A stretch of DNA of 62,998 bases, filler included, from Choristocarpus tenellus KU-1152 (Eukaryota > Protista > Phaeophyceae), in NCBI GenBank assembly GCA_964200185.2. It is 8 parts of 8 records of this genome, joined end to end, with 100 filler letters (N's around TTAATTAATTAA, not from the genome) between each part and the next. Parts side by side here need not be neighbours in the genome. Positions count along the whole stretch, not along the records: positions 33,140 to 46,094 come from CAXNAD020001639.1; 7 more parts are not named here. One strand, 5' to 3'. A program made the translations under genes and the position numbers. The first letter of the stretch is position 1, and each line of letters opens with the position of its first letter. Of this stretch, positions 1 through 62,998 are shown in pieces. Below the pieces are notes generated by a model, which saw only the letters and a list, made by a program, of their open reading frames with translations, had not been told where the DNA came from and did not search any database.

Positions 1-385
1 GTGTAGACCCCCCCCCCCCCACAGATACTTTGGGTCATATAGACCATCCCATAATTAATGGCATGATGCAATATTTTGGGTAATAGAATCGCTTATGTGT
101 CAATAGAACCAATTCCCTCTGTATTGAACAGTGCCCCAACATTTGGTGTTTGGGGGGATGTGGAAAGGGTGACCTGTCGCCACTGGAAAATTTGGGGTTA
201 AGTCAGCAACTGCCATCTTAACAATTAGTCATCCAGACAGACGGTATGTGTATGAGAAATCTGTGGCTATATGTAAAGGGTTTTTGTACCTTCACCATCA
301 GAGAGGTTTGCCATCATCACTATTAGGCGCAGTTCATCTCCAGTGCTAACCCAACAGCAGCAATATTTGCTGTACTGCTGCTCAC

Positions 386-3300
386 CTTGTCCTCCAACAC
401 CTTCCAGCGATTCTTCCTTTCCCGCTCCTCCCTATTTGCCTCCTCTTTAAGCTGTAGTTTGTTGTTGTCCAAGAAAGAAAATGAGGGCAAGTGAGCAGAA
501 ACCATTATGCCGCCTCAGTGAATACAAAGAGTGAGGGATACACTAATGTGCAGACAGAAACCCCAGCAAAAATGTTACAGCATCACATCTACAGGACACA
601 AAGGTATATACGTTCGAAATAGGTCTCACCGATGAAGTTCATAGTAAAACAATACTGGGTAAAGCAATAACAGAGCGTAGAGAAGCAATTGACTCAAGCG
701 TCAGCGGAAGAAAGGCACTGGATATGAAAGTACAAAAGGAGAGAAGACAGAGAGAGGCATTACAAATTGGGGAGAGAGAAAGAAATACCTTGCCAGCCCT
801 AAAGACACCCCTCGAAGGTTGTATTGATTTTACATCTAGTAGCTCTGTCTCGTTGATCCACCCGCACTGATCTGAAACCACCATTATTGACCTAAAACAA
901 TTAATGCGATCTGGATAGTTCTTCGAACTATTGTCTTGATACCCCATTGTTGACAGGGATCTCAGCTTGAAGAAGAAGCACAGCAATTGAGTTATATAGA
1001 ACAAGCACTGCTTTTCCTTTATCACTAGCAACCAATTCTTACACTCTCCTTCCCCTGCCCCCTTCCCCCCTCCCTAGCACTCAGCCTTGCCTTGGACTGC
1101 AGTCGTTGCCGTTCCTTCTCGATAGCATCGGACTGCCTAGCTTTCTCCTCCCAGGTGCTCTTCATTGCAGCCTCCATCTCTGCAATCTGTTGCGTGTACC
1201 TAATGCAAAGGGATTGGGAGAGCATTCAAAGGTGTGGTTAGGAGAAGGGGAATTTGGAAGAGTTTCGAAAGTGCAATGACAATCTTGATGGTCAAGGTTA
1301 ATAATAAATTGATTCGCAAGCTTTTTGTAACCATCATGGGGATAATGAGGGTAGAATGGGTAGTATACTCGGCAGTGTCTCTACAGCTGCTTCATTTTTT
1401 GAAGTCTACTGGGGCAAAAGGATGGAGGAGGCAGGAGTGGAAAGACCATGCATTGTTACAGAGCAAGTGTAGATCACTGGTGGCAACTACCAGAAAGAAA
1501 TGTCGAAGCTGTGGAAACATTGCTCTGCATGGTCAAATTGTTGTGGAAGCACTGCTTGAGGTTCTGAAGAGGGAACTGTTGCGCAGAGAGGCACTCAGTC
1601 TTGGTTGGTATGCACTACCAGCTGTTACATTCATGCTGATGTTGTGGTGACAGTATTTTGAGTACAGTGTTGAATACTTCTTTGACAGTCTTGTCTGGGC
1701 TCACCCTTCTCCCCTGAAACCACCTAAGAGCCAAATTTCATATATATTTCCATTGTTCAGGGCAGGGAAAGCGATTGGCCAAGGCACTGGAATAAATATC
1801 CACCCCCTTACCCCTGTAAGAAGATAGTGTACCTATCTTGTAATATGAAATCAATCCTAATCACAACTTTGCATAGTCTTCCCGACTCCCTCTAACTCAA
1901 AGCATCATGTGAAAATCCTCCCAACCATAATCCACACACCCGCTAAGTCATTAGGAGATGTGGAAACTCAAATTGCCTCCCTACATTGGTGATTCCTTAC
2001 GCAGCTGCCACTGTGCAAGCAACAAATCAACAATTGAAGAAATGCTGCTAATCATAGGCAGGGACTCAACCCCCGACTCACAAGGAACCATCCCAAGAGG
2101 AATTATTAAAAGGGAGTTTTTGAATACCCAATTGCTTAGGATCATATAATTTTGCTAGTTGTTAATAGATAACCTAGAGCAACGTTCTCGTTCAGCGATA
2201 AAGGTGGGGGCTATCTGTGTGGATTTCGCAGGTTTCAACCCCCTCAACACTAGAGTTCATTTCCAGGAAGTTTGGTCTAGTTTATTCCATTACAAGTAGC
2301 AAGCACAATGGAATGTACACCTGTATGTTGCTATACCACAAAAAACAAAGACCAAGGTCAAGATGGAAACTTCATAGCAGATACGAGACAAGATTCAAGG
2401 GAGGAGACTGAGCGGCAAGCAATGGGAGCACTGAACACAACTTACAAGAAGCAAGGCAGGAGCGGAGGCATTACAACTAGTTGTAGTGCAACAACTAGTC
2501 CGTAGTAGCTGGTATGGAGTGAAATTATCTTAGAGGGTACGATTTTTACCCTGTTTGTCCATTTGGGGCTTGGCTTTCCATGTTTTCTTTATGACATTTT
2601 CCTACTCCAAAATATTTCGAGTAGGACAAATGTATACGTTATGAAAAGGTGTGTCCGGAACAAGGATATTGACACATCCTAACAAACACTATAGCTAAAA
2701 CTCCATCAAAATCGCAACATTGGATTGTGGCCCCCAAATTGACGCGGATCTACCCTCTAAGATACTTTGGCTCATGAGAAGTAATGCAGTGTTGTGTCGG
2801 GGTCATCCCTATCTAATGTGATGTAAAAAGAATAGTAGAAATAGATGCTCGAGTGAAATAACACAGAATGAGGATTCTGTCTTGAACCCTTTTGATCATA
2901 TGCTATGCACATATTAAGGTGTAGAGGTAAGTGGGGCTTTCAAATGTGACACATAGTGCAATCCTTTTCCTGTCTCCCAAACTTGCGACCTTGGATGTGA
3001 TTGATTGGAATTGAGCTTTACATCCACCGAGAGTGGGTGCACAATCGAGCACAGGCAGTACCTCCACACCAATGCAGAGAGGTGATATGCTGGGGACAAG
3101 ATATGAAATGGAACTGCCAACCCACCTGTCCTCTCCACTGATCAAGGTTCTCTCTCCTTCTTTCCCACTGCCCCCACTCCTCTCTCCAACACTTCCAATG
3201 CCTCTGGACCCACCCACCCCTGCCTGTGAATTCAGCTTGTCTTTTAGGATGCGGATCTCCTCGTTGAGTCTGCTTATCTGAGATGCCTCTTCATTCTTCA

Positions 3301-5668
3301 CTGCATTCACCTGGGGGTCACACCAAGACAAACGAGGTAGAAGAGGTTGCAAAGGGGGTGCATGGTGATATCTCAATGTGAAACAGACTATCACATTGCT
3401 TGTAATATCCATCACATTAGCTACTAACAATTTTCTTGATGATACCACAAGCAAGAAATTGAAGGAGAAGATGGGGCAGCAACAGTATTGTAGCAACAAC
3501 CTGCTTAGGAGCACATGATGATGCAAACCTGTCCTCTTCATATTGAGCAGAAGCAACACCAATAGCACTTTCAGATACAACTTCCTTGCTCAACAAAATT
3601 CATAGTTTTTCCTTGGTGAAGACTCTTCTTGGTGAATGTGAACAGGATTTCTTAATGCCATGTCTTGGTCCAACCATCATACCACACACAAGAAAAAGTC
3701 CACATTCCAAAGTTCAGTGAATTTGTGCCTCTACTATTATGACCCCCTTCAGTTTTTCCCTACTCCAACACCTTGATAGACTTGGCTCTGCTGGCATAAT
3801 TGAGGGTGCTGAGTGTCTCCTCAAAGTTGCAGGCAGCAGGAGACAATGCAGCAATCATCGTCGTGAGTGAGTTGCCCCCCAATGACTCCTGTAGTGCCCG
3901 AGTAAGCTTTGAGTTACGGTAGGGTACAAAGACTCCTTTCTTGCCTTTGCCCACTTCAACCAGTGCATTGATCACATTTCCAAGACTGAAAAACGGGGAA
4001 GGGTTCCAGGACGGAGATTCATCAGTGCTGGAGAATGTTTTGTCCACCTTGATTTATAAAACGTCCATTCAATTTTTTCAAGTGGTTTCCTCTTGACCAA
4101 AGCCACTAAAGGAGGTGCATGGATAAGAAACATACCTACTATCTTAAAGAAGTTGAGGGTTAAATATCAGAGCTTAGGACCCAAAGCATTTAAGAGGGTA
4201 GGAGTTTTGCCCTATTTGTCCGTTCAGGGCTTGGCTTCCCACGGGTTGTTATGCCCTTTTTCGGTTTTCTGTGTCAACACTAACCCTAACCCTAAAATGT
4301 ATACGACTATGAAAAGTGTGTCCGGAGCAAGGATGTTAACACTTCCAAACAAACACAATAGCCAAAATTAATTAAAATCGCAACATTGGATTTGTGATCC
4401 TGAACAGACGCAGTCCTACCCTCTTCAATGCTTTGAGTCTACGTTTTATACTATTCAAAAAATAAAAAGTGGGCCATACCTTCTTGACACTGTTCATGAG
4501 CCCACTAAACAATCGCCAAAAGGGCTTCTCCTCTCCTCTGATATACTGGAGTATAAGTGAGCAGCTCATAGCAGTTGCACTTCACAAATGGATACTTTGA
4601 CTTTGGTGAATCTTCGCTGAGACAAAAAAATGATACAATACCGTCCTTGAAGTACAACAATGCTATTTGGCTCATACAGAGTACTAGGTAAAGTAGCAAA
4701 GATCTTCTATGTCGATTACAATTTTGGAAATGTCAATAAATTCTGACTGATGAACTGTTCTGAAAGACTAGGAACCTTATGTTCTATTTGATCGATCTTG
4801 CTATCATATGTAAGGCAAGACCAACCTATTTGGTTTGAAGCTTATCATATGCAAACTCAAAGTGTGTTGCCACCCGAACATGTTGGATAATATCTTGTCA
4901 GAGCGGTGGCAACATAACTGCTTAGGTGCCAATAAAGCAAAGAGCACTTGGGGTAGAACCGTCAATTGTTGCGCATCATTTTTTGAGTTCCTTGAGGTAA
5001 GTCATCAGCTCGGTTAATGATTTCTCAGAACCACAGGGCTAGAGGGATCTTGCCACCGCCATAACTACCACACAAAATACATGTTGAATGAGCATTACAA
5101 GATTCCATTACATAGGTATCTTCAAAAGACTGCTAGGTTCATCAAGCCCGAAGTACTCCGGATCAACCCATCGTTCAAAACAGAGCAACTTGCATACACT
5201 CAGAATGGTTTTGGAACATTTATGGTTGTGCCTTGGTGTATGATCCAAGTTCTTGTCTTCAATGACCCAAACTATCTGGGGGGGTGGGGGGAGTCTACCC
5301 GAGAATGTCCATTTTGGACCAAAATCAGGAAGAGTGCATTTGCATTATCCATCCGACGTATGGTAGCAAAATCACCCAAAAATCGTGATGTGAAAAAATT
5401 GACCCCAAATGGACAGTCGCCACCCCCTCCCAGATACTTTGAGCCAATGGCCTCGAAAATGGCAAGTAAATTCACAATGATCTCAAACAATGAAACAAAC
5501 CAGTGACTCAAAGTATCTGGGAGAGGAGGGGGGGGTCTACACCAGAGTGTCCATTTGGGCCCTGACCAGGAGAAGTGCACGTACATTATCCATCTGATAC
5601 ATGCAACCAAATTCGCCCAAAAATCGAAACATGGAAAAATGGGACCTGAATGGCCAGCGGCCACCCCC

Positions 5669-5706
<38 letters not shown>

Positions 5707-8040
5707 CCCCCCACCACCCCCAAGACTTCCAAAACAAAAACAAACANNNNNNNNNNATGGGACCTGAATGGCCAGCGGCCACCCCCACCCCCCACCCACC
5801 CCCCCCCCAGATTCTTTGAACCTGTAGAAGAACTATGGGTCTGTTAAAAACAAAAAATAACTTTTTTTTCCAGCAAACATTTTCACCTATGATACTAAAT
5901 TTTTTCCCTTCACCTGTCCCTTGAGGCATGTAAATTTTCTGCATTAATTGCTCACACGCATATACCTCCCTCAAACAGGCTGTACATATGCACCCCTTCA
6001 CAGCTTGAATAAGTCAGGAAACGTACCTGCTGAGGCTCTTGTTAATATTTGCCCCCTCCTTTAACCTTGCACCTGTCGCTCCTGTGGACTTAGCCCTCTC
6101 TGACCCTGCTAGATCAACCAAATTGATCTTTGCAAAAGTGCTGCTGGACTCGTCCGTCGTGTCTTTCTGATGCACCTTTACGAAGCATAAAAGATTGGGG
6201 GGTTGGAAGCACGGATAAAGAGGAGATGCTGAGGGAGGAAATACTGCTGGGACAAGCTCTCATTCTCAACCTATGTGAAAAAAGAAGAAAAACACTCTGA
6301 AATTTTTTTTTAACCCTGCAGGTTGTGTAGGCAACAACAAGTGCGATTTCTTGTTCGTTTCTCCATCTAATTCACACTGCTCTCTGGAAACATCGGACGG
6401 TGTTGGATGTCCTTCCTCTCCAATGAGAATATTTTTAGGGTACTTGCATCACTGGTCTGCCCAAAAACCATACCCCGCATCTTCTGCTTTGCAGCGGCAC
6501 CAAGGTTCAAGCATTGCGGGTAGTATGATCATGATGCTGCTAGCTGCTGATGCAGCTGGTGTTAGGAGGGCATACAGTAGAAAAGCTTGTTCGTGGGGAT
6601 TTCCTCATGAGGCAAGACCTCCACATCATCAAGAATCTCTACCTTGAGAGAGTCCCTGCATCATTACACTTAGGGTCACGACTTCTCCTCCCTTCCCCAT
6701 TTTCCCTCTTCCCATTGCATCTGGAACGCCCATGGTCACAAACTAGCAACTTATGTATCAATTTAAGTACAGCAATGTTGGTGCCATGCCCTGATGTATG
6801 GAATCTGGACATATACTTGTCTGCTCCATACTAAATCTTAAGAGATTATCTAGTACAAGACTATCACTGCTGTGCACATGTGTTTTACTGCAACAAATAA
6901 CATGTGGAACAGGGTCCAGACATATGGTGTTTCTATGTTCCAAGCAATAAAGACCCTGGGTTTGGTTGGACAAGAGGAGGATAGACGCATGCTAATAGCA
7001 CCTGATACTCTCTACGTATCAAAAGAAAAAAGAAAATCAACAAATTGGCGTAGGTATGGAGGGAATCTTTCACTCTCTTAGAAAGAGGCAGTACTTAGCA
7101 GAAGCTCTCATTATTATTTAGCAGCTGGTGTAGAGGACACTGAATAGTGTCACCTTGATGGTAAGCACGCTGTGACTGCGACTGCTAGTGGCGTTCATGG
7201 CTGTGCTCCCAATTGTGCGACTGGCCATGCCCTGGTCGATTAGCCGCTGCATCTTCTCTGGAGAGTCCACCACCTATAATAAGGTTGGTGTTCCCAAATA
7301 GATAGTATGCGGGGTGAGGGGCGGGCAACCAGGCAGGGGGGATGAGGGAGTGGGCATGTGCACATGCACAAGCACACATGTATATGTTGGTATCAAACTT
7401 GGAGCAATATCAAGATGAAAGGTCTTGGGGAGATTGCCATGCGAATGAACCCTATTGGGCATCCCTTTTTTTTCGGGCATCTCAATTCTGCCAAGTGTAT
7501 CCCCGAAACCCTCCAAACTTGTTGTGATCTTACTTGTGGAGCTGCAAATAATGGTTCATTATTTTTTTATTGGGGTAACTCTTCCTACTGTGCACGGCTG
7601 AATCCAACTGCATCCAATGGTAACGTTTTGTGCTGAGGATCAGGAGGGATGTTGCGGCCTTTACGATGGTGCAAGGGCAGTACAGTGGTGTGTGTCCAAG
7701 ATATAAAAAAATTGCATGACTAAGGGGAAAAAGGGATGTTGCAGGGTTAATGTATCCCGTTGAACCAATGCAGCAAACTATCCAGTCTTTTTCGTTCTTG
7801 CAATTTTTTGCTCTGTATGCAAAATTGCCCTACTCCTAACCCTTAACAATGAGTTTCATGGCCAGCACATACTCTCAACAGAGGACATATGAAACAACAA
7901 CAATGTTTTTCTTAGTCATGTGCACAACTCACAATCTCCTGCAGACCCTTTACATAGATTCCCAGCACACCATGCTCCCTGATCTCCAGTCCGGCCCCCT
8001 TCTTCTTCCGGTTGTCAGGGTCTAGGAGATCGTATATTAC
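386..8040 (-). CDS. Kinesin motor protein (probably kinesin-3-like), partial, 7 exons: 7933-8040, 7154-7273, 6027-6175, 3772-3985, 3126-3310, 1091-1199, 386-451
   Basis: Spliced translation gives [16 protein letters not shown], switch [10 protein letters not shown], switch [47 protein letters not shown] and [19 protein letters not shown], then neck and coiled coil. Exon phases are compatible. The P-loop exon lies outside the contig. Confidence 0.93.
2517..2773 (+). mobile_element. MITE type B (~257 bp), TSD ATG
   Basis: TIR GAGTGAAATTATCTTAGAGGGTA...TACCCTCTAAGATACTTTGGCTC, flanked by atg/atg. Confidence 0.85.
4178..4439 (+). mobile_element. MITE type B variant (CAAAGCATTTAAGAGGGTAG termini)
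   Basis: TIRs GACCCAAAGCATT...AATGCTTTGAGTC; interior homologous to the other B copies. Confidence 0.8.
5264..5445 (+). mobile_element. MITE type A (~180 bp), TSD AAT
   Basis: GACCCAAACTATCTGGGGG...CCCAGATACTTTGAGCC, flanked by aat/aat. Confidence 0.85.
5505..5822 (+). mobile_element. MITE type A spanning a 10-N gap with duplicated flank
   Basis: Same termini as the other A copies; the segment at 5639 is repeated at 5757 across the gap. Confidence 0.75.
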
Positions 8041-8500
8041 CTGGTAGGTTAGCACCAGCACATACAGTTGGACAAACAAAAAAAACATCTGGAAGGGAGT
8101 TGAAAGACACATCTACCTTTTTTTTTCACCTTAAAAGGGGTTAGAAGGCCACAGACAGCTGATGCAACAAAGATCACCTGGCACGCAAGTGTATCTTGGA
8201 AAGCAAACACATGTCTGACTGTGTTTGCAGTCTTCCTGTGCAGTCTGTGAGGGATAAAGTCTTTGTGGGACTACACGGTTGCATGCCCAGTAGATTTTGA
8301 GCACAATCAAGTACCTGAAAGAATTATTGTTTGGCGTCTCTGTCCACCTGCTCCATTTTTATTCTTGCTCCAAGTATCTGGTCAACAATTGACTGCCTAA
8401 TGATTCTACCACCAAACAGCATAGCTATTCTTGCCCACTACTTCTAAGCATATAGTTTCCTGTCTCTAGATGAAATAATGAGCTTGAGTGTGGAAACTTT

Positions 8501-8672
8501 GGCTCAAAGTATCTGGGGGGGGTGGCAGCTGCCCGTTCAAGGCCCATTTTTCTAGGTCACAATTTTTGTGTGATTTGGTTGCATGCATCGGATAGATAAT
8601 GTAAGTGCACTTCTCCTGGTCAGGGCCCGAATGGACACCATGAGGTAGACCCCCCCCCAGATACTTTGAGCC
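8501..8672 (-). mobile_element. MITE type A, TSD TTT (further partial copies at 1-36, 8720-8775, 8876-8902)
   Basis: GGCTCAAAGTATCTGGGG...CCCCAGATACTTTGAGCC, flanked by ttt/ttt. Confidence 0.85.
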
Positions 8673-8775
8673 TTTAACTCTGAGTGAAACTCCTTTTTGG
8701 AGGGGGGACTGGTAGCGGTGGATCAAAGTATCTGGGGGGGGGGCGACTGTCCATTTGGGGTCCATTTTTCAAGTC

Positions 8776-8875
8776 NNNNNNNNNNNNNNNNNNNNNNNNN
8801 NNNNNNNNNNNNNNNNNNNTTAATTAATTAANNNNNNNNNNNNNNNNNNNNNNNNNNNNNNNNNNNNNNNNNNNN
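8776..8875. other. Artificial contig linker N44-TTAATTAATTAA-N44; identical linkers at 21233-21332, 33040-33139, 46095-46194, 51350-51449, 56219-56318, 59451-59550
   Basis: An identical 100-nt spacer with stop codons in all six frames recurs seven times, and genes are truncated at these points. Confidence 0.97.
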
Positions 8876-8922
8876 CCCCCCTCCCCCCAGATACTTTGAG
8901 CCAGACACACACTGCCTCTCAC

Positions 8923-11900
8923 CCTTAAACCGTGCAGGGCCACGTACAATCATCCGCCCGCTATGGTCCACCGTTATCACCCTGTCTCCAGCAACCACCA
9001 TGCACGACACACAGTCATTGTGGGAAATGAAGCCGATCCCTGTGTGATGTCTTATCTCCACCCGTCTAGACATGGCGACAGGATTAGGTAACATCTGAAA
9101 CGTTTTGATTGCAGATTTCTCTGCAGTAAACTTCTTGTCCATCTCTAGGGACACAATCCCGTTTTCTTTTGAACTACAGCTTTTCTTCGACCTCTCCACC
9201 ACACCTGAGCCCATCTCAGATCCTGTCCCAACCCCACCGTGGGCTTCATATTCAGAAATTTCTAGTCTTGGGGCTCTAAAAGTAGGATTCTCAGAGCTGT
9301 GCCTACCTGATATTAATGAGGGAGAACAAACCTGACTGCCAGGAGAAGTTGGGGCATGTGAATTTGTAACGGACATTGCATTGGAGTTGCCCCTTGGCTC
9401 CACCCTTGGCGTGGCATCACCGTTATTGCTGTTTCTACAATTGTCAACCAAATAGTCATTGTTTACAGCTGATTTAGATCTTGGAGTTGGTACTGCTGCA
9501 TTGGGGGGCCTTGGCATGTGTTGCAGGGCGGGGTCTCCAGGTGTGGACAGGATAGGGAGGTCGACCCCATGATACTCTTGAGGAGGATGCCATGTGATGA
9601 TGGAGAGATCTGCACTGGCCGAGAACATGAGACCCTGCATTGAAAGACAGTTCAAGTCACCATGGGAAGTCTTGGCAAGTGAGCACATGAGGGTAAGGAA
9701 GCAGATGATTGAAGTAAAGAGTGGTTGTATTTTCTGCACCAACATGGTATCTATAAAGGAACTATTCAAGGGTTGTGTTATGTGTTAGTTCACTCACTTT
9801 CTTCATGTTGAGGTAATAGTTTACTCTTGACAAGGGACCCACATTGCTGATGAGGTTAGTGTTATATATTATAATGGCAATGGAATTGTGAATTTTCAAC
9901 CCATTCCTTTTGTGATGAGAGGTTACCTTTGTAATTGCCTAAGATATTCCTCAACAGTTTCATCCCACTTTGTAAACATATTCATCTTCAGGGTTATACC
10001 AAAGGGCTAGGTGTATATGTAGAGAGTACAGAAAAAATAATCTTCACATGGTTGAAGTAGAGGGGTGGTAGGAATGCACAGCACAAGTCCATCCCCTTGT
10101 GACAGGATGTAGCCCTCCAAACAGGTGCAGGTGTGTAGTGTGCATGTCTATATGTGAGAATTCATATATGTATGTGTACATGCACATGCATTGTGGGGGG
10201 GGTTTCTAGTCCTTTAACAATGTGTTAATGACCCAAAGCATTTAAGAGGGTAGGCCTGCTTTCATTTGGGATCATAAAACCAATGTTGCAATTTTGATGT
10301 GATTTTGGCTATCATGTATGTTGGCCAGTGTCAACATCCTTGTCCCAGACACATCTTTAATAGCCGTATACATTTTAGGTAACTGTGTAAACACAAAAAA
10401 CCGAAAAAGGGCAAAACCCCATGGGAAGTTAACTCCAAAACAGAACAAGGCAAAAATCTTGCCGTCAAAAATGCTTTGGGTCAAATGAGGATTGAAGCCA
10501 TCACACCATTATCACCTTTTGCGAAATGCATTGCTTTTGTGCTGCAAACATTATACTGACAATGGTCTACAAGATCGACTAAATGGTGTGCCCATTTCAG
10601 CATATTATTCTCAGATCTTAGAGTTTGGTTTTGGTCGAGCCCTGATGCCAAGCCCTCCAGTATTTCCCAGTCAATTCACATAGAAAATATCAACTGAGCA
10701 GAAGGGGCGGATGCATGGAGTGATTGGTTGATGGAAAGATTTGGTTATGCAACTCATAGAGGTAGTGATTGAAAAACGCGGCACAAAATGCACTGGCACT
10801 CACCTTAACATACTTTATACCAGTCACGGGGCCAGAGTGGATGGAGAACTGTCCCACCTGAGTCAACCCTACCACCTGGCCAATGTTTTTGGTGTTCACA
10901 GGATCAATACACAAGCTCACACAAACAAATGCGCCATTGAAGTTCAGGTACATAATTCAGAGTATCAATAATAATGTACTGATGGAGCCAACCCCACAGG
11001 CACGTACATACGACCCAAAGTATCTGGGGGGGGGAGGGGGTCTACACCAGAGTGTCCATTTGGACGAAAACCAGGAAAAGCGCACTTTCATTATCCATCC
11101 AACGTATGGAACCAAATCACCCAAAAATCGCGACATGAAAAAATTGGCGCCAAATGGACTGTCGCCACCTCTGCAGATACTTTGAGCTAGGGTCAAAAAC
11201 GGACGCCGGCACCTCCCTCCTAGATACTCTGACCCATACACACATCCGGATTTGCATAAACATGCCAATACATATGCAAGGCAAAGAGCGGGAGCTTGGA
11301 GAGGGATTGATGAGTCTACTTTATTGACTATTGGTTTTACTGGTGCGATCTGTTTTTGATACAGGAAAGAATTTTCAGCATAAATGATCAATGGGATAGT
11401 GTGAAAGATGTGCATGTCGATACTGTGCTCTTTTGCACTGTTTGACAAAATGTTGCTGATAAAATTTCAAATCCCTACAATGATATCTTCAAACCACATT
11501 TAGAATATTTCTGTAAGTCTCTTTAATTTGGGCTGACTTCAACCAACTTACCAAATAATCACTTGCACTGTCTCCTCTCCCCATGCACTTGTCTCCATCT
11601 TGTACCAAACAAACCCAAAACCCTAGCTGTGACCCTGCTCTCAAGATACATCGATATCATTACTAGTAGACTTTGTCATAACTAATAATGCCTTGTCTCT
11701 CAACATCTTCAATCTCCCCATAACTCCCAATAGGCATTCTACCAGCTTGTAGTACAGTGCACACAACATCCATCGAGGCTCCACGACCATCCCTCACGTC
11801 AATTTCACTGCATCCCATTTCCCAAACCAATGCATGATTCTCACGGAAGTAAATTTATTTTTTCTTTTACAACCCCAATGAAAAACAATATTTTTTCACA

Positions 11901-14900
11901 TGGTCAGGTTAAATGGGTGTATTGTGCAGAAACAAAAGAGCTTGCCCACCAAAATCTCAAGCATTATGGGGCAGCCTGCACCAATACATGATTCTTCTCC
12001 CAAAGCCCTCCAAAACTCCGTTCCAGTACAGAGTTTGAACGAATCCACCAGGGCATTCAGAGGGAGTTTGCCCGCCTTTTAGCCTTTTCCTCACTAAGAT
12101 GGGGAATTTTGAAGGCGTCATCACCCTTGGACCCCATCACTCCACGATAGTCTGCGAAGAAGCTCTGCCAGACACACTCTAGTGCCTCCAAGGGGTACAC
12201 ATCAAACTCCTCCATTGTGACCTCTACCAGCTCCTCTGTGTTGGTCACCCCACGTCTTCCTTCAGATACTGCATGGAATGAATATTCCCAGGTCGTCGAT
12301 GTAAAGGTCAGGTGAGTTGGCTGGCTGGGTCTTTTTATGAATATACGCCCCCCATCATCTCCTCCATCGCTTCCATCACCCCCCTCTTGCTGTGTGCTTT
12401 TGCCCTGCCGTGCTGCACAAAGATGATGTGCCCTTCCGGCCTAGGCTTGCAGGCCTTGGTTTGCAGGGATGGCATCCTCGAACATGAGCGTCTTGCACTT
12501 CTCCCTGTCCAATGTGGGTGGCACAAGCACTTGGTGCCCTTGAGGAGGTATTTGCTGCAGCACTGAGCGACCTTAGTTTCCACGATTGGCCAGATCGCAA
12601 TATTCCCATCAATCCACATCCCATTGAAGAACACTCTAGGACGGGCCACAGTGCAAGTAACATCAACTTTGTAATCTAAAGCTTATTATTTTCCCATAGG
12701 GGGTAGGGGGAGTCCTCAGTGGGGTGGAGGTACACACCTTGCCCATCTTTGAGGATGCAGAATCACTTCTTGTCCGCATGTACTCATCCATATAGATCGT
12801 CCACTAATACCCCACTTCCCCCCCTCCTGTGCATGTGACTGATGACAAAACCCACCCTGTTGACTCTCTGCTGGTGTTAGAGGACTGGTTTAATCCACCA
12901 CTTCACCTTCTTCACCTTCTCGCACTTACACAGATCCCACAACGAGGCTAGGGAAAACCCCAGCTTTGGGCACCCATTTTGCAGGAGGACGTACGGTGTC
13001 CTGATGGGACATCCCAAGTGTCAAGGATATTTGCACAGCGCCCAAATCGCCCCTTGCGACATTGTACAAGGTCCACACATTCCCCCCGAGTGATCTGGCT
13101 GCCATACTCATTTACATGATGGAACACTGTGAGTCGGGAAATCCCTAATTTCTCCGCAGTGGCAGCCCCTGTCCTCTGACGCATCCGAGACTCACGCCCT
13201 TTTGCCTCCAGATATCACGCCACAATGCTGCTCTTTGTCGGGGTGTTTGATTCTGGACCTCATAGACATCTGGGCCAAAGACTTGGGACTAACGGGTGAT
13301 GACGGGGTGAGTCTCTTTAATCACGGAGGGCCTCGTTCTAAGCATCCCAATAAGCCCCCGCTTTGACAGGTTCAAAAAGGTTTTGAACTCCGTCAATTGC
13401 AACATTTTTTTCCAGAGAGACTTCTGAGTCGAAGACTTAGGACTAGCAGGTGAGGATGGGGTGAGCAAGCCTCTTGAACGACAGAGGGCCTTCGTTCTTG
13501 TCATCCCATTAAGCCCCCGCTTTGTCAGTTTAAAATAGGTTTTGAACCTTGTCAATTGCCACTTGGTCGACTTTGCACTGGTGGCCCTCCACAGTCATGA
13601 TAGCCCACGATCTCAAACTTTGCACACCTCCCAACTTAGATGAGAACTAACCCTCATCCAGAGGATTTATCATGTTGGTCTTTCCCGGGCGAGAACGGAG
13701 CTTGAAAATGTTATGTTAAATTTTATTCCATACTGAGGAAGTAAGACACAAATGGCACTACCCTTAGCCTAGAAAACATTCATAATGACTGTGTCTCCAT
13801 TGGTGCTTCTTTTTTATTAGAGTGAATACTATCTACTCCACCAGGTAGAAGCAACATACAACAAAATCCTAAAACAAAAAGTAACTCACACCTAGTCAAA
13901 ACACCCCTGTATCCCCCTCCTAACCATAGGCATCAGGCTTCTCTGCTCATACTACCCTCTTGTTCTGATCACCTCCCTTCTTCTGACCCCACAATAACCT
14001 GAGTTTAAATCTGTCTAGATCTTCTTGCCTTTTCTTTCCGCTCATCCTCCCATGCAGGGGTCCATGCCTTGATCACACCCATTTCCCCTGAGGCAGTGTA
14101 CAACCTGCCCCATGCCACCTCCACAGCTGTCACTCCTCCTTGCTTTTGCACCTATTCAGCGAAACAATGTGAGGAATGTGATTGCCTGGTTAGATGGGAT
14201 GCTTGAGTAAAGGGTTGTGGGCAGTAGTTTGACTCAACGGCAAAAATGAAGATCAGAAAAGCAGTGGTGTGATTGTTAAGTGAATATTCTCATCTACTAT
14301 TTTCAGTACAAAGTTCCATCAATACCTAAGCTTTCCAGTAATGAGTACGTAGTCAATTGCTGGATACCCCAATTCAAATTGACAGAAGAGAGTTCCATTC
14401 AGGGTCTTTGCAATTTGTCAACTCATTCCAGAAAATTGATCCTGCTGATTATCACATGATATTGAATCAGATCGAAAATGTAACATTTCTCTCAGTTGTT
14501 TCGACCGACATGAATGTCTTACATTTAGACCGTGGATGTATTGGGATGGGGGCTGGTATGGTTAGCACACTTGTCCTCGGTGGTGTGATTGGGTTGGTTC
14601 ACACAACGTCATATGGAGCGATTCTCTGGCCTGGATAATCTCGACTTAAACATTAGGAACATGGTTAGTTTCGAATTCTGTATCTGTTGGGTTAGGATTA
14701 TGACTCACTCTCGCTCCTTAGAGTGTTTCATACTTCAAAATATTGCCTGCCTGAATGGCAATCAGGTTCAAGTTGTTGTAGATTACGATGGGTCTGTAAC
14801 CGATCATGTAACAACAAGGTAGCTCTGAGTTGCTAAGGATAAAATGGGAAGTTACCAATGTATTTTGGATACTAGGGTTAGATGACCACAAAGTAAAGTT

Positions 14901-17900
14901 AGGACTAAGGCTACGGAAACAGTGAATGATGCTGGAGAAAGTTGCCTAACCCTAGAGTAGATTGTCAGGGAAAACAATTTATTGTCTGGGCCTTCAAAGG
15001 CAAGAAGGACAATATCACCATATTCAGAGGGTTTTGAAGTTTTCAAAAGTTTCAGAGTAGCACAAGAAAATTGCATCTGTAACCCAAAATACAATTGGCA
15101 CACCAAGGATAGAATAGAAGAGTGTGTATTACCAGGTACCGGAATCCAGGCTTCCAGACGTCTACAGCAAAGAACTTGCTGTCTGTACGGATGGGCAGGA
15201 TGGATACGTAGCCTGAGGCATCTCCTGCCAGGAGATGGGCGGGGGGAACCACTTCCTGCCTCACCAGGTGTGATCCAACCACATAGGTGCAGAGCAGAGT
15301 CAAGGAAACTTGTCTGTTTGGTCATCGGTTTCGGCTTAGTTTGACCTGAATGTGATTTACTCAGTCGTCCATTTGTTCTTTGCTGAGATGGTCTGGTCAC
15401 ATGCATTTCATTTTTGCATCTTCCAAGATTACATTTGTAGATGATGGGGTTGGGCTAAAGTATCCGTGAAGTCTTGTCATTGTCGTTCATTTCGTATGAG
15501 ATTGAGATTCTAACCTCTCTACCTTGCCCTGACCTACAATGTAGTATCTTTGACGTTTGTCAAAGTTCATCTAAAGCTCGTTTTGTGGCTTGGAATGATT
15601 AGGAAAATGTATGGCCACTCACAACTAAATGTATGGATCCGAAAACTATATATTCTCAGGTAGGGAGGGGTGCCGTTGCTCTATCTTAGTCTATGTGCTG
15701 GAGATACCTCTAGGAGTATATTTGACTATCCGTTACTTTGCCACAGGCTGCCGAAATAATCATCAGATAATTTGCAAAGAAAAAAGTTGACATTTTTCTC
15801 AATTCAAGACCATAACATCTGTAAACGTCTGACAATCACCTTCTACCAGCACCAGAGATAAAAAAAAAACACCTCAATCATAGCATGAAGCTGTTGCTGC
15901 CATGATACTTCTTAGTGCAAGAATATTTTGCCAGAGGCAAGATTGAGGTAACTACTGCATGTTGCATCCCGAAAACTTGATGCTTTCGGCCTGCAAACCT
16001 CCTTCACATCCTGATATCATAAACTTTCTTTCTTACCATAGCTAGCTAGAGTCAGGGTTATGTCCTTTCCCATGACACGAAATTCTTGATATTGCCTCTT
16101 GTTCGCTTGCCCAAGATTATTGCCAGCATATATCAATTATGTACCTTGTGTTCATCAACCTCAATGCAGGCCGCTAGAAGGCCTAAGTCATAGCTTGGGT
16201 GCCAGGTGGTAAGGCAGAGGATAGGTTTGGATGCAAACATGCTTGTAGCCACATTGGCGCTTTGTGCTGATGTTCCACTTCCCTGCCTCCACATCTTGAT
16301 GATCCCATCAGTGCCACCAGTGAACACAAATGACTGGCCGTACCAAACAATGCAGGTCTGTAGAAAATTGACAAGATTATCACTAGCTGAGTTTGATTGC
16401 GTTGCTGGAGGAGGGGGAGTTTTTTTTTATTTTCAAAGTCCTTTCAAATCGTCATCCAAATATACTCGCCTTTCCCACCATATTTCATACTCAGAATTTT
16501 TTGGGTTCAGTGACAAAGTAGATATTGCAAAATAAACAACTTATGTAACAATTTTCTCCTCATCCATAAATTTGCTTACTATGTTTCAAAGGGTAAAGAT
16601 GTTCCCCATTGTATTATCATGCTGAGTTTGCCAAGTGTCCCTCTATTTTCCACAGATAGGTAAGTTGTTCCTACCCTTATCCTAATGACGTCTCGATTCC
16701 TTCAAATGGACAAAAGAAGACACCCACCTATTCCAAATTGAAATATGTAGTCTTTTGATGACCTTTTTTAACTCTATATATTCCTCAATCAGCCACCATA
16801 TTTCTTTTGTCCCCCTGCAAAGTTCTTGTCAACTCCTGTAATAATTGCATAGTATAAGCTTCAACAATTCTTTCCCACCTATGAGCACTCCAAGTCAACC
16901 CAAAGAAACCCTAAGCTTTAAAACCACCAGTCTAACGAACACAGGTACATTATACAATATAACCCAGTGTTTATCTTCCGCTATTCCAGCTCACCACTGC
17001 ACCCTTGTGCCCTTTCCCAATATTCCCAGCCTTGACTGTTTTGGCAGGCTTTGGACCTCGCTTCCCTTGTGCATGCATTGCCTATGTCCAACAATGAGGT
17101 GGGTTGAGTCTTCAGTTTTTGAGGAGGAGAGATGATGAAGTTTGCAGTCTACAAGTATGCACTTCCAATTGCTCCACGTACAAGATAGGAATGGGTTGTC
17201 TTGAGTAGACAATGTCGCGATTATTTTGTGATTTGGTTGCTTACGTCGGATGAATACTGTAAATGCACTTTTCCTGATTTTGGTCCAAATGGACACTCTA
17301 ATGTAGACCCCCTCCTCCCTCTCAGATACTTTGGGTCACATTTTTTTGTATAGCTTGTTTTGTACTACTTTATGTCCATTATTTCCAAAATCATAACGTG
17401 GAGAGTGAAAAAGCTATCTTAGAGGGTACGAGTTTTGCCCTGTTTGTCCATTTGGGGCATGACTTCCCATGGCGTTTTTTTAATGACATTTTCCTGCTCC
17501 AAAATGTTTCGGAGTAGGCAAAAAGTATACGTTATGAAAATGCGTGTCCGACACATGGATATTGACACTTCCTAACAAACACGATAGCCAAAATTACATC
17601 AAAATCGCAACATTGGATTTTGGTCCCCAAATGGACAAGGCCCTACCCTCTAAGATACTTTGGCTCTGGAGTGTGTTGTGTGATTGTTTTTTTCCTTCTT
17701 CTGGTGCGTAGTGGACATCTTACCTGAACAGTCTGTTTCCATCCAATCAAATCCTCATTAAAAAAGCGAATAGTGCCATCCTCGCAGCCAACACAGACTG
17801 ACCGTCCTTCAGGATCACAGGCTAAGCACAGACCCCGCACAGTTCGCCGCTCCTTCGGCCCCTTCACTTCGATAGACTGTACTAGATCGTGCTTACCTGA

Positions 17901-20052
17901 TATGCGTGTAGGATGAAGTAATGGAGCTGGACGGATTAAAGGAACAAACCTGCAAGGAGTCAAAGTATCTTAGAGGGTAGAGCCGCGTCCGTTTGGGGGC
18001 CAAATTCCAATGTTGCATTATTGATTAAATTTTGGATATCGTGTTTGTTAGGAAGTGTCAATATCTATGTTTTGGACACACCTTTTCATAAGGTACACAT
18101 TTTACCTACTCTGAAACATTTTGGAGGAGGAAAATGTCATAAGAAAACCAATGGGAAACCAAGCCCCAAGTGGACAAACAGGGAAAAACTCGTAACCTCC
18201 AAGATTCTTTCACTCAAGGACAGAACATATGTTGGAGTGAACCTCATCCTGAGACCAGTGCTTTTGTCAAGACTACCGCAAAAGAATGCATATATATTTC
18301 TTACCTTGGACTATTTGTTCACCAAATTGGGATGAAAAATTGATACTTCTAGACCACTTGTTTCAAAGTGCAGGGTTAACCCTAACCCTAACCCTATTGC
18401 ACTATCTTTCAATTCACTCCTCTAAGCCATACAGTAGAAAATAATTAACCATGTCCTCAAGTGTACACTCTATTTTTCCAGGTGTCTGATCAATCCAATG
18501 CTTTGCATTCACCCTGGCCAAACTGCATTGCCCATACTTGTCCGAAATATCAAGTTAGAGAGAACAGCAACTCCACCAAAAATATTAGCTGCGTCTCTTG
18601 TGTGGGGTTGCATAACATACGGACCCAAAGTATCTGAGAGGGAGGAGGGGGTCTACATCAGAGTGTCCATTAGGACCAAAATAAGGAAAAGTGCATTTAC
18701 AGTATTCATCCGACATAAGCAACCAAATCACAAGAAAATCGCGACATGAAAAATTGACCCCAAATGGACAGCCGTCACCCCCTCCCAGATACTTTGAGCC
18801 TGCAAAATCGTCTCAAGCACCGACTCTACTCTGTAATAGCTTCCGCCTCATTTTTCATTGGACTGCTTTGAATTTTTCCGAAGAAGAACTTTCTCCTTCC
18901 TGCCAGTGCAAATCACGCTGCTAACTTTCAAATGCCTTAAGAGGCGTTGGTCCGTCTCAGGCGCAGGAGAAACTTGTACGGTCTATGACTTCATTCTGAG
19001 TAGCTGGGACTATTGATTGGTGTCAGAGAGTGAGAGGGACAGGCAATGCAAGTGTAGCGAGAAAGATACTAATGCTATAACCGGTTGACATTTGAGGCTA
19101 TCGCTTTAACACTATTTTTTCCTTTCAGAAATCGAATACGTTGCTATGGCTCTGCAATTGCGTCTATTGCAAGAACTTGTCCTATGTACTCGGAGTGTGT
19201 GCGTAGATAAATATGTTAACCATTGTCAAATCAATAGAGATATATTCCACTCTATGTAGACTTCAAAGTCCTTGTCCATGGAGTGGTCGTTTAGCATTTG
19301 TCCATCTTATACCTCTCCGTAACAAGAATATATTGTTGGTGACCTATATTCGAAAGTCACAATCTTGAGCACCTTCATTAAGGGTCGTCCCCTTCATATG
19401 CTTTGAAGGCTTTCCTTTGCGGAAGACCTTGAGTCGTCTTCCTTCAGTTGTGCAAAATATCCACTCTCCACTGGTGCTGGCCGCCAACCCAGTTATGCCT
19501 GAGCCTGATCCATCATCTATTACCTGCAATATCAATTGCATGTTTGTTGGATGGATGAGAAGAAGTTAGTTTTGGCATCACTGCATCTTTTAGGAAACGA
19601 TTCCTGGGTGAGAAGAGAGGATGAGCTATTTCAACCCCGGAAGATCGCATACGGGAGAGAAAGTACAAGGCCAGTTCCTAATGAAAGTAGGTTCTTTGAT
19701 TTCACCATCAGATGCTGTAGCAAGTAGATTCATAGCTTATTCGTAAAATTGATGGGTTTACTACCCATCATATCAGCAGTGGTGAAAAAATGTGGTGTGC
19801 TTGATACAAACAAGAGATATTTTAGGCACATTGAGACAGTTGGGTTACAACTGCAGAGACCTCAATAATGCTGCAAGGATCAATTCCGTTCTGATAGGTT
19901 CAGCCAAAGTTCTTTGTCCTGTGAGCTTCTTGGTCAGAGAGTGCCCAAACCAGGCTGAAGTATACTCGAGCAGATGTGAGTCTCTTTCACCTCACCTGTT
20001 TGACTACCAAGCTCTCTGGGTCCCACGTAAACTCTTGGTACTCCGCTCGAAC
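8923..20052 (-). CDS. WD40-repeat protein, partial; exons about 19996-20052, 19373-19523, 17724-17896, 16145-16357, 15133-~15257, 14029-14151, 10804-10875, 8923-9634
   Basis: Repeated WD-type strands: VCVGCEDGTIRFF, FVFTGGTDGIIKMW, LLAGDASGYVSI, LYTASGEMGVIKAW, HSGPVTGIKYVK|GLMFSASADLSIITW, HNDCVSCMVVAGDRVITVDHSGRMIV. Splice sites are mostly canonical with compatible phases. Confidence 0.75.
10230..10482 (-). mobile_element. MITE type B variant
   Basis: GACCCAAAGCATTT...AAATGCTTTGGGTC; reverse homolog of 4178-4439. Confidence 0.8.
11012..11188 (+). mobile_element. MITE type A (followed by an extra terminal fragment ~11200-11235)
   Basis: GACCCAAAGTATCTGGGG...CAGATACTTTGAGCT. Confidence 0.85.
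12040..13269 (-). mobile_element. Decayed Tc1/mariner transposase of the plant Soymar/Osmar-like type, inside a WD40 intron
   Basis: Frameshifted motifs in order: HTH (TAEKLGISRLTVFHH), HADKK*FCILKDG (cf. IDEKWF), VARPRVFFNGMWIDGNIAIWPIVE (cf. VARPR..FDGKIGIWP), FVQHGRAKAH (cf. QQDNARPH), QPANSPDLYIDDLGIF (cf. QPPNSPDLNVLDLGFF). A possible end ACTGAGGAAG|TA lies at 13732-13743. Confidence 0.82.
13278..13559. repeat. Two diverged direct copies of an approximately 125-bp segment (period about 155 bp) upstream of the mariner ORF
   Basis: aagactt..ggact...catccc..taagcccccgctttg.cag....tttgaac...gtcaattgc occurs at 13278-13400 and 13432-13559. Confidence 0.8.
17214..17337 (-). mobile_element. 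MITE type A, truncated
   Basis: Near-identical reverse complement of 18622-18746. Confidence 0.85.
17403..17666 (+). mobile_element. MITE type B
   Basis: TATCTTAGAGGGTACG...CCCTCTAAGATACTTTGGCTC. Confidence 0.85.
17957..18215 (-). mobile_element. MITE type B, TSD AAG
   Basis: GAGTCAAAGTATCTTAGAGGGTA...CCTCCAAGATTCTTTCACTC, flanked by aag/aag. Confidence 0.85.
18622..18800 (+). mobile_element. MITE type A (another partial copy at 21178-21232)
   Basis: GACCCAAAGTATCTGAGAGGG...CCCAGATACTTTGAGCC. Confidence 0.85.
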
Positions 20053-22458
20053 CTGTAGAACAATTGTCAAGGATTGCTTCAGCAGTTTTTTACTGGTACA
20101 GTAGAAGATCCCCACAGAACCAGGATGAGGAAATACTACCTATGTGGTGTTTAAGCATGGTGCCTAACCCTGAGCTTGATCGAACCTCTGGGATGGTAAT
20201 AATATTATCTGCATCATAGGTGCTTTGGCAGGATCTCTATGCTGGTTATTCGATATGAGACGTACTCATAGCTTCTGCATATTACAAAAAAAAACAATCT
20301 AGTTTCATCACTAGCTCCGACCACAATTATCGTCAATGTTATGACCAACGAAAAACGCCGGAGGACAATGACAACTTAGGAGAAAATCAATACATCTATG
20401 GAGCACTAGTAGAGAAACATACTACTATCAGTTACAGAAGGTAAAGGGTTAGGATTTCACTGTGCTCGAGTGAATATGTTTAATATACCTGAATATAGAA
20501 TTTCTCATGTACAGTCTGTCTTGGAATCAATATATTTGGGCAGAATATTTACTCATACTCCAATCACCACATCTTGGATCCATATTTTTAGGAATATTTC
20601 AACCTCAACTGATATGTTACATAATTTCTGCTTTTTGGAGAGTAGTTTTCTGCATACAGTGCCACATACACCAGCTCCTCGATATGTCTTTATGTATTGC
20701 TTACTGGAAACAGAAGGTCTTCAGCTGTTGATATTAAAATGCAGAGCCCTTCATGCTCACCATTTCTACTTTGGTCTGAACTTCCCTGAGTGCCATTATG
20801 TGTTGTCTCAGTGACGTCAGACTTTCCAGGAGTCCTCGATCCCCCACATTACTGTCAAACACCTTGGCTATTAACTGGGTGTCGATGCACGAGGGAAACA
20901 CAAATTTATATTGACGAGAGAATGGGATGTCAGTAAGCGATGACTCATTGTTGAGCCAATTGGCTTATCGGAAAGCTTTGCGGATGTTTACGCCAAGATA
21001 GACTTTTCTACATTGGCACGGGGATGACGATATTGATTATTGAAGCATATATATATATATATCTTTAAGATTGAAGGAGAGGGGATGCAGTTAGGCAAAT
21101 GCACTGCATATATCGTATATCATGTACGCACTATTACATCTATGACGTGTTGGCTTCTACATTTACAAACTCCTCATGCCTCAAAGTATCTGGGGGGGGG
21201 GGTGGGTGTCCATTTGGGGCCCATTTTTTCCANNNNNNNNNNNNNNNNNNNNNNNNNNNNNNNNNNNNNNNNNNNNTTAATTAATTAANNNNNNNNNNNN
21301 NNNNNNNNNNNNNNNNNNNNNNNNNNNNNNNNGTATGCTTTCAACTGATAACATATCTGATGCTAGTATCACTTAGAAGCTCTCACTGTTGTCTGTTTTG
21401 TCCTGTTCATTGTATACATCCTTTTATTCGTTACCAAGATCAATGTCAAAGAGTAGGTTGACGCCGCCTCTGGTATGAAGATTGGCCCCTATGAAAGATG
21501 ATCGCGAGATCTTCTCAACGTAGTAACTCCTTTGTGACTAACCTTACCACACAATCTCCCTTTACGAATTCTACAACCTAGCCTTGATCACTCTGTGCAT
21601 GATCAGTACCACTAGTCTTCACTACTGCTTTTTTCCCTAACTACGAATTAAATGATACCACTGCTATCCTATCCATGCCTTGATCATCTGTTTTTCGTGG
21701 GTTCAGCCATCCCACTACTCATCCCTCCACCAAATTTATTTTATTATTAGTGAGACGTGACTTTGTTCCTTTAGATAGAGCATGTAGGTGCTGGTAGCAG
21801 TAGTAGTGTATTGATGGCATTAGAATAATGGTGCAAGTTGCTTTTAAAGAAATATTTCGATCTAGGTATAATTTAGTAGTGTAGACAACAGTATGTCCCA
21901 ATACTTGTCCTGAACCTCCTCCCTTGTACTGGACACACATTACCACTTCAATACCGATTGCTACTCTATGTTTAGTAGAACATGCTGTCAGGGGTGAGTG
22001 AGAAGTTGCAATTTAAATAATGCAAAAGAGTAGTGCACCAAATTACTGGATCACATGGAAAACAGTGCAGAAAATCAATCTACTGCATCATTATTACGGT
22101 AAGATAGAGAACTTGTTGTACTGAATGTATTACTTCACAAAGATCTTTGCAAGAACAGCTTTGAAGTGAAATGGTTTTCAGACAGCGTTCTACAATTTTC
22201 CTTTTAGTTCTATCACCGATATTCGCTTGTTCAAACCTGGTGACGATCAGACATCAAGGAGTATGGGATCAACAGATCATGTGGCGATCACAATTGAGGA
22301 GGTAAATACTTTTATCTTTGTATCTTGTCTGTCAAAAAACCTTCAAAAATCCCCTAAAAATGATACGCTTGTGATGGTACGACTTTGTTGCAGGCAGTCT
22401 AGAACTACTCCTGAATCTCTAAAAAACTGTACATAACGAAATATTCCTGTCACCAAAG

Positions 22459-25400
22459 TTACACAACACCCACTTTTTCCTCCTCCAAACAACGCAAACA
22501 ATTGCAGAGAAAACCATAATCCTCTAACAATGCCCGTCTCTCATACAAAGCCAAATTATTATCTACGTAACTCTGACACAACTCCTCCCCCTCCTCTATG
22601 TCTTGTGTAGCAATCACTGCTGCTACCATTGGTAAAGACTTGTTTTCACTCCTCCCTGATCCAAACATATCTTTTGACATTCGATCAGGATAGCGCACAA
22701 TACAGTTAGGCAAACAAGAATGGTTCATACAGCAAATTAACGAATATAAAGCTGTTCCATCAAGTGGTTGGAACACTTCATCTGAAGCCTGTTTTAGACA
22801 CTTCGGAAGACTCTCTACAGCACTCTTGAATGTATCTCCAGGTGAATCTGGTCCACGGTCCTCAACCTTCAACGATCCTCCACTCCAACATTCCTTTTCC
22901 TCCAAAGGATCACTTGAAGACTCTTTCAAACAACAGTCAACGTCCTCATCTTCACTGTCCTCTAACACCATCTCCAACAATGAGTGCACCTCCAGGATCA
23001 ACCCAGCTACAACAGAATTGTCCTCTGCGACATTCAATGCTAAAGTAATAGCCTCTTCAAGGGGAGATGCAACTCTCACACCCACATTGTTTTGTTCAAA
23101 CATTCCCACCACCCTACCAAAAGCCTCCTTACACAAAATTTTCTCAAACTCTGGGAAAGGAGGCAAAGCACTCCGAAGAAATGCTGAGGACTCTTCACAT
23201 AGCTGAGCAAGTGTACTAGGCAGAGCAGCAGTATCTCCCTCTCTTGCCACTGCTACATCCCACCAAGGCTCCTGTACAAAGTCTCGGAAAGCCTCCTGTG
23301 CTTTAAATACATCACCATTATTGAGGAAAGTGCTGACAACTTGACAAACAACCTCAGCGACAAGCAGAAATATCTCATTTGTCTTCATTGCATGTACCTG
23401 TTCAAAAGTAAAATTGTTACATCCAACGGAAACTCTAAGTCAAAAATTTGCTGTCTCATTAAGTAAACATCTCATCTCTACCTGTGTAAGTTACAATCAA
23501 GAACAAGATCATAGTTTAATGTTACTCTAGACAATAGCAACATTAAAGCATACTGCTAGCATAGATGGGTGTGTTGGATATGATGTAGAGGAACTTGGAC
23601 CAGACCACTCACACGGAAGGCCACAAGAGGGTGCGTCATTGCCTCCTCTTCTGGTACGGGTCCAACACACAGCAGACCATGGCATCGTGTAAAGTGCTCA
23701 TCAGTACATGATGGGGAGCAGTACACTTCCCCACAACCACCAGGACACTCGTAAACACCTCCAAAGACACCAGGTAATCCATCCTACAAAAGTAGGAGCA
23801 CAGCCAGATCATGGTTAGGCGTAGTAACATCATAAACTAGTGATGTAGTAACTTATATGTATGCTTGTTAAAGTAACTTTTACAAGTCTACTTGTTTACA
23901 GGTCAATTGAGTAAGGGCAAAAGGCTCAGCAAGTGAAGGAATATTCATCACCTTCAGCCACGAAGGACATGAAGTATGAATAGCGTATATACTGATGTTC
24001 ATCATAGCCCCTGCCCTAACCATCACTGGAACTCTACACACGATTCCCTATCACAAAAATTTGACAGTAGAGAGGCATCTTGCGGAGATGCACGTAAGGA
24101 CCTATTGATGGTTTTATCGATCAATGTACTAGAAGGAAAGTGAATTATACAGAGGGAAACCTACAGTGGACTACCCAAATTTCAGTGGTGATATCTTTCG
24201 GGGGAAGGGATGGATTCAACAGTATCTATTTTTTTCCTGGAGAAGCATTGGAGACTTTTTGTCCGGACTGAAAATGTTGATCCCATGCAGTACTTCCCAC
24301 GCAGGCCCTGAATTATTAGTGCAAAAGTCGTGTATTCTGCCCAATCGAGTATTTCTGCCACAGCAGCAACTGTTGGGAGTCGACACTGTCCAAAATCAAT
24401 GAGGAACATGGAACTGAAACGCGTTGTGTACACACCTTGGGTGCTTTACTTTGGCGGTGTAGGAAATTACCAACACACTCATTCCTCGGAACCCCTGCCA
24501 GAAGCTCCAGCTGATGTGATTAGAGAACACATTTGGTAACAACAAATACATGAAAAAAGGTTAGTGATTGTGCGATAGATAAGACCCAGTGAATCGAGTA
24601 TAAACTTGCTGAGGATGAGGCGAGCTTGTGCCAGTACACACTACTCGACCAAACGGATTGTAAGTTCTTTTGATGATTCAAAGTCATTCATAATTTATCT
24701 ACTCTTACTAAACAGGAAAATCATGCCTCTCACGTCTCATGGAGAATCCATCCACAGATTTATCAGGGATAGTAGTATCGTATCCCTAAGTCCTCATGGT
24801 ACTAAAAAAACTACAAAACGTCCCCAGGGCAGTGCGTGCTAGCGTTGGACTACCCGACCAAATCTTGACATTCACCACAGTTGTGATGTTCCTTACGTGG
24901 GTTATAATGTCACCAATGAAGGCCAGGCAGTTCCTGCACACTAGAACATCTTGGGTGTTGGGCAAGCTCTGCATTGCGGCAAGAGGCCTGTACAACCGGC
25001 ACGAAGAAGACAACGGAATAATATGATCACTCTGAGTGATAACTTGAAACGGGAATAAAATGCGAAAAATGTTGGCACAAGTAGCTGTGCCAAGTTGGGT
25101 CAGCACCTTTTCGATGAAAATACCAAAAGATTGACCATTACGATAAGTGTCCCACCCCGAATTGCCGTGTCCACCAATGGTCGACCCGACAAGCGGGTGA
25201 CCTTGGTGAGTCGGTGGTATGGAGAGGATTCAATATTCGCGCCAAAGAACGCCTGCACCGTGTACTGATGTATAGCACGGCCGGCTGCCTGAATTCTGGC
25301 GCGGTATAGTGCTATTTGCTCGCACCATGAACGAATGTTTATACTAAAACGCATGCGCAAGTTCCAATGATACGCCACATATTGATGACGCACATGGCGA

Positions 25401-25685
25401 GGCCTCGAAAAATTAAGATTAGAGGAGATATATCGTAGACCAGTACGTGGGTCATATTTACACACCTGGTGTTAATAGACTCTTCTCCTATGAAAGATGT
25501 TTCTCGTCCAGTGTTGACGAGGTTATGAGCGGGCGCAGTTGTTGTGCCCACCTCTCATGGAGCAAGGTCTCCCCAGCTTTGAACGCCCTGCTCGCGAACA
25601 ACCCTCTGCCATGCGCTTCAGTGGAACCGATGCGCACACCGCTTACCTCGCATGCATACTCGTCCACACCTACTTGGTTGGACAT
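22459..25685 (-). CDS. SMYD5-like SET-domain lysine methyltransferase, complete; exons ~25552-25685, ~24897-24987, 24436-24510, 23613-23783, 22459-23397
   Basis: N-SET HGRGLFASRAFKAGETLLHERP; split MYND-like cysteines (CRNCL; CPGGCGEVYCSPSC..H..LC); C-SET GTALYSLICCMNHSCLPNC and ATQDIEEGEELCQSY; post-SET YGFLCNCLRC. Phases are compatible. Confidence 0.9.
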
Positions 25686-25869
25686 GGATCGTTTGGATCT
25701 GTGGATGGTTTGAGACCAGGACTGAAATTAATGGTTGGAGTCAACTTGGTGGGGGGTCCACACAACCATTCTTGATATGGAGGCGTTGGCGGTGGTGTTC
25801 ATCAACTACCACCCTTCTACTCTACAAGAACCCTGTTTCTGAATAGGGTAGGTTGGAGCACTGGGCAAG
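25686..25869. promoter_or_regulatory. Putative bidirectional promoter between the SET gene and EPSPS
   Basis: The divergent ATGs are only 184 bp apart. Confidence 0.6.
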
Positions 25870-28800
25870 ATGGGGATATCTACATTGCTGTCACTTGTGG
25901 CCTGTGTGCTGGCCTGGGAAAGAGTTGGTGGGTTTATCGTTGCACCCCTCTCAACCCGTACTGGCCCAGTCCTAGAGGGACATCATCGAACATATCTACC
26001 ACACTCTCTGGTCTCAGACAAGCAGGGTGGTCGTCGTGTCATCCCTCTTAACCAGGTTGGTCCGTATTGACGACTCAAATATCTGAAGTCGGAAGTGGTG
26101 TCTCTCATGGAAATCATTTCAATTTTTTGAAACATGGTAGGTAATCGGCGGTGTATTAAGTACTCTGTTGACTTCCTTTACAAGGATGCAAATTGTTGTG
26201 ACCAGAGTGCATCCGGGCATGTATCCCCCTCGTACGCTGCATTGAAACTTATATACAGATCGACCTTCGCCTCTAGATCTTATCTGACACTCACACCTAT
26301 CGCTAACCTCTGGCCTCGCTGGTTGCAACTTGCATTAAGGCAAGTGGGACAAGTACATCAACGAGTGCACCTAAGACAAGGTTGGAGTCGTTGACCGTGG
26401 AACCTATCTCCAAGATCTCCGGCGAAGTGGAGCTTCCTGGAAGCAAGTCGCTCAGCAATCGTGTATTGCTCCTTAGCGCCCTCGCAGAGGTGTGTTTACC
26501 CTTTCCATGACATCACGACCCATTGCCGTATGGTGCCTCAATCCCCATTGTAGGGTGCCTTGCGTAGTACGTTACGTAGACGCGGAAGACGCTAGCCAAA
26601 GCAAACGCACTACTACTTGGTGCTACTGCGGGAAGAATTGTACAGGTCATATTAGGCCGTTGCCTCTGTGTGCTAAACGATTTCTTCAAGGGTTGAGATA
26701 TCCACCAGGCGAATTTTCATCCCACATGCCAGACAGCACAGTATGTGTCAAGTTTACCACATTCGTGCTATTTTTCTTTCCACTAGGGGACGACTAGTGT
26801 GGAGAACCTATTAGACTCTGAGGACATCCGCTATATGCTCGGTGCACTGGAAACCCTACAGGTGAGGTCATTCTTACCAGGTTGTGAACCCTAGCTGTGC
26901 ACGTCATGTCTCCTAATGGTTACGAACACCGAATATATACAAGTATGCACCTTTTACGTCTCCTCAAATGTTGCAATTTTGCCGAACACAGCTTTTGGGG
27001 TCATATCTATGTCTAGAGATTGCTGGCATGTGGTTGTCCTTTGTTGGCCTATAAAGTGCAGTAGTTATACATGAGTTGAAAATGTCATTTCTTCAACATT
27101 GAAGTAGTTTTTTTTCTTTAACAAATAAAACAGAGTCTTTGTTTCCCACCTCATGCCATTGTGTGCTACTTTGCCCCAATTTTCAGCATTCCTTGTTTCA
27201 ATGGCCATCTCTAAAGTGCAGTACACCTACCTTATCTCCAGAGTGATGAGGGGGTTGAGTTGGATTACTCTTCATAGTCCTGTGTGAATTGGTTGTCTTC
27301 CAAGCAGGAAGCATTCCACAAACAACATACAAACAAGACATTTTTTTACTCCATATTGTCTTTTTCGTGTTAAGATCCGACCCAATGTGCCCCCTTCTAC
27401 CTGAATGAATAATAACAGGTGTCAGTGGAAAGAGATGTGGAAGCCAAGACAGTGGTTGTCAAGGGCAATGGTGGAGCGTTCAAGGTATCCTGGGCTCATC
27501 CCACACGCTTTCCTGTCATTTGAAGCATTTGTTTCTTGTTCTTAGTTTCATCAGTTACATCAGTTACCTCTCCCACTAGAGTGGGCTTACCTGTGTTATT
27601 CCCAAGCTTCAAAGTAATGCACACTGGAAATGTTGTTTGGGAAGCCTACCCCAACCCAATGGGTATTATTGTTGGTGCAAGGAAGGCACTTGGTACATCA
27701 AAGCTTCTGCACGAGCTGTTTGAGCAGCATGACTTGTGTGTGATTGTGTCTTTTAGAGGTTTATTGTTTTTGTGCTGGCTCACCGCAGACAGACGAAGGC
27801 GATTCCTGACGCGCATTGGCTGACATTCACACACTTCCCATCATTAATATTATTGTTATCATTGTTTTTGTTTTGCACGATTGTGGGGGGTTGGTTTCAA
27901 TCTGTGCTAATATTCTCACCCCCTCATTGCTTTTGTTGGTTGATTGTGATAATGATGCTTCCCTTGAGAACCTCTTTGCTCTTTACGTACAGCTGAACAC
28001 AAACACACACAAAATTTTTAAATAGCCAGGTAGGTACCTTTGTTTTTTACGGTTTGTCAATTGTAAGCATGGTCTAAGCATGATGTGTTACTTTCAGTTA
28101 TCATCAACAGTCCTGTTGCAGCATTCTGTCCGGAAAGGGTGCGGTGGTACCCTTCAACTTCATTTCATAGACCAAGTGTTCATCTCTGTTTGAGGACAGC
28201 GCTTCTGAAGCATTTTTCTCCAGCCCTAACCCTAACCTTGACCGATCACCTCTCAGATGCCCGTGCCAACAGAGCTCTTCCTTGGCAATGCGGGCACAGC
28301 AATGCGTCCACTGACTGCAGTCATGTGTGCAGGCGAGGGGGAGTTTGTCATGGATGGGACTCCAAGGATGCGAGAGCGACCGATCATTGACCTTGTGGAT
28401 GGGCTCAAACAGGTGTGAGAAGGAGGATGGGAATATTGAAAAGTGAACTCTCTGTCTTACTTTTAGATTTGTTGTCAAAAGTGTATTGATTGTTTATTGG
28501 CCAGCATTTGTTTGTGACAAGGTACTATTGTAGTCCTTTAGTGTGTGTATGGAGATGTTGACGTGGCGTGTATCTGGGGGGGGGTTGGAGAAATTCCACA
28601 CAGAAAATGGAGAGAAATATCTTTTGGTGAATGTCCACATGTGATCAGAGGTGCTGTTGCTGTTGCTGTTGCTGTTGGATATGTTAGAGAGGAGTGAGCC
28701 AGTCTGAAGGAGTGATTTGGTGCTGTATGTCTGGTACTGTTCTTTAATTAGAATTGAAGTAATTGTACTTTGTTGATCGATAGAAGCAAGGTTCACATTA

Positions 28801-31800
28801 ACATCTTTCAACTAAACCCTAACCCTAACCCATCTATGGATACTCGATCGGTGTGTACTACTACATGGACTCATTTTGTACCAGTCAACCTTGGCACTAA
28901 GTTGCAAATGTATGGATAATAGAATTTAGCCCTAACCCCTCTATCCCTATCTTGAATGCAGCAATGATATGTAACGCCTTTCAAGGGTTTCACCCATGAG
29001 ACAGACAGTTTTGCATAGGTTCTTCCACCTTTGTAGTGTGGTGTGAAGGTTAAATTTTGATCCCTTCCCCTCAGTTTGCCCTAACCTTGAGCTGCCTTTG
29101 TCGTTGTGATGTTCATCTCTACCCTAACCTAAATCTTTATTACTACTACAATTTTAGAGTCTGTCCGAACCTCAACCCCAATCTTTGAAAACGCCTCCCC
29201 CGATCCATCAAACTCTCCCTCCCTCTCACTCATTCCACCCTGGATTGTTGTAGCTAGGAGTAGACATCTCCTGCTCCAGCACAGGATGCCCCCCTGTCAC
29301 AATCAAAGCAGCTGGCATAAAAGGAGGTGTCACCAGGGTCAGTGGGAAGATCTCCTCCCAGTACCTCTCAGCTCTGCTGATGGCTGCACCACTTGCAGAT
29401 GGAGATGTAGTAATTGAGATCACAGACGAGTTAGTTTCTGCACCATACGTACACATGACCATCAAGCTCATGGACAAGTTTGGGTGAGTGGGGGGAACTT
29501 GACACACAATTTTTGTTTTTCTTCGTTTGAGTTGTTTGATTGGTTGATTTGTTTGTATTTGTATTGGTGGTTCCATTGTGGCAACTTTTTTATTGAAAGG
29601 GAAGGCGTTTGTTTGACAGAAGGAACTGACTAATCCAGAATATGCAGTAGGTATTTACACCGAATATAAAAGGATCAGGGTTAGGGTGATATGACAAATG
29701 TGATGGTTACTGCAAGTGGTACGAGCAATGCTATACATACCATCAGCATTTTCTTGCTAGCTGAACCACTGTGTTGACAACTGAACCCCAACTCTCTGTG
29801 TCAGTTGTGTACTTCTAGTATAATAATGAGAAACTGTTTTAGTGGGTTAGTTTATACAGATAATACTTATGTTTATTTCCAAGAACTGGCAACGTTGAAG
29901 ATGTACTTAGGGTTAGGGTTTGATTTTGCGGTCCCTGAAAACAACTCAGGGAGAGAGAGGAGAACGGGAGGCTCTGAAATTGATGGCGTTTTGTATTTTT
30001 AATAGAGGGTGTTATGTTCCCCCCCTCCCCCCCTGCTATTTTATGTTTTAACAAAGAAATATAAAAGAGCGAAAAAACGCAAAGTGTTAATGGGCACGGG
30101 CAATTGTAACCCCATTGTGGGCATGTTAATGGGCAGGGTGAAGGTTTTGAATGAAAACAATGAGGACATGAGGTTTACCGTCAGAGGCGGTCAGGCTTAC
30201 ACTTCGCCTGGGACCATTGCTGTGGAAGGGGATGCATCGTCGGCATCTTACTTCCTTGGGGGAGCAGCCATCACGGGGGGACCTGTGAAGGTCAAGGGAT
30301 GTGGGAAGGATAGTGTACAGGTGAGGAAGATAGTGTGTTTGCCTTGTAATATAGAGAGGGAGTTTTTTTATTTGGAGGGCAGTATATCTTTTTGGGTTGG
30401 CGTGTACTAGGATGTGTAAATTGTATGTGTGTGTGTGTGTGTGTTTGATCAATTACCCCTTTCAAAAAGAACCTGTTGGGAGTAGGGTTAGAGAGTTAGT
30501 TCGGCCAACGGAGACAGTATGATCAGTGGATAATAAAAGTAAATATAGTATAATTGCACCCTGGAGGTGTCTTTTATTTCAGGGTTAGGTGTATAGGGTT
30601 TGTGAAAGATTGTAGGACATGCCCTTTGTGATTGCAAGGTTTGGTTCTTGGGTGCAGAGGCGGCTGGTCTGAAACCCTTTGACTATAGTGTTGGAGAACT
30701 CTGAGTGTGGGTGGTTCTCAGTTAGGGTTAGGGTTGTGTGGTGTACGCCTCTGATTCTGCCTCTATTTCAAGATGGTCCAAAACTGCGAGTGCGTTAACC
30801 CTTTTTTCTGTGATACCCACCTTGCTGTAGAGGTACTAGAGACTCCTTGGTGTGGATCAGATTGTGTACCGATTTGTTTATGGAAGAGAACCCATGTTTT
30901 ATTTTATCCCCGGTGTGCGATTTGAATTTTGAATGTGAATGGAATTCAAAGACAAAATGTGTCCCTTGGTATCAATTTGTTGGTGTGGTATCTCCTGCCT
31001 GTGTGATGTCTGCTCACTCTAATTGTATTTTCCACATGTACTGCATGGTTGATACGTGTAGTTGCGCTCTCTTGATTTCTATTTTTTTTTACAGTTATTC
31101 TTTTTTTTCTGGTGTGTATGATCGGATTTTAAAAAAACCCACAATGATTTGGGTTAGAAAATTGAGGATAACTTTTATTTCAGGTTTGATCATTGTTTTT
31201 GTTCAAAGGCATACTCTCTAGGTGTGGACCTTGGTTACTTGGGGAGGGGGGGTTGATCACGCCTCAATTTGTGTCACTTTGTGTGCTGCATACCTCTTTC
31301 CGTCATAGTTGAAAAAAATTGTCTAAGAAATGTTTCGGGGGATATTTAACTTCTGCTCTTCGATGATTTAACTATTTGAATCGCAACACCAAGCTCTTCT
31401 ATGCCTCGGCCTTCTTAGGGGGATGTCAAGTTTGCTGAAATGCTGGAGCTGATGGGCGCTACCCTTGAGTGGGAGTCCAATGCCATGACAGTCAGCAGGA
31501 CACCAGGGACCAAGCTCAAGGGGGTGGATGTGGACTGCGGAGAGATACCTGATGCTGCAATGACTCTTGCTGTGAGCACAAACCAGTCTTTATATAACCT
31601 AGGTGGCGTTTTTTTCGAGCAGGCCATTCACTAGTCCTGAAAATACTGTACTTGGGCAGCCTGTATGTGTTACTGGGGATAGGTGTGAAGCTCTATGAAG
31701 TTACCATGATAATAATTTATGTTAGTAGTGTACTCAGACAAGTTGTTTGATTCATGTATACCGAGTCAACAGTTTTTCTAATTGTATAGGAGGCGTTTTT

Positions 31801-32760
31801 TGTGTGTTGGGAATGGATTGACTTTTGCAGGGAGTTTAATAAAAAGAAATGTTGAAGATGATTGTTTTCCATTCGGTACCATTTGGAGGAGATTGAATTA
31901 TTGTTCTATTATTATTTGGAGAGTGAACTATTGTTCTATTATTATTTGGAGGAGAGTGAATTATTGTTCTTTATTATTTGGAGGAGAGTGAATTATTGTT
32001 CTCCCTTTATGGGGACAGGTAAATGTACGTATAGTTTGTTGAGAGTGGCGGAAATAGATTGGCTGGAGGGTGGGGGAGGGCAGATTTAATGGGGTATTTT
32101 CTTGCTGTTACGAAAGAGTGAATGACACCATCCATCCACCTTGTCTGATTGACTTGTATCTGGACAGGTGATTGCTTTGTTTGCAGAAGGACCAACTGCA
32201 ATCAGGAATGTGTACAACTGGAGGGTGAAGGAGACAGAACGTATGAAGTGAGCCTTAAGTACTATGTATTTATTTTTATCTTTATTGTGCTGCAATAACA
32301 TAGTATCTACATAGTAATAGCATATTGTTTAGATATTTATGTCCAAAATAAAATAAAAAATGGAAGTGTGCACTGCAGAGCTGTTTTGTCTATAGTGGTG
32401 ATTGGCTTACGTACAAGATATTATTTTTATGTATTTTTATTGTTATTCCAGCTGTTATAGATTCTATATAGTATATCACATTAATGTATGGTGTTGTAAG
32501 GATGTACATTGGGTACAATGCTATTGTGTTTGGTAGGTAATCGATCAGATAGACACAGAAAGAGAGACGCAAACTGGAAGCTCACTCACAATGTGGACCT
32601 ACCACACCTTCCCTCCATGTGAAACTCCCTTAGGGCAATTGTGACAGAGCTGGGGAAGCTTGGTGCAGAGGTGGAGGAAGGACGAGACTATTGTATTGTT
32701 CACCCTCCAGCCTCTCTCAAGTCTGGTGTGGCTATCGATACCTATGATGACCACCGAATG
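25870..32760 (+). CDS. aroA: Plastid-targeted 5-enolpyruvylshikimate-3-phosphate synthase, 3' end cut by the contig end; exons 25870-26055, 26340-26489, 26787-26861, 27419-27484, 28257-28412, 29254-29483, 30137-30320, 31419-31571, 32168-32247, 32634-32760
   Basis: Motifs [84 protein letters not shown]. All introns are GT-AG and in phase. The N-terminus is a hydrophobic signal peptide followed by VGG-FIVAP. Confidence 0.97.
31882..32002. repeat. Minisatellite, ~4 x 30-33 bp (tttggaggagagtgaattattgttctattatta), in an EPSPS intron
   Basis: Direct tandem copies are visible. Confidence 0.85.
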
Positions 32761-33618
32761 GTAAGATCATTCTTTTTTGCTAGTGTAACTTTTTATTGTT
32801 GTTACATTACTTTTTTTAATTCTGTACATATTTAGTAGTTAGGGTTAGGGTTAGTATTCCTACTCTCTTTTTAGTTTTTTTGTGGTAGAGATGGTGCTGC
32901 AATGTAAGAATTGATTCGAAGGGAATGTATTAGTAGATGAGAGGAGGGCCAGCGCCTCGCTAAATTGTTCCAATGGCAACTGTTTTTGTCGGGGGGGGGG
33001 GGGGGGGGGGGGGGATGGGGAGGGGGGGACTTGTGGTGGNNNNNNNNNNNNNNNNNNNNNNNNNNNNNNNNNNNNNNNNNNNNTTAATTAATTAANNNNN
33101 NNNNNNNNNNNNNNNNNNNNNNNNNNNNNNNNNNNNNNNTGGGCAAAGGGGACGAATGTAGGGAGCTGTGAAGAGGAAGTGGGTGGGGGTGGGGGCAGGG
33201 GGGCATGCAGAACCCTGACTGAGAATCGATTCCATGATTTGTGATGTTGAGGAGATGAGATTGTAACTGACGAGGGGATTGTATCACCGCACCCCTGCAA
33301 TGTGATGCAGTTCATACTTCAAGTCCCAAGGTTTCATACTTTGCAGGTTGGAATGGGGTTTGTACTTACTCTCTGCAATCTCAAAACAATCCCTGTCAAA
33401 GCGCATTGAATGTCACACATGTAGAACCACAATACAGATACAGTACCAAGGTACAGATACAGTACCAAGGTACGTTACAACACCACGGTACAAAAGCAGT
33501 ATCCTCAACCCTTCCAACAGAAAACAACAAAAGATAGATCTCTTGACGAAAACCATGCCTTTCCTGCCCCCCCCCTCCCCCCCCTTCCCACACATGCCAT
33601 ATACAGCTGCACACACAC

Positions 33619-33911
33619 CCAAGGTCCTCCAGTTGCCCTTCCATGCGCTCCGAGTCTGCCACATTCATTTGACATCCCATAGTTTCCATGAAGTACTTGG
33701 GTGCAGGGGCACCTTGGGACTGGAGGGAACGGAGTGCCGGCAGAATCTCTCCTGTACCAGGGTTACGCAACCTCGCCTTCTTCTTGGAGGTGGAGGTCAG
33801 CCGAGTCATGACATCATCAATCTGCTCAAACATGACATCATCAATCATACACAAGCACGTTTGTTTGCGCGTCCGTGAATAAATGCGTACAGACAGAAAC
33901 AAAAGCACAAG

Positions 33912-33945
<34 letters not shown>

Positions 33946-35932
33946 ATTAGTGCATTACAGGGCATGAACAATGTATCAGTGTACTATACAGTTGACACAG
34001 CATGGCAACCTATGTACACACGCACAATAGATAAAGGACACATGGTATGAAGATGAGCAAGATCAAACACAACCACACCAGGAAAAGGAACAACAGGCAT
34101 GGATTGTTGACATGTGCATACAAAAAACGCAAGCAAGATTCACACAAAAGTAAGTGATCATGATCTCAGTTTGAAGGGTTTTTCAAGGATTTGGGGTGGA
34201 CAGGGAGGTTGAGCAAACATTACGGTGGACTTGGCCTTGAGTGGGTTTGTATTTTCAAGGGTGATTGCAGACAATAAACTGATCAAGTGTCAATATATGA
34301 GGGGGAAGGGAGGTCAAGGACACCGCCAACATGAGTATATATGCTGCACTTATATATGCGGAAACCTGAATGAGAAACCCAATGCACTGCAAAAGACACA
34401 CCATCTTGGTACCCTTACACCTCAGCCTTGTTCAAGTAGTCCATGGTAAGAAAAACTGTCAAATGAACTCAAACACCAGAATGAGGGTGTAGAGAGATTG
34501 TCAGTGGAAGACGTGTCTAGGAAATGAATAATAGGGCTTTTGAGCACTGAAGTTGGATGCAACTTTGGGGTTTGTCCTGCATGTGACCACATGTCTCCTC
34601 TCTCTATGCTGATTCTTAACTTGCATAAATCCGGGGGAAAGCTTTTGATAAGGACCCTGTGGATAACTTACACATCATTTCACGTAACGAAGATGGTTCT
34701 CCCAATTTATGAAAATTACTCCCATCCCCCAACCTGCCACTGAAGCCATGTCTCTGTTGGCACTGCTCCAAATGGTAACCACATGTTGTTGTTAGACTGA
34801 CTTACGAAAAATATATCCAACACGAATTTGTAGCACATTCTGTACCACAGCAATATGTGATGCATTCAGATCCAAGGTGCACTTGACTGACAGATACAAA
34901 TCATGTCCGCGAATCTGCATGTGTTACCCCGGGCTTATACCCGCTTTTCAAACCTTGACAAGATGCCAGCCCCTCTCTGTGGGCGCCATCATCACGTCTC
35001 CGGGCTTGAAATCTAGAAGCGCCTCCCTTGCCTTGACTGGAAGAACCTCGTTCACTCCTGCCTCTGCGTCTCCCATAGCCCCGAGTTCCCCTGTGTGATC
35101 GCCCAGCCCCACAACACTAACCCACCCTATCAATCCCCCCTTCTCCCTGGTCAGTACACAGTCGCTGATTGTGGCTGCCAGGTCGCTGAAGTCTGAACCC
35201 GCCTTGATCTGTGCTAGACAAGTCTCCGCCATATCTTTCGTCTGCACAAGGATGTGACGAACGAACCTGAGGGTGCAGCGGATGTTGACGGCAAGGGGGT
35301 TCACAGGTATACCTGATTCAGATGTTCGGCCACTGAATATGTGTTATCGAGATAAAGTGTGAGTTACGCAAGATATTATCTAACCCTTACCAGCTTAGAC
35401 ACCATTTGCGTTACGGTTGGCAATGGTACCATTTACACCTGGCATTATCATTGTATTGGTGGTAAAGACACGGATAGTGCGATAATGTGCACTCCGAGCG
35501 TAGCTACCGAAGATATGAGGGTAAATCCAAATACTCATCAACAAACCAATTCATTATCGACCCCCCAACCCCAGCTTACATGGACTCCACGTTCTTGTAG
35601 TTCACGGTCTCCTGCGCCCTGGTGAGCCATGGTTTGACCTTTTCGGAAGGCATCTTAGCCATCGTGTCCGACATGGTACATGACGGCGTTAGGATTGAAG
35701 ATCGTCCCTGTCCATCCCATCGTCCTCCCACCCGCAATGCTCCAAAATCACAGCCTGCACGATCACAACCTACAACACCTTGTCTCCATGCCACCTCAGG
35801 TGTTAGCGGTGAGTGCATAAAGGCTAATGATCCGTTCATCCAGAGAGAGCCCACCAACACCATCACCGAGGTACGAATTAACCCTCCACCCATGCTTGTC
35901 GTTGGTGAGGACGACGGGGACGGGAGAGCCAT
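33619..35932 (-). CDS. miaB: Organelle-targeted parvulin (PpiC) PPIase fused to a MiaB-family tRNA methylthiotransferase; exons 35580-35932, 34954-35266, 33619-33821; rest beyond the contig end
   Basis: Exon 1 has a hydrophobic segment followed by SLA-F. Exon 2 reads FVRHILV...FSDLAATISDC...KGGLIGWV...PTERGWHLVK. Exon 3 ends in KYFMETMGCQMNVADSERMEGQLEDLG, the MTTase N-terminal (UPF0004) signature. GT-AG introns in phases 2 and 0 keep the frame open. Confidence 0.85.
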
Positions 35933-36689
35933 GTTGTTAGTATGGGGTAACTATTAGCTGCAACCAAACGTGAAGTTGGGCAGCGCCTCTAAAATATCTA
36001 CAAACTCCACCAACGGCAGTTGAGGATATTTTGACATATAACCATAAAGAAACAACAGATCCACTTCCTACTGAATGTTGACTGCAACCTCTACCCTATC
36101 TGGTGGCTCCTTATTCAGTTTCAGCTAACTTAGGGTAGATTCCAAGCGCGCGTTTATTTCCTCTGAACGATTTTACCACTTGCTGCCTTCATCTACCTGC
36201 ATACGGAGAAGCTATCCCGATTGTGGATTCAGCGTGACGATATTGTGGATCATGGTGGTGAGCAGTACATTAATAATGCTCTTGGCTGGTAATAGAGAGA
36301 GAAATTTGAAGAACCTGGACCAAAATCAACCCAAGATGGAAGCCTAGAGTGCGTGACAAACTCTCCATATCCCATGCCTTCCCGCCCACCCACACAACGA
36401 TCAGAGAGCGACAAAACCCAAGCAAGAGAAGGGGGGGAATGTGTCAAAGAAAGGTGATTAGGCCACTTGCTATACCGCAGTGATCCCAACGAGACGATAA
36501 CCTTGGAGGTGCAACTCATTGTTTATCGTACTCAGTACCTTCGTGGTAATTTATCTTCCCTTTGGTGAGCGATTAATTGTGGTAAGTACACTCCTATCGC
36601 GCCACTGGGATATACCTTAGCCTGGCGCCTAAATCTCCTGTCATCTAAAGCACCTCCGACTTTCCAAACGATTGCTCGCAGGCTTAGAC

Positions 36690-39600
36690 ATGACCCTCGG
36701 AGAGATTCGCAAGATACGTCTGGCCAAGGTGGAAAAGGTGTGCAACCACGTACTTTCGGTTGTTGCTGTTAACATCTTGATGTGTAACTTTCCCATAGGA
36801 ATTGATGAATGCCTGAACCATCGATAGAATTGATGGCATCATACATCGCGTTCTTTTTGACTGTTCCTTCAGGTGGTGTGGAGATCCTTCAGAGACATAC
36901 TATACCGTCTAGTGTATGCCCGAGTTTGGATTTTGCCCTGATTCACTTGCTAGTAAAGGGACTCGTATCAACTCCAATGCATTGCATACTCACACTCTAC
37001 CCACCTTAGCAACCGTTTTCGCCCAAAATAGTCCCGATTATTGTGCTGTCTAATGCTACTGTAGTATCTGAATCGTTCCTATCTGTGTTGTTTGTCCATT
37101 GCCCCATTACCCTAACTTTGTCTTTGTTCAATTTTCAAACATGTACGGTCACCAGATCACTGACAAAAACGATCAGCTAGAAAAAGCATTTCTGTATCCT
37201 ACCTATCCCCTTCATTCTTACCACTAAGAAAATCTGTTCCAACCATTCCACTAGCTATTACAGTTGCACTATTTTTTCTTCACATATGATGGAACATATT
37301 CTTTCATTGACTACACAAGTGCAGCAGATCAACTCTATTGGGTCCACCACCTCAACACACCCCACCTACAATTGTTCCCACTTCCCCTCGAAAACAGATC
37401 AGGAGGGAACATGCTCTCAGAGAGCAGGGGATTCTCTACGCAACATTTGAGGCTGTGAAGCAGTCAATGCTACAGAGACTGGTTGAGGACCTTGAGGCGG
37501 AAAAGGCGGAGACAGCAAATAAAGCATCTGCTGGGGGCAAGGGTAAGAGAGTCGCTGTGCAGGGGGAAAAAGACGACATGGTATTCGTGCATCTGAAGGC
37601 AATGGGCGGACCTCACAAGGGGGCTTCCTTCACATTGAAACTGGTAGCCGGGGGAGAGCCTGCTATGCTGGGACGCTCCACGACAAAAAAGGTGACTGGC
37701 CAGTGGAATAGATGGGACAAGTGCTGTCAGTAGAGGCGACACTGCTTGTTGGATATGAGTTTCTTCTCTTGATAAGTTTGGATTAACAAAGAGATGAAGC
37801 TGAAACTCTATCTTCTGGTATTGCTTTTTGCATCAGTTTATCTCAAATAACAGAAAATGCTTCATGGCTCCCACAACTGTGAAGATTGACCTTGACCTCA
37901 TTACCTATGGTCCTCCCCCTTCAGTAAGAGTGTGTGCTGATATCACCAAGAGATTGAAATTCCTAGCTGTTTGCCAACATGGGTTTTGAACTCCGGGGTT
38001 GAAATTTGTACTACTATGGTGGGAGGTACTGATGAAGATTTTTGTTTTATCAGCGGTTTCCAGGTACTTTCATTGTTTCATTTTTTCCGAAATTTAGTTC
38101 AATTGACCAATTGCAATTATCTCGTTCTATATGTGGTACTTACTTCTCACTATGTGATTGGGTGAAAGCTAATGACTTGAGCTTCAAGTCGGAGTAACGC
38201 TTGGTGCCTATCCCAAAATATCCAACTCTGCACCTACATGAAAATTGGGAGTCCCAGAGTCACGCCCTGATAGTTTTCCAACTTTTAGAGGTTGCACAAG
38301 GAAAGAGAGGAAGACCATAGTTGGTTGTTAGAGAGAAGGGGGCTAAATGCAGAAACCTGTCCAGGGCGATTTGTTGAGACTAAAAACCAATCAAGAGTTA
38401 CAGATGCCTCGAGTAAGGAGTCTCTGGATGAGGAATAAGAGAAACAAGAGGTGTCAAGAGGACTGGGCACAAAGGCACTTTGAAACAAGGGGATGCCACA
38501 GAACAAGGGGGGGGAGGAGGCCAACCAAATATGAAGCAAGGGCCCCCGCATGACTGTGACGACGTCATAGTGGGACTTGAATGCCACCAGATATAATGAC
38601 CAAGAGGTTAGGGAAGTTGATGCCAAAGGGCAAGTTGGCTAATAAGAGGTGCTTTCCAAGGAGTAGGCACGTGTACTGCTGATGCTGTACTATCAGTTTC
38701 TTGCCTTCAACCATATGGGCCAAACTGAGGCGGTGGAGGGTGTCTGTCTAGCATCAGGAGTGAGATACAACACCTCCTTCTACTTTGTAAAAACTTGGGA
38801 AGGGGAACAGGAGAGATATTTTGCACACCTCTGGGGCTGGAAGAGGCACTGTTAATGTAGAATCCACAAAAGGAGGCACAGACTCCTTAAATCAGACTTA
38901 TACGAGATAGAACTAACCCTCCATCCTTACACAGCAGTGATGAGAAAATTTGGTCTTCTGTAGGGATTTGGTGACTTGTGTTAAGACAGAGTCTGGGGTG
39001 GGACTCTCATTGAGGGTTGTGGGTACTGTCCTGTAGCACTGGGATATGATTTGGACACCAACCCCTATATGCCCAAGTTTCAGCCCATATATTTGTTTTG
39101 GCAGCATGGGAAGCAGTGCGTCAGCATTTTGGTATATGCAAAGGGGAGAGCGATTGCCCAAGTGAAAGATCGGATAAGGCTATGGTTGTACGGTGACCCT
39201 AACCCTAACTGGAATCAGATTGAGAGTGGATGGAAGCCGGCAGGCTTTGGCAAGCTGGTTGCAGGTGCTCAGGGGGAGTAGACAATATACGTCAAGATAG
39301 GGGACAAGAATCTGGAGGGAGACATATGAAACCTCACAAGTATTCTGGACGTGCTGAAAGATTCAACAGTGTTGCCTAAAAAAGTACTGGAGGACGTAGA
39401 GGGGGGAGATCAGCAGATTTTGCAGGAGGATCGTGAGGTGCAGCTCAAGGTGGAAGATGATAAGTAACAATGAAAACGTCGACACTAAAGAGTCTGAGAC
39501 TGTAATTTTTACATTGAGTATCAAAAGACAACCCAGCAACTCTGGAGCGCTCGTAGCGCGCGCTCCAGAGTAGTTCGACAATTTTTTCTTTCCCTTAAAA

Positions 39601-42233
39601 TGTTCTTTGCAGTCAGCCAATCAAAACGACTTGATCCGCTTAAAACGTGTCCTATGAGTCCTGTGCACGTCAGAATTTCAATTGCGTGAGTTTCACACCA
39701 TGAAGAGGCAAGACAATCGTTTGAAGCTGAAAAAAGTAACAAAACTATTACCCCCAAGAAACGGAACTACTTCACCCCCTACACATAATGCCCGCCCTAT
39801 TGCTCGCTGTGTTTTTTTTAATTGAAGGAGCTACGTAGCTTGATCAGTGAGCGCACTAGAACGTAAGCTTTTGCTCCATATGTATTTCATTTCACAAGGG
39901 ATGAAACCTGTAGCAGGTTTTAAACGATGGTTTAAAAACTCCTCCAGTCTACTTTGTGGGTTTTAAGTATTTTCTCCAAATCTGGCCAAAAATCGGAAGG
40001 AATCTTGGGTTCCACCGCGGAGTTAGGAATTCACACCAACTGCATTAGATCCTGCTGCCCACCATGTTTCCGATCATCTTGCGTCTGTTGTCTAACTCGA
40101 AATATTCCTGAAATTATATATTTTTAAAATCTTGATTACTACTTCCCTCCAGAAATAGTGCAGGCGTTTCTTACGGGTTTGGACTGAGGCCATGCATACT
40201 CAACATTTTTATTATGAAGGTATTCTTTTGTGAAGGAATTTTCTCCATTCTCACAGAATGTTCTCCGAATTCAAAACTCGCGAATGACCGACAACAAAAA
40301 AGAAGTCAAAAATGGATCGGTCTGCTGTGTGACCTTGCCCTGTGCTGATGATAGACTAGGCGTGCAGCCATGCCGGCATATACTAGATGACAATACCGAT
40401 CTTGGTCAATGTCTGCATCAAATGTACAGTATGGTCTCAATTTCCTTCATTGAGCTGTTCCCTTCAGGCGCAATGTTCTTGGCGTGCACATGTAAGTCAG
40501 GGTGGAGGAGAGACAAGCAGAGGACACTTTTTTTTTTTAGTTTTGAAATTCAGGACTGAGAAAATGTTGCTGTTTATTTTTAAGAATCCCTCCCCCCTCG
40601 CACAATTACATAAAATAAAGGAGATGATAATAGCCTCGCTCCATGAGCTCAAGGTATGTGCAAGAGATTTCCTGTTGAAATCAAAATGCTCAGCCTGGTA
40701 ATCACACTAACCCTAACCCTGTGAGTAGTCCAGTTGGACAGTCAATAACATTAGTGCTGCAGTAGCATTGGGCAGATATATCTCAACCTTGGACATCCCT
40801 TGCAGCGACCAAAGCAGCGCACTCATTAAAAGAAATCTCTACAATTCAAACCCTAACCCTGCCATCCAGTGTTTATCCAAACTTTGTTTTTGGAAGTCCA
40901 GGAGTATTTCCTTCTTTGGAAAAAAATATATATACACAAATATATATTTTAGATTTCCTGGCAGAAGACACTCCCGTCCTGTGATGGACATAGCCTTTTC
41001 CACCTCCCCTCTGAACCCCATCACTATGTAGTAAAAGTACGAAAATATATACATATTTCTAACACGCCTCTCCTCTCTTTCTCATCAACCCCCTAGTTCA
41101 AGGAGAAGGGTGTGAGTCTTCCACGAGACAAAGAGGTGTCGACTTCTCACGGCAAACTGTACAGGGTGGGAGCAGGCGTGGCCTTTGTTGATGTGGGGAG
41201 CAGCAACGGTACGGTCGTGGACGGGTGAGTGGGAGGGAAGGAAATACGGCGGCAGGATAGATGGGTGGGGCTAGGCTTCCTCAGAGTCAAGCACCCTCAT
41301 GTGCTCCCTGCTCTAATTGGATATTTGCAGTACTTGTCCTTTTAAAAAAAAAAATGGGTACTTTGCCCCAGGGTCCCCTATCGAGGGAGATATTGCACTC
41401 AACATTTTCTTATTGAATTCTTGCCTGCTTATGATGGGAGGGAAAAGATGGTAGGATTGCTCAGAGCGCTCTGGAGCTGCAAAAAAAAAGTATAGAGTTC
41501 TGACACACCCGACTGCGTACCGTAGATGCTACGTACACCCTCATTCATCTGCGTGTGATTAAGTTTGGAGCTCGCTAAATAAGTCCGAACCTCGAGATGT
41601 GTTTTAAGGTTGCTTGCTAATATATTTGTCAACTTTTTTCTCATGTAGATGAGAGGTGTCAGGGGGAGGAAATACTAGTGTCCATCAAATGTTGAGTTAC
41701 CACGGTACCGGTGCAATAAGCAGTTACATGTAACTGCTTACTGCCCTGGTGGTACAAAGTTTGATCGAATCTGAGGCCGGAGTGCTACCAGCTTAATCCA
41801 CGGGCCATCGCCCCACTAGTGATGTACCCTCCCTGAGCAGTCACCTCAATCTTTGCACTTCCCATTGCGCCTGATGCCTTAACCCCCCCCCCCCTCAGTC
41901 TATCTTTATCCTCACGTTGTAAGCAAGTCCAGCCAGAATTCAAACCCACAGCCTCTGGTTTGTATTACTTTCTCCACTGGGGGTGCAGTGGTAACTCAAT
42001 ATTTGACATGCATAGAATGTAGTGAAGATGTGAACAAGACCTGATGATACCTTGTTCCTCTCTCTTCTTGTCTCTTATCTTGATGATTGCTCTTGCTACA
42101 TATCTCCGGATGGATACTTTGGGGGGGGGTGCTTCTTTGCAGGGAGGAAGCAGTCAAGGGGAAGATTTTTGAGGTCAAGACGGGCATGGAGATACTCATT
42201 GGCCAAACTCCATTGTTACTCGAAGTTGAGTAG
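36690..42233 (+). CDS. Small FHA-domain protein; exons ~36690-36737, 37399-37691, 41097-41224, 42141-42233 (5' end uncertain)
   Basis: [10 protein letters not shown]...MLGRS|...DKEVSTSHG...[14 protein letters not shown]|...[11 protein letters not shown] contains the conserved FHA G-R, S-x-x-H and S-x-NGT motifs. An N-terminal helical segment precedes it. Confidence 0.85.
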
Positions 42234-45200
42234 ATGTAAGTGCCGATCTTGATGTTTTTTAGAGTGATAATGGTGGCAGTATGTAGAAGCAGTTACTCGC
42301 TGGGAGTTTCTAAGCGGTGCTTTACTTAACCTTCCCACCAGCAAAGGAAGGAGAGTAAGACCAAAGTGCTGGCTCATCAAGGGGCTGGACCGGAACACTG
42401 ATTATCATGTTCAATTGATATGCAACATGGGGGCTAGGTGTCTAGCATAGTGGTGCATCTTAGTGCTGCAGTGGTTAGTAGTGGTGTTCATTGCCTGAGA
42501 GTGGATTCTACTTTCTTCTAATGAGTGTTTTTTCAGGTGACTGTTTCTGTGTTCGTTGTGTACTTGATTTGATGTCCTGAGGATAATTAACACAACCTAC
42601 AGAAAGGAGTGTTGAATGGGGATGTATTCCATCGGCTTGGCTTGGCCACAAGTACCAACACTGTTGTGTGTCTCAATGTCTTGACTTGTGTTTGTGTGTT
42701 GTGAAGGGGCTGTACAGGATTGGAGGGGAAGATGGTTGGGGAATTTACACTGAGAGATAGCTAATGTTGAGACCTTGTCTTAGTGATTTGGTGGGTTCAC
42801 TATTGTTATGTAGGGCCAAGGCTCTCATGAATGGTGACTGTGGTTATTGTCACTAGAGGGGAAGGTGCAATATATGTGTGTGTGTGGATTCCTCACATCA
42901 ATTGTTTTTCTCTAAGCTACTTGCTGGACTGCTTGGAGCTCTCTGTGAGCTGTTAAGAAGTGAAAATGCATGATATTGGAGTATTTCTGGGAATATGTTA
43001 TTCTCACAACGAGCAGATTGGGGGAAACTAATATGTGAAAATTGTCAAGTCCTAGCACACGGTATGATATGTGTGGTGTGTGGTGCCTTGAGAGTTAAGC
43101 CTTCGTGTTACAAGCAGATAAGAATAGAACTAACCTAAGTTTGAGGAAAGCATAGCCTTGTGCTTGCAGTTCATACCATTATTATTCCTCAAGAAAGATG
43201 GCGAAGTTAATGAGTCATAGCTTTGTCTCGGTCATTCATCACCTTTCTCGCTGTCGAATCACCTATGTAAAGTATGTGCATATATACATAAAGTACATCT
43301 ACATCTAGTCTGGAGTGTGTACGTAGATCAACATTTACAACATCACCCATTTTTAGTGTTGTGAATGGCGATGATTCGATCAAGTTGATCTAACTGTCTG
43401 ATAGAAGAATTATCACGGTTGGAATCCAAAGCTTTCGACTGATGCGATGCTTTTAATCACAATCGTCCACACTGCACGATTTGCTTCCTTCCTGACAAAA
43501 GAACGGAGGAAGTCCGAGTTTGATGGCAGTCATCTCATTATGGGGGGGTTCAGTTCAAGCGAATTGATGGAATCGTTTCGAGTTGATTAATAAGCAGCAC
43601 CCATGGGATTATTTCGATTCACGATATTGGGAAGTCCATGCCTGTTTTCTACTATATATAATAGTAGATGGGATGATTGAAAAAAACTATACTTTGCATT
43701 CGATTTGACTGGAATTGTTGTCTTCATCAGTAAACTAAAATCGATCAAGTTGGAGTGGCATCAGAACTATCTGTACCAAAAGAAATGTTCTTGGCCGTTC
43801 CACATTGGGGCATGATGGATTCTGGTCAACAGGGGGAAGGAGGTGTGACAACCAGGGTGTTCAACATGTGAACGTTTTGTGTGGCAAGGATGAGTTCACT
43901 CATCATTCCTACGTATTGGGTATGATGACTCCACTCTGTATATACCCGATTAAGTTATGCAGCGCTGAAATGAGTCAATTGGTATGATGGCAACCACTAC
44001 GACCACACACAAAGATCATCCAAGTTTAGGATGGATAGAGTGCTGCGGTTTGTCGAGCACATCGTATTGGCTAAAGAATTACTTCATTCGAGGGTCATCG
44101 CAAGTATTTCGTGACTGATTCAGTACAGCTCTGCTGACAGAGCAAGAAGTATCATTTGCTTTCAGGGACTTGAACACTGAGCAAGGTCAGGGGATCTATT
44201 CCTCTGCCTTCACAGTTAGTCGTGGTCTTGTGGTCAAGGAGTGACAACATTGCATGCGCCTTGTGCATTGTGTGCTCTGAATGTTGTTGCTCAAGTGGAG
44301 TACCAGAAAACTCGACTTCAAACAGCAAACAGCTACTGCGGTACCTGAGATAGCCAATCCGTCTTCGTGACTCAGCGGCTAGAGGAAGCTGTTCCCTACA
44401 TGACTTCTGTTATTCCTCCAACCCGATCAACATCAGGCTTCTCTTCATGGGAATCTGGCTTTGATTATTCAAAGCCCGTACGACGTGGCAAGCACTGCAG
44501 AGTGTGCATCTGTACTATCCCTACCTGTCATCTTACCACAAAAACGCAAAACCGAGAATGAGGTGGCAAGACTTCATTGCGGGAACGAGGCAGGTCCATC
44601 ATACTATTCAACAGAGGAGATGGAGCGATGAGCAGTGGGTTGATTGAGCCCAACATGAGAGGAGAAAGGCACGATAGGGGGCACTACAATTATAAGTCAT
44701 AATACATTTAGTTTCTGTAATCAGTCTTGAGAAGAAATGCGACATGTAGAGACTCAGACCCAGGGTTGGGATAGTTCCCCAGACCGAATTAAAGAAGATA
44801 ACCATCTTGCACCGGCTCTCACCAATTCAACACTAGCGCATATGCAATACATCGTTTTAGTTCCTACCGCATATTTGCCCTGACATATCTCCTTGTCGTC
44901 TCGCCTCTTGTGTGTCCTTAGAGTTTTCTTCACTGAATGTTCTTTACCTCTGTTGGTGTACTGACTGTATAATTAGATATTGAAAGTGAACTTTTTTTTG
45001 CACAGTTGTACCCCCTGGAATGCCCACGCTGTAAGGCAGGCGTTTGTTGGAGAAAGTCACAACAGAGAGTTGCAAAGGGCTGAGGAAGAGCACTGTTTGA
45101 CACTCCGCACTACAGGTACAAGAGACAGAAATGGTATCTTTACATTTTCACTATAAGGTATACCTTAGTTGGATGATGCCTCTGACAAAATATGCAAATT

Positions 45201-45290
45201 CAATATTTCTCAACTCGCAGTCGCCTACCCCAACAAATCGGTCCTTGTGAGGTTTAAGGACCTTAACAAAAAACAAAAGTAAAACAATTG

Positions 45291-45403
45291 TACTATTGTA
45301 ACCTAGAAGGATTTATATATTTCTTATTATACTATTGTAACCTAGAAGGATTTATATATTTCTTATCATACTATTGTAACCTAGAAGGATTTATATATTT
45401 CTT
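45291..45403. repeat. Minisatellite, 3 x 39 bp (tactattgtaacctagaaggatttatatatttcttatta)
   Basis: Near-perfect tandem copies. Confidence 0.9.
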
Positions 45404-45614
45404 TCTGGACCAGATCGTTCTTTCCATCATGGAACGTCAGCGATTATTATCATTTTTCTCAGAAGAACAGGGACACATAGGTCAGTGTCATAGACATGTC
45501 ACGTCACACGGTGACGTACCCACATTATCCCCAAACTCAATGAGGACCCTTTTTTCTCAAGGACTTATGAGGTAGAAGTTGAGGGTATTGAATTAACTAC
45601 TACTGTGGTTCCAA

Positions 45615-46094
45615 ATGGCTCACCATCCTATGAACACGGAGGATATGATATTCCCAGCATCAGGAGAGGAATGGTTTGATTTCGCTACGGACGATGCAGC
45701 CCTTTCAAGAGGGGATTCAATGCAGGTGTCCACAATGACTATGTTGTAGGTTGAGATGAACGTTCGAGTTGATGGCTTTGGGTTATGTAACGGATGTCAG
45801 ATGAGGTATTTTCTTTTGCCTCATATCATATCAGGGTTACTCGATGCATATTTCTGGAGTGTTGTTTATCTTCTCATTACACATACCAAACACTGCGCCC
45901 TACACATAGGGGATTGGGGATGAAGATACAGACGAGGATTTCGATGACGAGGAAGAAGAGACCGCTTTGGTTGACAGGGGATTTCCTGGGCTGGAGGAAC
46001 CGGAGGGTGTGACTGGAGCTAGGGGGGGGGAAGCAGAGGGGGGCCGGCGGCAAGAGCTGGTGCCCCAGCCTAAAATGGAATTGGAATTGATGAA
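45615..46094 (+). CDS. Hypothetical protein N-terminus (acidic), exons 45615-45725 and 45910-46094, truncated
   Basis: MAHHPMNTEDMIFP...DSMQ|GIGDEDTDEDFDDEEEE is joined by an in-phase GT-AG intron. No recognisable domain. Confidence 0.4.
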
Positions 46095-46194
46095 NNNNNN
46101 NNNNNNNNNNNNNNNNNNNNNNNNNNNNNNNNNNNNNNTTAATTAATTAANNNNNNNNNNNNNNNNNNNNNNNNNNNNNNNNNNNNNNNNNNNN

Positions 46195-48554
46195 GTTATA
46201 ACCACCGAAGAGGTATAGACTCCCCTGGTACTCCACCACCCCGTTGTTCTCCCTAACCCCTGGAGAAGGCCCTTGGCACTTGACCTCCTTCCAGGTTCTC
46301 GACTCTTGGATGAGAAGAAACGAAATACAAAAAAAAAAGGAGGCAAAATCGAGATATGATTTTTGGTCCCGTGGCGAAGAATGCGGAATAGAAAAAAGAA
46401 AAAAAAATTGAGACAATTTGGTCCCGTGGCAAAGAATACAGAAGAAAATAAAAATCAATGAATGTCATCATTCCAGGTAAATGAAATGCACAATTTCAGA
46501 AAGTGGCACCAACCACCCTACGTCTGACCCTCAGTAAAACAATTTTTTTTATTTTATTTTACTCCATGATGATTGCAGATGTGTTGTGATTAGATTTAGT
46601 GCTATTTCTAACCCTAACCCTATATATATATATATCAATACAGCGTGGTAAATATTCGCTCGAATGGCACTCACACACACACACGCCTCCCTAGCAAATA
46701 AAATAATTTAAATAACACCTCAAATCAAGTAGGAACCCTTCATTCAATTGTGAGCTTACATACACATACACATACATACACACACACACATATAATATGT
46801 ATGTATGCATTTTTGCTCCGATGACATGATAGTTGAGCATCTTACGCACACGATGCACTTACAAAATACTTGCCCCCACCACGTACATCTTCCTTAGGAA
46901 AAACCATCCCCTTCTCATTCGGCGACAAAATCATTATTACTTTTTGAACCCTATTATGTCACAGACAAAACGTCATATTTTGTACCCTATTGTGTCACAG
47001 ACAAAACGTCATATTTTGTACCCTATTATGTCACAACCAAAATCTTAGATTTTGTACCCTATTGTGACACAACCAAAACATCATATTTTTGTACCCTATT
47101 ATGTCACAACCAAAACGTTGAGTGGACCACACTTTTCAAAAGAACACCATAGCATAGCGCCCGACCTCAAATCGAGGTATCTTCAAGCCAAGAGCACTTC
47201 CACATAGTACAAGGGGGTGTTCTGCTCCCTCCAAACATTCGCCTCGAACACAAAATAATTGACGTCAAACACAATCGACCAAGCCCCCTAACACAAGAGT
47301 TCCCAATGCAAAGCCGAGTGAAGAGCTTGTGGCTCCCTTTCTCTTGTATATGCATCAGGTGCAAGCGCAAAAAAAACTCTCTTCCATGGAAGGCGTACCC
47401 TGAAAGACAGGGAGGAACCATCACCGCTTACAGAGCGATGAGGTAATGCTCCCCAACCGTACGATAAAATCAGAATGAAATCGCATTCTGATGAACGACC
47501 TCAAGACACTATAGACGTTGCTTCCCATGTTCTTCCAAGGCTTGAACAGACTGGATCAAGGTTAACAACAATAAAGCATCACAAGATATTTTAGGCAGCC
47601 ATGTCACATGCTTTGGGTTGCCCCCCGCCCTGCCCTCAATCTGGTAGATACCCCAAGTCCCAACCCACCGAAATTGAACTCATAAAAGTCGTCCAGTCTT
47701 CCGCTCCCCCCATATCCACCAAACATGTACATCTGAGACAGTATCATATCCATTGGTAAGGGGAGGGGTTGACAAGTTTCAATGTGGACATAGTTGCACG
47801 GTCAGGAGGAGGGTATCGATGAATGGGTGTAATCGGGGAAACCTTTCATGTGCAGCATTTTGAGAGGAGGTTGGGGTCTCTTGTTGACAACATTGTTGGT
47901 GGGGTAGAAGGGTCTACGACAAGGAAAGAAGAGGGTGTCGTTGTGTTTGATGCAGCAAAGGGAAAAAAACAGGCAGGGTTTAAATGGTCGAGTGGATGAA
48001 AGAGGGAAATGTGCACACGAAAGGAAAACCCTGCAACAATAGGGTACAGTAAAGTAACCTTTCAAGAATTGAAAGAACCAATTGATTTGGCGAGGAGTAA
48101 CGGGAAGGTGGAACAGCAGGGTTGCGTAACGGATGGTGGGCACTTCGACGGCAGTCACTATCACCTTGGAAACTAAGGTGGGGAAAGGGAGCTTGAACAA
48201 TGGGGCAGAGAAGTTATAGCACGGAAGGAATGTGCTATTGCCACTGTCTCGCACCCCACACAGCCCACCTCCATAGGCAGACAGTATGTACTAAATCTTC
48301 CTCACCTTGTTCCCAACAACTACAGATGCTGCCCCGCTGCGTGGACCTGGTAGCTGCTCACAGGAGGAGTTTGTGGACACCTTAACTTGTCGCCATGATC
48401 TAGATCGCGCACCTGTGCGATTTTCAACACGTAGGTGGTGTGCAAGTTCGTCATCCCAAGACTTGGATGTAACCGTTGTCACGCTGGGAAGGTCACACTC
48501 ACTTCGGGACTCAATCGAGGGTCGAGAGATGTAATTAGTTAGCGTCTTTGCCAT
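46195..48554 (-). CDS. Kelch-repeat protein (LZTR1-like N-terminus), partial; exons ~48306-48554, ~47669-47732, 46195-~46305
   Basis: PGPRSGAASVVVGNK|MYMFGGYGGSGRLDDFYEFNF|SRTWKEV...PSPGVRENNGVVEYQGSLYLFGGYN shows the kelch GG/Y/W pattern. Confidence 0.85.
46941..47118. repeat. Minisatellite, 5 x 36 bp (ttttgtaccctattatgtcacagacaaaacgtcata), in a Kelch intron
   Basis: ccctatt occurs at 46949, 46985, 47021, 47057 and 47094, with no spacers. Confidence 0.9.
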
Positions 48555-49700
48555 GATGCTGGTGGTATGAGCAATAACCAGAGAGGTTTACATGATGAAC
48601 TTACATAGAAGCATATATAGAAGCACGGAGGTGTGTGAAACAACAGAGCCTGCTGGTACAACAACTTTACAGAGTTGCTACCTCTGTAAGGTATGCCCTT
48701 CTAACTCAAGTCTACCATACATACATTGAGGGGAAAATGACACGAAACGTTAGGGTTTATGGAAAAACTACTCCCCCATCAGGAAAAAACAGGGAGTTGA
48801 CCTAGGAGAAGAAGAGGTTTCCTCTTAGAAGATCTTCCCTATTGTCAATCCAAATCAATTACAATTAGGGGACAATCAATACAAGTATATAAAGTATCAT
48901 ATAGAATGGCAGTATTGCACTCCCGAATATCTTACACGTCCGACTTAGCTCATTACAGAAGTATCTGATGGCAGAAAGTACCAAACCGTGCTTTATGTAT
49001 CTATGAATAAACACATGATAAGGTCATTACAGAGAAAACTTACCCACAGCCATGACCACTGCTATACCCTAACACACAGAAAGTTTTAACTGAGACTGTG
49101 TCGCAGTGTCTTCAGCGTTGCGAACCCCTGGGGTTCTATACTCCCCCTTACTACTTCTAACCCTAGTAGACTAATAATAGGGTGAAGTAGTATGTGTTTG
49201 TAATAATGTCGAGGCGTTGTTGGTCACATCACTACTTTCTACTTTCGTTAGGTATTAACACATTCACATCTCTATCTTGATCCAGCTGCCCTTTGGACAA
49301 GGTGCGTAGCGCATGGAAGAGGATTGAGATTCCATGTTTGGTAGACTTGGCGGAAGGTTGGCTCTCTTGGCCTCCCTTCTACTTGTGGAGAAGCAAGGTT
49401 TGCTCAAGCATATCAATCCAAACCCCACCTAACCTACAAGTGCATACTTCGTTTCACGACTGGAGATAGATATCGGACACAAACTACACACCCAGAAAAT
49501 CACAACTACACGTTTTCAGTTATTCCTTTATCTCGGATAGATGCGGTTGTTGAGGGAAGGGTTGAATTGCAACCCTTCAACAGAGGTGTAGGGGTCCAAT
49601 GCAGCGATCTTACCCTTCAAATCTCACTATTTTGCCTTGCTCCCTGTGGTTTGTGATATGATTTCTTCTCCGATCAATTCCACAAGTTTCATCCCTTCAG

Positions 49701-51103
49701 ATGGCTGGCGCTGGTGGTGCTAAACGTTTCGCCTCAGAGATGGGTGAGTCATATCCATGTCTTGGGGAGAGAGGTCTCCATCCCACTCTCTTTTGTTTGC
49801 CCCCTTGATTTGAATCTACTAGGCACTCACACGCCATAATGCGCTGTCCAACCCAATCTTTTGCAACGTAATTTTTCCCTCCCTAGCTTCGTCGGCATCC
49901 TCCACTCTGTTGAAATCAAACAAGGTGGCAACTGTTCTAGGCACCATGTCTATCCCCAACCCCTTGGATGCAATCAGCACGAAGGCAACCTTGGATGAGT
50001 TCCGCGAGGCAGGACACCAGGAGATTGACACTGCAATTATGTATCAGGGAGGAAAGGCGGAAGCCACACTTGGTGAGAGTCTTTGACCGCACCAAAGTGG
50101 GCGTCCTGTTTGAGATGCCCAAGTCTCTGTGGCGGCTTGTTCACAGAAGGATGGATTGAGAATTTCGATGGAGTGTGAATGTTTAAGGAACTGATGTTCC
50201 CAAGACTTACGTATGTAAATGAATCGATTAGTTCCTTACTATGTAGAACAGGTTGTACATAAAGTAAGGAAGGTGAAAGGAAGAAGTGAACATCCAAGCT
50301 CAAAAGAGGGGGTTCTCGTCACCTTATCATTCATATTCTAATAACACGTCACTCATTCTGTGTCACTTGCTACAACCTTCTCTTTCTAGGAATCTTCTTG
50401 TTGTACTATAATAATCCGGATAATGTTCTCACCGTCACTCAACAGAAATCTTCGTATCAGTTATTCCATGATCGAACCATTGCCCAATAGAATTTTCATT
50501 TTCACATAAATATAAAGCATATCTTACACTCAGGGTTTCGTTTTTGTTGGGGGTGAATGAATTATTTAACTCTGCAGTCCTTTTGATGATTTTGAAGACT
50601 ACAATTAGACGAAAAGGTGGGTTGTTTATGATGCATCGACTAAGATCTTTGATTATCTGAAGTGAGCAGCATTGCTCTTGTGTAGGATCTTCCTCATCAG
50701 AAAGAGACCTGCACCGTACTTCAGTGGAATGGGGTTGTAACATTTCAGAATGGTGTGACAACCCAAGTGAAGGGTCCCTCACTTACTAGATGTGTGAGGC
50801 ATACATACAGGGTCAAAAACATTATAGTCGGCCCTCAGGCCTAAGATAAGTCATGTGCAGAACGGTCATTTTTTCGGACAGTGCTCAGTGCTTACATAGT
50901 CTGTTTGACGTATCTGCTCAATGCCTGGCACGACGACCCTTGGAACAATTATTGGCAGGCGAGCTTGGTGTCGCCTCATCTTTCCGAGTGGCGGTAAAGG
51001 CCAACCCTTGGTACAAGGATGGGAAAACGTACGATGTCCCTGTCGGGGGGCTGAATGGGGCTTCCGTGAAGGAGCAACTGCGATCTTCACTAAGCAGTCT
51101 CCG
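49701..51103 (+). CDS. Aldo-keto reductase (AKR7/aflatoxin aldehyde reductase-like), 5' part; exons 49701-49743, 49887-50072, 50959-51103
   Basis: VLGTM...EIDTAIMYQGGKAEATLG...VAVKANPW...GLNGASVKEQLRSSLSSLR contains the catalytic D, Y and K positions. Phases are compatible. Confidence 0.85.
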
Positions 51104-52036
51104 GTGTGCTTGCTCTTCCGCCTGACAGCAGTAACCCCCTCAGGCTTGAGTTGCTTGTTGGAAATCGTTAAACTCTGCGATACACGTCGTCGCGTTTGAG
51201 TAAACTCAAGCTGGCATCGTGTCTTGCGCCATGGGATTGTTTCATTCGTTTCATTCGTTTCGTTTCGTTTCGTTTCATTTTTTTTTTTATCATTGGATGC
51301 TGATGATCCCCCCCCCCTTGAAAATCTGTATCTACGTGTTGATCACCGCNNNNNNNNNNNNNNNNNNNNNNNNNNNNNNNNNNNNNNNNNNNNTTAATTA
51401 ATTAANNNNNNNNNNNNNNNNNNNNNNNNNNNNNNNNNNNNNNNNNNNNGTGCCTGCCTGTTGCGGCGCGGGCGGGGCTGGGCGGCGGGCGGGGAGACGG
51501 GGGGGGGGGGGGGGGGGGGGGGGGGTGAAAATTATCCTTTAGTAATAGTACAAAACAAAAAGTGCTTTGAAGTAATAGAAATGTCGTGGACACTACATGT
51601 CTGCTATTCCTAGCTCCAGTCAAACACCAACACCGGCACAGGGTCAATGATTAGAGCCAGCTCTACCCAGGAAAAAAAGTGGTGAGATGCAACGGGATAG
51701 GGAGGTGTGACAACAAGCTGTGAAAAATCGATTAATCTCAGACCCTTCATCTTACGAGTTCACTGCACACCATGTAAATTATAATGGGGGGAGGGGGGGG
51801 CTGTTGGGCATCTTAGAGGTTAGGTGATAGCTATGATAAAATAGCTTTGATAAAATAGCTATGATAAAATAGCTATCAACAAGACAGGTTCTTAAGCGTC
51901 TCTTTGATAAATTTTTCGACCTAGGGGACAGAGAACTAATTGCCCATGGCATGGTGGAAGCTGGCCAATAAACACTGCTTAAGACTCTCCTTCAGCAGTA
52001 AGAAAGGTTAATGCTTTGGACACACTGAAAAATGTG

Positions 52037-52134
52037 TTAGGGTTAGGGTTAGGGTTAGGGTTAGTACTATTTTTCTCACATTGGAAAAAAAAAGCACCTG
52101 GCATGACATGTGAGATATATAGATATATATATAT

Positions 52135-52191
<57 letters not shown>

Positions 52192-52204
52192 CAGATAGAT
52201 AGAT
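52037..52204. repeat. (TTAGGG)4 tract followed by a (GATA)n microsatellite
   Basis: Read directly from the sequence. Confidence 0.9.
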
Positions 52205-52302
52205 CACAGGAAGATGTCTCTCGTTCAGACTCAACGTTCCTTTTCTTGTACTTGTTTCATGGCATCATAAATATTTCCACAGGGGTGATATGGCATCAGT
52301 AC

Positions 52303-53059
52303 CTGCATGCACATAGGGCAGAATGTCATGTACTGGCCACAGAGCTTGCACATGCATTGGTGACCACAGTCTAAGCACACTGTGTTGATCGCCCTGGGGA
52401 TAAGAGATATCAGCAATATTATACAATATTATACAATATTATACAAAGATATAAATTGAACAAAGCCAATGCAAGTAGGAAGCTAAGAGAGCACTGTGTG
52501 CTGAGGGTTGTTGCTGGACTCCACAAGGTAGTGTTCTGCAATAATAGTGTGTCATGTGTCATGTAGTCTCAACAAAAGCAGAGGCACAAAATGGATCCCG
52601 ACAAGGCTTGTCTATACCCACTGGCAGCAGTGTCCAGCCCAAATGACATGAAACACCAAAAAGGACTTAGCAGTCACAGCACCGCCTTCTGGCATTTTAA
52701 AAAAAATAGGACAAGAGCCACGTGTAATTTGTGGTTATATCAAAATATTATATTAAAAAATTATATTAAAAAATTATATTAAAAAATTATATTAAAAACA
52801 CTCTTGCGCCACTACATGCCCATAATGTCAAAAAAAAGGGTTGGACGAAAAAACAGACTGTTGCGGGAAGGGATTTCTTGTACCCCTCACCTGTCCCAAC
52901 ATATCTTGCATGTACGGCTGTCAGTCTGCTCCTCCTGAGCCCTGTTGGCACGCTTTCTCACCTGCACAAACATGGACAACAAAATCCCATCGCAAGGGGG
53001 GGGGGGGGGGGGGGGGGGGGGGGAGGATAGAAATGGCCCAAAAAAAACATGAAAATTAA

Positions 53060-53095
<36 letters not shown>

Positions 53096-53112
53096 AACCC
53101 CAGAAGCACGAA

Positions 53113-53160
<48 letters not shown>

Positions 53161-54353
53161 GGGGGTAGGGATGGTATCACATGGTCCTACAAATCCCTGT
53201 AAATTTAATGAAGTATTCCAAAAGCACAACAAATAATAAGAGCTCACAAAAAAGAGCAGAAAGACTATCTTGCATAGGACAAGAACAAATTTTAAAAGCT
53301 GAATCTATACAGGTTCCTGTGAACTGCTGCATACACACCACTGGTGCAGCAGTGCAATTACAACAATACCTAACCCTAACCCTAACCCTAACCCTAACCC
53401 TAACCCTATCCACTACAACCCATTGGCACATTCCCCCCCTGAACCACTTCACACTAGCTTCTGCAAACATGCTTCAATCCGCATCGAGCCCTTGGACACA
53501 CATAGGACAAGCAAACCTTACCTCCTGCAGTTTTTCCATTGCCTCCATCTTCTCTTCTGCTATCATGCGAAGAGCGATCTACTCGTGTACGAAGAGACAG
53601 GCAAGGCAAGGTAAGAGAGGGAACAAACAATCAATACATCATTGTGCAAGCACCCATTTTTCAACTGCTTCATCACTTCAGAGCAGACACACAAGATAAC
53701 TACTACTCTACTGGACAAAGAAGGATTGATTTTGCCATTTGAAAGCGGGCCAGGTTTTTTCGAGGGTTGGCGTAAGGTTTAGGATTCTGGATGTCGCTCG
53801 GGTGTGCGAGTGAACTGTGCCATGTCTCTGCACTAGCTACACTAATAATAGTACATCCTCAAAGTGCAAGCGGAAGGAGTAAGTGAGGAACGTGGTAGGC
53901 ATAGAGGCTCTTTATTAGAACGCCATTGAGTAGGATAATATTCGTCGCGATCACCAGTCTTGTTCGATTGTAGAGTATTGCGACAAGACTCCGTCAAAAA
54001 AATCGAGCGATGACATTGCGTGCGAAGAAGAACCAGCCAGGTTGTATGGAAGTGATTTGTACCCATGTACCAAAAAGGATTGGAGGGTATGAACTAATGA
54101 ACACCACGACGATATCCTCTATATCTAGGTCAGGCGTGACTGGAACAGGGATTTCCAATCACCTATACCTGCGCATCTAGTATGACCTCTGAAGCCCCTC
54201 GTCGTAGGCACGTACACAGCACGTCCATGGATACCACCAAAAATTATTGCTGGGGGAGTCATGATATGGACTCACCAAACGGAAGTTGACCCTCAGCTTC
54301 GACCATCGTTTCGCTGCCTCACTGCATTTGCTGGGTTTCTCACTCTCTCCTTC
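52303..54353 (-). CDS. C-terminal RING-HC (C3HC4) E3 ligase-like protein, partial; exons ~54275-54353, ~53522-53577, 52891-52961, 52303-52393
   Basis: CKICWDR|AINTVCLDCGHQCMCKLCGQYMTFCPMC is spliced in phase and preceded by a coiled-coil exon. The upstream exons are less certain. Confidence 0.75.
53369..53407. repeat. Interstitial telomeric repeat (CCCTAA)~6; another (CCCTAA)5 at 62431-62460
   Basis: Read directly from the sequence. Confidence 0.9.
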
Positions 54354-55541
54354 CTCTATCGTGGACAACAAGAGGGGACACGGAGGAGTCACGAAGTACG
54401 TTGTCATTCAATCAACGTCGGTTATGTCAATATTGACAACACTTATTTGCTTTAAGAGAGGATAACACACCCTTGCCCGACTTGTACCATTTAAGAAAAG
54501 AGAAAGGACGTAAGAATGTGTAGTACCGCCATATTGGGTGGATCGGTAGTAGTGTTTATCACAGTCTGACTTCTGATGGGCATTCCAAGGTCCAACGAGT
54601 AGCAGTAATTCCATTCAAATGCACCATATACAAACTACTTCGCCACAAACTTCACTTTGGGATCTACTGCAAAATGAATTTGGTAGGTCAACGACCTTTG
54701 GACAATCACCTCAGAAGTTTTTTCAACTCATGAAAGCAAGTACCTCCCCATACTAGAAGATCCACACCGCTTAACCTTTCAACATGATGCCGTCTTTCTC
54801 TTCTTCCATCATTGTAAACGTGTAGCGCCTAGATCAGTCGGGTTAACCCCCTGCCTTTTGGAGGTTATTGGTACCCTAGGGTTGTGCCGTAGGTTACCAG
54901 AACTTTATCTCAAGTCATTCATTCACTTGTTAGCTTGGGTAGAATATTGGATTGTCTGGGTCAATCCACTATCCACTATCATTCACTCACTAAAGTAGAA
55001 GTAACAGGTTATCCGTTTGGAGCAATCTTGCTTCAAGTGTGTAACCCTAAACAAGTATACAATATAAATATCAAATTAAACCTTACGACATGAGGTGTTG
55101 AAGATTTGTATGAATGTACTAACAACTCCAGTGAAAATATACGATGGTAAAAACGGAGAGGAACGTTTCCAACACGATTTTGATGGTCACAACCTTAATA
55201 GGTACAAAGCTGAAGTGGTTGCCTTACTTCCCCACAAAAAACTGACCCTGGTTAGCCCGCTACCAACATACAATGCTTGTGGAATACCGAAAAAAAAAAT
55301 CTGGACATCTTTTTAGCGCCATTTCCATACTTTTTGAGAGCACACACACACGCGACCCACATAGCAACAAGAACCACGACGTTAAGACAAGAGAGCCGCC
55401 AAGGCCACTCTGCCCCCTGGATCTACTACCCTCGGTACCTTCTCCGTCGAAAGGGGACAAAAAAACAAGTATCGTGTTAGGTGACGAGAAAGTGCCTGTA
55501 CTGTGGCACAGCAGCATGATCAAATCGCACAATGAACCACA

Positions 55542-55702
55542 GGCTCAAAGTATCTGGGGGCGGTGGCGGCTGTCCATTTGGGGTCAATTTTTTCATGTAG
55601 CGATTTTTGGGTGATTTGGTATTATACGTCGGATGGATAATGAAAATACACTTTCTCCTTAGTTTGGTCCAAATGGACACCATGGTCTAGAACCCCCCCC
55701 CC
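55542..55702 (-). mobile_element. MITE type A, one end lost (other partial copies at 56319-56373 and 59244-59395)
   Basis: GGCTCAAAGTATCTGGGGG plus the characteristic interior. Confidence 0.8.
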
Positions 55703-55907
55703 AAAAAAAAAAAAAAAATTAAGGTTAAGCAGATGGAAAAAGGAAAAGGAGAGAAGATCTATTGAAAGCATTATTACCACAAAACGTGATTGGATCTTCA
55801 ACCACATCAGAGCACTGCTCTGCAGTCTCTGCCGCCTTGGGAAAGCAGGAAGAGAGCGGCGAGTTCATTGCCAGTTGGTACAGTGACGAAGTCTGTGGGG
55901 CAATCTC

Positions 55908-56218
55908 ATGACCGAGAGCTTGGGGACGGGCGAACATATTGTTCGCCCTATGACAAAGAGATCGAGAACCCAACCACCAAAACTATTGGACGACTCGGAC
56001 TACCAGGACTGGCAGAGGCTTTTCATCGTGCATTGCCGATATACTCACTGTTTGGATGCGTTGACAAGTGAAAGACCAGTCAATCGTGAACGCTCCTACG
56101 AAGAATTTCTCTCGGACGGCTTCAGTGCGAACGATATCAGGATGGCCGAAGAGGCCTACCATGCACTTTACTGTTGCTCTTGTTGCACCCACCACCAGGG
56201 CACTGTGCTATACGCACC
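55908..56218 (+). mobile_element. Probable Ty1/copia gag N-terminus, truncated by the contig end
   Basis: Intronless ORF with PPKLLDDSDYQDWQRLF...CLDALT...AEEAYHAL, resembling the copia gag N-terminal Y-x-x-W pattern. No LTR was resolved. Confidence 0.45.
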
Positions 56219-57110
56219 NNNNNNNNNNNNNNNNNNNNNNNNNNNNNNNNNNNNNNNNNNNNTTAATTAATTAANNNNNNNNNNNNNNNNNNNNNNNNNN
56301 NNNNNNNNNNNNNNNNNNAAAGGGGGCCCCAAACGGACAGCCGCCACCCCCCCCCCCCCAGATACTATGAGCCCTCTGTGACTGACAGTCACCTCCATGT
56401 CGAGACAAACCAACAAAGCACAAACTACGCCCAGGATGTGACATCAAAGTACTTTGAAGATGTCAGGGAGGCAGAACCAACCTGAACTTTGAATAATTCC
56501 CTTGGGATTGACGTTTCACAGAAATGGTGTGTACGCTTGTGTGGAGTGGTGCTGGTCAGACTCAGTCCTGGAATTGAGTTGATCCCCTCTAGGCTGTGAT
56601 CATCACCAAGTATCCACTTCAAGAGGGGGCAGAGATACATGTTATGTGATATCATTGCTACTCCTGTGAGAAGTACAGAGTCCAGAAGAAAATTAGTCTT
56701 GGCTATATGGAGTTTCAATTGTCACACCTACAGTATCATCTCCTGGGTTGCTGCCTTTGGAAATGCAGTAGGGGCCAACCCTACCTAACAGGAATACGGA
56801 ATCTGTAGGAGTAGATTGCATGCCCGGACCTTGTCAAACCAGTATTAGGGCACACTTCATAAGTTATGCAGTGAAGGGCAGCAGTAACTCCACCACATCT
56901 TCTCAAAGTCTTGCAAACATTGATGTTCCATATTTCAGATTGAATCACTGCAGTTACGTGCAACTTATACCAACAAACGAGTGCCAGAGTTAAGTTGCAA
57001 CCACCTTCTTATTCCAAATACCCTGTGTACTTCAAATTACGCACATCTTGCTTGGTCAGCCCACATTCTACCACATAATGGACACGATCAGAAAAACGAT
57101 CAAGTGTGCT

Positions 57111-57149
57111 CTCAATCTCAATCTCAATCTCAATCTCAATCTCAATCTC
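57111..57149. repeat. (CTCAAT)n microsatellite
   Basis: Read directly from the sequence. Confidence 0.9.
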
Positions 57150-57181
57150 ATATATCCCTTTGACATTCCTCCTCCACCCAC

Positions 57182-58915
57182 CTCATAGTTGTCGCGGATG
57201 CTAGTGCCTACACTCAGGGCTTTCTTGCCTTCTAGTGTATCCTCCTCAGACCACATACATGTCCGCCCACTCCCCGTAGGTGTGGAGCTATCCTCTTCAG
57301 GACATTGGTGAGGCACAGGTGGCGTGGGCTGTGTCAACAGTGGCAGCGGCGGTGGTTGTGGCACCATCCCCCCTGAAGCTACGTGTGCGGCGATGTTTTT
57401 GGCTAGTTGGCGCAAAAGCATCTCATCGCGAAATACGCGTGCAAGCCCTGTCTGTATCTCTTTGATAGAGAGCTGAATGGCGTTGGTAGAAGATACAATT
57501 ACGAAAACGAGGCATGACTTTTCTTGGGGAGAAGGCTCATGCTATATCCACATACACAGGTATGTGTCGATCTAAGTTAGAGAGGAATCAAGAAAGATTG
57601 TACCTGTGGGAAACACTCGGCAGTACTAATGTCTACTACACATGTTTGGTACATATCTACCATTATTGTTTCCATATATATATATTTGTGTGTGTGTACA
57701 TACCATTACTATGTATAGGTAAAGGGTTTTGAGATAGGCTTGGGGTTAGGTCGTTCATGTTTCTATTTAAGTCTGTTGCCATTGTTGTTGTACATAGATC
57801 CTTGCTAGGTTGAGTATACAGAGATCTGCACATAGCAACTCAAGTTGAAGTGAGGTCGTGCCTGGCTCATATGCAATCACAATACACATTTCATGCTTAA
57901 GAACTCGAGATCTATGTCCTTGATATGCTTCTTTGGATCCTGTTTAGTTTTCTGTGATGATACTACTTTGAAGTATTGTGAATAACAGTAATAATGTAGA
58001 AATGCAATCTTGTGAAAGGGTTGGAAGCAGTACATATTGTGAGACGCACCAAGCCGTCACCACTTGCACCTAAGAAACCCATAAGATTGCCAATATTCGC
58101 ATGATGCTCCAGGTTTACCCTTGCTCGGGAGAAGAGAGTCAACAGCTGAGGTGGAGTCATGACCAACTGAGGGTCAACTCCAGTGGCCTTGGGGAATGTG
58201 AAGAAGGGCAGTCGAGGAAAGAGGTAGTGCAGCTGATGAAGGAGGTTAAAATGGAAAGTTGTTTGCATGTTATACAAGGTATGGGAATGTAGAATTGCGT
58301 TGTTTACAGTAGAAGAGAGAAATTGGATGAGAGTCATAACCAACCATGAGAGATAAGACAAGTTGCCTCATCAGCTGAAAAACAGCTTACAGAAAGTGAG
58401 TGAACCACCTGATGCTTTTTTGGTACAAGGTCAGTGCTGTTAGTACCAAATATCAGTGGTGACCACCACTTCATAAAGTGTTCCTTCACCCATCCTAAAA
58501 GAGGGATATTGTAGCTTGGTCACAACGGTAGGGGCGAAAGTATCTTAGAGGGTACGAGTTTTGCCCTATTTGTCCATTTGAGGCTTGGCTTCCCATGGTT
58601 TTTTTTATTACATTTTCCTACTCCAAAATGCTTAGGAGTAGGTAAAATGTGTACGTTATGAAAAGGTGTGTCCCGAATATGGATATTAACTCTTCCTAAC
58701 AAACGCAACTACCAAAATTACATCAAAATCGCAACATTGGAATTTGGCCCCCAAATGGTCACGGCTGTGCCCTCCAAGATACTTTGGCTCGTAGATGTGA
58801 ACAATTTTCCCCGGCAATCAAGTCATACCTGGATCAGGTCAGACATACGCTGGCCAGTCGTCGCTGTAAATCGTTGAAGCTCCGTAAGTAAATCATAGGC
58901 ACCGCAGTCCCTTTA
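57182..58915 (-). CDS. Hypothetical protein, internal exons (~58828-58915 and ~57182-57470)
   Basis: Open GC-rich frames (DCGAYDLLTELQRF...DLIQ|gt; ARVFRDEMLLRQLAKNIAAHV...DNYE|gt) end at GT donors. No domain recognised. Confidence 0.4.
58531..58790 (+). mobile_element. MITE type B, probable TSD GTA
   Basis: GGGGCGAAAGTATCTTAGAGGGTACG...CCTCCAAGATACTTTGGCTC, flanked by gta/gta. Confidence 0.85.
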
Positions 58916-59550
58916 TGAGTGTGCACAGGGGACGGAAACAGGATGCGTTGTCGGGGGAACAGGAGAGGAGGGATGGAAGCAGAGGATGAGACGGGGGGGT
59001 AAACACACATAGGTGCGCACCCACACACAACGCTCCACACGCATTGCCTAAGAGTATATGTCTTTGGATTGATCAGCCTCCTCAACTACTTCTTTGGGTT
59101 ATTTTCTTCATCATACCATCTACATCCACCCAAGGTAGTCAATTATGAAGTACATCTCCCATGAATGACAACCCTCCCCCCTCCAATAAATCGAAGTTTC
59201 TACTTGAGACAAATGAATTAAGAGGTTGGCAGGGTTGCATTTTGGCTCAAAGTATCTGGGGGGGGGGGGGTCTACACCAGGGCGTCCACTTGGGCCCTGA
59301 CCAGGAAAAATGAACTAACATTATCCATCCAACATATGCAACCAAATCATCCAAAAATTGCAACATGGAAAAATGGACCCCAAATGGACAGCGGAGCCAA
59401 GAAACCACTCGACCCCCACCCCGTACCCCTACAGAGCGACAAATAAGAAANNNNNNNNNNNNNNNNNNNNNNNNNNNNNNNNNNNNNNNNNNNNTTAATT
59501 AATTAANNNNNNNNNNNNNNNNNNNNNNNNNNNNNNNNNNNNNNNNNNNN

Positions 59551-62500
59551 GGGTTGAGGGGCGAAAGTAGTGTGGGTGGTGCTGCTTCTGCCGGGGGGGG
59601 GGGTGGAGGGGAGACAACAGTAGCAGGGGAAAGGGGAGAGGGAATAACTAATGGGGCTACTGGGGGAGGAGGAGGGATGACGACAATGGGGAAGGTGAAA
59701 GAGATAACTGTGAACAGTAGTGCAAGCCACTGTCCATTGAAAGGACGAGTCTTTTTGCCTTCATGGAGCCGCCCAATTACAGGAGAGGGGATACAGACAG
59801 AATCAGAGGGGGAGGCCCTAGCGAAGAACATGGCAGAATCTATGGCAAATTCACAATCACTGGGGTCGAGCTTCTACACAAGCAACAATGCTTTTGTTGG
59901 GCGCATGGACGATGCTCAGCATGGGGGAACAGCGGCAAGCTCGTCATGGGATGGAGACACTGAACCCTTGAGGTTGGAGTGTCCCTGGTCGCCTTCAGGT
60001 GTGGAGGAGATTATACTGGAAGATATGGTTCAGGTAGATCCCAGTGTCTTCGACACGACACTTGATGTGTTCGATACAGACGAAACACGGCTTTTTGCTC
60101 GCCTTGCTCAGGCAGGGCATCCTGTGCCTCCAGCACTGTTGACGTACACCATGGACTCGACAGCAGCAGGGGCTCTGAAGCCCGGGAGTGTGTTCTCACA
60201 GCGGGCTAGGGCACTCAGGCTCTTGGGTCTCTCACAGGACCCTTACCTCCACTGCATGCCGTGCATCGACCTCAAGATACCACTCGATCGGTCCATGGTC
60301 TTGAATGAGTCTGTTGACGTTCCTGACTGGATGGCTTCGTCGTTTGGGGAGGAACTCGGCTGCTCACTGAGCTATGTTGATAAGCTGCCCAGCAATAGCA
60401 ATAAGCGAGTTAAGGTCAGAAAGCCTGTCATAACACGGGATCCGAGAGGGGTTGGAGGTGGGGCTGCCGGAAGTGGGAGCCGCTTGGATCAAGGGGGTGC
60501 TCTTGCTGCTGGACTGCAGCATCGACAAGCAACCGGTGGAGGCTCGGCCAATGCTGGGGTTGGGGCTGGTGGTGTGGGAGGTCGGCTTGGGGGGGCAGAA
60601 GAGTGGACCCCGAGGGAAGACGCGCTGATAGTGTCGGCAGTTGTCAAGTTTGGGGAGAACTGGAAGCTCGTGGCGTTTGTTCTCAATAAGAACCCAACCG
60701 TCCGTGGGAGACTGCGTTGCGGAAGCCAGTGCAAGGCCCGATACATCAATCTCATGACTCTGATCACAGACGCGGAAAAGAGACTGTGCAGGTCAGAGCT
60801 CTGCGGCGTGAGTGTCACCCTGGCACCAACTCTGGGGCCAGTAACTCCAGCTCAACCACCAGACCCAGAAAATCCTCAGCCTGCACCGCCACCATCTACG
60901 GGGGAGGTGGGAGGCGACAGTGGTGATAACAGTGGCTCCAGGGCTAAACAGGGGAGAGCTCTAGGGCGAGGCAGCAGCAGCAATGCTGATTGGGGTCCGG
61001 TGGAGGTTGTCACAGCGGAGCCACCCACAAGCCTCGTCCATTCGTTGCTGAACCATGTGGCAGCAGTGCCTCTAGTGACCATGGAAGACAGAGAGTCTCT
61101 TCACCCACGCTTCCAGGCCCTGGTAGCTGCAGTGCGTCGCAGGGCGGCTCCACCGCCGATCCCGGGCTGCGATGACCCGCATGTGGCGATCCAGCCGGCG
61201 CACGTGTCACACCATACAGCTGCAGAGGAGGTGGGGGCGACGGGGGCACTGGCTCCCACGCAGGTGATTGATAGGCATAGGCAGTCGCAGCAGCAGCATC
61301 AACAACAGCATCAACAGCAGCATGCTGCTGCTGCTGCTGCTCAGGCTGCGGCGTTGGCTCAGCAGCAGCAGCAACAGAACCTTGGCGCAGGAGGGCAGCA
61401 TGCTTCACAATCAGGTGGGGCTTTTTGAAGGGTATTGTTGGGATTCGCTAGGTCTTCTGAAACAGAGGGGGGCTATGGTACGGAGATGATGATGGTGCCA
61501 TATTGTGTGGTTTTGTCTATTATTGTATCTTTGGGAGATCTGCCCTGAGGTGTTGCACTGGAATTCACAGGGGGGGGGGGGGGCATATACCTCACACCGT
61601 CAAATTTAGTCAAGTTTAGTTGGACATCGCTAAGAACAATACAATGAAGGAAATAATGCTAGGCATGTTTCATTCTTGAATGGAGTCAGAAAATGCTGTT
61701 GCTTGCTCAGAAAAGGTGTGTTGAATCTTGCGACCCCTTTGTTTTATTTGAATCCCTGCAATACAGTACATATGTAACGTGTGGGTTATTTGTTACTACT
61801 CGGGAGTACTGAGAAGGCCAACAACCCTTCAAGTCGTAATAGGATGGAGTTACAACTATTTAGGTCTGTATTCAGTTGTCTACAAAAAAACTGAACCAAT
61901 TTCAACTGTTTTTTTCAAGGAGATTTTGTATAGAAGACTTTAGATGTTAATAAAAGTACAAAAAAAACATTGTAGTGCTCACTCTGTTTCAAACAACCCC
62001 CAATGTGCATTTCGCCTTGATGGTTTCCCTGTTGAGACTCTGCCTTAGTTTTATGCACTGGAAGTGGGAAGGATGGGGCAGGGGAGGAGGGAGGGGGGGA
62101 TGTTGTGCCTTTTCATGAAGAATAGGCTCTGATTTCTAGAATGCACAAGAGTACATTCTGAAGACTCAAAATAATCCCCCCTCCCCTCCTCTAGTAAACC
62201 ATTTCATCCCCAAGTCAAGCCAAGCAATTTATGCATGGAATCATACTGTGATTTTGTAGGTAAAATTAGCAATAGGGTGGCACAAATAAAGTTTTCAAAA
62301 TATGTACGGACAAAAAATGTGTAACTGATGTAATTCAACTTGGATGCTTTTTCAAGTAGATGCACAACTTAATAATCCCCCTTTCCCCCCGCTCTTCCCT
62401 CCCACCTCTCTCCTCTTGTCAAGATTCGAACCCTAACCCTAACCCTAACCCTAACCCTAACAAGAGTGTGCCTGAAAGTATAGCTAAAATGAGGAATAGA

Positions 62501-62998
62501 TTGACAGAAGCATGTGTATCATATGCTCTGACTAGAATGAGACAGCTGGAGATTGAATGCCAGAAATTTTAAAGCTGAAGTATGCCTATACAGGAATTTC
62601 TTTTTCCACTGAAATATTCTCTTTAGAATTGAGTGGTGCTATCGCCCGTCTTCCACATGCCTCTCCAGCCCCACCCCGCCTGGCCCCCCTCACTCACCTG
62701 TATGTGTTACCTTCCTCATTGTTGTAATTGATCAAACTGTCTGTCTAAAATCTAAATAGCTGCGGTTCCTGTTGCAGCTGGGAGAGGGCCTGGAATAGTT
62801 TCCAGTTCAACAGTCGGGCAGCGGGTTGGTTCTGTTGGTATCCCAGTCACCAGCGGGGCAGTGATGGCTGGCAGGGTGGGTGCAAACATTCCCGGTGGAA
62901 CAGCTGCACAGCTGCACCAACAGCAGCAGATCCAGCGAGGGGTTGGGGCTGGGGCTACAAGTGCTGCGATGGTGGCCGGGGGATCAGGGGGAGGTGGG
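59551..62998 (+). CDS. SANT/Myb-domain chromatin protein of the EAF1/PIE1(SWR1)/EP400 type, partial; exons 59551-61414 and 62778-62998
   Basis: A 1.9-kb open frame contains EWTPREDALIVSAVVKFGENWKLVAFVL...RGRLRCGSQCKARY and AHVSH, then a poly-Q/A tract. A phase-1 GT-AG intron leads to a G/Q-rich exon. Confidence 0.72.

What the first reader, a model, noticed from the sequence alone, without database searches (positions are those of the whole stretch)
33619..35932. Plastid-targeted parvulin PPIase-MiaB fusion: a prolyl isomerase tethered to a tRNA methylthiotransferase
Seen: three exons with GT-AG junctions splice in frame. They give a presequence (hydrophobic stretch + SLA-F), then a full parvulin domain (RHIL, SDC, GGLIGW, GWHLVK|IDD), a basic linker (SKKKARLR) and the MTTase N-terminal motif METMGCQMNVADSERM. 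Known: bacterial MiaB and mitochondrial CDK5RAP1 consist of UPF0004 + radical SAM + TRAM domains, make ms2i6A37, and do not carry a PpiC domain. Plant plastids have a PpiC-rhodanese fusion (STR12), another pairing of a parvulin with sulfur chemistry. Inference: the parvulin may chaperone folding or Fe-S loading after import, or couple tRNA methylthiolation to a partner. Both histidines and the Pin1-like Cys are retained, but there is an approximately 20-aa insertion and altered pocket residues, so it could be a binding module rather than an enzyme.
Basis: partly seen in the sequence, partly recalled or inferred. Interest (0 to 1): 0.8.

Follow-up and report, generated by a model that had tools for sequence, protein, structure and literature searches.

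The report
Plastid MiaB carrying a parvulin domain
This is a real, expressed algal gene for a plastid-targeted tRNA methylthiotransferase (MiaB) with a prolyl-isomerase-like domain fused to its front; the same fusion is already in public databases for haptophytes, diatoms, brown algae and chromerids, but I found no paper that has studied it.

Summary
It then runs 152 nt further into MiaB-like sequence. Exon 2 is a PpiC-type parvulin domain and exon 3 ends in the first 25 positions of the MiaB N-terminal domain.

The fusion is not new as an architecture. More than 100 public proteins of about 600-800 aa carry Rotamase + UPF0004 + Radical_SAM + TRAM. They come from brown algae (the closest to this window), diatoms, bolidophytes, Nannochloropsis, Chrysoparadoxa, haptophytes and chromerids. 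Databases name them MiaB or "Peptidylprolyl isomerase". No paper in the held library links a methylthiotransferase to a parvulin.

The MiaB part of a brown-algal orthologue is 57-64% identical to cyanobacterial MiaB, which has no parvulin gene nearby. 76 of 98 family N-termini show a signal peptide followed by a small residue and an aromatic one, the motif of complex-plastid import.

The parvulin keeps the His/Cys/Ser-Thr/His tetrad, but its proline pocket is changed. A complex prediction with controls supports docking onto the radical-SAM core (score 0.75, best control 0.00).

Verdict: an ordinary orthologue of a catalogued but unstudied fusion family.

The parts
35580..35932 (-). Exon 1. It holds the presequence and the conserved segment before the parvulin domain (..KVKPWLTRAQETVNYKNVES). 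The start codon is either 35932 or, more likely, the in-frame ATG at 35893.
   Evidence: The X3 spliced contig covers 35578-35923. Its last 19 residues are 79% identical to Pylaiella P0266 residues 88-106.
35819..35893 (-). Predicted signal peptide MGGGLIRTSVMVLVGSLWMNGSLA followed by Phe. This is the small-residue|aromatic motif of bipartite presequences for complex plastids.
   Evidence: Read from the sequence. In the family, 80 of 98 N-termini have a hydrophobic 12-mer and 76 of those have [ASGC][FWY] just after it.
35267..35579 (-). Intron 1 (313 nt, GT..AG).
   Evidence: Joint in the X3 contig, with the +2 shift that fits equally well.
34954..35266 (-). Exon 2: the PpiC-type parvulin domain (FVRHILV ... 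GWHLVK). Tetrad residues are H4, C36, T96 and H101 of the exon translation.
   Evidence: Pfam Rotamase_3 1.7e-8 and Rotamase 4e-7. AlphaFold model with pLDDT 83.6. Foldseek matches PrsA and SurA parvulin domains at TM 0.66-0.74.
35062..35112 (-). Lineage-variable insertion in the parvulin domain (about residues 52-68, VGLGDHTGELGAMGDAE) between the GW strand and the next helix.
   Evidence: Residues 55-65 have pLDDT below 50. The insertion is absent from Chrysoparadoxa, Vitrella and Chromera and about 45-55 aa long in Pylaiella and Scytosiphon.
33822..34953 (-). Intron 2 (1132 nt, GT..AG). It contains the in-frame TGA at 34948-34950 and a (CT)n(GT)n microsatellite at 33888-33953.
   Evidence: Joint 33821/34954 in the X3 contig at depth 860. 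Intron depth in X3 is 0-6.
33619..33821 (-). Exon 3. It holds the conserved IDDVM tail of the parvulin module, the basic linker (SKKKARLR) and the start of the MiaB N-terminal domain.
   Evidence: Covered by the X3 contig. It is 67-70% identical to the brown-algal proteins P0271, P0269 and P0266.
33621..33698 (-). Start of the MTTase N-terminal (UPF0004) domain, KYFMETMGCQMNVADSERMEGQLEDL, including the first Cys ligand of the auxiliary [4Fe-4S] cluster.
   Evidence: Pfam UPF0004 profile positions 1-25. NCBIfam MiaB TIGR01574 positions 1-24. This Cys is invariant in 96 fusions.
33140..33618 (-). Intron 3, partial. The next exon lies beyond the edge of the piece.
   Evidence: The X3 contig runs on for 152 nt that are not found in the piece. 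The 30 letters shown read MVRSEDKSDA in frame, matching brown-algal G-I-K/D-R-T-E-D.

Best explanation
This is the 5' part of a nuclear gene, from an ochrophyte alga related to brown algae, for the plastid tRNA (i6A37-C2)-methylthiotransferase MiaB.

The protein is built as: signal peptide + transit peptide, a parvulin-type domain, a basic linker, then a cyanobacterium-derived MiaB (UPF0004 + radical SAM + TRAM).

Shown: the three exons are spliced in frame in an abundant transcript. The same architecture is conserved in haptophytes, ochrophytes and chromerids.

Inferred from family membership: the MiaB part makes ms2i6A37 on plastid tRNAs.

Inferred from a controlled model and from conservation: the parvulin domain is a docked accessory domain, not a loosely tethered foldase. 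Its family-invariant KPGD loop, the end of helix 1, its N-terminal lead-in and the DVM tail pack against two MiaB segments. One is the link between the UPF0004 domain and the radical-SAM core. The other is the RGxEQSRP segment right after the CxxxCxxC cluster loop. None of the His/Cys/Ser-Thr/His tetrad residues is among the confidently contacting residues.

The most likely role is a cis-acting stabilising or maturation module for this oxygen-sensitive two-cluster enzyme after import. It may also bind a proline-containing partner. Whether it still catalyses prolyl isomerisation is open.

The confidence given (0.75) is for the identity of the gene, the fusion and the plastid MiaB reading taken together; the docking step alone I put at about 0.55.
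For: Splicing and expression:
- a spliced contig at depth 860, no joints in the DNA-like runs X1 and X2, and continuation into MiaB-like sequence.

Domains:
-.

Conserved architecture:
- phmmer of exon 2 against 1.84 billion representatives.
- at least 24 of the best 150 carry ETMGCQMNxADSER downstream of the parvulin.
- four-domain Pfam architecture in P0075 and P0121.
- named members in Chromera, Vitrella, diatoms, Triparma, Pylaiella, Scytosiphon, Cladosiphon, Nemacystus, Chrysoparadoxa, Nannochloropsis, Prymnesium and Chrysochromulina.

MiaB identity:
- orthologues score 437-466 bits on the MiaB equivalog TIGR01574 (cut-off 355.3). They stay below the MtaB and RimO cut-offs.
- all six cluster cysteines are invariant.

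Cyanobacterial origin:
- all 80 best prokaryotic loci look cyanobacterial (most record titles; a few MAG titles name other bacteria; one is Vampirovibrio at 45%); identity of the rest is 56-65% over nearly the whole queried MiaB part.
- no parvulin within 3 kb of miaB in those loci.

Plastid targeting:
-.

Parvulin constraint:
- H19, C51, G59, G62, K139, P140, G141, D142, G151, H153 and D159 are invariant in 96 fusions.

Docking:
- ipSAE 0.75 (median of 0.75, 0.83, 0.00); best of 3 controls 0.00.
- The mark was reached by 58 of 80 solved complexes and 2 of 110 mismatched pairs. On eukaryotes it was reached by 39 of 65 and 2 of 126.
- The partner's pLDDT is at least 55. The runs agree in at least 0% of their contacts. 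My own alignments were used, so the counts hold only roughly.
- The interface uses the non-catalytic invariant residues.
- residues conserved in fusions but not in cyanobacteria are mildly enriched at the modelled MiaB interface (9 of 27 against 70 of 415; one-sided Fisher p = 0.035).
Against: - Only about 25 residues of the MiaB domain are in the piece. The radical-SAM and TRAM exons of this genome were not seen.
- The library type of X3 is not on record. It is called RNA-like only from its depth pattern and its joints.
- One of the three complex runs scored 0.00. The score is the model's own confidence, not a measurement. It was obtained with the Scytosiphon orthologue P0271, not with this window's protein.
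- The interface enrichment is weak, and the fusions form one clade, so the counts are not independent.
- The proline pocket is remodelled. Mapped by hand from the HMMER alignment to SurA, with PpiC numbering recalled from memory, E. coli PpiC F61 corresponds to Ala and F81 to Arg. F81A abolishes PpiC activity in PMC7353009. This argues against a classical PPIase. The invariant tetrad argues for some retained chemistry or a structural need.
- Cyanobacteria do without the domain, so it cannot be generally required for MiaB.
Confidence: 0.75

Rival explanations
1. The fusion is real, but the two halves work independently. The parvulin domain is an active stromal PPIase or foldase acting on other imported proteins, and it is joined to MiaB only by a historical accident of gene fusion.
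For: The His/Cys/Ser-Thr/His tetrad is invariant or nearly so in 96 sequences. The fold and nearest structures are those of foldase parvulins, PrsA and SurA P2. The linker is basic, of variable length and poorly conserved. One of the three complex runs gave no interface.
Against: The non-catalytic motifs KPGD and DVM are invariant, and they are exactly the residues placed at the MiaB interface in two of three runs, with controls at 0.00. The proline-pocket residues are replaced, F61 by Ala and F81 by Arg (F81A is inactive in PMC7353009). The fusion has been kept without fission across haptophytes, ochrophytes and chromerids.
Confidence: 0.2
2. The parvulin-like domain is a catalytically dead structural or regulatory cap, like SurA P1 or the PpiD parvulin domain. 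It sits by the radical-SAM cluster loop and gates reductant or oxygen access, or recruits a partner such as ferredoxin or an Fe-S carrier.
For: The modelled interface lies next to N157 and R169-P176, which flank the CxxxCxxC loop. The pocket is remodelled. The PpiD and SurA P1 domains are among the matches. I know these as parvulin domains without PPIase activity from memory; that was not tested here.
Against: No data on partners. The tetrad would not need to stay invariant in a pure scaffold. Cyanobacterial MiaB works without any such cap.
Confidence: 0.2
3. There are two separate genes. The parvulin gene ends at the TGA at 34948-34950 and an independent MiaB gene starts in or before exon 3. 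The joined contig would then be a read-through or an assembly chimera.
For: Reading through the donor gives GWHLVKV*, a natural-looking parvulin C-terminus. An ORF with a hydrophobic start, made from the microsatellite, runs from 33971 into exon 3.
Against: The spliced form has depth 860 against 0-6 for the intron in the same run, with canonical GT..AG at both joints. In more than 100 homologues the sequence across this junction is continuous (HLVQV-DVM). D159 and V160 of the DVM tail, encoded here by exon 3, are invariant or nearly so.
Confidence: 0.02

Closest known systems
Algal parvulin-MiaB proteins already in public databases: Pylaiella littoralis P0266 (719 aa), Scytosiphon promiscuus P0271, Cladosiphon okamuranus EP00903_P014407, Nannochloropsis gaditana 'adenosine tRNA methylthiotransferase' P0321, Prymnesium parvum P0308, Chromera velia Cvel_6562 / A0A0G4HEZ9, Vitrella brassicaformis P0264, and many diatoms
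   Same: They share the order presequence - parvulin - linker - UPF0004 - Radical_SAM - TRAM. Exon 3 is 67-70% and exon 2 about 48% identical to the brown-algal members. The invariant residues and the position of the insertion are the same.
   Different: The window's insertion is shorter than in the Ectocarpales. Identity is too low for it to be one of the named species. Only the first three exons are in the piece.
Cyanobacterial MiaB (for example Trichodesmium erythraeum IMS101 and Gloeomargarita)
   Same: The MiaB part of the brown-algal orthologue is 57-64% identical over nearly its whole length. All cluster cysteines and the TRAM domain are present.
   Different: There is no parvulin domain and no parvulin gene within 3 kb. 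The protein starts right at the ..TxGCQMN motif. About 79 positions are conserved in fusions but not in cyanobacteria.
Bacterial foldase parvulins: B. subtilis PrsA (1zk6, 4wo7), E. coli SurA P2 and P1 (1m5y), PpiC/Par10 (1jns), PpiD (2kgj)
   Same: Parvulin fold at TM 0.66-0.74. Best profile matches at 2e-14 to 5e-6. Short beta1-alpha1 loop without the Pin1 phosphate-binding basic loop. His..Cys..Ser/Thr..His tetrad.
   Different: The pocket residues equivalent to Par10 F61 and F81 are Ala and Arg (mapped by hand, numbering from memory). There is an insertion after the GW strand. The motifs KPGD and DVM are family-specific. The domain is fused to a radical-SAM enzyme rather than to chaperone domains.
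Plant STR12 / AtPIN3-type parvulin-rhodanese fusion (from memory), and the 2x parvulin + rhodanese protein P0041 found here
   Same: A parvulin domain fused to a sulfur-handling domain in a photosynthetic eukaryote.
   Different: The partner domain is a rhodanese, not a radical-SAM MTTase. No orthology was shown. The link to sulfur chemistry is only an analogy.
Mitochondrial CDK5RAP1 and bacterial MiaB (Bacteroides uniformis, 7mjv)
   Same: The same enzyme family and the same expected reaction, i6A37 to ms2i6A37. 7mjv matches the UPF0004 start of the family profile.
   Different: They carry no parvulin domain. The algal fusion derives from the cyanobacterial (plastid) lineage, not the mitochondrial one.

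Membership tests
MiaB (tRNA i6A37 C2-methylthiotransferase, MTTase family) | N-terminal UPF0004/MTTase domain with three Cys ligands for the auxiliary [4Fe-4S] cluster | tested here: inconclusive
   The window holds only profile positions 1-25 with the first Cys (GCQMN). Pfam gives 27.0 bits, exactly the cut-off. NCBIfam MiaB positions 1-24 score 23.4 bits. The transcript contig continues in frame. In 96 orthologues all three Cys are invariant.
MiaB (tRNA i6A37 C2-methylthiotransferase, MTTase family) | Radical-SAM core with CxxxCxxC, and a C-terminal TRAM domain | not testable with these tools
   These exons lie beyond the edge of the piece. Orthologues P0266, P0271, P0121 and P0075 have both. 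C156, C160 and C163 are invariant.
MiaB (tRNA i6A37 C2-methylthiotransferase, MTTase family) | MiaB subfamily rather than RimO or MtaB/CDKAL1 | tested here: met
   Tested on orthologues, not on the window. TIGR01574 scores 437-466 bits against a cut-off of 355.3. MtaB TIGR01579 scores 299-314 against 357. RimO TIGR01125 scores 289-295 against 357.
MiaB (tRNA i6A37 C2-methylthiotransferase, MTTase family) | Enzymatic formation of ms2i6A37 | not testable with these tools
   This needs tRNA nucleoside LC-MS in a knockout or a complemented strain.
Parvulin (PpiC-type PPIase) family | Parvulin fold (four-stranded sheet with four helices) | tested here: met
   Pfam Rotamase_3 at 35.4 bits (cut-off 22.5) and Rotamase at 31.3 bits (cut-off 21.7). 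Model pLDDT 83.6. Foldseek probability 1.00 to PrsA, SurA, Par14, Pin1 and Par10.
Parvulin (PpiC-type PPIase) family | Catalytic hydrogen-bond tetrad His / Cys(or Asp) / Ser-Thr / His | tested here: met
   The window has H4, C36, T96 and H101 of exon 2. In 96 fusions H19, C51 and H153 are invariant and S148 is at least 90% conserved.
Parvulin (PpiC-type PPIase) family | Hydrophobic proline pocket (Par10 M57, F61, F81; Pin1 L122, M130, F134) | tested here: not met
   By the HMMER alignment to SurA and PrsA, with the mapping to Par10 done by hand and numbering from memory: M57 corresponds to Leu, F61 to Ala (LPxxAR) and F81 to Arg (RGxH). F81A abolishes PpiC activity (PMC7353009). Fold membership stands; classical PPIase activity is doubtful.
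Parvulin (PpiC-type PPIase) family | Measured prolyl cis/trans isomerase activity | not testable with these tools
   This needs a protease-coupled or NMR exchange assay.
Pin1-type (phospho-specific) parvulins | Basic phosphate-binding loop between beta1 and alpha1 (Pin1 K63, R68, R69) | tested here: not met
   The loop is short (RHILVQTKDMAE), as in Par10 and PrsA. Pin1 matches cover only the central part at E about 3e-4.
Nuclear-encoded proteins of complex red-type plastids (bipartite presequence) | N-terminal signal peptide followed by a cleavage-site motif with an aromatic residue at +1 (ASAFAP type) | tested here: met
   By inspection only, since no SignalP, ASAFind or HECTAR was available. 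The window reads ..VMVLVGSLWMNGSLA|F. 76 of 98 family N-termini show the same pattern.

The most novel reading that the evidence does not exclude
The parvulin-like domain is an integral, docked subunit that plastid MiaB needs in algae with red-derived complex plastids. It sits beside the radical-SAM cluster loop and helps maturation, protection or re-loading of the Fe-S clusters. Its invariant Pin1-like cysteine may act as a redox or sulfur relay. That would be the first parvulin domain with a role in a radical-SAM or Fe-S enzyme. The fusion would also be a rare shared character linking the plastid proteomes of haptophytes, ochrophytes and chromerids.
Probability: 0.15. Interest if true: 0.7.

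Novelty: new member of a known kind. Interest (0 to 1): 0.4.

Why it matters
For this window the result is plain annotation: an orthologue of a plastid MiaB that public databases already hold for many algae.

The family is more interesting than this one instance. A parvulin domain has stayed fused to a cyanobacterium-derived radical-SAM tRNA-modifying enzyme across haptophytes, ochrophytes and chromerids. Its invariant non-catalytic motifs are predicted to form a fixed interface beside the cluster loop. No paper in the held library discusses this.

If the domain proves necessary for MiaB function, it would show a new job for parvulins. It would also show a lineage-specific solution for keeping an oxygen-sensitive two-cluster enzyme working inside an oxygenic, four-membrane plastid.

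The fusion might also serve as a rare genomic character for the history of red-derived plastids. That needs its presence or absence in red algae, cryptophytes, dinoflagellates and apicomplexans, which I could not establish.

Tried and rejected
- The word-index search with the parvulin region of P0003 found only 3 proteins. It is too insensitive for this diverged domain.
- Literature searches: parvulin+MiaB gave one E. coli PPIase paper, and its single MiaB mention was not among the passages shown. PPIC-type/radical SAM/diatom, methylthiotransferase with PpiC, rotamase, parvulin or UPF0004, and the P. falciparum apicoplast MiaB paper gave nothing on the fusion.
- Neither loose end of the transcript contig occurs in the piece. 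The next exon and the origin of the 30 foreign 5' letters remain unknown.
- A shared operon origin is rejected: no parvulin within 3 kb of miaB in 80 cyanobacterial loci.
- The tree of the MiaB parts (quick method, 44 rows chosen by me from named taxa plus unnamed clades and 12 cyanobacteria) left the backbone between haptophyte, ochrophyte and chromerid sequences unresolved. No statement on donor or order of events is made.
- The ESM Atlas look-up only returned two diatom-rich MiaB clusters.
- Pfam found nothing in four larger ORFs elsewhere in the piece, at 36672-36824, 37338-37730, 40230-40556 and 45288-45572.
- The two-gene reading (stop at 34948) was considered and rejected and on homology.
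- The three exons were never joined into one typed or built protein.
Full report
WHAT IS THERE

The gene is on the minus strand of the piece (33140-46094). I read 33140-36500 and listed ORFs.
- Exon 1 runs from 35932 to 35580 and ends ..TCC AT|gtaagc.
- Exon 2 runs from 35266 to 34954. It follows ..ccctcag| and reads FVRHILV...GWHLVK|gtttga.
- Exon 3 runs from 33821 to 33619. It follows ..tttgagcag| and reads IDDVMTRL...METMGCQMNVADSERMEGQLEDLG|gtgtgt.

Pfam places exon 2 in the PpiC-type rotamase families: Rotamase_3 at 35.4 bits and Rotamase at 31.3 bits, both above their cut-offs. The last 25 residues of exon 3 match positions 1-25 of UPF0004, the MTTase N-terminal domain, at 27.0 bits, exactly the cut-off. 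Exon 1 matches nothing.

IS IT SPLICED AS CLAIMED?

Yes. Three public runs of one study and one organism hold this stretch.

Laid on 33140-36600, runs X1 and X2 cover exons and introns evenly and show no joints, so they behave as genomic DNA. Run X3 behaves differently. It holds one 1043-nt contig at depth 860 that lies on 33618-33821, 34954-35264 and 35578-35923. The skips are 1132 and 313 bases, both CT..AC on the + strand, which is GT..AG for the gene. The second joint fits equally well shifted by 2. Intron sequence in X3 has depth 0-6. The library type of X3 is not on record. I call it RNA-like from this pattern alone.

The contig runs 152 nt past 33618. The 30 letters shown read ..LG MVRSEDKSDA in frame. 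That matches the brown-algal continuation G-I-(K/D)-R-T-E-D. These letters are not in the piece, so the next exon lies beyond its edge.

That test is not met.

THE 5' END

There it carries exactly 30 other letters, and these are absent from the piece. No AG precedes 35923 in the genome, so a spliced 5' exon is unlikely. Thirty is one less than the 31-letter words on which the run index is built, which I take to be Logan's assembly word as well. That length is what one expects when a contig runs into a sequence shared by many transcripts, such as an adaptor. This is my inference and it remains unexplained.

If transcription starts near 35923, the first ATG is the in-frame one at 35893. That gives MGGGLIRTSVMVLVGSLWMNGSLA|FMHSP.., a compact signal peptide.

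THE FUSION IS A CONSERVED, PUBLIC FAMILY

A phmmer search of exon 2 against 1.84 billion cluster representatives gave 301 hits. Among the best 150, at least 24 carry ETMGCQMNxADSER downstream of the parvulin match.

Pfam shows the full architecture Rotamase + UPF0004 + Radical_SAM + TRAM in P0075 (683 aa) and P0121 (710 aa). Truncated versions of it appear in six more. P0121 is Chromera velia Cvel_6562, UniRef A0A0G4HEZ9.

A profile of 12 fusions returned 120 eukaryotic proteins of 529-825 aa as best hits. All have the MiaB domains and most have a precomputed rotamase hit. A search with P0277 added more. Named members are:
- Diatoms: Seminavis, Nitzschia, Cylindrotheca, Cyclotella, Thalassiosira, Skeletonema, Pseudo-nitzschia, Epithemia, Mayamaea, Mediolabrus.
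- Bolidophytes: Triparma.
- Brown algae: Pylaiella, Scytosiphon, Cladosiphon, Nemacystus.
- Chrysoparadoxa.
- Eustigmatophyte: Nannochloropsis gaditana.
- Haptophytes: Prymnesium parvum, Chrysochromulina.
- Chromerids: Chromera, Vitrella.

Source names are either MiaB-type or, in UniRef, "Peptidylprolyl isomerase". The architecture is therefore catalogued and automatically annotated.

The window is closest to brown algae. Exon 3 is 67-70% identical and exon 2 about 48% identical to them, and they share the insertion.

In all homologues the sequence is continuous across both of this gene's exon junctions. This confirms the splice model independently of the reads.

The three exons were never joined. 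Every search, alignment and fold used each exon by reference.

LITERATURE

No paper in the held library combines methylthiotransferase or MiaB with parvulin, PpiC or rotamase in this sense. The study of P. falciparum apicoplast MiaB does not mention such a domain.

ORIGIN AND IDENTITY OF THE MiaB PART

The MiaB part of the Pylaiella orthologue was searched against one genome per prokaryotic species. All 80 best loci look cyanobacterial: most record titles say so, a few MAG titles name other bacteria, and one locus is Vampirovibrio at 45%. Identity of the rest is 56-65% over nearly the whole queried MiaB part. The search patterns bias which loci are found, but not that level of identity.

None of these loci has a parvulin-like sequence within 3 kb. 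The domain was therefore added in eukaryotes.

Orthologues pass NCBI's MiaB equivalog model at 437-466 bits against a cut-off of 355.3. They fail the MtaB and RimO cut-offs.

In 96 fusions the three N-terminal-domain cysteines and the CxxxCxxC cysteines are invariant. The enzyme is expected to make ms2i6A37. This follows from family membership and is not shown.

TARGETING

Of 98 N-terminally complete family members, 80 have a hydrophobic 12-mer in the first 40 residues. Of these, 76 have a small residue followed by F, W or Y shortly after. This is the ASAFAP-type mark of import into complex red-type plastids, which I know from established work on diatoms.

The window's ..NGSLA|F fits. Together with the cyanobacterial ancestry, this supports a plastid location. 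No dedicated predictor was available.

THE PARVULIN DOMAIN

The AlphaFold model of exon 2 with 53 homologues has mean pLDDT 83.6. Residues 55-65, the insertion, are disordered. Foldseek finds PrsA, SurA P2, BB0108, Par14, Pin1, PpiD and Par10 at TM 0.6-0.74. The family profile hits SurA, PrsA, PpiC, PpiD, Par14 and Pin1 by sequence.

In 96 fusions the invariant residues are the first His (RHIL), the Cys equivalent to Pin1 C113, G..GW, KPGD, G.H and the Asp of the following DVM. The Ser/Thr five residues before the second His is at least 90% conserved. The catalytic-type tetrad is therefore kept.

The proline pocket is not kept. I mapped it by hand from the HMMER alignment to SurA P2, with Par10 numbering from memory. 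The residues equivalent to E. coli PpiC M57, F61 and F81 are Leu, Ala and Arg. F81A abolishes PpiC activity and M57A weakens substrate binding (PMC7353009).

The Pin1 phosphate-binding loop is absent.

The insertion after the GW strand is lineage-variable. It is absent from Chrysoparadoxa and the chromerids, about 17 aa here, and about 45-55 aa in the Ectocarpales.

DOES THE DOMAIN DOCK ON MiaB?

I tested this with the Scytosiphon orthologue, which is N-terminally short and so has no presequence. Parvulin residues 1-173 were folded against MiaB residues 193-634, each with a 96-row alignment in the same order.

Result:
- Score (ipSAE) 0.75, the median of 0.75, 0.83 and 0.00. The best of 3 controls scored 0.00.
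- The mark was reached by 58 of 80 solved complexes and 2 of 110 mismatched pairs. On eukaryotes it was reached by 39 of 65 and 2 of 126.
- The partner's pLDDT is at least 55, and the runs agree in at least 0% of their contacts.
- My own alignments were used, so the calibration holds only roughly.
- The model supports binding. It does not show it.

On the parvulin side the confident interface is the N-terminal lead-in (1-12), the end of helix 1 (32-38), the KPGD loop (138-144) and the DVM tail (157-164). These are the family-invariant residues that have no role in parvulin catalysis.

On the MiaB side the interface is YANR..D..D (111-118), the link ..ATExxHIMED (127-135), N157 next to the first radical-SAM cysteine, RGVEQSRP (170-176), and 208-217. 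The tetrad residues are not among the confident contacts.

As an independent check I aligned 78 cyanobacterial MiaB sequences with the 96 fusions. Positions conserved in fusions (at least 80%) whose residue is below 60% in cyanobacteria make up 9 of 27 interface positions against 70 of 415 others. The odds ratio is 2.5 and the one-sided Fisher p is 0.035. This is weak, and it is not phylogenetically independent.

MECHANISM, WITH ODDS

The gene model and the fusion are near certain. A plastid MiaB is very likely (about 0.85).

I put about 0.55 on the parvulin being a docked accessory domain and not a free foldase. I put about 0.35-0.4 on it still isomerising prolyl bonds.

The most likely role is a cis-acting stabilising or maturation module beside the cluster loop of an oxygen-sensitive enzyme that must be imported unfolded across four membranes. 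The rivals are an independent trans-acting foldase and a dead structural or regulatory cap. The two-gene reading is rejected.

EVOLUTION

A quick maximum-likelihood tree of 32 fusion MiaB parts and 12 cyanobacterial ones puts brown algae with Chrysoparadoxa, and diatoms with one Triparma paralogue. I chose the rows. The backbone between haptophytes, ochrophytes and chromerids is unresolved. No claim about donor or order is made.

Presence in red algae, cryptophytes, dinoflagellates, apicomplexans and green plants was not established. The Tribonema minus model (503 aa) lacks the domain, but it may be truncated.

VERDICT

The window holds an ordinary orthologue of a catalogued family. That family itself is unstudied and has a testable, moderately interesting structural prediction.

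Noticed in passing
window 36205-36256, 36404-36454, about 36681 onward (+ strand): A divergently transcribed neighbour gene. X3 contigs show a GT..AG joint 36256->36404 at depth 140, and a second donor at 36454 whose loose end matches the ORF at about 36681 (LDMTLGEIR). Its 5' end lies only about 280 bp from the parvulin-MiaB gene's 5' end, so the two probably share a promoter region. Pfam finds no family.
   Followed up: partly
window 35923 (5' end of the transcript contig): The X3 contig leaves the genome here with exactly 30 foreign letters (+ strand CCGACTCGAATACCGACACTCCACACAGCT). They are absent from the piece, and no AG acceptor precedes the site. The length is one less than the 31-letter index word, which suggests a sequence shared by many transcripts (adaptor or leader).
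   Followed up: partly
window 33831-33846 and 33807-33822 (minus-strand sense): A 16-nt direct repeat, GATTGATGATGTCATG, occurs twice 24 nt apart and straddles the intron-2 acceptor. The intronic copy would also encode IDDVM. It may be a small tandem duplication at the exon start.
   Followed up: no
window 33888-33953; 33433-33492; 45287-45403: A (CT)n(GT)n microsatellite in intron 2, where the X1 and X2 contigs break. A 19-bp x 3.2 tandem repeat in intron 3 and a 39-bp x 3 tandem repeat near the far end of the piece.
   Followed up: no
P0041 (353 aa), a relative of the parvulin exon: A protein with two parvulin domains followed by a rhodanese domain. Its organism is unknown.
   Followed up: no
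Triparma proteins P0259, P0267 and P0164 in the tree: Bolidophytes appear to have two paralogue groups. One sits with diatoms. The other sits on a long branch near brown algae, and in P0164 Pfam no longer detects a parvulin.
   Followed up: no
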